Shown: piece by piece, positions 1-64,000 of the stretch
Layout of the letters: the number at the start of each line of letters is the position of its first letter
How positions within the stretch are numbered: the first letter of the stretch is position 1
DNA from: Octopus vulgaris
Lineage: Eukaryota
Reading direction: 5' to 3'
NCBI GenBank assembly: GCA_951406725.2
Contig: OX597814.1
Coordinates: 182,032,001 to 182,096,000 of the forward strand
DNA: 64,000 bases
Notes under the pieces: generated by a model
Database searches by the model: none
What the model was told of the DNA's origin: nothing
What the model saw: only the letters and a program-made list of their open reading frames with translations
Position numbers and translations under genes: made by a program

Positions 1-406
1 TTTTTACGTGTCACCAGCACGGGTATCTTAACTACAATTTCCATTTGATAGGTTATTGAATTGTACATTTCTCATTGACTGACTTGGACCTAAGTCAATG
101 AGTGACTTGTGGGTTGCTGATAGGTGGGAATTTCGGTAGAAACGATCAGACTGCCTATCGTTTGTACAAGAGGAGATACCTCTGGGATAGAGCTGGTGGA
201 TGTCAAGTAATTATTGTATTCATGAAGGAATGATGATCAATGTGACTGATGGAAGGAATAGTCAGATGGTCTGCAGTTGAAACTTATTTTCATGAGGAAT
301 TTGTTCATATGCTTGCATATGAACAATAATTAATATTTCCTGTTTAAGCAGACTCATTTACTAGGTTTTAAATTCCACTTGAAACGACTTCATATATAAA
401 TATTGC

Positions 407-496
407 AGGACTCTGATGAAGTAAAACACATAATTGCATAATGTTGCTATTATTATGTAATTATTTTAGCAGTTTGCTGAAATGAGTGTATGTCTT
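407..496 (+). ncRNA. Decayed type I hammerhead ribozyme
   Basis: Stem I AGGAC/GTCTT, core CTGATGA, long stem II AGTAAAAC...GTTTGCT with inner arms ATAATTGCATAAT/ATTATGTAATTAT, then GAAAT (from GAAAC) and a GTA cleavage triplet at 488-490. Confidence 0.6.
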
Positions 497-1079
497 ATAA
501 AGCTTTGTTTTATGTTTATTATACATATATATCTATATATTATTGCACTATCTCATTTTTCTCTCCCCTATCAATATGCCACACCTATTTAAGAAATTCT
601 TTTGTTATGCTATCAAACAAGGACCATTACTCTATTTGTCTTGAGGAAGACAATGATGACAATAGAAACTACCATTATTTCTCCATTGATATTTGAAGTT
701 AAGATGAGCAAATGAACGTATGACACTTGTTTCAACAATACTATCATGAATAACCAACAGTGAGGCATAAAGGGAGCCTCTATACAATTACCTGACCTGC
801 TAGAAACAGTAGCTAAATCTGCTTTAAATCATCTGTTGCCATCTTAGAGAAGATAGACACATTGTATAATGCAGTCCTGGTAAACTATGCTAAGGAAAGA
901 GACAGAAGTGTAACAGCTGTAATGACTTTGATCATAGATCTATTCAGTCAGGGTGGATTTAGTTCTAAACAGCAACAATTATGACAACAAAGATTATGAC
1001 ACAACAAAGTAATATATTACGGAGATGTACTTGCATAGCGAGTGACTTGATCTGAGATCGTGTGCTAGAACAAAAACAA

Positions 1080-1327
1080 TTGCAGCATGGAAGGTGTTTA
1101 TAAGCCATTTAAGAAACACACAAAACCGTTAGATTCACTTCAACATTTAAATTTAATTTTGTCAAAATATTTTCGTCTCTTTGAGATGCAGCATGGAGTT
1201 TTGTCAGTGAACAGGTCACGGTCTCAAAGCGATGAAAATATTTTGACAAATTAAATTTAAATGTTGAAGTGAATCTAACGGTTTTGTGTGTTGTTTAAAT
1301 GGCTTATAAACACCTTCCATGCTGCAA
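1080..1327. repeat. Inverted repeat with ~106-bp arms (Penelope-like inverted pseudo-LTR)
   Basis: Arms 1080-1186 and 1222-1327 are near-perfect reverse complements and overlap the G3-C8 hammerhead motif. Confidence 0.85.
1200..1250 (+). ncRNA. Hammerhead ribozyme-like motif, G3-C8 core variant
   Basis: Stem I TTTGTCA/TGACAAA, core GTGAACA, stem II GTCAC/GCGAT (CpG-decayed), GAAA, palindromic minimal stem III AATATT, UUU triplet. Confidence 0.6.
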
Positions 1328-1360
1328 AGTAATATATTTTTACCAAAAATATAAACATAC

Positions 1361-1501
1361 TTAGCTCCTTTTTCAAGCACCAGTCGAGCTGAATCAGGTG
1401 TTCCATGATCCATGAACATTGCTGAAGCTTTTTCTAGTAGCTCTGCGGCTTGTTCCAGTTGTTTAGTTTCTTTGCAAAGTAATGCAACCTGTTCATAGCT
1501 C
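1361..1501 (-). CDS. NAPG: gamma-SNAP coding exon 5 (141 nt); gene apparently continues beyond window start
   Basis: TTTTAG|...|GTATGT. Encodes SYEQVALLCKETKQLEQAAELLEKASAMFMDHGTPDSARLVLEKGAK, matching human AYEQ...LIEKASMMYLENGTPDTAAMALERAGK. Confidence 0.95.
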
Positions 1502-1655
1502 CTAAAATATAGCATAGGAAACATTTTATAAAACACATAAAAACAAATTTGAATTAAATTAAATCCATCCACCACCACTGCCACCACCCACATTCATACA
1601 TACTAGTCGATTGCCTAACTTACAAACAACAAACATTTCCAAATAAAGAAACTGT

Positions 1656-2072
1656 GGATCTTTTCGGTTTGAACAGCAGTTTTTTCTAGCAGTGTCATAT
1701 GAAATTGTCACCCATAATTATGACCCTAGTATTGATCTATTGGATTTCAATCTGTTTTAAGGTTAGGGTTAGGGGTGGAGGGAAGGGTATCTTTTTTTCT
1801 TCACAAATGTAAATAAACCTAATCTGTTTCTTAAACGAGGGACATATTCATATGGCACAGAATGTTTTTTTTACCTCAATGGACGTCATTGATTGGTTGA
1901 AATAGCAGAAATTGAAGAAAAAAACAACAAGTATCTTACAAACTATAGAATTTTCTCAATAAAGCCAAGAGAAAAAGATGCTTTATAAACACATTCTACC
2001 AGTATACGAAGTTTAAAATTTTTAGTTACCTAGAAATTATGTTAAAAACTGTCATTCAAACCGAAAAGATCC
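1656..2072. mobile_element. MITE with ~30-bp TIRs and 8-bp TSD (Merlin- or hAT-like)
   Basis: GGATCTTTTCGGTTTGAA...TTCAAACCGAAAAGATCC, flanked by GAAACTGT at 1648-1655 and 2073-2080. Confidence 0.9.
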
Positions 2073-2099
2073 GAAACTGTTAGGTATGAAGACAAATAG

Positions 2100-2700
2100 C
2101 AAATATTGTTGCTATTTATTAGGCAAGCGTTAAGGCTAGATTGAAAAGTCATTGAGTGATAGTCAGAGATTTTAAACTAAATTTTATTTCTTTGCAAGAG
2201 TCTCTAACAAAGAAGCCAGTAGCCAACACTATCTGCAGAGATGACAGGAACCAGCAGATTATATGTTCATTGAAAGACACATTGCATTGCACCTGTCTCC
2301 TTTGGTCTACAGGTTTTGCGTAAATGAAGAGTTTTCTGGGATGACTCTTTCTTCTAAACTTAGTAACATAGTAGATAAGAGTGAAGAGATATTATTGAGA
2401 TGTTTAACCAAGTTTTCCCTTTTTAACATTAGTCAAGAACTACTTAGATTTATTTATTATTAAATGTTGTACTTGTAACTCAGATATACAGCTATTCTCA
2501 TCAGATTGATGAAAAGACAAGTTTGCTGCTGAAAAATGTTTTAACTGTTCAAAATCTTAATCAAGTATATCACGAGAAGAAGCAGTTTATTTTAGTTAAT
2601 TACTTAAAGTCATACCAGAAATGGATAATTCAGAATGGTTTGCCCTCATTCTTAATTCTCACTTTAAGAGATATACAATTATTTTTCTTGAAACATGAAA
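2100..2700 (+). mobile_element. Possible highly decayed hAT transposase fragment
   Basis: YSHQIDEKTS...ILVNYLK resembles the hAT 'FSLQLDESTD...LVYVR' catalytic-Asp motif, with multiple stops. Confidence 0.3.
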
Positions 2701-3084
2701 TAGAATTGGAAACACACACATACATGCATGCACACACACACACACACACTCTTTATAAATATTTTCTACTCATATTTCCAATATGTTTTCTGAAATAAAC
2801 AATCACTAAAAGTTTCCAACCGAACTATCTATTATTTACTTAATTTACCATTTTTAATAATGAGAATTTGAAATTCCTTTTGTATTGTTTATCACAGGAT
2901 TTACCCAAGAACCAACATTGTAGTCAGAATACATTATTAAAAAGGGGAAAAACTTAGAAACATCAAACTATATGTTCTCCTCAGTTCAAAAATCAAAAGG
3001 CAACAAAATTCAGTGTGTAATATATTAAAAGATATAAGTCTATTGTAACAGAGAGGGAAAGAAAAAGAAAAGCAAATGACTTAC

Positions 3085-3102
3085 TTGCCAGCATAAAATT
3101 TT
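3085..3102 (-). CDS. NAPG: gamma-SNAP 18-nt microexon (exon 4)
   Basis: CTAATCAG|AAAATTTTATGCTGGCAA|GTAAGT. Encodes (A)KFYAG(K), equivalent to human LFHAAK, and bridges exons 3 and 5 in frame. Confidence 0.9.
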
Positions 3103-5140
3103 CTGATTAGAATTAAGGAAAAATACTTTAGTTGTATCACCTTTTAGAAACATTTTAACAACTCATTAAATACTGCTATTAAACCTAAGGTAGCAAATCC
3201 TTAATTTGCTTCAAAATACTGAATTATACTGAAAGAAAACACATTATAGTAGGTCCTTTATTATTTTGAATAAACTCAAAGTATGTCTTGTTTTGTCATT
3301 ATCAGTAATGATTTTTAAGGACTGACTGTCTTTTGGCTTGGCTAGAAAAGGAAAGGTTGTGTCCGTGCTCTTTCATGGCCTCCTTGACTGATGGGAGAAA
3401 GTTATCTTCAAACCAAAGACTTGATCTGATTGTTTAGATTTGAGTGGGCTCTGTCCAAGGTACCCAAGGGTTTAGGTAGTGTTAAATTGAGTAACTGATT
3501 AAATTCCTCCCCACCCCCACCAAGAACAGATATGGTCTCTTTGACAGGCTTCCACATAATTTTCAACCACAAAATTTCATGACCCAAAACTATGTTAGAA
3601 GATATCTGCTCAAGGTGCTGCAGTGGAATTAAAACCCAAAACCATGAGGTTGTGAAGTGAACCCAGTCATTCTGTTGCAATTTTACATTACTGTAAAATT
3701 TAAGCATATATTCATCTACTTTGCCTGCAGCCCAAGCGAAAAAAAACACCACTTTCCTTTCTTCCCCACTCAAGGCACAGAATCTTAGATACTTTACTTC
3801 TTATGACAACTGAACTTAGTAAGTACTTCTACAATATCTGTTATAATTATTTTGGATTCAGCTAGGGGAAATGATTGCAGAAACAGAAAGAAGTTATATA
3901 AAACAGTGGGGAAATATAATGCAGTTTAAGAATGTTGAAGATTCAAACTAGACATTATCCTGATCATGATAATTTATATGATTTTTGTATGCTGCCATAG
4001 TTAGAGAGAGTTGCTGAATAGGATCTCTTCTGTGAGAGACATTGTTTTCAGGTCTGTCTCTTCCTATGTTTTTAATGGTCTGCTCGTACCACTTAATTTC
4101 TATAATAACACTTCAAGTATGTTTGATGCCTGGTCACATTCTTAGCTCATTTGTACCTGAACTGATCATAGTCACACAGTCAACTTGTTCTGCTTTAGAT
4201 ACTGTAGATCCAGTACATTAACTGCACATAAGTTGGACTACTGCCTTATGTGTGGTATTTGCTCTGATTGTGCTCTGAGTTTGAATAGAGCTGAGGTCAG
4301 CGTTGTCTTTTATTCTTTTAGAGTCAACAAAAAAAAAGTACCTATCCAGAACACTAGTTTAGTGGAACTGTTAAAGCATCAGGTAGGATGGCTTGTGTTG
4401 TCTGTCTAGGCCTTTGTCTACTGACAATAAAGTGTGCAATTATACTGGTGCCAAGCAGTATTGTCTTTAAAGTGGCAGCTTTTCCCTTGGATAATATCAG
4501 TGGTATGGAGAGGGGAAATTTGCATGTATGGTTAACTGCCATACTTCCCCCAAAAAATTTGCTCTTGTATCCTCAGATATGAGGATACAGGTGCAGATAT
4601 ATGCCCAATCCTGAAAGACAGGCCTTAGATATACACATACTTCTCAAAGGTTTCACAAGGAGAGCAGAAAGGTTCATTTTCAGCAAAGATAATAGTTTTC
4701 AAAATGCCTTCTAGCTCCTTCTCTAACTCATCATCGTTTAATGTTCGCTTTCCATGCTAGCATGGGTTGGACGGTTCGACTGGGGTCTGGGAAGCCAAGA
4801 GGCTGCACCAGGCCCAGTCTGATCTGGCAGTGTTTCTACAGCTGGATGCCCTTCCTAACGCCAACCACTAACTCAAGGACAATATGACATGACCAGCTCC
4901 ATCTAAGTATGTCATCTATATAACAGGCTTCCATTAAACTAGCACTGCAGTCTATAGCTCCTTGTATCATGTTAATCATGTTGCTAGTTACTTTAATACA
5001 TCTGGTGTACTCACACTCAGTTTTTCTGTCAGTCTAACCAAACAGTATTTGTTAATCCTCTGAACTCCCTTCCTGCATACAACATAGAATTATGAATCAA
5101 ACCACAACAGTATAATGGCCAAGAGCCCATGAAAGGATAC
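3103..5140 (-). other. NAPG: U12-type (minor spliceosome) GT-AG intron of NAPG
   Basis: The 5' splice site GTATCCTTT is a perfect U12 consensus. Branch site TTCCTTAAT lies at 3112-3120, about 11 nt from the AG, with no polypyrimidine tract between them. Confidence 0.9.
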
Positions 5141-5225
5141 GCATTTGTCTGAGCTTGAAGTTCTGCAGCTTTTAAATATGCATTCTTTGCTAGATCATAA
5201 GCTTTGCAAGTTCTGAAGCAAACAG
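5141..5225 (-). CDS. NAPG: gamma-SNAP coding exon 3 (85 nt)
   Basis: AACAG|...|GTATCCTTTC. Encodes AVCFRTCKAYDLAKNAYLKAAELQAQTNA, in frame with exons 2 and 4. Confidence 0.93.
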
Positions 5226-6709
5226 CTGTTAAAAAAGAAAAAGAAAAAAGGGAGAAAGAAGTCATTACACAGATTAAAAAATTTTTTTCTCCCTTTCTCT
5301 CTCACACACATGCACATAAAAAAATAATTATGACTCGTAGTAAAATATTTAATTATATTTTTATGAACTACAATATTTTGTGCCAAAATTAATGTGATAA
5401 TAAGCAAATCAGATTAATATTTCCTACTTTTTATTCTTAGTTTAAGAGCAGTGAAGACCTTAAACTGAGAAAGTTCAAAGTAGATGTCAGAAGCCAAAAC
5501 ATCACAAAGGTTGACAATCAAGCAAGGTTCCTGAGGATTGGAGAGAGAGAGAGAGAGAGCGCGTGAGAGAGAGAGAGAGATTTTCATTGTCTGGTGTCTA
5601 TTTTATAGAAAAAAAACAATGGTCTTGGTGCAATCTCCACCTCGAACAAAAGCATCCCCTTTTCAAATACATTACCACCCTTTTGAACAAGTTAATCATT
5701 TCTGTTATATCAGAAGTAACCACAATAAGGATTCCTCTATATGTAATGAAATTTCAAATTGTATTCATCTCGTGTATGCTACGTTTGGGAGACCATGCAA
5801 AAGAGTGTCTACCATTGCAATGGAATTAAGACATGCACTAAGTTGATGGCATACAAATGGTATTCTTCACAACCTCCTTGTACAGATATAAAATCAAGAT
5901 ACTTAGATGGAAGAGAGAACACTTCCAGAGAAGGTGTGTAGCATCTTGTGCATGTGATGACAAGACCATGTTATAAGGAAATTCTTGATCGGACCAAACT
6001 CAACAGCATTGTGCCTGAAGTGGTTTCATCACCAATTGTAATGGTATGATCCTGAAGAATCTCTTCTTCCTGTCATATGTCTGGAAAATAAGTCATGAGA
6101 GATTGTGGAGAAGTAGAAGGTAAGAGGTTTGCCAATTTTTCCTGCAAAATGATGATCAGAGATTGTGAGTGGATGTTCTGGACTGCAAAGTAGTGTATCA
6201 GTATAAATCAGGATGACACATACAGGCAATGATAGATGCATGCTATCCTTACTGACAGCAAAAAGAAAGAGGCATGGAAATGTTACTATGTGAAATTACT
6301 AAATAAGGAGAATGAAGAGAGAAAGAGAGAGAGGGACTACTTTAAGTAGACTCAACATATGGACCTGTTATTGAAATGAACAGCAATATAGCCGAAATAA
6401 TTCTTAAGAATATGAAAACAGGGAAGGCAAATGGACAAATTAAGAAAAGTCACTGAGATACTGAAAATATCTGAAGTAGGTTATCCACTAGTCACTCACA
6501 TAGTCAGTTATGTAATACAGAAATTCAGTTACGTAGTACAGAAGTTCACCTAAATTTTCTTTTAGTCCACCAAACACCTTTCAATTAAGCTTGCATTGGG
6601 ATGGTAGGGAGCATGTCACTTTAGACATAAACACAAAGGTTCATATAAATAAGTGAAGTGTATATAAAAATTGACACAATGTAAACAAATACAAAATTAG
6701 TTGGATTAC

Positions 6710-6777
6710 CAGCTTTTGAATATTCTTCAATTGCCACATCTAAGTCAGGTTTCCATTTAAATAATGATGTCTTCTGA
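6710..6777 (-). CDS. NAPG: gamma-SNAP coding exon 2 (68 nt)
   Basis: TTTCAG|...|GTAATC. Encodes (S)QKTSLFKWKPDLDVAIEEYSKA with the gamma-SNAP KWKPD signature. Confidence 0.95.
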
Positions 6778-8342
6778 CTGAAAGAGAAAATAAGTAAATT
6801 TCATGCACTAATTTTCTTTTAATAACAAATATTCACAATTGATATGCATATATTAATTTCATTTATGGTCCAATGAATGACTTCACAAAGTTCATATGGT
6901 TGGTTGTGAAATAAAACATAATATTTTCATAATCATCTAACTTATATTAGCATGAATTACAAGAGGGAGTCCAAAGAATATTTTTAAGTGAAAGCATAGT
7001 AACTAGATTTAGGATGGAGCAGAAAAAGTTTAAGGAACTATTACCTCTGTGGTATCAAAAGGTTTCTCTATTTGAGTAAAGGGCAGCTTATATGATGCAT
7101 ATTTATAAAGTGTGATGCTTCATGGTGGCAAGATATGGGTATTGCATGCAGAGTACAGGCAAGAGATGTGGCTGGTATGCTCTGTTGGGTGTGTAATGTT
7201 AGCATGTGTGTTCCATTAGATTTGTAATGTTAGGCTGGAAAATTTGTCAATAGGTTGTTATCCTTGCCACATACATTTAATACCACAGCAGGAACTCTAA
7301 CATCAAAATTGGTGTGACATCCAAAATTGTATATAAATTTACAGCTAAGATTTTAATATAAATGGTATTTCATAAGTGCTTAAAAGAGTTTTTCTTTTAA
7401 AGTTGATTATTTAGTCCATCACTGCTCAAAATACAATCCTTAATCTATACATAGCCAGTATATGTGTTATGTTCACAAGCATGTAGGATTAGAGATAAAG
7501 AAAAAAATTATGCTTTAAAGGAAAGAGAGAAGACTGCACTTGTATGGATACATGCTGCATATGAAGGATGATAATTTGGTGAATGAGAGTGAAATGACCA
7601 AAGTGGAAGGAATTCTTACTGAAGAGGAAGATCAAGGAAGTGGTGAAGGTTGATCTCAAGATGGAAATAGCAAAGGACAAAGGACAACATACTGCGGTGG
7701 AGTAAACTCATCAAAGCCATTTTATGATGAAAGGATGGAAAAATGGACACATGATGATGGTGACAACAATATTAACAATAATAATAAATGACACTGTTTA
7801 GTATCAACAATTATGTAGTACCAGATCAGATGTGTGTTTTATAATATATTTTATTTTTAGCCTCCCCTGGCACCTGTACCGGTGGCACGTAAAAAGCACC
7901 ATCTGTACATGGTTGATGCCAGCGCCACCTTGACTGGCTTCTATGCCAGTGGCATGTAAAAAGCACCAACCGATCATGGCCGTTGCCAGCCTCCCCTGGC
8001 ACCTATGCCGGTGGCACATAAAAAGGACCCACTACACTCACAGAGTGGTTGACATAAGGAAGGGTATCCAGCTGTAGAAACACTGCCTGATCAGACTGGG
8101 CCTGGTGCAGCCTCCTACCTTCCCAGATCCTGGTCAAACCGTCCAACCATGCAAGCATGGAAAATGGACGATGATGATGATGAGATCTAACAATAGGACA
8201 CTTGTTTTTGAGAACTAATGAGTAGTGAGATTGGCAATCTAATAACAGCTGAGTATTTGAGTTAAATAACTACCTGACTTTCAGTGCAGGAAATGGTTCT
8301 AAGAATTTTGAAATAGAAAAGAGCTACTGGCAAAGAAATATA

Positions 8343-8559
8343 TGAGGAAGTGCTGAAAAGTTCCTGACTTTAAGGGTATCATGAAAAGCCTGATTGGAGA
8401 CCAAACCTTCTGAGTTCTTTTACAAGGCTTAGAAAAACTGAAGGACTGCTGCAATAAATGTGTGAATTTGAGAGGAGAATATGTTAAGTAAAATCATAAT
8501 TAACTGATCCTCCAGTATTTCCTTCTATCCAAAGCCAGGAACTTTTCAACAACCCCTCA
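8343..8559. mobile_element. mariner-derived MITE
   Basis: TA|TGAGGAAGTGCTGAAAAGTTCCTG...CAGGAACTTTTCAACAACCCCTCA|TA. Confidence 0.8.
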
Positions 8560-9244
8560 TATACTACAAAGTATCTCATGAGATGTCCAATCAATTTCTT
8601 GCATTTCTTTTTTTTTACATCAGTCAAGCAGTGAGAGAGGAGCAGTATCCATGATCTTTGCAGGACTTCCCAGACTGGTGAGACAAATAGAGTTAAATAT
8701 TTGCAAGATTGATGTTTGCAGAAAAAATATGCACTGGAGGGAATTACAGCAGACTGCAATTCTTAGGAGAAATGACTTAGAATAGTATTTAGTACGGGTT
8801 CTAAGGGTAACCCCTACAAAATGACAGGACAAAGAAGAAAAATGTTTGTGCTGGTTCAGAAGGGCAAAAGATTTGCAGCAGTAGTAAAATGGACAAAGAG
8901 AAGAAACACTATATATGTAAACTAGTTATGCCATACAGCAGTATTTAAAGTGATAAATACCAGCCACACCTCAAATATTAATAAGTTTTGGTAACCCATG
9001 CTATTTATTAATGAAAAGTCAAAATCAAAATAGAGTTTGAATTCATATAATTAAATCTTCCATCTTTACCATGGTGTTAGATAAATCTGACATGTAGGAA
9101 ATCACATCCTACTAGATGTAAATGTATTATTAGAGCACTGATTACTGTGGTATTTGCCCTGAGAGGTCCTCTCATATAGATGTACAGTGCTAAAAGCACA
9201 GACATATATCATAATGCAAACCGTCTTGTACAGGTGCCAAAACA

Positions 9245-9286
9245 GCCAGATCTTGTGATTTCAGCATACTATGCTTCCTCAGTGGC
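9245..9286 (-). ncRNA. Type I hammerhead ribozyme (downstream copy of tandem pair)
   Basis: Minus strand reads GCCA CTGAGGA AGCAT-AGT-ATGCT GAAA TC-ACAA-GA TC^ TGGC. Confidence 0.8.
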
Positions 9287-9582
9287 AGACATCCAGCCCC
9301 ACATACCAGCCAAATCTCACTGTCAACGATATATAGAACAACAGTGGCTTTTCAGCAACTGGCATCACAAATAGTCAGCATGCTTATTCAAAACTAAAAT
9401 TAGCAATAGAAGCAGTACTAATACCAAAAAGTAATCTGTATATTCTACTAAACATGGATGTATTATTAGAACACCAAATGTTGTGGTATTAATCTTGAGA
9501 GGTCCTCTCATATAGATGCATGGTACTATAAGCACCCACATACACAGTAGTAGATGAGAACCATCTGGTATAGGTGCTGGAA

Positions 9583-9628
9583 CTACCAGATCACGTAATT
9601 TCAGTGTACTGCACTTCCTCAGTGGCAG
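9583..9628 (-). ncRNA. Type I hammerhead ribozyme (upstream copy of tandem pair)
   Basis: Minus strand reads CTGCCA CTGAGGA AGTG-CAGTA-CACT GAAA TTACGTGA TC^ TGGTAG. Confidence 0.8.
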
Positions 9629-10481
9629 ATGGTGTAGTATGTTGGTGAGTGAATCTTCGACAATCTACTGAACAGTTTTTTTTTTTATGTAGTCTAGAAT
9701 GTTTTAGTTTGTAGGAGCAGTACTATTCCAGAAATGTGAGTAGTATTCCAATATGAGTGAACAACTGGTCAGGACTGAAGTGTTTCTATTTAATCAATAA
9801 CAATAAATCTTGTAATGGAAAGATAAATCACCAATGCTAAAGAGAATATGTGTCAAAGATAAGGGAAACAACTCAGAAACATTGATTAAAAATTAAATAA
9901 GAGTGTGCATTGAGGAGTGAGTTTTGCCTTTGGTAAATAGCAATAACTCTAGACATGTTTTGGTTTTATTTGACCTCCTCAATGAAGCATAGTCTTACTG
10001 AAGATATCAGACTTCAGAGTGAATGTGAGAATATATAGAATTTTTGTGAAAAAAACATTCACTGACTCAGTATGCAGAATAATTGCATTGGAAAATTTCC
10101 CAGGGATGTCTTCTGCATGAAGAAAACATAGTCAAGTGAACTCCCATTTAAAAGTATTTTTTTTCATGAAAGGCATCCTTGGCACAATTTTGGTCTTGAA
10201 GAAGAAACCTAGTCATTGCAATGCAGTTTTGGCAATATTATACAAGATTTGAGACTTCAGAGATTGTGAGTCCAAGCATTAGTAATGATTCTGAGAGTTT
10301 CACTTATATTATTCATTGTTTTTCTATTTTTTTGCCTATTGACTTATTTAAAGAAGGAAGAGCAATGTTAATTACCTCTTTTCAGAGTCTCCTAAACATG
10401 TAAAAGAAAAGGAAGAAATTATCTTAGAGAAACCTGACTTGAATGCTTGCAACAGTATGTGCTAAGCTAAAAATACCCAAG

Positions 10482-10652
10482 GGTACAGGAGTGGCTGTGT
10501 GGTAAGTAGCTTGTTTACCAACCACATGGTTCTGGGTTCAGTCCCACTGCATGGCACCTTGGGCAAGTGTCTTTTACTATAACCTCGGGCTGACCAAATC
10601 CTTGTGAGTGGATTTGGTAGACAGAAACTGAAAGAAGCCCATTGTATATATG

Positions 10653-10706
<54 letters not shown>

Positions 10707-10898
10707 TGTGTCTGTCCCCCAACATCACTTGACAACCGATGCTGGTGTGTTTACGTCCCCGTAACTTAGTGGTTCGGCAAAAGAGACCGATAGAATAAGT
10801 ACTAGGCTTACAAAGAATAAGCCCTGGGGTCGATTTCTTTGACTAAAGCTGGTGCTCCAGCATAGCCACAGTCAAATGACTGAAACAAGTAAAAGAGT
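10482..10898 (+). mobile_element. tRNA-derived SINE (family A) with internal TA/TG microsatellite
   Basis: A box TGGCTGTGTGG, B box GGTTCAGTCCC. Full or partial copies at approx. 15717-16118, 31828-31985, 35780-36180, 40698-41100, 49385-49530 and 62085-62220 (+), and 18590-18740, 30290-30410 and 63365-63645 (-). Confidence 0.85.
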
Positions 10899-11309
10899 AA
10901 GGGCCAGGAGGTGATGTTAAACTGAGTGACATATTGAGTCTACCACACAAGGTCAGGAATCATCCCTCTATCAGGCTTTTGAACAGTTTCCATCTCCCAA
11001 ATTCACTCACAGCTTTAGTTGACCCAAGGTGTCTTGCAATGAGATCAAACCTCCAAACTGTGCTGTTGTAAAGCAAATTTATTTGCATAAACTTATTTGA
11101 TGTGCAACAATTTGAATAGCTGGGATTAAAGTTCTAATCAATGTTGGGAAGTAGAAGTAAAATTTTTGAAAGAACAAGGTATCAGAGAGTCTCCTTATGA
11201 GTTGTAAGTTCAAATCTGTAGCAGATGTTTAAATAGAAGTCTCCAAGACCTGATGCATAGGAGGAGAATGGGGGTTTAATTTTATGAAGTAAAGGTAAAG
11301 TAGAGTAAC

Positions 11310-11731
11310 TTATTATTTCTTTATTGCTCACAAGGGGCTAAACATAGAGGGGACAAACAAGTACAGACAAACAGATTAAGTCGATTACATCGACCCCAGT
11401 GCATAACTGGTACTTAATTTATCGACCCCGAAAGGATGAAAGGCAAAGTTGACCTCGGAGTAATTTGAACTCAGAATGCAGCGGTGGATGAAATACCTAT
11501 TTCTTTACTACCTAAAAGGGGGCTAAACACAGAGGGGACAAACAAGGACAGACAAATGGATTAAGTCGATTATATCAACCCCAGTGCATAACTGGTACTT
11601 ATTTAATTGACCCCAAAAGGATGAAAGGCAAAGTCAATCTTGGCGGAATTTGAACTCAGAACGTAACGGCAGATGAAATACCACTAAGTATTTCGCCCGG
11701 CGTGCTAACGTTACTGCCAGCTCGCCGTCTT
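11310..11731 (-). mobile_element. Deu/Nin-core-like SINE with tandemly duplicated 3' part
   Basis: Core GACTTTGCCTTTCATCCTTTCGGGGTCGATAAAT. Flanked by the direct repeat AGTAGAGTAACTTATT (11299-11314 and 11737-11752). Confidence 0.8.
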
Positions 11732-13757
11732 AGTAGAGTAGAGTAACTTATTCAGCCCATCAGTTTTAGGTTATTTGATGTCTATATGACTTGTGAAATT
11801 TGCCTTTATAGCTGCATTTCTGGTTTCAGAAGGAGTGCTCAGTCATGATTGGCTGGAAATTAGTTGGTTGTAGCAGTATGACTTTATTTTGTGGCAGATT
11901 TTATTAACATCATCAACAAAGGTTGTTCAGTTATTGTATGGGTATGTGATTAGAATAGTATATTGATATGGGGTGGTCTTTGCACAGGCAGGATGGCAAA
12001 GTGGAAGGATACTTGCTTGCATTTTATGAGTACCAACTGTCTGCAACTATTTGATTGTATTTCTAAGATAAAATAAAAAGCTACACTTTCTCAGTTCACC
12101 TAGTTTTTGAGAATGGATTCCAGATCACATAGGAATGTTACATTTCATAGAAAAACGTTGTCAGAGAAATTTATTTCTCATCTATTTATTAGTTTAGAAT
12201 ACCATTATGTTATATTACAATGCTGAAATATCTTTTTTTATTTATATACAGAACTAAATTTGTCTTGTGACAAAGTTTATGAATGCAACCTGGTTTTCAT
12301 GTTATATGAAAAATGTCCTACTTATTTATATTCTTGGTTTTGACCCTGTGCTTGAGGAGACCTATTGAGTCAAGTACATCAACATCAAAAATCAATGGAA
12401 ATTGTAGTTGTGATCCCTGTGCTGGTGGCATGTAAAAAGCACCATCCGAACGTGGCCGATGCCAGCGCCGCCTTGACTGGCTTCCGTGCCAGTGGCACAT
12501 AAAAAGCACCAATCGATTGTGACCGTTGCCAGCCTCACCTGGCACCTGTGCCGGTGGCACGTAAAAAGCACCCACTACACTCACGGAGTGGTTGGCATTA
12601 GGAAGGGCATCCAGCTGTAGAAACACTGCCAGATCAGACTGGAGCCTGGTGCAGTCTTCTGGCTTCCCAGACCCCGGTCGAACTGTCTAACCCATGCTAG
12701 CATGGAAAACGGACGTTAAACGATGATGATGATGAATTTAAAAAAAGATTAATGCAATCACTATAAATAATCAATTTAATCAATTTTCTTCTCAGTGTAC
12801 ATCTCAACTGCATCCCCTTAATGAGTCAGTGAGGGAGCCTTTATGCAGTTGCTCAACATGCTAGTTTAAAAAAATTTAAGGACACACTGAGCAATGTAAT
12901 CTTTGAAATATATACAGACAAGATGGTCACAACTGGAAAGCTTTTACTCATAGGTGTGCTTGACCAAGGTTGAACTAGAGCAACAACAACCTCAACACAA
13001 AAACAGTCAGAGGTGGTTTAGTGCATGCAATTACACAGCTAAGACTAATTTCTAACCATCCTCAAAGTGAAGTGGCTTCAGTGCACATGACTCTGTATAG
13101 TATAAACATAACATGTGCAATATCTCAGCTAAACTTTCTGTTTGACGAACACTCCCTAACCTAGCAACAGCTAAGACATAAGTTTACTGTTCAAGAAATC
13201 TGGCCAACCTATTTATTTTAAACTCTCCACAAGATAAATAAATAAACCGGAAACTGAAGTCAAATTAGCAGACTTTGACAAACCTAGGCTCCATAGAATA
13301 CACATTTAACTCTTTAAACATTCAGATTATTCTGTCAAAAGTAATGCTTATTTATTCACATAGTCTTGAATTAATTATGCATTATCTAGTCGCCTTGAGT
13401 TTGTGATAATCATCATCATCATCGTTTAATGTCCGTTTTCCATGCTAGCATGGGTTGGACGGTTCAACCGGGGTCTGGGAAGCCAGGAGGCTGCACCAGG
13501 CTCCAGTCTGATCTGGCAGTGTTTCTACAGCTGGATGCCCTTCCTAACGCCAACCACTCTGTGAGTGTAGTGGGTGCTTTTTACGTGCCACCGAGACAGG
13601 TGCCAGGTGAGGCTGGCAACAGCCACAATCAGCCAGCCTCGATTGATTATTCTTAGAATACCATTGTTGGGAAGGTGAGAGAGGCTGGATCTGGCCAGTT
13701 TGAACATAAAACAGGTAGAATATTTTGGCTGGATACAACCAGTTTAAATGCCAATGG

Positions 13758-13984
13758 GTTAATGAGATTGCTGTGATAATTGTTCATCACTTTCTCTTAC
13801 ATCTCATATATCTTTTATTTTTAACTTGTTTCAGTCATTGGACTGTGTCCATGCTGGGGTATGGACACTCTTCAAGGCAATGCCCCAGCATGGACACAGT
13901 CCAATGACTGAAACAAGTAAAAAATAAAAGATATATGAGATGTAAGAGAAAGTGATGAACAATTATCACAGCAATCTCATTAAC
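13758..13984. repeat. Near-perfect foldback palindrome (105-bp arms, 17-bp spacer)
   Basis: 13758-13862 is the reverse complement of 13880-13984 with about 2 mismatches. The arms comprise a SINE 3' tail plus flanking sequence. Confidence 0.9.
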
Positions 13985-14900
13985 ACATAAAATGCATATT
14001 GCCTACAGCAGACCCAAAAGTGCCGTTCGAGGCAGACCACTCCCATTGCCCCACCCCTAGCTATGCTGGTGAATAGAATAAGTGCCAGGCTTTATAAAGA
14101 AAAAAAAGTACTGAAGTTGATGCATTTGACAAAAACTTCAAGGCGGTGCCTCAGCATGGCCATAGTCTAATGACTGAAACAAGTAAAAGGTTTTAGAAGT
14201 TTAAAGGCACACCAGAAATGTTCTAACGCCAACCACTCCGTGAGTGTAGTGGGTGCTTTTTACATGCCACTGGCACAGGGGCCAGAGGAGGCTGGCAATG
14301 GCCACAATCGGTTGGTGCTTCAGACCAATAAAATCCAAGTCATTTGAATGGTGGTGTAACCCTGATTGGTTGTCTACATACTCCTTTATAATTCATATTT
14401 CAGTATGGAGCCATCTTTATGCAGATTAGCCAGGCATTATCTAACAGAAAGAGGAGGTTCAGTTCTTTGTTTTGATGTAATGCATAAGTTACCATTCTGC
14501 AGCACAACAATGAAGTGTATGTATGTCAGTAAGAGGTAAACAATTCATATTATAGTAGTAGATCTTTGAGAGGACATCAACAGGAATATAATCAATCCCT
14601 AGATGAAATTGAATGACATATATATAAAAACAACATTGCCCTGCTCTCAAGTTCTTTTTTCTGGATCTAGCTGAAGGCTGAAACATAAATGAACTGCATA
14701 TTTTCCAGAAAACAAGAAAATATTTTCACCATTCCATAGCAAAACTTTGACAGTTTTTGATATCTTGGCATCTGAAGTAGCTGGAGATATGATAATTTGA
14801 CCAACAGAACTGGCTATTTCAAGCAAAAATAAATACTGAAAAAAATGCATTTGGCCAAATTTGGACATACAACAGTTTAAAATAATAGCAATGATGTATG

Positions 14901-14983
<83 letters not shown>

Positions 14984-16734
14984 AAGTTAGGAAGGGCATC
15001 CAGCTGTAGAAACACTGCCAGATCTGACTGGGCCTGACGAAGCCTTCCAGCTTCACAGACCCCAGTTGAACCGTCCAACCCATGCTAGCATGGAAAGCGG
15101 ACGCTAAATGATGATGATGATGATGATGGAAGGCGGACGTTAAATGATGATATATATATATAACAATACAAGTAAACAGAGTTTAACAAAAATCAAGGAA
15201 GCAAATAATATCTATTGATGAATAATACTTTAAAAATATTTAGCTTAACAGTTTTGCCCAGTAAAACATGTTTCCTTACATGTAGGCTTTCAATAATAGC
15301 TGCAGCTTCCTTTTTAAAAGTAGGACAATGTCTTGAGCGAGCTTGAAAAAAAAGTTATTGGTCATCCCTCTTGGGAGAGAGTAGCTATTAAAGCCACTTC
15401 AGATGCCATCAGTAGCTACAACCAATGAATTTATGATGAGCAATATAGAATGAGCAATTACTTCAGAAATTATTTTCTTCAGCTTTTCAAGGGTCACAAC
15501 TGCTTTAATTCAGTGGTTCTCAACTCTTATTTTTGCCGATGGACACCTTTGATTCATATTTTACTCTACTGGACCTCCATAGCCATTTGAGGTGTATAAA
15601 ACAACATCCTACTATATTTTTATAATCAAATATTATTAGGAATTGTATAGAAAAATTAAAATATTTTGCATATTGCAGAAGTATAAGCAATTTATTGCAC
15701 ATAAATTTTAACCCAGGTACAGGATTGGCTGTGTAGTAAGTAGCTTGCTTACCAACCACATGGTACTGGGTTCAGTCCCACTGCGTGGCATCTTGAGCAA
15801 GTGTCTTCTGCTATAGCCTCAAGCTGACCAAAGCCTTGTGAGTGGATTTGGTAGACGGAAACTGAAAGAAGCCCGTCGTATATATGTATGTATATGTGTA
15901 TGTTTGTGTGTCTGTGACTGTGTCTGTCCCCCTAGCATTGCTTGACAACTGATGCTGGCGTGTTTATGTCCTCGTCACTTAGCGGTTCAGCAAAAGAGAC
16001 CGATAGAATAAGTACTAGGCTTACAAAGAATAAGTCCCGGGATCGATTTGCTCAACTAAAGGTGGTGCTCCAGCATGGCCACAGTCAAATGACTAAAACA
16101 AGTAAAAGAGTAAAGAGTAATATGGATCACCAAGGTTGAGAATCCGTGCTTCAGTGGATAAGCAGAAGGAAGATGAATCCATTGGCGGTTGTATTACATA
16201 CAAATATCTTGGAATCTCCTTGCATAATAAATGAATGACCCAATATTTTTGGATAAGCTTTTGGAAACTACAGAAACTTTAAGCTTCAGTAATGGTTCTA
16301 ACTATTGAGGACCGAGAGAAAATGAGTCTTTAGCAGTCAGATATCCAAAGATTGCAATAGTAGTTTCTACTTCCCATTATTAAAGTAAACCTGTAATCTT
16401 TAATATTTGTCAGAAATTGGTAGATTCATGTCATGTTCTATGATGTTTTTTTTGCAAATAACAGTGTCTAGCAATAGACCAGTTAGTTTATTACTGGTGA
16501 TAAAATCAGTCATCATACTCTGGAAAATGGCATTACTGGCACTACCAAAAGCAGTCTAGAGTATAAAAATAGCCTTTCATCAGTCTCAAAAAAGTAAAGA
16601 GTTTTTCCTCCATTCAAAGAGGGTTTTGGTAGCAAGTATTTCTTAGATCTAGTTAACTAAGAAATTTTAAAGCAAGTATTATGCACCATTTGTCAAGTAA
16701 TGATGGTGGTGGTGGAATAAACATAAACACAAAT

Positions 16735-18560
16735 CATCACCATCATCATTTAATATCTGCTTTCTACACTGGCATGGGTAGGACAGTTTAACAGGAACTG
16801 ACAAGTCAGAAAACTGTGCTAAGCTTTAATGTTTGCCTTGAAATGGTTTCTATAGCTGGATGCCCTTCCTAACACCAACCACTTTACAGAAGGTACTGGG
16901 TGCTTTTCATGTGGCACTAGCACAAATGAGGTTACCAAGTAACCTGCAAGACTGAAGGGGTGTACTATTCAGGGAGGTAGCTTTGTGCCAAGTATGATAG
17001 AAGGACAAGAACAGGTGTCTGGCAGTAGAGAAAATACAAAGCTACTCCAGTTGGAAAAGGAGAGAAGACAGTGCAGCAATACGAGGGTGTACCCTCAAGT
17101 TACAGGAAGCTGAATATAAGAGAGAATATGAACAGAAGATTGGAAAGGGTGAATGGGTAGGTAAGATTGTAAGAGTAGGAAAGGAGAATGGCAGATGAAT
17201 AGAGGTGGATGCAGTGAATAGTGAATGGGTGGAAGTGAGGTCAATGGCAAATATCAGCTTGGAGGAAGGAGGGCAGAAAATGGGTCAGGGAGATGATAGG
17301 CAGTAGCACAGGCAATGTGGAGTGTGGGTGGTGTGTGAGAGATGCACAATACCAGGGACGAGGTCAGGGTTACAGGGAAGGATGAACGAAAGTAGTGGGG
17401 GCTTAATGAAAGGGTGTACAGGAGGATAGTGGATGTGAAAGGGGGAGTCAGGGGAAATACGATGGTAAAGGATGATGCTGAGAGTGTGAGATACAAAGTA
17501 AATGGTTCTCATATAGTTATAATATCTGAGTGAATAGTGCTATAGTCAGAAGTGTCATTGAGGGTAGGTGTTATGAAGATGAGTTGTGGGGAAGAGACAC
17601 ATTAGGAACAGTTTAGGTCAGGGGTATAGACATAATTTTAGGGCCTCATTTGTGCTGATATGGATGAATCCATTTGAGCACAAAAAATCACCAATCATCT
17701 TGATAATTTGTCATCTCTTCTGTGAGATTCAACATCTGGAAATTATTCTTCACTACTTTGTCCCACATCTTCCTGAGTCGCCCTCTTCCACTTGTCCCAT
17801 CCACTTTTAGCTATCTTCATCCATGTGCCTCACATGACTATACCTGTACAGCCTTCTCTCTTATACACTATAACAGATTCCACTTGTGCACAATGTTTCT
17901 CTCAACACATTTTCACTTTGTTGTACATGCACACTGACATTGTACATCCTGCAGAGCATGCTAGTTTCATTTCTCTCTAGCTTTTAGAAGTCCTCTGCAT
18001 TCATGGTCCACATTTCACTGCCATGTTGCATAGCTATTTGTACTCACACATAATGCACATTGTTTGTACTCACACATAATGCACAATGTTTGTACTCACA
18101 CATAATGCCTTTCATCTGAGAGAGTGGACTTTTGTTAACAATAGAGATAAGCTCTTTGAACTTTCTCCATCCTATTCTCATTCTAGCAGCTATGCTTTCA
18201 GAGCAAACTCCTCCACTGATAATTAGGTCACCTAGGAAACCAGAGCTATCTACTACCTCTAAGAATCCTCCCAGACATTTGAGAAAATCTATTTTCTGTA
18301 CATTCTTACTATGTACTGTTTCTCTGCATCTGCCACACAAAGTTTGCTTTTCCTGTTAACCTTCCTGTGATTCTGCTACACCTCTCATGTGTCCACAGAT
18401 TGCACAGGCTATTCCATATGGAATTTCTTTCAACACTTTTTCTACATATCAAACAGGACCATTTTCCTGAAAAAATTTGCATTTTTTTTCTGACTTACGA
18501 GAACTTTGGTCTTTGCTAAGTTAATTTTAAGGCCCTTTGGTTCCAGGTTTTTTCCCCCCA
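16735..18560 (-). mobile_element. Older RTE LINE copy with long pyrimidine-rich 3' UTR
   Basis: FLGDLIISGGVCSESIAARMRIGWRKFKEL. The purine-rich (plus-strand) tract at 16950-17620 lies between the ORF end and the shared tail. Confidence 0.75.
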
Positions 18561-19295
18561 CACATGGAATATCATTGACAAGCTCCCATACAGCTACTGT
18601 CTTACCAAATTCACTTACAAGGCATTATTTGACCTGGGACTCTTAATACAAAACACTTGTCTAAGGTACTGCTCAATAAGACTGGACCTGAAACGATGTG
18701 GTTGCAAAGCAAGTGTCTTAACCACACAGCCATGCTTGCAACTAAGTGAGGTCTCTTTATCATGGGGTAAAATACACTGGGACACTCCACTCATAAGTTC
18801 AACTTTTTTATAAGTTGAAATAAGACATTATGGGAATCATAAATTAACTGGTTTTTAATTAGTGGATGATAAATTTCACAAGGGTCTTCTCTTCCAAATA
18901 TAGTAGAATTGGTCTTTTTTTTTTACAGTCATCTATTGCAGCCGCCCAAAAATTTTAATTCTAGAGTATTGAGCCAAGTATGTGACCTTGTACTTAATGA
19001 AGTTACGTTGAGTGCTGAAGGATATTAAATTACGTCCGGTAATGTACTTTTCCAAATCTAATAAGGAAGTCCTGTTGTAAACTGTTTACTTACAACAAAC
19101 CCATAGATGCAAATGGATTTTCTTTTCTTTAAAACTCCGACTCGTCTGAACAAGAATTAATAAAATGAACGAAACTGCTTTCGTTGAACTGTGACCATGT
19201 TAAACAGCACTAATCACCTGATCATCGGATTGATTCAGATATATAGTAAGCATGTAAATATTGTGAAGCATGCAACGCTACCATTTGAATGCTAT

Positions 19296-19420
19296 AAAAA
19301 CTGAATTTAGGGCTGTCAGCGAGACAGCAATGTAAACGAAGTGAAATGACGACAGCTGGGAATCGAAACCGGTCCGCGACCAGATTCGCAGGAAGCTTTC
19401 CGCCCCACTCTGCATTGTGT
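19296..19420 (-). other. tRNA-like Pol III promoter unit (old SINE head or small ncRNA)
   Basis: A-box-like TGCAGAGTGG, B box GGTTTCGATTCCC, and a downstream T5. CpG-rich and unlike the other SINEs here. Confidence 0.4.
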
Positions 19421-20245
19421 TAGTTATAACGGAAATATAATTAAACACGAAAATATTGAAGCAAAAATGTTTTAACATGTATTATAACAGACTGAATAAT
19501 AATTAATGACGACCCTCAAAGCATACAGAAAAATGTCTTAAGTTTAGAGACAAATAGAGAAGTTTGTAATGTATCAGATATAGATCCAAGAGATGGGTAA
19601 TTTTTCTTGACATTAAAATGCCCTACATAATAATCAGTGTTAAATCTCCAACGTTTACGTAGTAATTAACATTCAATTCAGTCTTTAAAAAACCCCAGCT
19701 TATTATAGTGTTGGTTTCTGAATTTATTAATGAATAAAACAGCGATGGTTTAGGTTGGTTTCCATCAAATGCAGACAGGAAGGATAGACAGGATCTACAT
19801 TTATCTTCTCTATGTACAAGACCAAGTTGATATTTAATAGAAATACAAGTAATCGATCGGAAAAAATAAAACAACATTTGGGTTATATATTCATGTATCA
19901 AGAAAATATGAGTAGCAAAGGAAGACAAGGAAAATTATGATGTAACATTAGACGTTTTTGTCAATTCTTTAATATCAACAAGGTCTAAAGAATTTAGTAT
20001 AATACTGATTTAAAGGATCGGCATTAAATATTGAGTATAAAACACTAGTCTGTACATATATTTTTTAAAATTTAAGTAAGAATTATTTCTAAGACTGGAA
20101 TTAATCAAGTGCGAGGCGTGTCTTTTGTTTTTAGCGAATTTATGCATTTGTCAATGTTTTCTCAAGTGTCAATTAAGGGCTTTGAAAGAAGAAAGATTTC
20201 ATGCTTCGTAACAAATTAAATAATTTATGAGCATAAAAAACAAAC

Positions 20246-20307
20246 CTATTCTCGGCTGTTCGCATATGTGCATGGCCTTCGTTTAGTTTTTTCTCATTCA
20301 TAGCCAT
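20246..20307 (-). CDS. NAPG: gamma-SNAP (NSF attachment protein gamma), coding exon 1
   Basis: Reads MAMNEKKLNEGHAHMRTAEN-AG|GTTTG, resembling the gamma-SNAP N-terminus (human MAAQKINEGLEHLAKAEK). Phase 2 end joins exon 2 in frame. Confidence 0.9.
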
Positions 20308-20811
20308 GATCTCTTGTAAAAAGGGAAATTGTAATTATTATTATCGCTCACAAATGATCAACTTTGAACTACAACATTAGCACTACTTGAGAACATAAGC
20401 GGTCTCGCTTCTCTCAAGAAAGTCAGTTCTTCATTTTCGTATCATCTACAGAAAGGAGGGGGGGGGCAATAAAACTACTCTAAAAGTGAAATATCGTTTC
20501 CTTATTATTGTTACTATTTTACAGATAAATAAGTTTTCTCTTTTCTTTTTAAAAGCGAACCGAAATAATATATTTTTCTCTCGCATTTACGTCACTGTAA
20601 ACCTGATATAACCCGTTATGTTCACATAGCAATCAGCTGTTTATTATTTTCGTGTAGCTTATTTTGACGAGAAATAATGCCCTTCGGATAATTTTGAATA
20701 ACATGTACTGTTCAAAACAACAGCAACAACATAAAACTAGAGAGAAAAAATAAATGGCATCGCTAAATTATATCACATAAAAGAAATACTTCCCAACGGC
20801 TTCCTGAAAAC
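20308..20811. promoter_or_regulatory. Bidirectional promoter region shared by NAPG and TCAIM
   Basis: Divergent ATGs are 504 bp apart. The region has no recognisable repeats, retains CpG, and has a CRE-like TTACGTCA at 20587-20594. Confidence 0.7.
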
Positions 20812-20846
20812 ATGTTTACAAAAATGTTAAGAGTACTTTCTTCCAA
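20812..20846 (+). CDS. TCAIM: TCAIM coding exon 1 (start of putative mitochondrial presequence)
   Basis: ATG...MFTKMLRVLSS-AA|GTAAGT. Phase 2 joins exon 2 in frame. The peptide is basic and hydroxylated with no acidic residues, as expected of a mitochondrial targeting sequence. Confidence 0.75.
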
Positions 20847-21452
20847 GTAAGTAACGCAAACAATAATAAAAAGCTTCGAGGGAAATTTATTTCGAACTTA
20901 AACGAGGCATTTAAATTACTTTAAGATAATGCGTTAGTGATATCATTATTCTGAAAACATTTGAATAATTTATTTCCATTGCTTTTATTCATTTATATTC
21001 ATTTATTATTTTATGTTGATTTATGCAAAACTCAACAACCTGAAGGTTATCTATGAACATGTGCTTCTGATTCTTTGAATAACATTTTGAAAGTTGATCC
21101 TTAAAAGATTTTTGTTGACAGACATGTTAATTTTATTTTTTAAATAATTTTTTTTTCTATTAATTCTCTTGTCTGACGTTTAGCACAAATATGACAATAA
21201 AATACTTCATTTATACGAGTATGTTTCTTACAAAATTTGAAAGAAGTTTATTCAAATCTAAACAAAAAGCAGAGGTCAACATTGACCACAAACGAGAAAA
21301 GAATTTTCAATGATGTTAAGAAGTTTATATCTCGCAAGCCTCACAATGCAGATATAATTAATCATACTAGTAATTGCTTTTTCTCCTCAATTCCATGCAA
21401 AATTTATTGTTTTGAATGCAAATCTATGGTATTATTTAAATGTCTTCTTCAG

Positions 21453-21582
21453 GAAACATCTCTGCTATCATTTGTGTTCAAAAGTAAAACGAAATATGAA
21501 CACTAGTGAAGTGGCTGCTGCACTCCGTCCTTTCTATTTTGCTGTTCACCCCGACATGTTTGGACAATATCCTAAAGAAAGG
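21453..21582 (+). CDS. TCAIM: TCAIM (T-cell activation inhibitor, mitochondrial; DUF4460) coding exon 2
   Basis: TTCTTCAG|...|GTAAGA. Encodes ...EVAAALRPFYFAVHPDMFGQYPKER, near-identical to the human signature ALRPFYFAVHPDFFGQHPVER (J-domain-like HPD). Confidence 0.95.
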
Positions 21583-21763
21583 GTAAGATTCTGCTTCATT
21601 CATTCTCTATGTGACATCGCAGACAGCGGGTGAAAATTATGTTAGGAAGACTTGAATCGAGTTCTTGAATTTTGCAAAATTTTAACTTGTTGATATTAGT
21701 TGAAAAGATAGATTCCACGACTTGAAGTTATCGATATTTTTTTAATGCGTGCGTACATACACA

Positions 21764-21815
<52 letters not shown>

Positions 21816-21820
<5 letters not shown>

Positions 21821-22103
21821 TAATCAAAATAAAAACATGATGCCAAGGATTCAGCGGTACATATGTTTCGGGCCTTTATTAGACGGATTTATAACAATGC
21901 ATAATGTGTGTCTATGGCCTTCTTCAGCCGCGCACAATTACCACCTCAAGGACATGTATTACATCAAAAATTCTACGAATTTTGAAGAATTCTGAAGAAG
22001 GCCATAGACACACATTATGCATTGTTATAAATCCGTCTAATAAAGGCCCGAAACATATGTACCGCTGAATCCTTGGCATCATGTTTTTATTTTGATTAAT
22101 TTA
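21816..22103. repeat. Perfect inverted repeat, 112-bp arms (Penelope-like pseudo-LTR inversion)
   Basis: 21816-21927 is the reverse complement of 21992-22103. It abuts a (TA)n tract and both arms contain the hammerhead core. Confidence 0.9.
21854..21931 (-). ncRNA. Type I hammerhead ribozyme in an inverted pseudo-LTR
   Basis: Minus strand reads GCGG CTGAAGA AGGCC-ATAGAC...GTCTA..-GGCCC GAAACATATGTA^ CCGC, with palindromic stem III ACATATGT. Confidence 0.8.
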
Positions 22104-22149
22104 CTCCACCACCTACACCACCAAACGGTATATACAGGTGCTTACAATT

Positions 22150-22755
22150 ATCAAGTACTCACCCTGAATTTCTATACCGTACGACAGGCACCCATGCCAA
22201 CCCCCTTTGCTTGTGAAGACATGTTGGGGCAAGCGAAATTGAAATCGAATTGAACCAGCCAGGATCCCTGGTCTGGTGGTACGTAAAAAGCACTATCCGA
22301 CTCGTGGCCGTGGCACGTAAAATACTCCAATGCGACCGTACGACAGGCACCCATGCCAACCCCCTTTGCTTGTGAAGACATGTTGGGGCAAGCGAAATCG
22401 AAATCGAATTGAACCAGCCAGGATCCCTGGTCTGGTGGTACGTAAAAAGCACTATCCGACTCGTGGCCGATGCCAGCACCGCCTCGACTGGCTTCCGTGC
22501 CGGTGGCACATAAAATACACCAATCTGACCGTGGCCGTTGCCAGCCCCGCCTGGCACCTGTGCAGGTGGCACATAAAAAGCACCCACTACACTCACGGAG
22601 TGGTTGGCGTTAGGAAGGGCATCCAGCTGTAGAAACATTGCCAGATTAGACTGGAGCCTGGTGCAGCCTTCTGGCTTCCCAGAACCCCGGTCGAACCGTC
22701 CAACCCATGCTAGCATGGAGAACGGACGTTAAACGACGATGATGACGATGATGAT
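22150..22755 (+). mobile_element. Solo RTE 3'-UTR copy (representative of about 20 in the window)
   Basis: Same tail at approx. 4731-4867 (flanked by CTAACTCA duplication), 7858-8182, 12345-12735, 13408-13640, 14985-15150, 23370-23785, 30538-30830, 31985-32308, 33987-34313, 34895-35266, 35345-35560, 37290-37514, 38559-38950, 59631-59855 and 63945-64000. This copy has an internal ~158-bp tandem duplication. Confidence 0.85.
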
Positions 22756-22807
22756 ATATATATATATATATATCCACTCGCTAGAGAGGCCTTAAGCCAA
22801 CAGGTTT

Positions 22808-22870
22808 TGGGATCTGATGATACGCCATAAAGCTAAGCCCTTTATGGACGTGAAACCTAACGTAATCCTA
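22808..22870 (+). ncRNA. Type I hammerhead ribozyme (first of tandem pair)
   Basis: TGGGAT CTGATGA T-ACG-CCATAAAG..CTTTATGG-A-CGT GAAAC CTAAC GTA^ ATCCTA. Distal stem I extension GTTT/AAAC and AGGCC/GGCCT. Confidence 0.8.
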
Positions 22871-22886
22871 TAAACAGGCCTTATCT

Positions 22887-22923
<37 letters not shown>

Positions 22924-23017
22924 TTAGTAAATCATAAACCTGAAATAGAAGCACACTCTAAGTTATAGAGCAGTAGAGTTTATAAAGTGAGAGAGGCCAT
23001 AGGCCAAAGGGTTTTAA

Positions 23018-23074
23018 GGTCTGAAGAAATGCTGTAAAGCTAAACGTTTTATGGACGTGAAACCCAAGGTAACC
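23018..23074 (+). ncRNA. Type I hammerhead ribozyme (second of tandem pair)
   Basis: GGT CTGAAGA A-ATG-CTGTAAAG..TTTTATGG-A-CGT GAAACC-CAA-GGTA^ ACC. Stem I is partly eroded. Confidence 0.72.
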
Positions 23075-24034
23075 CCAAAGACAGGCTATATTTATTTTTA
23101 TCTATCTATCTACCTATCTATACACATATACCCCCTCCCCACACACATATAGACATGCATGCATGTAAGTAGTGGTGAAGTGATGCAAGTGATTAGTGAC
23201 ATCACTTAGGAAAAACAAATTTGGCAAAGCACAGCAAAAAGTGGTGGACAATCATGTTTGCTGAAAATGTAGTGAGTATATTTGCCATTTCAATTAAAAT
23301 ACCTTATAATTGTACAAGTGCTTCAATACATTTGTATTATTTCAGAGGTTTGAAACGGATCATTATTTTCATTCAACATCAATGGAAATTGTAGCTGTGA
23401 TACCAGTGCCGGTAGCACTTAAGCGAACCATCCGAATGTGGCCGTTGCCAGCGCCGCCCCCGACGGGCTTCGTGCCGGTGGCATGTAAAAAGCACCATCC
23501 GATCGTGGCTGTTGCCAACCTCGCCTGGCCACCGTGCCAGTGGTATGTAAAAAGTGCCATCCGATCGTGGCTGTTGCCAGCCTCGCCTGGCACCTGTGCC
23601 GGTGGCACGTAAAAAGCACCCACTACACTCATGGAGTGGTTGGCGGTAGGAAGGGCATCCAGCCGTAGAAACATTGCCAGATCAGACTGGGCCTGGTGCA
23701 GCCTTCTGGCTTCCTAGACCTCAGTTGAACCGTCCAACCCATGCTAGCATGGAAAGCGGATGCTAAATGATGATGATGATGATCATCATCATTGTTTTAA
23801 CATCTACCTGTTCTTAGATGGTATTCAATGGGGAAGATTTTTCTGTAGCCTGATATCTTCCCTGTCACCAAGTCTCACCTGCTTTTAAGTAAGGTAATGT
23901 TTCTCGTTGGCCAGGCATGTTTCGAGGCAAGACTAGACATAAATGACATTGCTTGTATGAGTATGATGGTTATTTATAGTTATCATACAATGTCAAAACC
24001 AGGAGATGCAAACACATATACACTCACAAATATA

Positions 24035-24081
<47 letters not shown>

Positions 24082-24256
24082 CTGAGTGTTATACTAAGTC
24101 AAGCGTTATACTAATACATCTGTTTGTTTTGTACACCACCTGTCTTCGTCTTTTGATTTTTTTCGTTAACTCTCCCTATATATATATATATAAGCAAAGT
24201 AGCTAGTTGTAAAATCTCAACAAGAGATGAGAGTAGTAACCATACTAACAAGTAAA

Positions 24257-24497
24257 GTTAATTGCCACAACATTATGGCTGTACAATGTTACTACTAGTT
24301 TAACCCCAGGCAGAACTTCCAGTTGGTTATAGGTGTAGCACTGCAACCTATACATATATCCTGTTGTCTGCTGGAGGATGGTAGGGGTTCACTCCCCTGC
24401 TGGCAGTATATATGTACATGGTGCAGTGCTGTGGAAGATCTGCCTGGGGTTAAACTAGTAGTAACATTGTACAGCCATATTGATGTGGGCAATTAAC
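24257..24497. repeat. Inverted repeat, ~65-bp arms
   Basis: 24257-24321 versus 24432-24497 (ATGGCTGTACAATGTTACTACTAGTTTAACCCCAGGCAGA and its reverse complement). Confidence 0.85.
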
Positions 24498-24516
24498 ATT
24501 ATTTGTATGTATATAT

Positions 24517-26433
24517 CATCATCATCATCATCGTTTAACGTCCGCTTTCCATGCTGGCATTGGTTGGATGGTTTGCTTGAGGGCTGGCAAGCCAGAAGGC
24601 TGCAGCAGGCTCCAGTCTGATCTGGCAAAGTTTCTACAGCTGGATGCCCTTCTTAACGCCAACCACTCTGAGAGTGTAGTGGGTGCTTTTTATGGGTCCC
24701 TGGCATGAGGGCCAGTCAGGCAGCACTGGTATCGACCACACTTGAATGATGCTTTTTATGTGCCACCAGTACAGGAGCCTGTTAGGTGGCACTGGCATTG
24801 ATCATGCTCAAATGGTACTTTTTACATGCACCAGCACGGGACCAGTCAGCCGGCACCAGGAGCGACCATACTCAAATGGTGCTTTTTATGTGCCACTTGC
24901 ACGGGAGCTAGTCAGGCAGCACTGACATTAACCACGCTTAAATGGTGCTTTTTATGTGCCACCAACGCAGGTGCCAATCAGACAGTACTGTCATTGGCCA
25001 TGATAATGACTTCACTTGACTCAGCAGGTCTTTGCAAGTGCAGTTTATTGCCCAATGATTGAAGGGTACTCTTAAATGGACTGGTTGTGCTGCACTAGTA
25101 TAGGCCATGGTTATGGTCTCACTTGGTTTACCAGGTCTTCTCAAGCACAGCATATCTCCAAAGGTCTCAGTCATTTGTCATTGCCTCTGTGAGGCCCAAC
25201 GTTCAAAGGTCGTGCTTCACCACCTCATCCCAGGTCTTCCACAGGTTCCCTCTACTGGTAGGGCATCACACTTTTTCACTCAGCTGTCCTCATCCATATG
25301 CAACACATAACTATACCAGCACAGTCGTCTCTCTTGCACATCACATCTGATGCTTCTTATGTCCAACTTTTCTCTCAGGGCGCTTACAATCTGTCATGTA
25401 TGCACACTGACATTACACATCCAGTGAAGCATACTAGCTTCATTCCTTGCAAGCTTACTCATGTCCTCAGCAGTCATGGCCCATGTTTCACTGCTGTGTA
25501 GCATGGCTGTTTGCACACCTGCATCATACAGTCTACCTTTTACACTGAGCGAGAGGCCCTTTGTTTGCAGCAATAGTTGGAGCTCTCTGAACTTTGCCAT
25601 GGCTATTCATATTCTAGCAGCTACACTCTCAGAGCATCCACCTCCACTACTGACTTAGTCACCTAGGTAATGGAAGCTATCAACTATATTGTTTTTCCCC
25701 CTGGCATGTGATGGAAGCTGTTTTCTGCACATTTTTAGTGTTTATTGCCCTTGAGCATTTGCCACACACAAAAACTATTTTCCTAGTTAGCCTGCCTTTG
25801 ATATTGCTGCACCTCTTATGTGTCCATATCTTACACCGGGTACATCTTATGGAGTTTCTACCTATGTCTTTTCTACAGATTGAACAGGGCCATCTACCTG
25901 AAGGAATTTGTGATTTGTCTGCCTTCCTACTTATTAAGGCTTTGGTTTTAACTAGATTGACTCTAAGGCCCTTCGATTCTAGACCTTGCTTTCACACCTG
26001 TAACTTCTTCTCTAGTTCTCATAGTGACTCAGCTATTAGAGCAAGGTCATCAACATAGAGAAGCTACCAGGAGCATCCTGTCTTGAATTTCTCTGTTATT
26101 GTCTGGAGAACTATGATGAATAAGAGTGGGCTGAGGACTGATCCTTGGTGGACCCCTACCCCTACCCAGAATTTTTCACTGTATTCCTGCACATGGCTTG
26201 CACTGCTCTCACTAACCACTCATCTATCCCTAGCTTCTGCATAGACCACCAGATAAAAGATTGGGGGACTCTGTCAAAGGCTTTCTCCATGTCAACGAAA
26301 GGCAGGTACAGAGGTTTATCTTTGGCTAGGTGTTTCTCCTGCAGCTGTCTTACCAGAAACATAGCACCAGTGGTGCTTTTCCCTGGCACAAACCCAAACT
26401 GCATCTCATCTAAACTGACTCTCTCCTTAATTA
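24517..26433 (-). mobile_element. 5'-truncated RTE-clade LINE (RT remnant plus 3' UTR ending in (GAT)n)
   Basis: QFGFVPGKSTTGAMFLVRQLQEK...FVDMEKAFDRVP and AKFREL...KGRLYDA...MLHSSETWAM. The UTR has ~55-bp AAAAAGCACC subrepeats and the GGAAGGGCATCCAGCTGTAGAAAC tail. Confidence 0.9.
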
Positions 26434-26990
26434 TTTGAACGTCAGGGTGGTTACTGTAGTCAATTGTAGGATTGTAGTTGAATGCTGTCATTGACCAACA
26501 TGAGGAGCATGGCCTTGAGTAGGAACGTTGTGCAGCCCTTTGCTGAGTTGTAGCCTCCAGTCATTGTTGTGTTTCCCCTGTAGTCTCCATGGGACATGCA
26601 GTAGCAGTTGCTGCAGTCTCTGCAGCTTGTGCAACAGCAGTTGAAAAAGCATCTCTTGTAAGTCAAACTGCATGTTGTGCTGCAGTCTCTGCATCTCTTG
26701 TAAGCTGATCTGTGTGTTGTGCTGCAGTCTCAGAAGCTCATGCAGCAGCAGTAGAGGAAGCATTTCTTGTTTGGCGTGCTGAACATTGCTTGTTGCACAG
26801 CAATATGTGCTAATCGATCACAACACTGCTCTTCACTTTCCCTTCTTTGCACTAAGTGCATTGAGAGAATTCCTCCTGGCGGTGTCCTAGGCAGATTCAT
26901 TAGCACGCATACATTTACTTTTCTTTGCAGCATTTGTTTGCCGACCTATATTGGATCTTTTGCGTCAAAGCATGGTGAAAAATTATCAGT
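26434..26990 (-). mobile_element. Helitron Rep/Hel N-terminal remnant (STPR-like repeats)
   Basis: IGRQTNAAKK..MRANES, ESEEQCCDRL, ETAAQH..LTRDA repeats and AFNYNPTIDYSNHPDVQI, the motif that precedes the Helitron Cys-rich domain. Confidence 0.65.
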
Positions 26991-27093
26991 TTATGCAATA
27001 GAAAAAGTTCTAAGAAAAAATCGGTGAATGTGTAGCATCCAAAAAATAGTAAAATGTAGTTGGCAAAAATGTTAATCAAACAGACTGAATTAA

Positions 27094-27314
27094 CCCTTTA
27101 GTGTTCGCATTATTCTGCCAAAATTAATCCTTTTTTATCCACATTACCTCGAACTAATCAGGCATTATCTTGGAGCTATGAGATTTTGATGAGGTAGCAG
27201 TTAATTTTTAAAACGATATTGTAGGGTTGGTGCGAGAGACAAGATCTGGCCAGTTTGAACATAAAACAGGCAGAATACTTTTGGCCGGATACGGCCGGTT
27301 TAAATGCTAAAGGG
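27094..27314. mobile_element. TTAA-specific (piggyBac-like) MITE
   Basis: TTAA|CCCTTTAG...CTAAAGGG|TTAA. Relatives at approx. 13307-13761 (interrupted), 32369-32596, 36430, 43801-44002 and 56268-56477. Confidence 0.8.
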
Positions 27315-27624
27315 TTAAGGATTTTAAATTTTGGGTAAGAGTTTTGAAGTGGTTAGTTTAAGTTGAAATAATATGTAAAAAAGTGCTCATGTGAAAATAG
27401 AGGTAAACTGTAACTCGCAAATGAATACTGCTGGCAGTACTGTGCAAGCAGTTGATAAGAGCTTGCCACAGCTGATAAAGTAAAGTATTGATTTTTTCCA
27501 GCTGGGTGTGTGTCATGTTTTTTTACTGGCTCAAGCCAAATCCTAGCCGAATTGAGAGTAGTCTATTTATGTTAGGGGCACGGAATTTTGAGGAAAAAAT
27601 TATAAGAAAAAACGTAGTAAGTCA

Positions 27625-27965
27625 AAGAGAGCACACATGTCATGTTTGTTTGTTTGTCCGTGGACAAGGTATCTCAAGAATTGCTGGATGGATTCGAATG
27701 AAACTTTCAGGGATATTTGGTATTGTGACTGGCATGAACTGATTAGATTTTGGGATCGATCCAGTACCGGACAAGGATTCTGGATTATTTATTCCAGTGT
27801 TTTTTACTTAATTTTTGAGAGTGATTGGGTTAATTTTTAATATTCTCATTTGTAAGAGCAGTCGAGTTTATTTCAGATATTCACATTCTAAAAATCATCT
27901 CCGGCTAATTGTTGAGAGGACGTTAGTATTGCCTTGGTAGAAATTTGCGCTCTCTGTGTGGTCTT
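27625..27965 (+). mobile_element. Helentron-associated (DINE/HINE-like) element
   Basis: gtttgtttgtccg microsatellite, atctcaagaa..gctggatggatt..atgaaactt core, and gccttgg..ga..tttgcgctct terminus. Confidence 0.55.
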
Positions 27966-28189
27966 GTCTTTTATCTTTTACTTGTTTCAGTCATTATACT
28001 GGGGTACCACCTTGAAAAATTTTTTAGTCAAATGCATAAACCCCTGTTCTTATTTTTTAAAACCTGGTTGTCTATCAGTCTTTTTTGCTGAACCACTAAC
28101 TTACAGCAATGTAAGCATATCAGCACTGAGAAGAAAACATGTAATAAGTTGTGTGAAACAGAGTTTATTTGAATGATATACCTCTTGAA

Positions 28190-28289
28190 ATCACCTGAAG
28201 AAACACATCTACAGTGAGGGATACACCTAAATCAGTTGTGCAGTATCCTACCTGCAAGATGGGTTGAAGTGATTGTAGTGATCAATAAA
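28190..28289 (+). ncRNA. Decayed type I hammerhead ribozyme followed by AATAAA
   Basis: ATCAC CTGAAGA AACACATCT...GGATAC..GTATCC...AGATGGGTT GAAG TGATTGTA^ GTGAT C AATAAA. GAAA is mutated to GAAG and stem III looks like CpG-decayed ACGATCGT. Confidence 0.65.
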
Positions 28290-28433
28290 AGTTCTCGTAT
28301 CTTCCAGCTTCTGTCTTTCTCATTAATGACATACCCAACAAACACTGAGCCACTGAGTGTGCTTTACTGGCAAACTACCAGTTGTGTACCATATGATTTA
28401 TTAACTACTAATATATATTTATATATATATATA

Positions 28434-29200
28434 TACGGGGTCTGATCAATAAGTATCTGGACTGCTGCCATAGTAACGAAGCTAAAGGACACAGAGTGAA
28501 GCCACTTGGCAACTGTTGACCTTGAACTCTGCTGTGCATGTGCATTCTGCTGTTTACAGCAGTGCTTGGAAGGAAGATGTGTAGCATGTGATTGTTGCAT
28601 TGACCATAACAGAGAAAGTTGTCATGGCAATACCTACTCAGAGGCCTACGCAAAGTTGCAGAAAGTGTATGGAGAGGAGTGTATGAGTCGCACACAAGTG
28701 TATGAGTGGTTCAAACGTTTCCAAGATGGCTGAAAAAATGTCGATATTGATGAACATTCTGGGAGACCTGCAACCAGCTGAACTGAGAAAAACATTGCAG
28801 ATGTGCGTGCAGTTGTGATGGAAATCGTTGAATCATCGTCCGTGAGTTATCAAGAGGATGTGCAGATTAGTTATGGTTCAGTTCAGTCCGTTATCACTGA
28901 AGATTTGGGTATGAAATGCATGTCTGCCAAGTTGTGCCAAAACTGCTTTCAGCTGACCAAAAAGACACTGGGGTTTCACTTGCACCAGATCTCCTTGATT
29001 GTTTCAAGAATGATGAAAACTTTTTGAAAACTTTGCATAGGCCTCTGTGCAGGTATTACCAAGCTTTTAGTAAAATTTGATGAAGATTCTCTGCTCAACT
29101 TTATCTGTCATAGTCAATGCGACAATCACACGCTACACACCTTCCTTCTAAGCATTGCTGTAAATAGCGGAAGTGAGCTACAATGCTAAAATTTAGTGCG
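28434..29200 (+). mobile_element. Internally deleted mariner transposon
   Basis: TIR-like TACGGGGTCTGATCAATAAGT. EAYAKLQKVYGEECMSRTQVYEWFKRFQDG...SGRP is a Mos1-type HTH. Confidence 0.85.
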
Positions 29201-29549
29201 CATGGTCTGTCACAAACTGTGCACACAAAAAGGTCATTGTGATTCACCTTCTCAATTGTAACATTCTTTATTAAATACACAATAATAATAAGGATTATGA
29301 TGAAGTAGCATTAGCATTACCTTTAATTTACAGCCTCAAATAGACCTACATATGTTTCAACTGCATTTGTTAGTAATTGTTGCAATTGCAACTTTACTGT
29401 AATACCAGTGCAGTTTCTTCAGGGTCTTCGCTGTAATATCCTTTGAGACTTAACTGGTTGAAGTTACTAATTACTAATTACCAGTTATGTATGTATTATG
29501 TGTGTGTGTATTTATGTATGTACTGGCACTGCAAACACATCATGGACCA

Positions 29550-29740
29550 CTGTTTTATTGAATGCAGAGAGTTCTGAGGTCAAGATTTTCTTTATTCGGC
29601 TATAATATTCTTTACTCGCATGTGTTTTGCTTCAAGTACCACAGTAAGATATATCTTCATCCACCCCCTAGATACATGTAACATTCCTCATCAGATACAG
29701 GGGAAACAGTCAAATCATTAATGTAGATGTTACTAGTCTG
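29550..29740 (-). mobile_element. R4/Dong- or CRE-like LINE RT fragment
   Basis: DEECYMYLG...KEYYSRIKKILTSELSAFNK resembles the YKYLG...EY..R..KILKSELN..NK motif. Confidence 0.55.
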
Positions 29741-29755
29741 GTGTGTGTATGTATG

Positions 29756-30234
29756 TACCGTAAATCCTCGAGTTTAATCCGCCCTTGAGTATAATATGCA
29801 GGGGATTTTTAGGGGGCTGTACTTCTGAAAAACCTTGTGTATAATATGCATCCCTTCTCTAACTTGAGTCAAGGAGGTCTATATAACATCCTTGGTTTGT
29901 AAAAATGTATACGGTAACGTCCTTTATTATTGCCTTCTTGCCTTCTTGCCTTCTTTATCTTTGGTATCTGTTTAATTTCATATTTATTTCTTCTCCATAA
30001 CCTGACATTGCTTTCGTCAACATCAAATTTTCTTCCAGCGGCTCTATTACCATGCTCTTCAGTATATGATATAACTTCAAGTTTAAACATAGCTGCATAA
30101 GATCTATGAGGCATTTTATGGGCATGTAATGTATAAAATGTTTTCATTTTTAACCTCGTATATAGTACGCACTAGGAATTTTGACCTTTAAATTTTGGGA
30201 ATAAAATGCAGATTATACTCAAGGATTTACAGTA
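29756..30234 (-). mobile_element. pogo-superfamily deletion derivative with Brinker-type DNA-binding domain remnant
   Basis: TIRs TACCGTAAATCCTCGAG / CTCAAGGATTTACAGTA. Encodes RSYAAMFKLEVISYTEEHGNRAAGRKFDVDESNVRLWR. Sibling MITE at 33039-33542. Confidence 0.85.
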
Positions 30235-31145
30235 TGTATGTGTGTATATGAATGAATGATGCATGTATATATTCTTTCACTTTTGATCTACCATATCCTT
30301 AAGGCTTTGGTTCACCTGGAACTATTGCAGAAGACACTTACCTGAGGTGCCACGCACACAGGTACATGATTGGGAAGCGAAATTCTCAACCACAGAACCA
30401 TACCTGCACCTATTTTTTTCAAGTTACAAACATTTTAACTAACAGCAATACTTTTTTTAACCATCACACTGTCCCATGTTATTTTATATATTACTAAATT
30501 TTATAAATTTTGAACCTCTTTTTCTCATGTTTATGTTCATCATCATCATCATTTAATGTCCACTTTCCATGCTAGCATGGGTTGGACGATTTGACTGAGG
30601 TCTGGCAAACCAGATGGCTGCACCAGACTCCAGTTGATCTGGCAGAGTTTCTACAGCTGGATGCCCTTCCTAACACCAACCACTCTGAGAGTGTAGAGGG
30701 TGCTATTACGTGCCACCGGCACGAGGGCCAGTCAGGCGGTACTGGCAACGGCCATGCTCAAATGATGCTTTTTATGTGCCACCTGCACAGGAGCCAGTCC
30801 AGCGGCACTGGCATCAACCTCACTTGAATGTTCATTCATATAAAGAAATAAAGCGTATATCTAAGACGGTATCTGTGAATTGAAAATTAAGCATATAGTA
30901 TAGTTCACCATCTGGTTTGCTACTAATACAAATTAACTACTTCAGGTTAAAAAAAAACATCATCCCATATCCAAATGTTTGATAAAAACTGGTTTTTCTT
31001 TGTAAGTCAGCAAATTTAAAAGTACAAACTGATTATAAGTTACAAAGATTAGCTTACTTTGAGGTCAAAGCCAAGATGTGTTATCAGAGGTAAATGTACA
31101 TTTGTATTAAATATATACATGCATGCACGCACACACACACATAAT

Positions 31146-31209
<64 letters not shown>

Positions 31210-31325
31210 TATATATACACATAAACACAATTGTATATATGTGTGTGAGTATCTATATATATATGTATGTATATAATGTATATTATATATATATGTATGT
31301 GTATATATATATATGTATGTGTGTG

Positions 31326-31500
31326 TGTGTGTAAAATGTGGAAGGGTGTGCCTCTCAGTTGGAGGTCTAAAAAGACATGTTAAGAGAGTGCATATGGTGG
31401 TACCTGTTTCTCCTGACAGCCAGCACAGTTATCTAGTATGTAATAAAATGTGTAAAAGCTTGGCCAGGCTTAAAAGTCATATAAGGGCATCACATGGCAA
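31326..31500 (+). mobile_element. RTE/BovB-type LINE C-terminal C2H2 zinc-finger remnant
   Basis: [22 protein letters not shown]...CNKMCKSLARLKSHIRASH. The CxxCxRxCxSxxGLxxH pattern is typical of RTE-BovB ORF ends. Confidence 0.5.
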
Positions 31501-32306
31501 CAATCATGAATCATTTCAGTAAGTCTTCTTGGCAATAGCTTTTCTTGTTTAACGAATGTTGAATGTAACATAAGCCAAAAATACCTTGCTTCAAGAGGGC
31601 TACTTGTGAAACTGGAAGACTGTTGAACTGATAGTCTAGGTCAGTCAGGTATCAACCTATGAGTCACTACATAGATTGTGTTGCATTATAATTCTGAAAA
31701 GGGTGCAAAAATGAAATCTTTTACTTTAGGAAATTTTGATAAAATATATGATGTTCACAAGTACAGTATGACTTAACTATAAAGATTACAACAATGCTTA
31801 TTAGAGACTAGAATTGAGAAATATTAGGCAGAGACATGACTGTGTGATGAAAAGTATGTTTCCCAACCACATAGTTTTGGGTTAAGTCTCGTTGAGTAGC
31901 ACCTTGGGAAAGTGTCTTCTACTATAGGCCTTGAGCTGACCAAAGCCTTGTAAGTAGATATGGGAAACCGAAACCGAAAGAAGTTTGCGCCTGGCAAACG
32001 GCCACGATCGGTAAAAACACCAACCGATCGTGGCTGTTAGCCAGGCGCCACCTGACTGGTGTCTGTATCAGTGACACATAAAAGCACCAACCGATTGTAG
32101 CCGTTTGCCAGCCTCCTCTCGCCCCTGTGCCAGTGGCACGTAAAAAGCACCCACTACACTCACGGAGTGGTTGGCGTTAGGAAGGGCAGCTGTAGAAACA
32201 CTGCCAGATCATACTGGAGGCTGGTGCAGCCACCTGGCTTCCCAGACCCCGGTCGAACCGTCCAACCCATGCTAGCATGGAAAATGGACGTTAAACGATG
32301 ATGATG

Positions 32307-32339
<33 letters not shown>

Positions 32340-33719
32340 TAGCAGAGATACCCGGCATTGCTCAGAATTAACCCTTTCATTACTGTATTTATTTTGAGAT
32401 GCTTCATGTTTCTTTCAATTACTTTAAATATAACAAAGAATTTAGTAAAATAACTTAGTTATTATTAAGCTAGTGTTAGGAACATAAATTGTGACTAAGG
32501 TTTGGTGGAAGAGTTTAATTCAGAACTTACGAAAGCAAGACATTTATACTCAGGGTCAGTGCTGGTTTCAGCTGGGTTGGTAACGAAAGGGTTAAAATGG
32601 CATAGTTTAAAAAAATTTTTTTACTTGTTTCCGTTGTAAGCAAGTGTCACTGTCATGCAAGCAATGTCTTTTGTTTTCTTCTGAGACATAATTCCCCTCA
32701 AGCAAAGTATCAAATGTCAGTTTTATTAAATGTGGGGGAAATTATTATTTTTAAAATTTTATTTAGATATTGTGAAAAACAGTGGCAAATGTTTATTGAT
32801 TCACCAAAATGGGCTGTGATGATAAAGGATTGGGAACTAATAGTCTAGATTCACTTGTGGGTCTTCCTCCAGAAGAAATATAATCTAAATGTTAATTAAG
32901 ATGTTTTTCATCATTTATCATCCATGTTCTAAGCTGGTATGGGTTGCATGGTTTGACAGGATCATGCGCCATTGTCTGCTTCGGCATGGTTTCTACAGCT
33001 TTTCATACGTGAATTTGACCAGAAACAAATAATATATGTACCATAAATCCTCGAGTATAGTCCGCCCTTGAGTATAATATGCAAGGGATTTTTAGGGGGC
33101 TGGACCTCTGAAAAATCTAAACCTTGTGTATCATACGCACGCTTTCTCTAACTTGAATTGTGCGTAATTAAGCTAGCAGAACCTAGTCGAACAAACACTT
33201 CCGCACATGCGTAATACAATAATGGTGATGTTCTTAACTGTTATATGGGAATGTAAATATGTTTGCAAATTGTTTTTGTTACATATTATTCTGTGTTCTG
33301 AATGTTAATAAATGTTGCTTACTGCAAGTTATGGATGATTCTTTTATGACTTCATTGCTTTCAGGCTTAGCTTAAGGTTATTTTGCGCCCTGCGTCTGAA
33401 TAAACATTGCTGGACAGCAAATAGAGACTTGGACATTGCTTAGAAAATATTTTTCCTTTTTAACCTTGTATAGTATGCACTAGGGATTTTGACCTTTAAA
33501 TTTTGGGGAAAAAGTGCAGATTATACTTGAGGATTTACGCTATACAAATGCTCAGGTTAGATTTCACTGAATGGAGTTGTGATGTTTGATAATGATTTTT
33601 TATTTTATCAAACTTTAAAATCATATTTGAGATAATCAGTAACCAAATGTATCATTTGTTTTAGTTATTTTTCAAATTCCTTTTGTTTAAGACCATATTT
33701 TTAAAAATCATTTCCACAG

Positions 33720-33846
33720 TCTACCAATGAAGACTCACTAAAGAAACTAAATGAATATGTTTCATCTCTGCATACACTTGGTTATGCTCGTCCAACGAAA
33801 GTTAAGTTCTACTTGAAGATTACAGATGATAATGAAGGGTCTCCAG
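33720..33846 (+). CDS. TCAIM: TCAIM coding exon 3
   Basis: TTTCCACAG|...|GTAGGT. Encodes STNEDSLKKLNEYVSSLHTLGYARPTKVKFYLK..., matching human INENSLKRLSVYLENL...PTQLTFYVR. Phase 0 start fits exon 2. Confidence 0.92.
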
Positions 33847-33945
33847 GTAGGTGTATGACTAAATCCTTGAGATGAATGTATTGATTTCTGCAGTATTTTT
33901 GCTTGGAATATAATTATTGTTTTCCTTTACTATTGTATAATTTAA

Positions 33946-33989
<44 letters not shown>

Positions 33990-34318
33990 AATCAATGGAA
34001 ATTGTAGTTGTGATCCCTGTGTCGGTGGCACGTAAAAAGCACCATCCGAACGTGGCCCATGCCAGCGCCGCCTTGGCTGGCTTCCGTGCCGGTGGCACAT
34101 AAAAAGCACCAACCGATTGTGACCATTGCCAGCCTCACCTGGCACATAAAAAGCACCCACTACACTCACGGAGTGGTTGGCGTTATGAAGGGCGTCTAGC
34201 TGTAGAAACACTGCCAGATCAGACTGGAGCCTTCTGGCTTCCCAGACCCCGGTCGAACCGTCCAACCCATGCTAGCATGGAAAACGGACGTTAAACGATG
34301 ATGATGATGATGATATAT

Positions 34319-34882
34319 AAATATCATTATTTCTAATTCTCTCTAAAGGAGACTACGGCAGCGATACTGGATATTAATAGTTATTGCCAAGCTAACATGG
34401 CAGTCCAGATAAATGGTCACAGGTTTGTGTGTCACATACCTAGCTAGAGGCGATGGCCTCTTGGAGCTAATCGACAGCAGCATTCGTCTTATTTATCTGG
34501 ACTGCCATGTTAGCTTGGCGATAACTATTAATATCCAGTACTGCTGCTGTAGTCTCCTTTAGAGAGAATTAGAAATAACGATATTTCTATTTTTGAAAAC
34601 CAGTGGATGTATTCCACTGAATTTAGGTAAATAATCCTTCAAACAGTCGGTCCGTAGCGACACCTGCTGGATTCAGCTACTCCACATTGATAAGAGGTAA
34701 ACACCTCGAAACTAGTCTGTGGATGCCAGACCAGCAAGGGGAAGCTGCTGACCTTCTCTGTTCGAAGGTTATAATGGACACAGGTTTGTGTGTCACATAG
34801 CTAGCTTGAGGCAATGACCTCTTGGAGCTAATCAACGGCAGCATTCGTCCCATTTATCTGGACTGTCATGTTAGCTTGGCAA
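34319..34882 (+). mobile_element. Non-autonomous Penelope-like/retrozyme remnant: inverted partial unit plus partial tandem (361-bp period) with hammerhead
   Basis: Inverted arms 34319-34414 and 34491-34586. Direct repeat about 34418-34520 and 34779-34880. Hammerhead at 34681. Confidence 0.7.
34665..34736 (+). ncRNA. Type I hammerhead ribozyme, U3-A8 core variant
   Basis: TCCACA TTGATAA GAGGT-AAAC-ACCTC GAAA CTAG TC^ TGTGGA at 34681-34723, with distal stem I TGCTGG/CCAGCA. All helices are intact. Confidence 0.82.
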
Positions 34883-37800
34883 TTGCCGGTGACAAGTAAG
34901 CGAACCATTCGATCGTGGCCGTTGCCAGCGCCACCCCCGACTGGCCTCCGTGCCGGTGGCACGTAAAAAGCACCATCCGATCGTGGTCGTTGCCAGCCTC
35001 GCCTGGCCCCCGTGCTGGTGGCACGTAAAAAGCACTATCTGTCCGTGGCCGTTTGCCAGCCCCGTCTGGCACCTGTGCGGGTGGCACGTAAAAAGCACCC
35101 ACTACACTCACGGAGTGGTTGGCATTAGGAAGGGCATCCAGCTGTAGAAACACTGCCAGATCAGACTGGGCCTGATGCAGCCTTCTGGCTTCCCAGACCC
35201 CAGTTGAACCGTCCAACCCATGCTAGCATGGAAAGCGGACGCTAAATGATGATGATGATGATGATCTTGGCCTTTTAAACTATAATTTATAATGTTCCAA
35301 TATGCTGCAGTATTTTACATTATGAATTATACTCATATTTCATAATTTAATGTCTGTTTTCCATGCTGACATGGGTTGGATGACTTGACAGGAGCTGATA
35401 AGGCCAGAGTCTGCACCAGGTTCCACAGTCAGTTTTTGGCTTGGTTTTTGCAGCTGGATGCCCTTCATAATGCCAACCACTTTACATAGTGTATTGGGTG
35501 CTTTTTATGTGGCACCAGCATCAGTGCTTTTTATGTGGCACCAACACCAATGCTTTTTGCATGGGAAATGGTTATAAAATATAAACAAACAAGTAACAAA
35601 AAGACTTATGGATAAAATTAATTTCGTTGCAAAAAAATAACTATAAAAAGAAGTATCTGGTCATCTACCTTTCTCCTTACTTTTTCTTACAAACCTCAAT
35701 TTCTTTCACAACCTTTCAACAATTACCATTTCCTTAAAGAACTGGCTTCATCTGGAATATCAGAACTCATTTCTTCTCACAGGCATGGCTGCATGGTAAG
35801 AAGTTTGCTTCCAAACCACATGTTTGCAGGTTCAGTCCCTTAGTGTGGGACTTTGGGCAAGTGTTTTTTACTATAGCCTTGAGCTGACCAAAGCCTTGTG
35901 AGTGGATTTGGTAAATGGAAACTAAAAGAAGCCTTCTGTATTTGTGTGTGCATGCATGTGTGTGTGTGTGTGCTTGTGTCTGACTCCCCACTGCTGGATA
36001 ACCAGTTTTGGTCTGTTTATGTACCTATAACTTAATGGCTTTGGTAAAAGAGACTGCTGATAGAATAAGTACCAGACTTTAAAAAAATAAATACTGGTGT
36101 TGATTTGTTTAACTAAATCTCTTCAGGGCATGGCCCAGCATGGCCACAGTCCAATGACTGAAATGAATTACAAATAAAAGATAACTATTTTTCTACCCAC
36201 GTAAGTCATAATTCATTTCCTTGGACTTTAATTTTTACCTTTATTGTCGTTTCTTTTTATTTACCATTTCTTTTTTTATTGTTACCGTTTCTTTTTCATT
36301 ACTTGTTAAATAGATTGTGGTTAAATACATAACGGTAATGAAAAGCAACTAAATATTTAATATTTAATTAAATTTAATAATTTAATACAGCTGGAATTAT
36401 TTCATTTCTTAAATAATAAGTGAAGAAATTTAACCCTTTAGCATTCAGATTACTCTATCAAATATAATGCTTGTTCATTCACAATCGAAATCAAATTCGA
36501 TGACTGGCATCCGTGCTAGTGGAGTGCTGAGAGCACCATCTGAGTGTGATCGTTGCCAGAGCAGCAGTGTTCACTATGTGAACACTGCTAAAGGTACCCA
36601 AGGTACCAGGCAGCAAGTTAAGTATTCCACCCAGTAGACCATGGCAAGATTTGAACTCAAAACTCTAAAAACTTGAATAGAAATTGCAAGGCATCAGGTT
36701 TAGTACTCTCTGCAGTTCCACCAATTCTCTGCCTTGGATTGTTAGTTCTTTTTATTGCTTCTGAAAAGGTGAAAGGCCAATTTACTACAAGCTCCATTCC
36801 TTGCTGTGGTTTAATGGCTGTGTACATTAATGACGCTGTGAATTATGCTAGTGGTGTGCAAATTCTTGATAGGGCCTCCCATACTGGACAGGTCAATGGA
36901 TGAAGTTCAGACTAATATGGACCACCTCTTCCTACAGATAAAAATGGGTTTGTATAGAGTCAACACCCCTACCTAGAAAAAAAGCAACATTACAGAAGCA
37001 TTGATGACAACTCAAAACAAATAAGACCTGGAAGAGGAAGGCCTTCTTTTAGGGCTTAAGACCCACCCACAAAGAAGCAGAAGAGAGGATGCCCTAAAAA
37101 TAGTTGAAGGCAGGATACTGAGGTAGTGTTAAAAATGCAAGGATCCAACTGGTGAAAAAGAAAAGACAGCCCTGAGTTGAGAACTGTAGAAAAAAATTGC
37201 CTGACATGTCAAGCTAAGTACAAGTGTGGTTGCTCTTGCATACAGGCTTGCAACCCTTGCAGCCCTCTCCAGCTAAGCATCCCTAATCTCGTGGGCTTGT
37301 AAGTGCTGGTGCCACATAAAAAGCATCCATGCTGGTGCTGCATAAAAGCATTCAGTAGACTCTGTAAAGTGGTTGGCATTAGGAAGGGCATCCAACCATA
37401 GAAACAATACCAAAACAGACATGGAGCCTGAACAGCTCAACTGGTCAGCTCCTGTCAAACCGCCCAACCCATGCCAGCATGGAAAACATATGTTAAATGA
37501 TGATGATGATGATGGTCTATGCTCCATGGGGAGTGAAAGGTTTACATATGTCAGTAAATAAGCATTGTATGCAATGGTCTATTGATTCTGGCTTCTGATG
37601 AGTGAAATTTGATTTTACTATTAAACAGAACCAAATTGGCAAGCTGGCAGAATTGTTAGAGTATCAGAAAAAATTCCGTAGCAGTGTTTCTTCTGACTCT
37701 TTGCATTCTGAATTAAAACATTTCTGAGGTCAACTTTGCCTTTCTTTCCTCTGAAGTAAATAAAGTAGCAGTCAAATATTGGGATTGAAATATTACTGTG

Positions 37801-37959
37801 CTTGTGCCTAAATTAGAAACAATTAATAATGGAAAATTTTGGAGGGTATTTTCTATGAGAAGAATGGAATTATAATGAAAAGAATATGTGATTACAATGG
37901 AATTGTAAGACAGTGTATTTGTAGATACCATGATAGTTTTAACCGTACTTCTGTTAGAC

Positions 37960-38550
37960 TTTTGATCCAGGTCAAAGTTTTTTGTTAGAGAAAAATCAAA
38001 GCATGCCTTGTTAATGAGGGTTTTTTACTTTGTTAAGTAACCGTTTTGAATGGATGAGATGGTTTTCCTGTATCTTTGCAGACACGAATTGGCCTTTCCT
38101 CATTACAAAGGACTTGTATCGAATGTCATGATGCACCACAGTTCTAATAGTCCACTCTGACACCCAAAGTTCTTTAGTAATGGACCTCATTGATCTTCTG
38201 GGGTTTTCATCGACAATGTTTTGAACATGCATAAATTCCAGTGTCCTTTTAGTGTCTGAGCATTGGGGATGCTTTTTTTTCTCTCTTTGATACAGGTGAA
38301 ACATTATCATCACATGCCTCCAATTTCAACCGAACTTTGTGTACAAATGATCTTGCAACATTTAGAAAGTTGCTAATTTCTAAATCACTGTGCTTTGCAT
38401 GTATAGCAACTATGACTGCATGTCTTTTCATTTCTTGAGTTAGCATGATATCTTGAGGGGGTTATCTGAAAAAAAAAAATGATATATTAAATAATTTGAA
38501 GGTGTAATGAACTAAAGACGAAATGTCCTCAAATACCCCTTGCACCCTGT
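37960..38550 (-). mobile_element. Tc1/mariner (maT-like) transposase 5' remnant
   Basis: TA|CAGGGTGCAAGGGG terminus. KRHAVIVAIHAKHSDLEISNFLNVARSFV and DENPRRSMRSITKELWVSEWTIR are HTH motifs. Confidence 0.8.
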
Positions 38551-39451
38551 ATATATATATCATCATCATCATCGTTTAACATCCACTTTCCATGCTAGCA
38601 TGGGTTGGACGGTTCAACTGGGATCTGGGAAGCCAGAAGCTGCACCAGGCTCAGTCTGATCTGGCAGTGTTTCTACAGCTGGATGCCCTTCCTAGCGCCA
38701 ACCACTCCGTGAGTGTAGTGGGTGCTTTTTATGTGCCACCGGCACAGGAGCCAGACGAGGCTGGCAACGGCCACGATCAGATAGTGCTTTTTATGTGCCA
38801 CCGGCACGGAGGCCAGACGAAGCTGGCAACAGCCACGATCGGATGGTGGTTTTTACGTGCCACCAGCATGGAGGCCAGTCGGGGTGGCGCTGGCACCGGC
38901 CACGTTCGGATGGCTCTCTTATGTGCCACCGGCACTGGTATCACAACTATAATCATTAGCCATAGTTTGTGTAGTACAGGAAGATGTAAAGGATTGGCAT
39001 AGATTGATATGTGAGAACAAAAAATTTAGTTTGTTAGGAATAAGGTTGGGATTGATAGTTGGTGAGAAAAACTTCAATCTGCTTATCTGTAACTTACAAA
39101 ACTCACCACATTGAGGAGAGGTTTTTTTGTTTATCTCTAATTATCCTGTTCAGTTTGCTCCAGTTTGATTAGTGACTTAAAAACTGATTAAACTATTGTA
39201 ATTAAATGAGTTATATCAGCAGGTATTGCTTCTGTGATCTCAGGAGAAGCTGTGAAGGGAATTATGATCAAAGGTCTTCCATTCAGAACTGTTCTGTTTC
39301 TTTTCCTACAAACTACATTGGTCAATGTATTCTTCCATTTTTAAGGTGGCAGATTGTGATTCAAGGGAATTTGATTGCTATTTCTGTTTGGTCAAATGGC
39401 TATGCAGAACAGTCATGGGCAACCTTTGGCTCATGGGTACTTCAGAAGGAT

Positions 39452-39802
39452 CTGCACCTTTTCAAACTCCATCTGTCTAACACCCGTGGACATGTTTACA
39501 AAGTCAGAAAACAGCACAGCTCCCATGACTTTCGGAAACATTTTTTCACGCTAAGAGTTGCTGAAGCATGGAACAAACTACCGGCATCAGTTGTTAGTTG
39601 TTGGAGCACTGCATCCTTCAAAACTTCCATGCTTCCTGACATTCCTGATTTTCTCCCCTCCATACACACGCAAGCATGTATCTGACTCATACACTGTTCG
39701 CTTTCCAGACATTTGTACATTACTGCATATGCTTTATACGCACTTTTGACAAGTTGTGGTGCACCTGGGCACTGTATACAATAATTTCATTATTATTATT
39801 AT
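39452..39802 (+). mobile_element. CR1-clade LINE 3' end
   Basis: NTRGHVYKVRK...RKHFFTLRVAEAWNKLPASVV...SFK followed by an (ATT)n tail. Sibling copies at 42279-42346 (+) and 48628-48886 (-). Confidence 0.85.
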
Positions 39803-40184
39803 AACCACCTGTCATTTCTTCTGTTAGACTGAATGACATGCCTGACAAAAAAATGACCATCACTTTTTTTAATAGTGTGGCCCACCTGATGATTAGCCAT
39901 GTCTCATGTGGCTCACTTCTTGTTAACGGTTGCCCAAGCCTGATGTAAAGATTAGCAAATTTGTTAGAGTTAAAGAGAAAATTTCTTACAACATTTATTC
40001 CAGCTCTTTATATTTTGCTTAAAACCTTTGATCCTTTTGGGTTTGAAATAAAGTATCAGTAACTACTAGATTCTCTTTAGTACCCATTAACTCTTCCCTC
40101 AAAATTATTGGCCTTGTGTCTAAATCAGAAAAAAATTGTTGTTATTATCATTATCACTATTATTATCATTGTTATTTATTATTA

Positions 40185-41720
40185 CAAGGTGGTGAATTGT
40201 TAGCATGCCAGACAAAATGCTCAGTGGCATATCGTCTGTCCTAATGTTCTGAGTTCAACTTTACCTTTCATCCTTTCGGGGTTGATAAAGTAAGAACCAG
40301 TTGAGTACTGGGGTCAATGTAATTGATTTATCCCCTCCTGCAAAATTGCTGGCCTTGTGCCAAAATTTGAAGCCATTATTGTTGTTGTTGTTGTTCTTAT
40401 TATTATAGTTATTGTTGTTGTTATCATTATTATTATTATTATTATTATTACAAAGTGGTGAGCTGGCAGAATCATTAGTGTGCAAGATAAAATGCTTAGT
40501 GGCGTTTTGTCTGTCTTTACTTTCTGAGTTCAAATTCTGCCAAGGTTGACTATGTCTTTCATCCTTTTGGGGTTGATGAAATAAGTACCAGTTGCATACT
40601 GGGGTAGGTATAATTGACTTACCCCCTCCCACAAAATTACTGGCCTTGTGTCAAAATTTGAAACTATTATTATGAGGATTGAGGGGGTGTGCTGGCAAGG
40701 CATAGGAGTGGCTGTGTGGTAAGTAGCTTGCTTACGAACCACATGATTCCAAGTTCAGTTCCACTGCGTGGCACCTTGGGCAAGTGTCTTCTACTATTGC
40801 CTCGGGCAAACCAAAGCCTTGTGAGTGGATTTGGTAGACGGAAACTGAAAGAAGCCCTTCGTATATGTGTATATATATGTATGTGTGTGTATATGTTTCT
40901 GTGTCTGTGTTTGTCCCCTTCACATCATTTGACAACCGATGCTGGTGTGTTTACATTCCTGTAACTTAGCAGTTCGGCAAAAAGGGACTGATAGAATAAG
41001 TACTAGGCTTGCAAAGAATAAGTCCTGGGGTCAATTTCCTCGACTAAAGGCGGTGCTCCAGCATGGCCACAGTCAAATGACTGAAACAAGTAAAAGAGTA
41101 TGCCAGGCAAAATGCTTAGTGGTATTTTGTCCATCTTTACATTCTCAGTTCAAATTCCGCCAAGGTTGACTATGCTTTTCATTCTTTCGGAGTCAGTAAA
41201 TTAAGTACCAGTTGAGTGCTGGGGTTGATGTAATTGACTTGACCCTTCCCCTAAAATTTCAGGCCTTGTGCTTATAGTAGAAAGTATTATTATTTAGCGG
41301 TAAGCTGGCAGAATTGTTAGCATGCTGGGCAAAATGTTTAGCGGCATTTTGCCTCTCTACATTCAGAGTTCAAATTCTGCTGAACTTGACTTTGCCTTTC
41401 ATCCTTTCGGGGTTGATAAAATAAGTACCAGTTGAATATTGGGGTTGATGTAATCGACTCCTCTCCTCACTCAAAATTTGCTGCCCTTGTGGCAAAATTC
41501 AAAATTATTATCATTATTATTATTATTATTATAGCAAAGATGGTGGATTGCAAAATCATTTCTGTTTAGGAAAACATGCCTTGTGACATTTGTTCCAGCC
41601 CTTTAATTTCTGCTGAGATCAACTTTGCCTTTCATCCTCTCAGGGGTTGATAAAAAAAATATACTAGTCAAATAATGAGCTGATTTAATGAATTAACCCT
41701 TGTCCCCTCAAATTTCTGAA
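40185..41720 (+). mobile_element. Cluster of about 5 same-orientation Deu/Nin-core-like SINE units separated by (ATT)n, with a family A SINE inserted
   Basis: Repeated gagctggcagaat...gagttcaaattc...tttcatcctttcggggttgataaa units. Confidence 0.8.
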
Positions 41721-42544
41721 TCTGTAAGAAGGGCAATAACTTTGCTTTAGCTGAGATTCTTAAGAGCAGGCTACTTCTGATATGTTATGTCTGAATGAAT
41801 GAGATTAAATATTGACATATTCCAGTTAACATGTATAATTATTTAACCCATTTACTTCTAAAAGTTATGGTTATTTCAGTTATGATGTTAAATATATTTT
41901 GTCATAAGCAGTCAAAATACGGACAGCCTTTGACTTTTTCTATCCAAAAGGGGTTTTCAGCCCAATAGTTACATGTTGTTGTTTATAGTTTTGTGTGACA
42001 TGGTACATGCCATAGAACAGGTGATAATTTTCAGTGAATGACTGTCACGTTTTGATTTCAGTTGTCTGTTAAGTTACTTGACATGATTTCTAGATTTGCC
42101 TCAACCCGTCTGGAATGGGACTGGGAAATGGGGGGTGTTGGGATGATGGGCTGTGATGTATATGTCTATATATCTATGTATATAACTTCTGTTTTTTTGG
42201 TGCGGGGCACTTCCTTAATTTGCTAGAGGTGGTAACTGAATTCTCTCTGAATCATATTCTACCATCTTTAAAGTGTTTTATATGCACTTTTGACAAGTTG
42301 TGGTGCACCTGAGCATTGTATACAATAATTTCATTATTATTATTATATCAGTAAAATTGTCATATCTCAACAGAAAATAGTTTCAAACATGACATTCCTC
42401 AACAAAAGATAGATTGGTATATAAAACTGCTTTTTGCAGTTAAGGGTAATGCAATTTTGAGTGGATTTATCTAATTGCCAAAGTAAAAGGGTTCAGTAAC
42501 TTTTGTTTACATTTTTAGATATAAAAAGTTGTCTTTATCTACAA

Positions 42545-42934
42545 CTAGCAGTATCGCCCGGCGTTGCTTGGGTTTGTTTCGACCCTTTAGAATTGGAATT
42601 TTTGAAAAGTAAAAATTTTGCATTATGTAGCTTGTTATTCTCTTTAAGTGAACATTTTCTGGTTGAAATATACCGATAAATGGTGACACAGCAGTAAAAA
42701 AAATCGTAAAGAATAGGGATTTTCATAGAAAAAAAGCACCTTTTTTATGTAAATAATTTTTGGTGTTAACATGGTCCGATTTGAATTTTTTCTTCTACGG
42801 AAGAAAAAGCAAGCCTTCTTCTATCATACTCTCAGTTTTGGTCAACTTGTGCCGTAGGGTCTCAGAGGAGATAGTGTTAGTTGAAGGCTACCAAACCTGC
42901 CATACACAGACAACTTCAGCCTCATATATATAGA
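42545..42934 (-). mobile_element. Non-autonomous Helitron
   Basis: 5' TC(TATATA) start; 3' hairpin CCCAAGCAACGCCGGG then CTAG|T. A similar 3' end is at 32339-32368. Confidence 0.75.
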
Positions 42935-44350
42935 GGTGTCTCTTACACTGGCTATGAGCAGAACAACACAAAACTTTCTTGAACGAAAAAAAAAATGAGA
43001 AAGAAACAAAACAAATAGCTGATATCAGATTTAAATGTACTTTATTACTTGAAAAAGGATATTATTTGTAAGTATGATACAATAACTTAAAGAAGTAACA
43101 TAATAATGAGGGGGGTTAAGAGGTGAGAACAACAGACTTTGTAAAAAAAAATACGAATTGACATTTAATGACAACAAACTTAATATCACACTATTATCAA
43201 ATATCAAACAGACTTCCCACTGCATTTTATTTTAAATTCATTTTAATTCTAGTGTTTCTCATCCTTGCTTGTTTTAACTTGAGTAAATTGGTCTGAAAAT
43301 GATTTGAGCTTCTCAAATTATCCAAGATTTATGGTAATAGTTATACTGTGCTTCATTCACTAATGAGGTCTAACAAGGCCAAATGATGTCCACAGTTGTT
43401 TAACATACTTCCAGGCATCAAACTCCCCATTGCATTTCTATTTTAATTCAACTAAATTTCAAGTGTTGTCTCCACTGTCTGTCTTGACTAGATTTAGTCA
43501 TTATGATAGTGAGTTGTTTTGTCATTAAGGGTAATTTTAATTAATGATAATTTCTTAGGTTAATGAGCTGTTTAATGTAGCATCTAACTTACTTGGATAG
43601 TGGACATTTTATAAAAACAAAAATTCTTCCTTACTGTTGGTTTTAGCAGCAGGAAGAGTTATAATAAAATATGTGAACAAAAACAAGTCATTCATAAAAA
43701 TAAAGCTTGAATTCGAATTTTGATACTTTATTTTATTAACACTGATATGATGAAAGGCAAAGTTGACCTCAACTAGATTTGAATTCAGAGCATAATTAAC
43801 TTAACTCTTTAGTTACCATATTTCTGTTGAAATAAAATGTCTTTGCTTAATCTAATTTCGAAAATTATAAAGAATTTAGTTAACTAATTTTGTCATTATG
43901 AAGTTGGTATTTTGAACATTGATTAACATGACATTTTGAATGGAAAGTTTTAATTGAGATAACTTTAAAACAGGAAATTTGTATCATAGAACCAAGGGTT
44001 AATTGAAAATTTGAAAATGGTAGAAAAAAAGCAAGAAGGAGGATAAATTTCTTTTTGTTAGCATTAACTGCATGTTTTCTTGTTGATGAAGTGGTTGGTT
44101 TTTGTCATTTAAAAAACACTGCTCTCAGAGTTCATGTGAACCTTTAAATTTTCAGTTTGATACTGAATTAAGGTATATTAAATTTTTTTCTCCTTAATTT
44201 TTGTATCTATTTTTCTTTTCATTTTTTGTGCAAATTTCAGCAAAATACGAGTATAAACAAATTCAAGTTTAATGGTATTAATAAAATGACTTATAAGAAA
44301 TCCATCATGTTATGAGTTTTCTATGTTAAAAATATAATAAAAATAAATAA

Positions 44351-44600
44351 ATGCGCCCTTTTAAAGCGTAACCAGGCTCATGGGCCCGGTTTCCCAGTTT
44401 CAATGGCGTATGTGTTCCCTGGCTGGATGGGACGCAAGTCCATCACAGCGTTACTCATTTTTGCCAGCTGAGTGGACTGGAGCAACGTGAAATGAAGTGT
44501 TTTGCTCAAGAACACAACACGTCACTCAGTCCAGGAATCGAAACCACAATCTTATTATCATGATGCTGACATCCTAACCACTAAGCCATGTGCCTCCACA
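44351..44600 (-). mobile_element. tRNA-derived SINE (family C)
   Basis: A/B boxes TGGCTTAGTGG and GGTTTCGATTCC. Related pieces at approx. 45060-45370, 57860-57965 and 63650-63750. Confidence 0.75.
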
Positions 44601-45651
44601 TGTTAAAAATATATTGAATACAAATAGGACTACATAAGATATGTATCTCTCATAACGGGAAAAAATAACCAACTAAACATTAACCATATATAACAAATTT
44701 TAACAAATGTGAATTTTTATGCCAGTTTTTGTGAATTTACCTGAACTGCATATTTAAACAAGCTTATGGTTTCTATTTACCAGAAGTTTACCGTGGCTAG
44801 AGCAAATGGTAACATTTTGGTGAATATTTTAAAATATTAATGACTAAAAATGGAAAATGAGTGTAAAATAGCAAAAGAAAAATATAGATATTAATGTCTG
44901 GAAATAAATTTGTTTTAAGAACGTATTAGTACTTGGTAGTTATTTTGCCATTTCCACTTCAAAAACTGTAACTACAATTTATTGAGGTTAAAGTGTTGTA
45001 ATAATCACAGTGTCATACTATATGGACTGTCTTGCAGTAGGAATAAAAGGTAAATAGTAAAGATCCCCTTTGGTCATAACCATGGGATTGCACCCAGAAA
45101 GTTACCCTTAGAGGCACAAAACTTGGCAAGGTTGTTTATGGAAAACCAGCAGTCATCCATGCATACCAGCCTCCCCTCTCCATGCCACCAATGTTATCTA
45201 AGGGAAAGGCAAAGACTTGGCACCAGTGACGTCACAACTCATTGTGAACTGGAGCAAATTGAAATAAAGTGCCTTACTCAAGAACACAACACACAGCCCA
45301 GTCCAGGAATCAAACTCACTACCTTATGATTGCGAGCCCAACACTCTAATCACTGAGGCATGCACCTTCTACAGTAGGAATATCATCCAGATATATATAT
45401 ATATATATAACAATTACTTCTACAAAACAAAAGGAACTAATGAGGAAGCCTTTATGCTGTTGCTCAACCTGCTTGAAATAGAAACCAAATTTCACTCTCA
45501 TCACATCTTTAAATTTTTAACGAAAGAAAAGCTAATGAAATCAAGACAGTATTGTCATGATTGCAATGTTTGTGGATTATATACCTGCTAAATTTCATTA
45601 AATACTCACATTTTAGAAAAAAGTATGTGTGTTTTTTTGTCTGTGTATGTA

Positions 45652-45687
<36 letters not shown>

Positions 45688-46239
45688 TGTGTGTGTATGT
45701 TTATGTTCATTTGCATGTGTGTGTGTCTTTGTTATGAATGTTTTGTCTTTCTAAGTGTTCTATGTATGTCTACTTTATATGTTTATGCGCAATCTGCTGT
45801 TTGTGCATTCTTTACACTTTGTCATCTAGAAAATTCGAGAACTATAATGTGTGGACATAATAATGTATTGTGCATACAGTTGACATGGAGATATAGCTAT
45901 CAAATTCTCATGAATCTTGTACACCCAGTATGCTTTTTCGTATGCTATTGATCAATTGAGTAAACCTATCTGTAATGTACCTATAATGACTACTGGAAAC
46001 AGCTGTGATCCAAATCTAATCTAATAAAGGAAAAATATGTAATGATCATTATTTATACCTTGTCTTACATATCACTCTGTGTAAAAGTCAGTATAACTGG
46101 AACACAACCATGGATTTACAATACAGAATTGTGATGAACCATAACCTTGGATCCTAACATAAGAATACTTGGAGTTCTTCACTAATCTAAACAATATTGT
46201 TAGCTTGGTGTGCCAACAGAGAACTTATGAAGTATTTTG

Positions 46240-47515
46240 CCTGGACTGATAAACCCTCACACCCTGTGAGCTCCTTTATGCTCATGGCCTTGCTCTAATA
46301 GCTGAGTCAATACCAGAACTAGAGAAGTTAAAAGTGTGGAAGCAAGGTCTAGAATCAAAGAGCCTTTGAGTTAACCTAGCAAAAACCAAAGTTTTAGTAG
46401 GAAGGCAGACAAATCACAAATCCCCTCAGTAGACGGCCCTGCTTGATCAGTAGAAAAGGCGTAGGTAGAAATTCCTTAAGGTGTATCCGGTGTAAGTTAT
46501 GGACACATAAGAAGTGCAGCAATATCAAAGGAAGGTTAACTGGGAAGATAGTTTTTGGGCATAGGGGCAATAAACACTGAAAATGTACAGAAAACAGATT
46601 CCATCACATGCCAGGGAAAAAACCTAGAAGCAATTGATAGTTTCCTTTACCTAGGTGACTAAGAGAGCAGTAGGGGTAGATGTTCTGAGAGCTTAGCTGC
46701 TAGAATAAGAATAGGCTGGGCAAAGTTCAGAGAGCTCCTACCTCTGTTGGATGTGTAATGTCAGTGTGCATACACGGCAGAGTGTAAGCACCCTGAGAGA
46801 AAAGTTGGACATAAGAAACATCAGATGTGGTGTGCAAGAGAGACCTCTGTAATGGTATGATTATGTAATGCGTATTAATGAGGACAGCTGTGTGAAGAAG
46901 TATCACACCCTAACAGTGGAGGGGACCTGTGGAAGAGGTAGACTCAGGAAGACATGAGATGAGGTGGTGAATCATGACCTTCGAACGTTGGGCCTCACAG
47001 AGGCAATGACAAGTGACTGAGCTCTTTAGAGATATGCTGTGCTTGAGAAGATCTGGCGAGCCAAGTGAGATTATAGTCATGGCCAATAACAATGTCACAT
47101 AGCTGGCCTGTTTAAAAGCATCCTTCAATCCCTGGCTTGTGAAAGCCTGTTGAACCGAGTGAAATCATAGTCATGGCCGATGCCAGTGCCACCTGACTAG
47201 CACCTGTGCTGGTGGCACGTAAAAAGCACCATTAGAGCATGGCTGATGCTAGTGCTGCATGACTGGACCCCATGCTAGTGGCACATAAAAAGCACATTCA
47301 AGCATGGTCAATGCCAGCGCCGTCTGACTGGCTCCTTGTGCAGATGGCACGTAAGAAGCACCCACTACACTCTCAGAGTGGTTGGCATTAGGAAGGGCAT
47401 CCAGCTGTAGAAACCTTGTCAAATTAGATTGCAGCCTGGTGCAGCCTCCAGTCAAACCATCAGACCCGTGCTAGCATGGAAAGTGGACGTTAAACAATGA
47501 TGAGGATGATGATAG
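46240..47515 (+). mobile_element. RTE LINE 3' portion with internal deletion
   Basis: Reverse-complement homolog of 24517-26100, ending in GATGAT repeats. Confidence 0.85.
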
Positions 47516-49854
47516 TACACATACACTCTGATTGTATTTATGTGTGACAGAGTGCTAGTGTATTGAGAAAAAAGTTAGGCATTAGAAGAATTAGATGTAA
47601 TGTGCAAAAGAGAAGTCTGTGCTGGTTTGGTCATGTGATGCATATGGATGTTGATAATTGCAGACAGATGGATGGAACTTGTGGAAGAGGGAGACCCAGG
47701 AAGACATAGGATGAAGTATTGAAGGCTGATCTCAAGACACTAAGCCTTATGAAGGAGATGACAAAGGACTGAGACATCTGGTGCCTTGCTGTGCTCAAGA
47801 AGACCCATCCATTACAGCGGAATTGATACCGGCACTGACACCACATAAAAAGTACTGGTGTCGATTCCACGTTAAAAGTACTGCTGCTGGTACCACATAA
47901 AAAAGCACCCAGTACACTGTGTAAAGTGCTTTACACAACAAATTCTGATATAATTGTAATCTACACCGTCTGAGACGTATATGTAGAAAAGTTTATTCAC
48001 AAATTATCCATGTTTCAGAAAGTTACCACAGACACATACACACACATATATATATATACATATCTGTCTATATACCTATCTATCTGTCTGTCTGTCTATC
48101 TATCTAGCTATCTACCTATCTACACACACACACAAATATATACATGCTATGTATATGTATATATATGCATATCATCATCATCATTTAACGTTTTCCATGC
48201 TGGCATAGGTTGGATGGTTTGACAGAAGCCAACAAGCCAGGGGCTACGTCTGGCACCTGTCTGGTTTGGCATAATAGACATTGTTATATTTTTATGATTC
48301 TATAGACCTTGGTGCAAATTGACTGGGAACCTGGGGCCCATCAAAATTGTTCCCAATTGGACCCTGCACCTCTTAAGGCCAGCCTTGCCCTGAGGTATAC
48401 CACTTATTATAGGAGACTTTGCAGAGAGAAAACCATTTGCAGCAACAGATTGATTTCTACCCCATAACATGATTTTCTCACATCACACACATCTAAAATT
48501 GTAGAATGCATTATCTAAAAAAGAATAATTTCATATCTTGAGGAAAACAACTTCTTAGAATATATGCAGCATGGTTTTCAGGCTTGACAAAGTTGCTTGA
48601 CACAACTATTAGAGCACCATAACACTATAATAATGATAATGAAATTATCGTATACATTTCTCAGGTGCACCACAATTTGTCAAAATGCGTATAAAGCATA
48701 TGCAGTAATGTACAAATGTCTGGAAAGTGAACAGTGTATGAGTCAGATACATGCTTGCGTGTGTATGGAGGGGCGAAAATCAGGTGTAGTGTTGGCGAAT
48801 CTCAGGAAGCACGGAAGTTTTGAAGGATGCAGTGCTCCGACAACTAACAACTGATGCTGGCAGTTTGTTCCATGCTTCAGCAACTTCAATAATCTTTTGA
48901 GAGGAATGGACATTGACTGCATATATCTTTATTTTGCTAAAACATTTAATAAAGTTGATCATGGTATCATCTGTCATGGGAAAAGGGTAGTTTAATTCTC
49001 TGAACACCAGCCAAACTGGGCATTAAATCAAATGGATTATTAGTGTTATTTTGAGAATTTCATAATTAACATCATTTTTGTTGTTGTTTTGATGACATGT
49101 AATAAAGAGCTTTTGGCCTTGCCCACAATATATTTGGTGTTTTATGGCAGTTTTATGATCTATTGAAATAAGACTTATTTTTATTTTTCATTTGATTACA
49201 ATTAATAAAATAATTCAGTTTCATGAATTGTTTCAATAATTATAGAAGTACATTAGTAAAAATTTATTAGATGACAAATAAAAGTAGAGTAATTGAGGAA
49301 ACCTGGGATCACAAGGAGAGGAATGTGATCTGGGACTCTGAGAATCATTGATCTAGCACATGATAGCATAGAAAAATTAATGAATGCAGGTGTGGGTGTG
49401 TAGTTAAGAAGCTCGTTTCCTAGTCATGTGGTCTTGGGTTCAGTCCTACTGCACAGCAGCTAGGGCATGACCAAGGCCTTGTGAGTAGATTTGCTAGATG
49501 GAAACTGAAAGAAGCCCATATGTGTGTCCGTGTGCACCCTGATCTTGATGTCATGGGGTGGTTGTAAATGGAAACAAACACCCTCACTTGAGGTACTCAC
49601 CTCATACAAGTGAGGTTGTTTGTTTCCAGTCTTCCATGAAAAACGTCCAGATTTGGGAAAATATTACCTTACTTGGAAACAAGTGATGGTTGGTGAGCAG
49701 AAGGGCATCCAGTTGTAGAGAATCTGTCTCAACAAATTCATCTGACCCATGCAAGCAAGGAAATCGAATGCTAAATGATGATGATGATGATGCGGTGCAC
49801 CAGCATGGCTGCAGTCTAATGACCGAAACAAGTAAAAGACAAAAGATATATATA

Positions 49855-49985
49855 TAGGGAGGGTCAAAAGTCACGCACCAAGATTAAAACTCATTTAATA
49901 TATCTTGCACATAATGATAATAATAATAACGTAATATAAATAAAATGCCAAATGTTTTTGTGCGTGACTTTTGGCCCACCCTCTA
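49855..49985. mobile_element. Short Tc1/mariner MITE
   Basis: GGGTCAAAAGTCACGCAC...GTGCGTGACTTTTGGCCC TIRs in TA context. Confidence 0.7.
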
Positions 49986-49989
49986 TGTT

Positions 49990-50031
<42 letters not shown>

Positions 50032-50212
50032 GTGGTTCGGCAAAAGAGACCGATAGAATAAGTACTAGGCTTACAAAGAATAAGTCCTGGGATCGATTTG
50101 CTCGACTAAAGGCGGCGCTCCAGCATGGCCACAGTCACATGACTGAAACAAAAGAGTATATATTATATTTTATATATATTATATTATATATTATATTTTA
50201 TATATATATATA

Positions 50213-50294
<82 letters not shown>

Positions 50295-50769
50295 AGTCAG
50301 GTTTCTTTAGTTTTATTCACAAGGTGTTATTGGTGAAGCATCGGCAATAATAAAAGTATTTTGCCCAATGTGCCCCGCACAGCAAAATTGAACCCCGAAT
50401 CACGCTGCGAAGCGAACTTGATAACATATCTTTTAAAAGAAATAAAATAATCCAAAACCGAAAATGTTTAAATTAATGCTTGTATGAAAGCCTGTATATA
50501 TATATATATGAATATATATATATATACAGGCTTTTAAATATATATATATATGAATGTATATGTATGTATATGTACACGCGCACACTCATGTATGTGTAAA
50601 TATTAAATAACTTTCATATGATCGTTTTAAAGAATGTGCGAAAAAAAAAAAGTATAAGTTTTCATAGCTAAATTTGTTTATTTAGAATTCACTCCATCCA
50701 TCCATCCCCCACCTTCGTGCGAATTTAGACGAACTTTATATATTTGCACTTTAAGAGCTCTATTACTTT

Positions 50770-50915
50770 GTTTCCTTTTGTTACACGTCAGAGCTCGTCT
50801 CTTTTAAATGGTCGGTCCTCGGCTGTTAGTTTCAACAGAGTTATGCCCCTTCTTGAAATAATTTACCCTACCTTTCACTTCCATTACTAAACAATCAAAC
50901 AAAATGGCGCAATAG
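50770..50915 (+). promoter_or_regulatory. Putative promoter of the intronless gene
   Basis: CRE half-site CACGTCA (50784-50790) and YY1-type CAAAATGGCG (50900-50909) in CpG-retaining sequence. Confidence 0.55.
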
Positions 50916-51057
50916 TTCCAGACTAGAGCTTTTCAGCACCTGCTTTTATTTTTGCCTAGCTCGTATATTTATAGACATTTGTATTAGTTTTTGTTCCACC
51001 AAATCCCAGCTACAGATAGCTACATCAACAACATATATAGGTGCGGGGTTTCCTGCC

Positions 51058-51945
51058 ATGCCAAAGAAGAAAAAGAAAATGAGTTACGAAAGACGTCGAA
51101 GACAAGACAGAAGTCGCAAGAGATTATTTCGTGGTTCACAGTCTGATTTATCTCCAATGAACGGTAATCATGGTAATTATGTTTCAAAAGCTTATGCTAT
51201 TAATGAATTTAATTTTGAGGATTTGGATCGAATGATTATGTTTATTACGGAATCGAAACAAATTCAGGGTCGCTACTACGTTCGTTATCTTCCAGGCATG
51301 CTTAATTCCGCTGGAGAATTGACTCCATGTAATTATAGACCCGTTTTCAGCTTTACTTCTACTGCTGCTTCATCTGATTATAACTTTATCCAAAATAATG
51401 ATTACAGCGATGGTTCCCCTGAAGTTGTTGACCTAACTGACAGCGACGGTGTTTCGTCGGAAAACAGCAATCCTGCATCGCCAACTTCACCTTCAACTGT
51501 TGACGAAACTCAAGAGAAACATATTGAAGTTGAAGGTTCAGAAAATGGTGAACCCGGTGAAAAAAAAGATTCGAAAAGTGAAACACCGGGAGCAGAAAAG
51601 GCGAACGTATCTAAATCGATACCAGGGTTTTTATCAACGATAAACAGGAAACAAACCGCACGGAAAAGTATGCGGCAACAAACTGAATCTTTGTCTTGCG
51701 GAACTGAAAACAGTGCATCTCCGGCGATGGACATGGAAACGGAAAGTTCGTCCGTTTCTGCTTCTAATTCCGATTCAGTAAATACCAATAATAATATTCG
51801 AAGTAAAAGTACCAGTAGTTCTATCAACAAAAATAACCTTGTAGCTAACTCCTCGCTAACTAGCAACTGTAAGACTAAGCTACCATCTGATAAGTGGGAC
51901 ATTTTGGATGGAATAACAGTGACTATGAATCCGGATTTTCGATGA
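51058..51945 (+). CDS. Intronless 295-aa putative nuclear protein, largely disordered, with NLS, SIM and H3-tail mimic
   Basis: Longest ORF in the window and not repeat-derived. Kozak-like CCTGCCATG start, upstream YY1 motif, and a UTR-like AT-rich tail with AATAAA. Confidence 0.8.
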   Translation: MPKKKKKMSYERRRRQDRSRKRLFRGSQSDLSPMNGNHGNYVSKAYAINEFNFEDLDRMIMFITESKQIQGRYYVRYLPGMLNSAGELTPCNYRPVFSFTSTAASSDYNFIQNNDYSDGSPEVVDLTDSDGVSSENSNPASPTSPSTVDETQEKHIEVEGSENGEPGEKKDSKSETPGAEKANVSKSIPGFLSTINRKQTARKSMRQQTESLSCGTENSASPAMDMETESSSVSASNSDSVNTNNNIRSKSTSSSINKNNLVANSSLTSNCKTKLPSDKWDILDGITVTMNPDFR

Positions 51946-53143
51946 CCTAACGTTGTTCCCTCTTGTACAAAGAAAGAAAAAAAAAAAGATACAAAACAAA
52001 ACAAAAAAAAAAGACAAAAAAAAAAATTTAATCATGTAAACTTTTACCAATTCGTAGCATATACATTAATTTCATGAATTCATTCATTCAAAGCGAATTT
52101 CTCGTTTCTACTCATGAATTTTCCAACATGGCTGCCTGATTGATAATTGATTACAGGTATCTATTGAATGGATTAGTCACTTTAACTGGAAATTAGTGAG
52201 TGTGCAAATTATATTCTAGTTTTGTTCGGCCAAATTTTTTGGTATCTATTGCTACATTAGGACTCCTGCACTGATGTCACGTGTTTCAGCAGCCATATTG
52301 AGACGATTTTAGCTGGCTGAACTAATTTAGTCACAGGCACTGCTGCATTTAAAGTTCCGATTTTCATCTGATAATGTGTTCATTTTTATCCTCCTTCTCT
52401 ATAAATATTGAAACAAAACAAAACAAAAAAAAAACAAACAAACATTTTTTTTTTTTTCGAGAAATATCCTCAACATATATATATTTTATTTTCTATTGTA
52501 AAGAAAATGGGAAATGTTCCGAAGATGAACCTAAATAATCTACATTTTTTGGACAGGATACTCTGAGTCGGCTAAACTTAAATGACAAAAGAAAAAAAAA
52601 TTTATTCGAGAAAGGCGGGTTTACTATGTTTATACATATGTATATGTGTTTCATATATATTTATAGATATATAAAAACCTGTTGATGTTCCTTCAGCTTG
52701 TGTTCAAAACAAAAATGCTGTGTGTCTATTTACGTCTCACTTAGCTTTAATATTTCTTCTTTTTTCCTATTTGCCCCCCCCCCATCTTCTCCCTCCCTTT
52801 CTCGTTTTAAAAGGTAATATTTAATTAATCATTATTTAATACTTGGAAACCTTTACTCTAAGACTGTAAACCTTCTTGTGGTTATTGCTTTGACTTACTT
52901 TTAAGATCTGACTGATACTTTCAACAAACAAACAATTTGAAAGGAAGCAATTTTTTTATATATGAAAAATACATGTAGAAAAAGCAAGCCACTCAATTTC
53001 ATAAAAGGTTCATAATCATATGACTGCCATGCTGACTTGATTTATATTTTATTCAGTACCTTAAAATGTATATCATCTTGATAAACTTTTTTTGTCTCCC
53101 TTCTTTATAAAACTTCATTTTTTCTCTTCATTTCAAGTTAAAA

Positions 53144-53190
53144 AATAAATCTTAGTTGTGAGAATGTTGACCTTTTTGTACCTTTATTTA
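53144..53190 (+). terminator. Candidate polyadenylation signal of the intronless gene
   Basis: AATAAA at 53144-53149 followed by GT/T-rich downstream sequence. Confidence 0.4.
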
Positions 53191-55699
53191 AAAAAAAAAA
53201 TTAACGATTGAAAAATATTTTTAAAATGTGCTCTCAAGACTTCAATATTTACATACACAGACACACACAAAAAAATTACTGTTGGTGTTGTTTTTAGTTG
53301 TAGAAAAACGTTTGAATAAGTATTTTGAGGAGATATTTACATTTGCAGAAAAATGAATGGCTAGTCGTATGTGCTTGATATAAGTGTTTATGGATTATAT
53401 ATACAGCATTAGATATATAGAACATTGAAGTTTTAAGTAAGTCGTATTTATGAATCATATCATAACGTCTTCTGGTGATATTATTTAATATACAAAATGG
53501 TTTAAAAGCAAGTGTTTATAATTTAAACTAAACTATTTTTAAAATACTGCTCCCAGATCTGGATTCATTGTTCTTTGTTTACATATTTTGGCTTTCATCA
53601 AATAGCTGTTATACGATCTTGTTTTATATATGCAATAGTTTATTTGTAACATTTTGACATATTTGTTCTGGAGAGTACAATACTTTGATTTCCAAATATA
53701 TAGGATAGATACATTATTTAATGTTCGTTTGCATAGGAAGTGGGTTTTTTTTAAGGTTTTCACGATAACATTTTTTGATTCAATTTTTTAAAAATATTTG
53801 TTGACAACAGTTGTGTTGGGAGTTGTGGATATTAATTAATGGAATTGCCCGTGAACGAATTTAAATTTCTATTTTGTTGCAAATTAATTGCATTAAAGAA
53901 AGTTGTTGACATTGCTTGGCGTATCAGAGATTTTTTCTTTCTAATAGCTTAACCACCGACATTGGTCTTTGTATTATATACAATCTGAATAAGTCTCTCT
54001 CTTTGCTCTAATTTTTTTCTTTCTCTTCGTCCTTTTTTTTTTTTTTTTTTTCTTACAAATTAAGGTTATATTTGTTGCATTTAAGTTGTTTTGCCATTAA
54101 AAACTGACTCGCTGATTTATAGCTAAACTAATATTTTAATTGTTGGTCAATTCTATTGTCAGCATGGAGGCTGCTGATTAAATAATCATTATTTTTTCAA
54201 GTCGTGGCTATCCCGTCTTGCGAAAGGAAGAACACTGCAATTGGGACGTTCTTATTTAGCAACTATCGCAATAGCAACCGATCTGTTTCCCATTTATATC
54301 ATTGTATACACTATTATTTTTTGTGCAGAAGCTTACTTATTGACAACAACCTAGTTTCTTCAAGAAATCATGCTAATTTCATTGTATCGTTTTATTATAT
54401 TCAAAAGAAAAAAATTATTACTTCGTCCTATGAAGAAAGGCATTGTTCATTATCGCCTGTACTGAAACGGGTTGGGCTGTCTGGACAAATTGAGTGCATT
54501 TAATTCTTCGACTGAGTTGAGTGTGGGAGGGCGGTGTGGCTATGGTACGGGAAAGATACTTGTTTGAGTAGGAGGAGGCGTATAAAATGCATGTTCAGTG
54601 GCAGTTGTAGGAAAAGCAGTAACGGTTTATAGTGGGAGGACACAGCTCAACAACTGGCTGGTGATAGCTTATTAGGTTCATATTGGCCCTGATCGAGCAC
54701 ACCTATGAGCTCTTTCAGTCGTGATCAGTGTGTCCTTTTTTTTTTTCCATCCAGGATCGCGTTATTTTAATGTGTTTCATGTGCTTTGTGGGCGGTATGG
54801 TAGCATTCAATGGAAATTTGTGGCTGTTCTTTCTAGCCGGTCGGCCGATCGTTGCCATGTCAAGTTTTTTTTTTTTCTCCTTTGTCGTATTTCATTGACA
54901 GGTTGTTGGTAAAGTAATTCCAGTCGTGGAAACAATATTCGGTGTTGTATATTTTTAGTTCAGGAATGACAGAGATATTGGCTTTTGAACAGAGATCACT
55001 CGAAATACGTCCAAGCGATTTTGAGTGTAGTTAATAAAGCTAATTGTTTATTTTATCATGACATAACAAGAAAGCTTAGCGCTTATGTCCGATTTGCGGG
55101 ATCTTTTGCCTCTGGTAAACCAAAACACTGATGCAGTTACATTGCCAAATATATTTAAGGATTTTTACAGTTGCCCGCTAAGTTAGGTCTAGTAGTGTTG
55201 TAATAGTTAATCAGTTGTTATTACTTCTATTTAACTTGGATATGTTTGTGATTGTTTTGGAGTTTTGTCAGTTAGGTTTATTGAAATTTTAGATTATTGT
55301 CAATGGAAAAAAAAAAAAAGAATTAAATATTAGATTAAAATAAATGTAAGCAGAAGAAACCGTAGCTAATCGAGCTTCGATAGTAGAACCAAAACAGTAG
55401 CAGCTAGTGTGATAGTGGCCGAAGAATGCGTTTAACCAATTCTTTCAAGCCTACATAATATCTTTCTAAATATTAGCCGTCGTAGTTTGCGATAAGCAGT
55501 TGCTATTATTTACTTTATGAATTTAACATTGCAAAAACACGACAGATGCTTAAAATTTATATTATAAATACTTATACTAATGAGAAGTACTTTGTGTCAA
55601 AAACAGCAGAATTTTTCCTGATGAAATGTGTGTGTATGTATTTATGTGTGCGTGTATATATATATATATGCGTGCGTGTATATATATGTATATAATGTG

Positions 55700-56150
55700 C
55701 GTGTATAAATATGTATATAATGTCTGTTTATATATGTATATCACGTGACCGATCAGACCATCAGATGTTGCTACACATCGCTGGTCACAATGCGCTTCGC
55801 ATTGTTTTAGCCTTCGAATGACGCCACCCCGCTGGCTAAGCGAGCAGGCCATATATGTATATAATGTCTGTTTATATATGTATATAATGTCTGTTTATAT
55901 ATGTATATAATGTCTGTTTATATATGTATATAATGTCTGTTTATATATGTATATAATGTATGTATATATATGTATATAATGTCTGTGTGTATATATGTGT
56001 AATAATGTCTGTGTGTATATATGTGTAATAATGTCTGTATATATGTATATAATGTCTGTATATATATATATATATATGTATGTAATGTCTGTATATATAT
56101 GTTTGAATAAATATATATATATATGTATATAATGTGTATATGTATATAAA
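55700..56150. repeat. ~22-bp AT-rich minisatellite with a 110-bp GC-rich insert
   Basis: Unit TATATATGTATATAATGTCTGTT is repeated and degenerates to the right. Insert at 55741-55850. Confidence 0.85.
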
Positions 56151-56698
56151 TGGAGATTATTGGTTGTAAAGGGTCTTCTGAAATAAGTTAATTCTAAGTG
56201 CTAAGTACAGCACATGTACATTCATTGCTGATGAAGTCATAATTTTGTAAAGTTAAATTAGATTTTTGAACCCTTTAGCAGTTAGATTACTTTGTCAAAT
56301 GTAATGCTTATTTATTCACATTGTTTTGCATTAATCATGCAATTTTGTAGCTTTAGGATTTCAATGATGCGATTGTTTTCAGAATGACATTGCAGAGCAG
56401 ATGTAAGAGACCAGATCTGGTCAAAAAGGTAGAATATTTGGGTTGGATGTGACGGGGTTAAATGCTAAAGGGTTAATAACTATCAGTCTTTTGCAAGAAC
56501 CAGAAAAAGCGAATCTCTCTATCAAAACGTCTGTATAATTTCAAGTAGGATTAACAGTTTATACTATTCTTTAGCCAGCCAATTTCAAGACTATAGAAGG
56601 CAATATCACCCAACATTAATTTTGAAAGACATGTTGTTATGACCCTTCTGTCCGGCCTTTGCCGTGATAGATTGCTAGCCAGTACACATTCTTTATTT

Positions 56699-56736
56699 TC
56701 TTTCTGTGGAAGAGCGTAGGCTTGAAACGTTAAAGA
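56699..56736 (+). ncRNA. Minimal hammerhead-like motif with A6U core change
   Basis: TCTTT CTGTGGA A GAGC-GTAG-GCTT GAAACGTT^ AAAGA, inside a repeat whose tail recurs at about 24080-24180. Confidence 0.55.
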
Positions 56737-59700
56737 CTTTTTCACTTCCTGAGCATTGCACTAATACATACTGTATGTTGTCTACACCACCTGTCTTTGT
56801 CTTTTGTTTTTTGTGTGTGAATTCTCCCCATGTTGTTATGAAAACAGACCTAGGTCAACCACGTGTGTGCAGACCTATGATCAAACACATTTCAGTTTTT
56901 CTTTGCTATTTTATATCATCAGCCCATGTGTTCTTTTCCAGTTAGCAGTGAGATTTGGCTGTTATATCTTCTAGGTTGGAGATTATAGAGGCTTCCTTAC
57001 TGGACAAGAAGCTTGTTTTATTTTCAATATTTGGTTATCTAAAGGCCAAACCCAAATTCTCAATGTATTCTATGACTTATGCGATCCTATTTACTGGTCT
57101 TGGTGATATGAGAGAGACACTTGTCAATGGAGCACATTTATGCATACCTATGTAGATAGAGGCATGTATATTTGCATATATTTTATAATACCTCTTGTGA
57201 AAAATAGCAGTATTCATTTTATATTTTCAGCGTGTACACTACATCATTTCCAGTGACTAGGAAGTGTTTCTACAAATTGGGTGGATTTTAGTTTAAGGGC
57301 ACTCACTGGTTTATTGGTTTTCTTGACAATATTTGCATCCTTGCCAATATGGTAGTGAAAGATATATGGATCTCTGAATTCGAAAAGTAATCAGTTTAAT
57401 TAACTTCACTGAATTAGCATGTCAGTGGTTGAACATTCTACAGACACCTGTACCCTGAATGCAATTTTTTAAAGTTAAATCAATGTAACATGGTTTGACT
57501 TAAATTGCAGGTGTAGTCCAACTGTTGGGCATCCACACAGTTTCTGTGTGTCCTGTTTCACTTACAAGGCTTGGGCTGACCCTAGGCTAAGGTAAATAAC
57601 ACTCAAGGTACCACATAGGAGGATTGTAATGAGCCCATGTGATTGTGATGCAAGCTTCTTAACAGAGCTGGCTGTGTGTGTAATGGACTCCCCTGTCAAA
57701 GATGATGTGAGTGTTCAGCTTTAGCTGAACAACTTACGTGAATTGTTTATAGTGATTGAATGTATGTGTTGTACATTAGCTAACTCCCTTGTTCAAATCA
57801 ATGATAACTGAACAGGTGCATGGTGTACCACGAGTTAGGTTTTGGAATGATCACTGAGACTTAGATGAAATGTGTTGCTCAAGAACACAACGCACCAACT
57901 GGTTTAGGAATTGAAACCATGATCTCTTGACTGAGTGCACCACTCTAACCACTAGGCTATGCGTCTTTATATATATATATATTTACATACACACACATGA
58001 CTGGCCTGTTGTGTATGTATATAGTCAATCCAACAATATGGTAGAAAATGCTGATGTGAGATTTCATGTGCAATCATGTTTTTGGAAAGTGTCCTTTACA
58101 CATAGCTGTATAAACATGAGAAAACTATTAGTATGAACATGATGCATAGGAAGGATAAGTTTGGTGAAGAAGAATAAGTTTAACCATTTTTTTTATCATA
58201 TTGCTATTGAATTACACTGCCTTTGCTTTAATTAATTTCAAAAATAGTGAATTTATTAAAATATATTTATCTTTAAGCTGCTGTTTGTTAAATAAGCAAG
58301 TAATTTTGATGGGTGATTTTCATTTAGATCATTTTAAAATAGGAAATTTATATCATAGGTGGTTTCAGGCAGTTTGGTATCAGAATGGTTAAATGATGAT
58401 ACGCCTTGCCAACCATCCCAATATCCAGCTTATAACTTCAGAAATTGCCCACTTAGTGGATTGTACTTCTTGAACACCTACAGGATTATCTGTAACTCAT
58501 CACAAATACTTTTAAGAATTGATACAACCAACATATACAATCATTCAGATTGAAGGACAAAATTTTACTTTTTAGTCACAAGTTGTTTAGAAATGTACAT
58601 CATAAAATAGGACACAGGGGTTAGTCTATAATCTAGGAATTGCAGATTATGCTCAACTAACATGGCTTCTCAGATCCAAGTTCATATTGCTTGCTTTTAT
58701 AGACATTTCTTTTCAGAGAATCCTAAAGGTTTGCAAATGAATTTTCAAAATGAAGCAGAGTAGTTACCCCTGTCACCCACCTAGCCAAGAGTGCTCTCCC
58801 CTCTTATAGAAGCACAAAAAAATAGAGCTTATTGATTAATACCAATAGCATGGTGCAGTAATTCCTCCTGATCACCCTAGCCGATTTGACTTAGAGTTGC
58901 CTAAATGACTATGTGGCAGGAGGCACAGTAGTAATACAGTGAATTATCAGCTGCCTTCTAGTAAATACAGATGGAGTATTTTTTAAATTTTATTCGTAAT
59001 AAAAAAAACATATACCAACTTCCTGTCATATCTATGAATCGAAAATATATAACTAAAGAAGAAATATTCCCTCATGTAATTCATGAAGAATATCTAGACA
59101 TCCTCCAAGATTTAGGAGCAAGTTGAAAGAAATGGGTGTTAAATCAAATGGTATGTGGTTGTTTGTCTAAATTTCAGGTGACAAGTAAAAATTATGTATT
59201 ATGCATATATTCAGGGTTACTGTAATGCTAAGTTTAGTTCTAAAAAGGATTTTGATTTAGCCTTTTCTAATCCTGTCTAAGCAGTAATATTGTATTCTGT
59301 AACCAAACCTTTGTCTACATGCAGTCAATGTCTTAAATTTGAAATATTGATGTAAGTATGTCTAAGAAGTATAGGGGAACAAATTTTTATAGCTTTATGC
59401 AAAATGATAGTTGATAGCATGACCAGATACTAAAATAGATCCCTCAAGAATAACAGGACCAAAGAAATGTTAATTTTCCACCGAGGGACTTGTAAGATAT
59501 GAGCAAAGAAAACAAAAAACAAATTATCTTCTGGTTTAACTCCCTTTTCAGTCTTAATTGAACTCTCATCCAGCTAAAAACTTAGTTTAATTTCAAAGTA
59601 TTTTCCTGGTTGCAACAAACTGCACAAGTTCATCATCGTTTAGCGTCCGCTTTCCATGCTATCATGGGTTGGACGGTTCAACTGGGGTCTGGGAAGCCAG

Positions 59701-60879
59701 AAGGCTGCACCAGGACCAGTCTGATCTGGCAATGTTTCTATGGCTGGATGCGCTTCCTAATGCCAACCACTCCGTGAGTGTAGTGGGTGCTTTTTATGTG
59801 CCACCGGCACAGGTGCCAGATGAGGCTGGCAAACGGCCACAATCGGATGGTGCTGTTGCAAATAGTAACCAAGCTAAACCACAATGTGTACTAACCAGGG
59901 CTCATATAAACAGCAGCTCTATGCTTGAGAGCTAAAGCAGTAATCCACCAGTTTCTACAAATACTGATAAGCAAAACAACTACTTAGATAAGCTACTACG
60001 CTACTAGAAATTGCTAAATTGCCTGCCACATTGCTAAAAGTTTATCTCCATCAAAGTGTGGAATGGTTTAAGAGCAACTAGCTTACAGCCCAACTAGGTA
60101 ACAACTAATTTGACCAATGTGACTGGATCGTTGTGGGGCAGCAGCAGAAATAATTGTTTTCTTAGCTCCAGGTCACCCTTCATCAAGTGAATCTTTGATA
60201 AGACACATTTCACTTGTAACCATTCACGTTTTTCTTGGTAAAGTGTACATTGGACTGAAAAAAAAAAAAAAACAGGATAATTATGACTAGAACATCTTTT
60301 ATCACAGGTTGCTTGATGATAATTGGCCTGGATGTAAACAAACAACAATAACAATTATACTATCTGCCTGCCAAAACCTAGTGTCTCAGTTACTTTGGCT
60401 AATAGGTGGCCAAGTTAGTTGTTACCCAGTTGCCATGTTATCTCTGGAAGAGTTCAAATCATATACAGGTATATGTGAGGGACCGTTCCATTTAGAAGTT
60501 ATGTGAATCACAAATTCACCTATAAATTTGCAAATATGGGAATACCATAGCTCTATCAAGTTGTGAATACAAACTAAAATTTAAGTCACATGATCCATTT
60601 TAGCTCATGGCATGAAATAAATTAATAAAAAAAGATCCTGTGATCTTTATAAAATTCTAGATATGAAGTAAGCCAACAGACATTTTAAACATGGACTGAG
60701 TTAATAGCAAATGTCATACAAGGTTCTAGCTACAAAATGACAAACACTCACACTAGATTAATTTGACAGATATAGATTACCAAGCTGCTACCAGATTGGA
60801 AAAATAAGTCTTTATTGGCTTCTGATGCTTCCAGTAGATTGGGGTAGACTTCCACTCTCCTCTCCTTGAAATCGGGTAT

Positions 60880-61605
60880 CAAATGTCTTGGTCATTGCCT
60901 CCGTGAGGCCCAACACTTGAAAGGAACTCAGCTACTTTGCCTCTGTGAGGCCCAGCACTCAAAAGATGTTTTTGATGTGTCACCAGCATGGGTGCACTTG
61001 CCTTGACGAGTCCTCTCAAGCACAACACATTGCCAAAGGTCTCAGTCACCAGTCATTTCCACAGTGAGTCTCAAAGTTCGAAGATCATGCTTCACCACCT
61101 TGTCCCCTGTCTTCCTGGGTCTACCTCTACCACAGGTTCCTTCTACAGTTAGAGATTGGTACTTCTTTTCACAGTTGTCCTCGTCCATACATATTACATG
61201 ACCATACCAGTGCAGTCATCTCTCTTGCACAACACATCTGATTCCTCTTATGCCTAACTTTTCTCTCAAAGATGCTTAGACTCTGTTGAACATGCACACT
61301 GAGATTGAACATTCAGCGAAGCATACTGGTTTCATTTCTTTCAAGACTACGCATCTCCTCGGCTGTCACAACCCATGTTTCACTGCCATACAGCATAGCT
61401 GTTCAAACACAGGCATCAAACAATCTGCCTTTTACTCTGAGAGAGAGGCCCTTTGTTGCCAGCAGAGGTAGGAGCTCTCTGAACTTTGCCCAACCTAATC
61501 TTATTCACACAGCTATGCTCTCGGAGCATCCACCTCCACTATTAATGTGGTCACCTAGATAACAGAAGCTATCTACTACCTCTAGCTTCTCCCCTGACAG
61601 TTAAT
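60880..61605 (-). mobile_element. RTE LINE 3' fragment
   Basis: Homologous to 25130-25700 (gagctctctgaactttgcc, gagcatccacctccacta). Confidence 0.8.
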
Positions 61606-61689
61606 GGAGTTTTTGCTAGGTAAAGTATCCACTAAGGCCAGTATAGGCCCAGCCAGAGATGAATGCTTAGCTTTATGTTCCAAAGTACA

Positions 61690-62075
61690 AATAGATAGAT
61701 ACAAGATGGAGAAATTCAGAAAGGGCTTAATAATAAAAACTTGACTTAAGAACATAAATAAAAGTTCAATCCGCCCACCATCCACAATCATAAACTTTGT
61801 TAGCAACATCAGCTAAAGAAATTTGAAAATTTTGTTTGATAAAGAAATCTTCAACCAAATTGCACCACTCTTATAACAAAACCTAAAATCAAGTGGATTT
61901 AATGAAGAGTTGTAATATGTACTAAAACTACTACAAACAAACACTGAACAAAAGAAACTCAGGAAAACATGTATCTGGTTTAACCCACTCTTCAGCCTGA
62001 ATGTAAATATAAATATAGGACACATCTTCATAATACTAATCAGCATTTCCCAATTGATCACAAATACTATAAATA
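61690..62075 (+). mobile_element. Degenerate Penelope-like element ORF (RT thumb/linker)
   Basis: Translating across stops and frameshifts gives ...PPSTI...DKEIFNQIAPL...LKSSGFNEEL...KKLRKTCIWFNPLFSLNVNINIGHIF..HFP.DHKY, matching the PLE 'IWFNPPFS.NV.TNIG..F...HFP..H' motif. Confidence 0.7.
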
Positions 62076-64000
62076 AGCAAAAGAGAAGTGTAGCTGTGTG
62101 ATTGAGAAGCTTAGCTTCTCAACCATGTGGTTTCAGGTTCAGTCTCACTGAAGCATCTTGGGTATATATTTTCTATTATAGCCCCAGGCCAACCAAAGCC
62201 ATGTGAGTGGATTTGGTATACATTTGTGTGCATGTACCCTTATCTTGACTTGTGATGGTTGTAAATGAGCATCACTATCATACAAGCAATGCTGTTTGTT
62301 TCCAGTTTGGCCAAGAGGAATTGTTATCTTGCTTGAAGGCAAGTGAGATTTGACAACAGGGATGACATCCAGCCATAGAAAATCTGCCTGTACATAAATA
62401 TGTGTACACACACACACACAGAGTCTTGAGCCTTTAGACCCATTAGGCAGAAGCTTATCTTGGTTTCTAGTTATGTAAAGTGTCTGAGAATTCAACACTT
62501 CACTGAATGGAATGCCAATCTGTTGCAGGATTAGCCTCCCCATCACCACCATTGCTGTTGCCAGTACTCAATTTCACTTGAGTGGACTGAAGAAATGTGA
62601 AATATATAAGCAATTTCGTAGTAGTGAGATGTCAGGTGTGAATATCTGTCCATGTGTCAGAACAAGAACTCCTCAATCATCATCAAACAATCACATTCAC
62701 TTTTTCTTACAGATGCAGAAAACAGAAATTGGATATTTCGTTTTGGGATTTGGTTTGCAAGATTCTTTATATGAGTTTGTGTGTTGAAGCATATTCTGTT
62801 GTGTCTGGGGAGAGTCATTTTCTTTATTGAAAAGGTTGCAAGACGCAACGAAAATTTTAGGAAAATAAAAATAAGAAAAAAGTGAAAATTTTACTGGTGA
62901 GTGTGTTATATTATAAGGCACAAAAAGAAAATGACTCTCCCCAGACACAACAGAAATTGGATAACCAATCATCATTGGAAACTTCGTTCCTTCTGTTAGG
63001 TATACCAGTTTAAGGCTGTCACCATTAACATTAGCTCAATGAAAAGTAGAGCTGGGCAGATTGTAGACATACTGGAATTGAGGCTTGTAGAGGTGTGCTG
63101 TGTACAAGAGATAAGATGAAGGTGTACAAGAAATAAGATGAACCATGGGAAAATATTACCTTACTTGAAAACAAGTAAGGGTTGGTATCAGGAAAAGCAG
63201 CAACTGTAAAAAAATCTGCTTCAATAAACTCTATCCAACCTATGGAAGCACAGAAAATTGGACATTAAAACAATGATGCTGATATAAAGTATATCACAAT
63301 CATCATCATCATCATCCTTTAATGTCTGTTTTCCATGCTAGCATGGGTTGGAAGATTTCTATTGGTCACTTTTGCCGAACCACTAAGTTACAGGTACGTA
63401 AACACACCAGCATCGGTTGTCAAGCGATGTTGGGGGCACAAACACAGACACACAAACATATACACACACATACATATATATGACGAGCTTCTTTCAATTT
63501 CCGTCTACCAAATCCACTCACAAGGCTTTGGTCAGCCCGAGGCTGTAGTAGAAGACATTTGCCCAAGGTGCCACGCAGTGGGACCGAACCCGGAACCATG
63601 TCGTTCATAAGCAAGCTACTTACCACACAGCCACTCCTATGCCTACATATTTTGCTCAAGAACAGAATGCACCTTCTGCTCCAACAATCAGGACCATGAA
63701 TTTGTGATCATTAGTGCAACATCCTAACCAACTTGACTGTATGCCTTCACATGTGAAATATATATTTGTTTATTTAAGCATAAAATCACTGATTTATAGG
63801 TCAGGTATAATGTTTTTTCTTCATTAGAGGGCATTAGTGACATAAATAACAAGAATTATACCCAACAGTATATAATATTGGTCTGTCAGGAGCTCACCTA
63901 CAAACAATGAGTACAAATTGTTAAGTTTAAATTGTATGCTTAGTTGTGATACCCATGCTGGTGGCACATAAAAAGCACCATCCAAATGTGGCCGATGTCA

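Follow-up and report, generated by a model that had tools for sequence, protein, structure and literature searches.

The question raised by this locus of Octopus vulgaris is whether a protein of no recognized family, encoded within the 64,000-nucleotide stretch analyzed here (the window), carries a genuine mimic of the histone H3 tail around lysine 9. A sequence-only reading had noticed that nucleotides 51649–51669 of the plus strand encode KQTARKS, identical to H3 residues K4 to S10, and comparison of the translation with the animal's own H3 genes bore this out. The heptapeptide corresponds to residues 198–204 of a 295-residue open reading frame (51058–51945). Its context is N-R-KQTARKS-M-R, compared with ART-KQTARKS-TGG in the H3 genes of the same genome, and the match therefore spans K4 to S10 and ends abruptly on both sides. 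K203 (codon 51664–51666) aligns with H3K9, S204 with H3S10, and K198 with H3K4. The surroundings, described by the same reading as S/T/E/N-rich, are indeed rich in S, N, K, E, T, and D (S 16%, N 9%). This composition, the indels between relatives, and the pLDDT of 35–42, within a model of low confidence throughout, agree with an exposed region that is likely disordered.

In a protein of this composition, KQTARKS is expected 1.3e-6 times, or about 0.03 times in 25,000 such proteins, and any 7-mer from H3 residues 1–40 is expected 2.6e-5 times (about 0.65 in 25,000). The presence of the motif is thus by itself only modestly surprising, and what exceeds chance is its conservation. The shorter, four-residue ARKS-type motif is reported to be common, with more than 17,000 proteins in one scan (PMC10611923, PMC11703355), and such look-alikes can mislead, as in the disputed mimic of SARS-CoV-2 ORF8 (PMC10833455). 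A DNA pattern for the motif, which admits other last residues, had 62 matches in the genome versus 44 for the reversed control. Thirty of the 62 were inspected: one was the present reading frame, 10 were H3 genes, and 19 lay in frames of 12–98 residues, four of which encode exact KQTARKS. One H3 gene copy (L036) leaves the H3 frame after RKQLA, probably owing to a frameshift or an assembly error.

The proposal presupposed an expressed gene, and the contigs reveal an unspliced polyadenylated transcript of the plus strand at 50891–53164. Contigs were compared from four (X2, X5, X10, and X16) of the 20 runs containing the gene. The X2 contig covers 50891–53164 and continues with 17 A that are absent from the genome. 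The X5 contig begins at 50893, its loose 5′ end being presumably a cDNA template-switch adapter, and that of X10 begins at 50784. The three small runs cover about 50.8–53.2 kb alone, to which X10 adds a low-depth piece from 55434, and the large run X16 covers the gene and both flanks. Since the gene's words are 88–95% present in 20 runs from eight studies, none of them recorded as RNA, the claim of expression is founded on the contig ends (the 5′ end and the untemplated poly(A)) and not on run labels. No splice joint was found among the contigs of the four runs, and the only coding difference listed in them is G51600A, at a silent third position. The poly(A) site follows an AATAAA polyadenylation signal (53144–53149) at a distance of about 15 bases. 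Between 50891 and the main start there is a single ATG, which opens a three-codon upstream reading frame (50904–50915). This frame is overlapped, at the very start of the transcript, by CAAAATGGCG (50900–50915), taken here to resemble a YY1 site. An A-rich tract (51963–52031) adjoins the stop codon and could be the old poly(A) of a retrocopy; no parent gene for such a copy was found.

The coding sequence is single-copy in the 2.8-Gb genome, where DNA, whole-protein, and domain searches found no paralogue. In the alignment, the diverged relatives presented below begin opposite a second in-frame ATG, at 51079. The longer N-terminus of a UniRef entry (P0005) presupposes a splice near 51010, which is absent from all contigs compared, and is likely a prediction artefact. 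The conserved frame suggests that the transcript is translated.

The protein appears to belong to no known family, in agreement with its initial description as an orphan. Neither Pfam nor a full HMMER pass over 1.84 billion representatives yielded one. With the whole reading frame, Pfam returned a single weak UBR4 row (E 0.32), and with the small conserved domain a weak UDI row in one of three members. A search of the ESM Atlas gave no useful match, and the PDB sequences gave three low-complexity rows only (E 1.6–9.8). Foldseek found nothing at E ≤ 0.001 against the PDB and viral models, and a wide fold search with VIA-align found nothing at Z ≥ 2 among 48,161 entries. As the predicted models are of low confidence (pLDDT 42 for the whole protein and 59 for the small domain), the absence of fold matches does not demonstrate a new fold. 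A chromodomain-like nature of the small domain was considered and dropped, having no support from Pfam or the fold searches. A histone H3 or H3 variant was likewise rejected, as there was no Pfam or PDB match and the likeness is confined to seven internal residues. A viral origin was also discarded: none of the 54 pattern matches from viral contigs was confirmed, and none of the 79 from metagenome contigs. No longer or fused form was found among 358 candidates, a comparison that carries little weight. A complex predicted between the C-terminal 40 residues and a chromo-shadow dimer (score 0.15, mark 0.34) counts neither way. Neither the gene nor any histone mimic from a cephalopod was found described in the literature searched, which was mostly non-subscription.

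Relatives were sought by word-indexed searches in addition to the HMMER pass, and all searches gave the same three clusters, P0002, P0003, and P0004 (P0001 being the octopus protein itself). P0002 is 97% identical to P0001, and the UniRef protein of Octopus bimaculoides differs from the orphan protein at 6 of 295 residues. Over aligned columns, the identity to P0001 is 48.6% for P0003 and 47.8% for P0004, both of which derive from Logan assemblies; between these two it is 55.2%. They are probably orthologues from other cephalopods, judging by the absence of paralogues in the octopus genome. The alignment contains three independent sequences only (P0001, P0003, and P0004).

Four islands of conservation emerge from the alignment. 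The first is a small domain of residues 43–99 (51184–51354), predicted to consist of a helix and three strands (pLDDT 58.7). The second is VVDLT (residues 123–127, 51424–51438), a motif of the SUMO-interacting type followed by acidic residues and invariant in all four proteins. The third is KQTARKSMR (residues 198–206, 51649–51675), also invariant in the four proteins, three of which are independent. The last is a C-terminal motif, KW..LDGIT.T.NPDF (residues 279–294, 51892–51939). Of the four, the sequence-only reading had noted the third alone. The islands are preceded by a basic N-terminus (residues 2–23, 51061–51126) that is predicted to be a nuclear localization signal and would give the protein a nuclear role; its lysine run is present in P0001 and P0002 only, and RRRQ and RKR are common to the relatives.

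Conservation of the motif in orthologues had been put forward as one of the checks, with its absence counting as refutation. The region between the small domain and the C-terminal motif (179–246 residues) is 33–45% identical and contains many indels. The only words of at least five letters shared there by the three independent proteins are VVDLT and KQTARKSMR. In 20,000 shuffles of the disordered regions, the longest shared word had five letters in 34 cases, six in one case, and never seven or more; as the shuffles ignore shared ancestry, the decisive comparison is that with the 33–45% identical flanks. The conserved unit has nine residues and is longer than the seven-residue H3 match. It starts exactly at the position of H3K4, and the preceding residue varies (R, R, F). 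The conservation of KQTARKSMR against diverged flanks is the main evidence for the motif. It indicates that the motif is important but does not tell which modification or which partner is involved.

This conservation bears directly on whether the motif could be an inert remnant of a captured H3 gene fragment. Such an origin would provide for the exact seven-residue identity, but this identity halts sharply at both ends, and the serine codon is AGT, whereas all 10 H3 loci examined have TCT or TCC, which favors convergence over capture of H3 DNA. A neutral remnant would moreover not outlast its flanks, and this explanation, largely refuted by the conservation, is very improbable.

The sequence-only reading invoked writers and readers of H3K9 methylation, and the octopus genome does encode EHMT, HP1, and UHRF1 domains. 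An EHMT1-2_CRR domain was found above the Pfam cut-off. A 1,502-codon frame containing KARKSG adjoins the EHMT cysteine-rich exons on the minus strand (G000:C21:1820510-1825015, L076-L077), and KARKSG is possibly an automethylation mimic of octopus EHMT. Above the cut-offs there are also a UHRF1 tandem Tudor domain (TTD), 10 matches to the chromodomain, and chromo-shadow domains at two loci. The genome also has a chromodomain exon presumed to be SUV39H-like. The second HP1-like chromo-shadow domain lies in one exon (L040:1258-1662, G000:C10), besides the HP1 gene on C6.

G9a is reported to require R at −1 with a preference for a hydrophobic residue before it, to prefer a hydrophilic and then a hydrophobic residue after the target lysine, and to be impaired by phosphorylation of S10 (PMC8541646). 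The segment A-R-K-S-M (residues 201–205) displays the A-R-K-[S/T] core of G9a/GLP sites with a hydrophobic residue at +2. At +2, SUV39H1 accepts no residue other than A, G, S, or T; it prefers K at −5 and T at −3 and has Q among its preferred residues at +3, and SUV39H2 reads T11 and G12 (PMC8303541). The small +2 residue is lacking here, since M205 is invariant and followed by R at +3. The invariant methionine thus points to G9a/GLP and disfavors SUV39H. A K203 written mainly by SETDB1 or SUV39H would find some accord in the SUV39H-like exon mentioned above and in the invariance of K198 (−5) and T200 (−3), as preferred by SUV39H1, albeit with R at +3 (PMC8303541). Octopus SETDB1 has been reported, together with UHRF1 and H3K9me3 blots (PMC9476566). 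Nevertheless, the invariant M-R violates the +2 requirement of SUV39H1 and the T11/G12 requirement of SUV39H2 (PMC8303541), and methylation of K16 in ATF7IP, which shares this M-R, required neither SETDB1 nor SUV39H (PMC6172828). These enzymes are improbable as the main writers.

As for readers, the HP1 chromodomain grips QTARKS (PMC4776139). The UHRF1 TTD reads K4 and K9me3, is not blocked by phosphorylation of S10, and binds far better with R than with K at −5 (PMC10464304); the octopus protein has K at this position. MPP8 prefers methylated ARK[S/T], its tightest ligands having an aromatic residue at −4 (PMC7618375), where the octopus protein has Q, as in H3, and no aromatic residue. VVDLT is the core of the third SUMO-interacting motif (SIM3) of RNF4 (PMC4083429), and with its hydrophobic core, acidic flank, and conservation it qualifies as a candidate SIM of the RNF4 type. 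Unlike RNF4, the octopus protein has a single such motif and no RING domain. SUMO–SIM contacts are reported to recruit SETDB1 (PMC13108219).

The protein was compared with the known G9a/GLP mimics, ATF7IP K16, G9a K185, GLP K205, WIZ, and LIG1 K126. It shares with this class the ARK[S/T] core with a hydrophobic +2 residue, the conservation of the motif, and the presence of the writer and readers in the genome. K185/T186 of G9a form a methyl/Aurora B switch read by HP1 and CDYL (PMC8541646). The mimics of G9a and GLP likewise have ARK[S/T] with a neighboring phospho-acceptor, but reside within the methyltransferase itself, whereas the octopus protein has no SET domain. LIG1 K126, which is read by the UHRF1 TTD, also combines a basic residue at −5 with the target lysine. 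However, this residue is R in LIG1, giving more than 100-fold tighter binding (PMC10464304), and is K, as in H3, in the octopus protein, which in addition has no ligase domain. The closest resemblance in the core is to mouse ATF7IP (MCAF1), whose FKARKTMRAS peptide has ARK[ST]MR in common with the octopus protein. G9a/GLP bring K16 in this peptide to about 92% trimethylation, MPP8 binds it, and the mimic is said to be missing in flies (PMC6172828). Both are non-enzymatic proteins, probably disordered in the octopus case as well, with a DLT-type motif of the SUMO-binding kind (LIDLT in an octopus ATF7IP-like exon). In contrast, the ATF7IP peptide shares exactly only ARK with H3, whereas the octopus match is longer, reaching back to K4, and internal rather than N-terminal. 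The octopus protein, with 295 residues encoded without splicing, has neither the fibronectin-III domain (fn3_4) nor the SETDB1-binding domain. It lacks PF16794, PF16788, and detectable homology to ATF7IP, although PF16788 is a weak test in octopus since this profile also missed the ATF7IP-like gene there. An ITEFSL-like FAM motif has been described (PMC7706265), and none was seen by eye in the octopus protein. By analogy, the protein may work like the ATF7IP and G9a mimics, yet it stands outside the ATF7IP family.

The ARK[ST]MR likeness was the reason for seeking ATF7IP in the genome. The only fn3_4 matches lie at C1:181,943,252-913, on the same strand and 139 kb upstream of the orphan reading frame. 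The frames upstream of them comprise the LIDLT motif and a coiled-coil-like exon (G000:C1:181913055-181943913; L050-L053, L038, L039), and the locus is probably a gene of the ATF7IP/Windei type, even though PF16788 had no match in it. No ARK[ST] mimic was found in its recognized exons, where an unseen or degenerate exon is possible; on the plus strand between 181.712 and 181.952 Mb ARK[ST] occurs only twice, once in a frame of 8 residues and once in one of 35. The gene order is ATF7IP-like (+), gamma-SNAP-like (−), orphan (+), and DUF4461 gene (+). The gamma-SNAP-like name is presumptive, Pfam having given weak TPR rows only; exons of this gene lie at 1216–1593, about 6760, and about 20307 of the window. 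Its probable first exon is the last of these, 30 kb off, and promoter sharing or nesting was therefore dismissed. Downstream, the DUF4461 exon (L087:3-239, G000:C1:182116003) belongs to the next gene, presumably TCAIM-like, whose promoter may be a CpG-richer stretch at 54–55.5 kb of the window. Further on there is a 400-codon open frame on the plus strand (G000:C1:182183249, L093).

The chance of a given gene lying within 140 kb is about 1 in 10,000, or about 1 in 700 allowing for some 15 pathway loci, a partly post hoc estimate, and the linkage may be due to chance. No homology was detected between the orphan protein and the octopus ATF7IP-like exons. Origin from a duplicated ATF7IP exon was not supported: the profile did not select ATF7IP exons among 5,008 frames. 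Two of 15 scores for pairs of orphan protein and exon did beat nearly all of 300 shuffles, both with P0001 and neither repeated by P0003 or P0004. It is a speculative and rather doubtful idea that cephalopods moved the H3K9 mimic from ATF7IP to a linked, stand-alone SIM-plus-mimic adaptor two genes downstream, which would serve in trans the G9a-to-chromodomain relay of the SETDB1/ATF7IP complex and help to silence transposons in repeat-rich genomes.

Acyl readers of H3K9 exist, and the motif might be a real H3K9 mimic acting in another state, with K203 acetylated or acylated and recognized by bromodomains, YEATS domains, or sirtuins, or unmodified as a decoy in the active site of G9a. The exact identity to H3 from K4 to S10 would suit any K9 enzyme or reader, and the binding of G9a/GLP is stronger with unmethylated or K16R ATF7IP than with methylated ATF7IP (PMC6172828), which sets a precedent for the decoy mode. 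The M and R that invariably follow the serine nevertheless depart from H3 towards ATF7IP, a proven G9a/GLP substrate, and a motif of the SUMO-binding type suits silencing pathways (PMC13108219); such a state is unlikely on balance.

About equally unlikely is a kinase site, or a localization or docking motif for an unrelated partner, in which the likeness to H3 would be a convergence without lysine methylation. R-K-S-M presumably resembles the Aurora consensus, the island reaches two residues past the H3 match, and the expectation given above for any H3-tail 7-mer leaves room for coincidence. However, kinase and import signals seldom keep as many as nine residues fixed, with Q, T, and A among them, and the island starts precisely at the H3K4 position, after a variable residue.

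The reading considered probable is that of a lineage-restricted, disordered nuclear adaptor, in which K203 is methylated by G9a/GLP (EHMT) and read by chromodomain or TTD proteins, VVDLT binds SUMO, and phosphorylation of S204 is an off-switch. An exact copy of the H3K9 site, unchanged in two distant relatives, makes it likely that the protein is methylated and that the gene-silencing machinery reads it like the histone. The basic N-terminus would carry it to the nucleus, where EHMT would di- or trimethylate K203. Methylated K203 would dock in an HP1- or MPP8-type chromodomain, with QTARKS as the footprint, or alternatively be bound by the UHRF1 TTD, which would read K198 as the K4 position. 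By binding SUMOylated chromatin proteins through VVDLT, the protein would link SUMO signals at silenced chromatin to the readers of H3K9me. Once S204 is phosphorylated, the writer would be blocked and chromodomains would dissociate. Binding partners are presumed for the small domain and for the C-terminal motif as well. The reading frame, the mRNA, the four islands, and the EHMT, HP1, and UHRF1 domains of the genome are direct observations, from which we infer all that goes beyond sequence and mRNA, including the methyl–phospho switch at K203/S204 that had been suggested at the outset.

The H3K9 mimics described in the literature compared belong to enzymes or large cofactors of vertebrates. 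In the octopus, such a mimic seems to carry the chief function of a small protein that is lineage-restricted and has no known domain. If the reading is true, antibodies and reader probes for H3K9me might also recognize methylated K203, which calls for caution in their use. A protein so methylated and read would be a new component of heterochromatin control in cephalopods, and would illustrate that a young gene can join the H3K9 pathway by means of two short motifs.

Follow-up and report, generated by a model that had tools for sequence, protein, structure and literature searches.

The open reading frame (ORF) analysed here is genuine and uninterrupted and has a single copy in the window, by which we mean the whole 64,000-nucleotide stretch of Octopus vulgaris DNA. 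Judged by sequence comparison, its product belongs to a real and constrained protein family that is undescribed. By analogy with known chromatin regulators, we give a probability of about one half to the reading that this product is a mostly disordered nuclear adaptor, in which chromodomains would recognise a methylated K203 and binding to SUMO would provide the tether. The original prediction, made from this one sequence, had placed an intronless orphan gene here and proposed a lineage-specific SUMO/heterochromatin adaptor assembled from short linear motifs. Its coordinates are right, as the translation gives 295 aa plus a stop, and all the motifs it named are located in that translation (Table 1). 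The ORF is enclosed by a stop-free frame of 362 codons, whereas 100 base shuffles of the window gave stop-free frames of 222 codons at most. A second ATG lies at 51079, and a start there would give a protein of 288 aa. The region 50701-55600 occurs once within the 64-kb window.

Table 1. Features of the orphan gene and its protein, in positions of the window; invariant residues are counted in three divergent sequences.
Feature	Positions	Strand	Remarks
Orphan ORF	51058-51945	+	295 aa + stop, single frame
PKKKKK, presumed NLS-like	51061-51078	+	shared with P0002 and P0005; lacking in P0003 and P0004
Basic N-terminal block, aa 8-22	51079-51123	+	invariant 9/15
Family core, aa 42-99	51181-51354	+	invariant 46/58; without match to a known fold
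SIMb-type motif VVDLT, then acidic residues	51418-51447	+	aa 121-127 invariant 6/7
H3 K4-S10 mimic KQTARKS, then MR	51649-51675	+	invariant 9/9
Hydrophobic C-terminal motif, aa 279-294	51892-51942	+	invariant 12/16
Putative unspliced transcript, ~2.25 kb	50907-53150	+ (inferred from ORF)	X1/X11 contigs; AATAAA at 53144
Presumed YY1/Pho-like word	50901-50909	+	at putative 5' end; only copy of the word in the window
A-rich tract	51963-52026	+	directly after stop; possible retroposition scar

A word-based protein search found three relatives (P0002, P0003 and P0004) among 1,378 candidates. The same three were returned by phmmer over 1.84 billion representatives, where all of them are family members, by a search with a profile of the full alignment, and by a profile of the core run against proteins of 115-2000 aa. 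P0002 is 97% identical to the window protein (P0001), and P0003 and P0004 are 370 and 362 aa long; the latter two may be orthologs from other cephalopods or else paralogs. The P0002 cluster includes the UniRef entry A0A0L8HZE9 (P0005), an 'Uncharacterized protein' of Octopus bimaculoides that differs from the window protein at 6 of 295 residues. It is an ortholog by sequence, and its entry carries no attached function. Because the searched libraries are incomplete for animal genes, the absence of the family elsewhere is provisional. The earlier statement that no protein family could be recognised holds in these libraries, with the ORF now part of a small family rather than a singleton. A literature search found no description of the family among the papers listed, and a term look-up in PMC13652810 gave no mention of the protein; gene tables in the supplements of genome and single-cell studies on cephalopods might list it.

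The relatives show which parts of the protein are constrained. Five islands keep their order in P0003 and P0004, namely the basic block, a 58-aa core, VVDLT, KQTARKSMR and the C-terminal motif. The linkers between them are rich in Ser, Asn, Thr and Asp, vary in length and align poorly. Invariant residues make up 82 of 105 island positions but 20 of 183 linker positions in the three divergent sequences, a contrast that is partly circular because the block borders were drawn after viewing the alignment. The ten differences to P0002 and the six to P0005 fall on 12 distinct positions, none of them inside a block; by hand arithmetic, this outcome has a chance of ~0.005 if differences are evenly spread. 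The mimic and the two residues after it (KQTARKSMR) are fully invariant although the surrounding linkers drift, and acidic residues follow VVDLT in 3/3 divergent proteins. In addition, the sole coding difference seen in a DNA-like read run is synonymous. The five motifs that had been picked out from a single sequence are thus exactly the parts conserved in two distant relatives. Two further features of the original prediction did not survive as conserved ones. P0003 and P0004, whose first residue corresponds to Met8 (the ATG at 51079), lack the SV40-like NLS PKKKKK, and none of the S/T-P sites, seven in the window protein, lies among the invariant alignment columns. The proposed adaptor loses these two elements and retains its conserved motifs; neither a characterised ortholog nor a transposable-element (TE) ORF was found, and the constraint is clear.

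The H3 mimic, for which the original prediction gave no position, is formed by residues 198-204 of the protein (51649-51669). They are identical at 7/7 positions to histone H3 K4-S10, the H3 sequence being that of the peptide list in the accessible part of bioRxiv 10.1101/2024.11.04.621823. K203 is the equivalent of H3 K9 and S204 that of S10. In 200,000 composition shuffles, KQTARKS never occurred (analytic expectation 1.3e-6) and VVDLT occurred at a frequency of 8.5e-5, each figure being for that named word alone and uncorrected for the range of other motifs that could have caught the eye. The SUMO-interacting motif (SIM) is contained in EVVDLTDSD (51421-51447). It has the V/I-V/I-D-L-T core and the acidic flank of a SIMb motif, lies outside folded domains, and is without predicted secondary structure in the full-length AlphaFold2 model. 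The N-terminal part contains an Arg-rich stretch (51088-51123), and the basic block at aa 8-22 is likely to serve nuclear or nucleolar targeting. PKKKKK, ahead of it, we take to be NLS-like.

The closest known parallel is found in ATF7IP. According to the available portion of PMC6172828, G9a/GLP trimethylates this protein at K16, within ARKTMR, the MPP8 chromodomain binds the modified site, and transgenes are not silenced efficiently without it. SIM cores include VDLT in RNF4 and VIDLT in PIAS1 and bind more tightly with acidic flanks, and MCAF-1 (ATF7IP) is listed among the tight binders of SUMO, as stated in the sections of PMC3901395 at hand. Like ATF7IP in these excerpts, the octopus protein unites an H3K9-like site with a SIM-type motif in a single chain that is probably nuclear and largely disordered. 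Where ATF7IP has ARKTMR, the octopus family shows ARKSMR, and both carry MR at the +2 and +3 positions, where H3 has TG. The parallel drawn in the original prediction, which compared the pairing of SIM and H3K9 mimic with ATF7IP-type cofactors, is closer than was claimed in the methyl site and in the tight SUMO binding of MCAF-1, yet the protein is not an ATF7IP. It has a longer H3 match (K4-S10) and only 295 aa, and its mimic is internal and follows the SIM, whereas that of ATF7IP is at the N-terminus. The FNIII domain of ATF7IP/MCAF1/Windei, whose role in ATF7IP is described in the accessible text of PMC7706265, has no Pfam match at E<=10 in P0001, P0003 or P0004. No homology to ATF7IP, its SETDB1-binding region included, was found, the only matches among 1.84 billion representatives being the three family members. 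In addition, no convincing match to the ATF7IP-binding FAM motif (ITEFSL-like) was seen by eye. The lack of FNIII and of homology, together with the different motif order, rules out membership in ATF7IP, and the resemblance is at most one of motif logic.

Other mimic and SIM systems share single elements with the octopus protein. Endogenous histone mimicry is an already known kind (PMC11703355, in the part available). WIZ, LIG1 and automethylated G9a share an ARK-type site open to methylation and reader binding (PMC6172828, same portion), but there the mimics are appendages on enzymes or zinc-finger proteins, whereas the octopus protein has no known domain. PIAS1 and RNF4 share the VVDLT-type core with acidic residues after it, as far as the excerpt of PMC3901395 goes. 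Unlike them, the octopus protein has one SIM and no RING or SP-RING domain was found in it, so by sequence it is not an E3 ligase. The H3TMs are likewise non-histone proteins that copy the H3 tail, but in the accessible text of PMC8166343 they need the mimic at a free N-terminus for K4-reading PHD fingers. The octopus mimic is K9-centred and internal at aa 198-204, which rules out H3TM membership. JC virus Agno is as small as one might call the octopus protein and likewise has an H3K9-like motif, which in Agno targets HP1 (bioRxiv 10.1101/2024.11.04.621823, same part); it is viral, its mimic is much looser, and no sequence relation to the octopus protein was found.

From the ATF7IP-like candidate methyl site and the SIM core with its acidic residues, we infer a nuclear adaptor. 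In the proposed mechanism, the basic block would direct nuclear import, enzymes of the G9a/GLP type would methylate K203, and chromodomains of the HP1/CDYL/MPP8 type would bind the methylated residue. VVDLT would tether the protein to SUMOylated chromatin proteins. In H3, the S10 position acts as a methyl/phospho switch, and S204 might, by analogy, do the same. The core and the C-terminal motif could be docking sites for further partners. Overall, the protein would assist in nucleating or stabilising H3K9-type silencing at sites marked by SUMO. Counting against this mechanism, no FNIII or SETDB1-binding module that would give access to a methyltransferase was detected.

The motifs of the octopus protein would suit a decoy or a DNA-repair role just as well. 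The main rival to the adaptor is an endogenous histone decoy or anti-silencer, whose free copy of H3 K4-S10 would sequester H3K9 writers, erasers or readers at SUMO-rich sites and lower silencing there. No DNA-binding or catalytic domain is recognisable in the protein, and its mimic is longer than the 4-5-residue ARKS/ARKT mimics in the accessible parts of the cited work, where JC virus Agno offers a precedent by engaging HP1 through an H3K9-like motif (bioRxiv 10.1101/2024.11.04.621823). However, the K9 position is a lysine and not a methionine, so the mimic is no K-to-M poison, and the MR that follows ARKS is shared with ATF7IP, which promotes silencing in the available portion of PMC6172828. 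We consider the decoy rather unlikely. A role as replication or DNA-damage adaptor is less likely still. Here a UHRF1-type tandem Tudor domain would read the methylated mimic, as in LIG1, or the KS would be ADP-ribosylated, while the SIM would recruit the protein to SUMOylated repair foci. The K4-equivalent is conserved in the octopus family, and a two-site Tudor reader would use it. LIG1 K126 is a G9a/GLP-methylated H3K9 mimic (PMC6172828, portion as above). Against this, the protein has no PCNA-binding or repair domain that we could see, and reader preference is beyond what a sequence can tell.

The endogenous H3K9 mimics known from mammals are carried by enzymes or large cofactors. If the adaptor reading is true, this small, constrained protein of narrow taxonomic range, with a perfect seven-residue H3 copy and a SIM, would be a rare chromatin regulator built mainly of short motifs that has converged on the ATF7IP methyl site (ARK-S/T-MR). 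Its mimic is unusually long among endogenous H3K9 mimics and is combined with a SIM. A bolder version, which we put forward as doubtful, is that cephalopods possess a stand-alone 'portable H3K9 tail': a protein without known domains but with a new beta-hairpin module, which would present K4-S10 at SUMO-marked chromatin and seed or drain HP1-type silencing without a nucleosome, as a lineage-specific layer convergent on ATF7IP motif logic. Heterochromatin control in cephalopods is little studied, and our literature search found no paper that combines cephalopods, heterochromatin, H3K9 and SUMO. If the protein is a generic nuclear scaffold, its interest is modest.

The core is the largest conserved part and might define a different function. 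No Pfam family was accepted for P0001, P0003 and P0004 or for separate segments of the protein. There is no histone match in Pfam or PDB, which speaks against a histone H3 variant. AlphaFold2, on shallow alignments, gave a mean pLDDT of 42.3 for the full length, with little structure predicted outside the core, and of 59.7 for the core, modelled as one short helix plus a beta-hairpin and one further strand. The beta-hairpin core and the disorder elsewhere are low-confidence predictions. The C-terminus of the model is unfolded except for a short helix, and prediction of a core homodimer scored 0.00 in both runs. Foldseek, proposed earlier as a check, and VIA-align gave no match between the core and a characterised fold, with 0 matches at E<=0.001 in PDB and in BFVD and 0 at Z>=2 among 48,161 chains. 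The best Foldseek rows (PC4, E 0.44) were dismissed, and among PDB sequences the matches to uL6, alpha-amylase and lysyl-tRNA ligase (E 0.0039, a sum across four short stretches) were put down to chance. The ESM Atlas held no usable match for the whole protein or the core. One of 79 stretches passed a metagenome scan, a 17-residue match in the gut contig L001 that was dismissed. A 26-aa piece with the mimic had 0 matches among PDB sequences in a search too weak for short motifs, and C-terminal pieces of 21 and 30 aa, short queries with little power, had no Pfam or meaningful PDB match.

These searches bear on the reading of the protein as a strongly diverged Polycomb/CBX- or HP1-like paralog, with the core as a decayed chromo-type domain and the C-terminal motif as a RING1-binding hairpin. 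By eye, the core resembles a chromodomain and the C-terminus what we take to be the C-box/RYBP pattern, and the core is predicted to form a beta-hairpin and a third strand. To compare the core with chromodomains, a profile was built from five of six loci (L002-L006), L007 being left out as it does not continue as a chromodomain; two of the five segments were confirmed as Pfam Chromo. With this five-sequence profile the three cores did not outscore shuffled sequences (126, 154 and 140 of 500 shuffles reached as high a score), and hhalign gave a probability of 0.03. In addition, no chromo, chromoshadow, Tudor-knot, CBX7_C or YAF2_RYBP match was found in Pfam at E<=10, and no chromodomain-type match occurred in PDB sequences or among the fold matches listed. 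On the profile, Pfam, PDB and fold results, with a core model that is weak, we reject a chromodomain identity of the core. The C-terminal likeness to the Polycomb C-box/RYBP hairpin stays as a weak lead, and a Polycomb- or HP1-like ancestry is improbable. The five profile loci are IMG/VR viral contigs encoding canonical-looking chromodomains, one of them labelled a giant-virus MAG, and served for the control profile only.

Assembled read data give a first view of the gene's structure. Contigs from 4 of 20 read runs were aligned to the window: X1, X11 and X16, which are small, and X19, which is large and DNA-like. X1 and X11 come from two studies, and their RNA status is a guess only. A single X1 contig covers 50909-52071, and with it the whole ORF, without a joint, skipping an A-rich repeat. 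The gene was rightly called intronless, and no joints are listed for any of the four runs. The X1 and X11 contigs run from 50909 and 50907 to 53100 and 53116, respectively, at a depth of a few hundred. Their 5' stops lie within 2 bases of each other, with an adapter-like loose end in X1 and none listed in X11. X19 extends upstream to 50589 at a depth of ~32, and X16 contributes short repeat-like pieces only, none over the ORF. Over 50290-50823 and 53494-54739, where X19 gives partial cover, neither X1 nor X11 has any; these gaps are not counted as evidence because a filter drops records. The X1/X11 cover of the gene is a weak hint of transcription. CpG observed/expected is 1.1-1.2 over the gene (undepleted) vs 0.38 for the window.

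The annotated O. bimaculoides protein has 62 additional N-terminal residues relative to the window protein. The first 47 of them match window positions 37421-37552 (+), a stretch for which blastn finds 18 further matches in the window. The extended N-terminus is probably a false, repeat-derived first exon and thus a gene-model artefact; it may alternatively represent a minor spliced form. That the annotated model borrows such an exon speaks for a non-functional gene or chance motifs, but the ordered, island-wise conservation, the 362-codon open frame and the contig cover speak against it, and this reading is already largely refuted and very improbable.

The gene could also derive from a transposon or a virus, by capture or domestication, and have retained chromatin-mimic motifs. 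It has no intron, an A-rich tract after the stop and a narrow distribution, and viral H3 mimics are known (bioRxiv 10.1101/2024.11.04.621823, accessible part). On the other side, the protein has no TE domain in Pfam, the gene is single-copy in the window, terminal repeats were not found there, and no target-site duplication was found around the A-rich tract, where just one A-rich 8-mer was seen. No viral relatives turned up among 54 candidate viral-contig stretches, phage records and BFVD folds at E<=0.001. A retroposition origin is possible, and we give domestication of a mobile or viral gene only a small chance.

The flanking DNA holds several minor features. The words at 50901, 52125 and 52299 are presumably YY1/Pho-like. 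Those at 52125 (+) and 52299 (-) face each other in the putative 3' UTR and are the sole two of that form in the window. X1 contigs differ from the window by A>G at 52297 and C>T at 52929, also in the putative 3' UTR; both are absent from X11 and may reflect an allele or RNA editing. Rfam gave 0 matches over 50300-56500. Further downstream, 54000-55600 is a second CpG-undepleted (observed/expected 0.94), non-repetitive stretch with AATAAA at 55339. Low-depth contig pieces lie at 54889-55173 and are not joined to the gene's contigs. This stretch is possibly a long 3' UTR, an enhancer or a promoter.

Two other genes were seen in the window. A DUF4460 gene, which we presume to be TCAIM-like, has coding exons at 21453-21582 and 33720-33846 (+), matching Pfam positions 2-33 and 35-71. 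Scans up to the window end found no third DUF4460 exon, so the orphan gene may be nested in an intron of this gene, on the same strand. SNAP/TPR-like candidate exons lie at 1361-1501, 5081-5225 and 6710-6777 (-); the first has a weak Pfam SNAP match (E 0.064) and the other two have none. This gene, which we take to be probably gamma-SNAP, and the DUF4460 gene are arranged head to head, with a CpG-rich stretch at ~19-23 kb between them.
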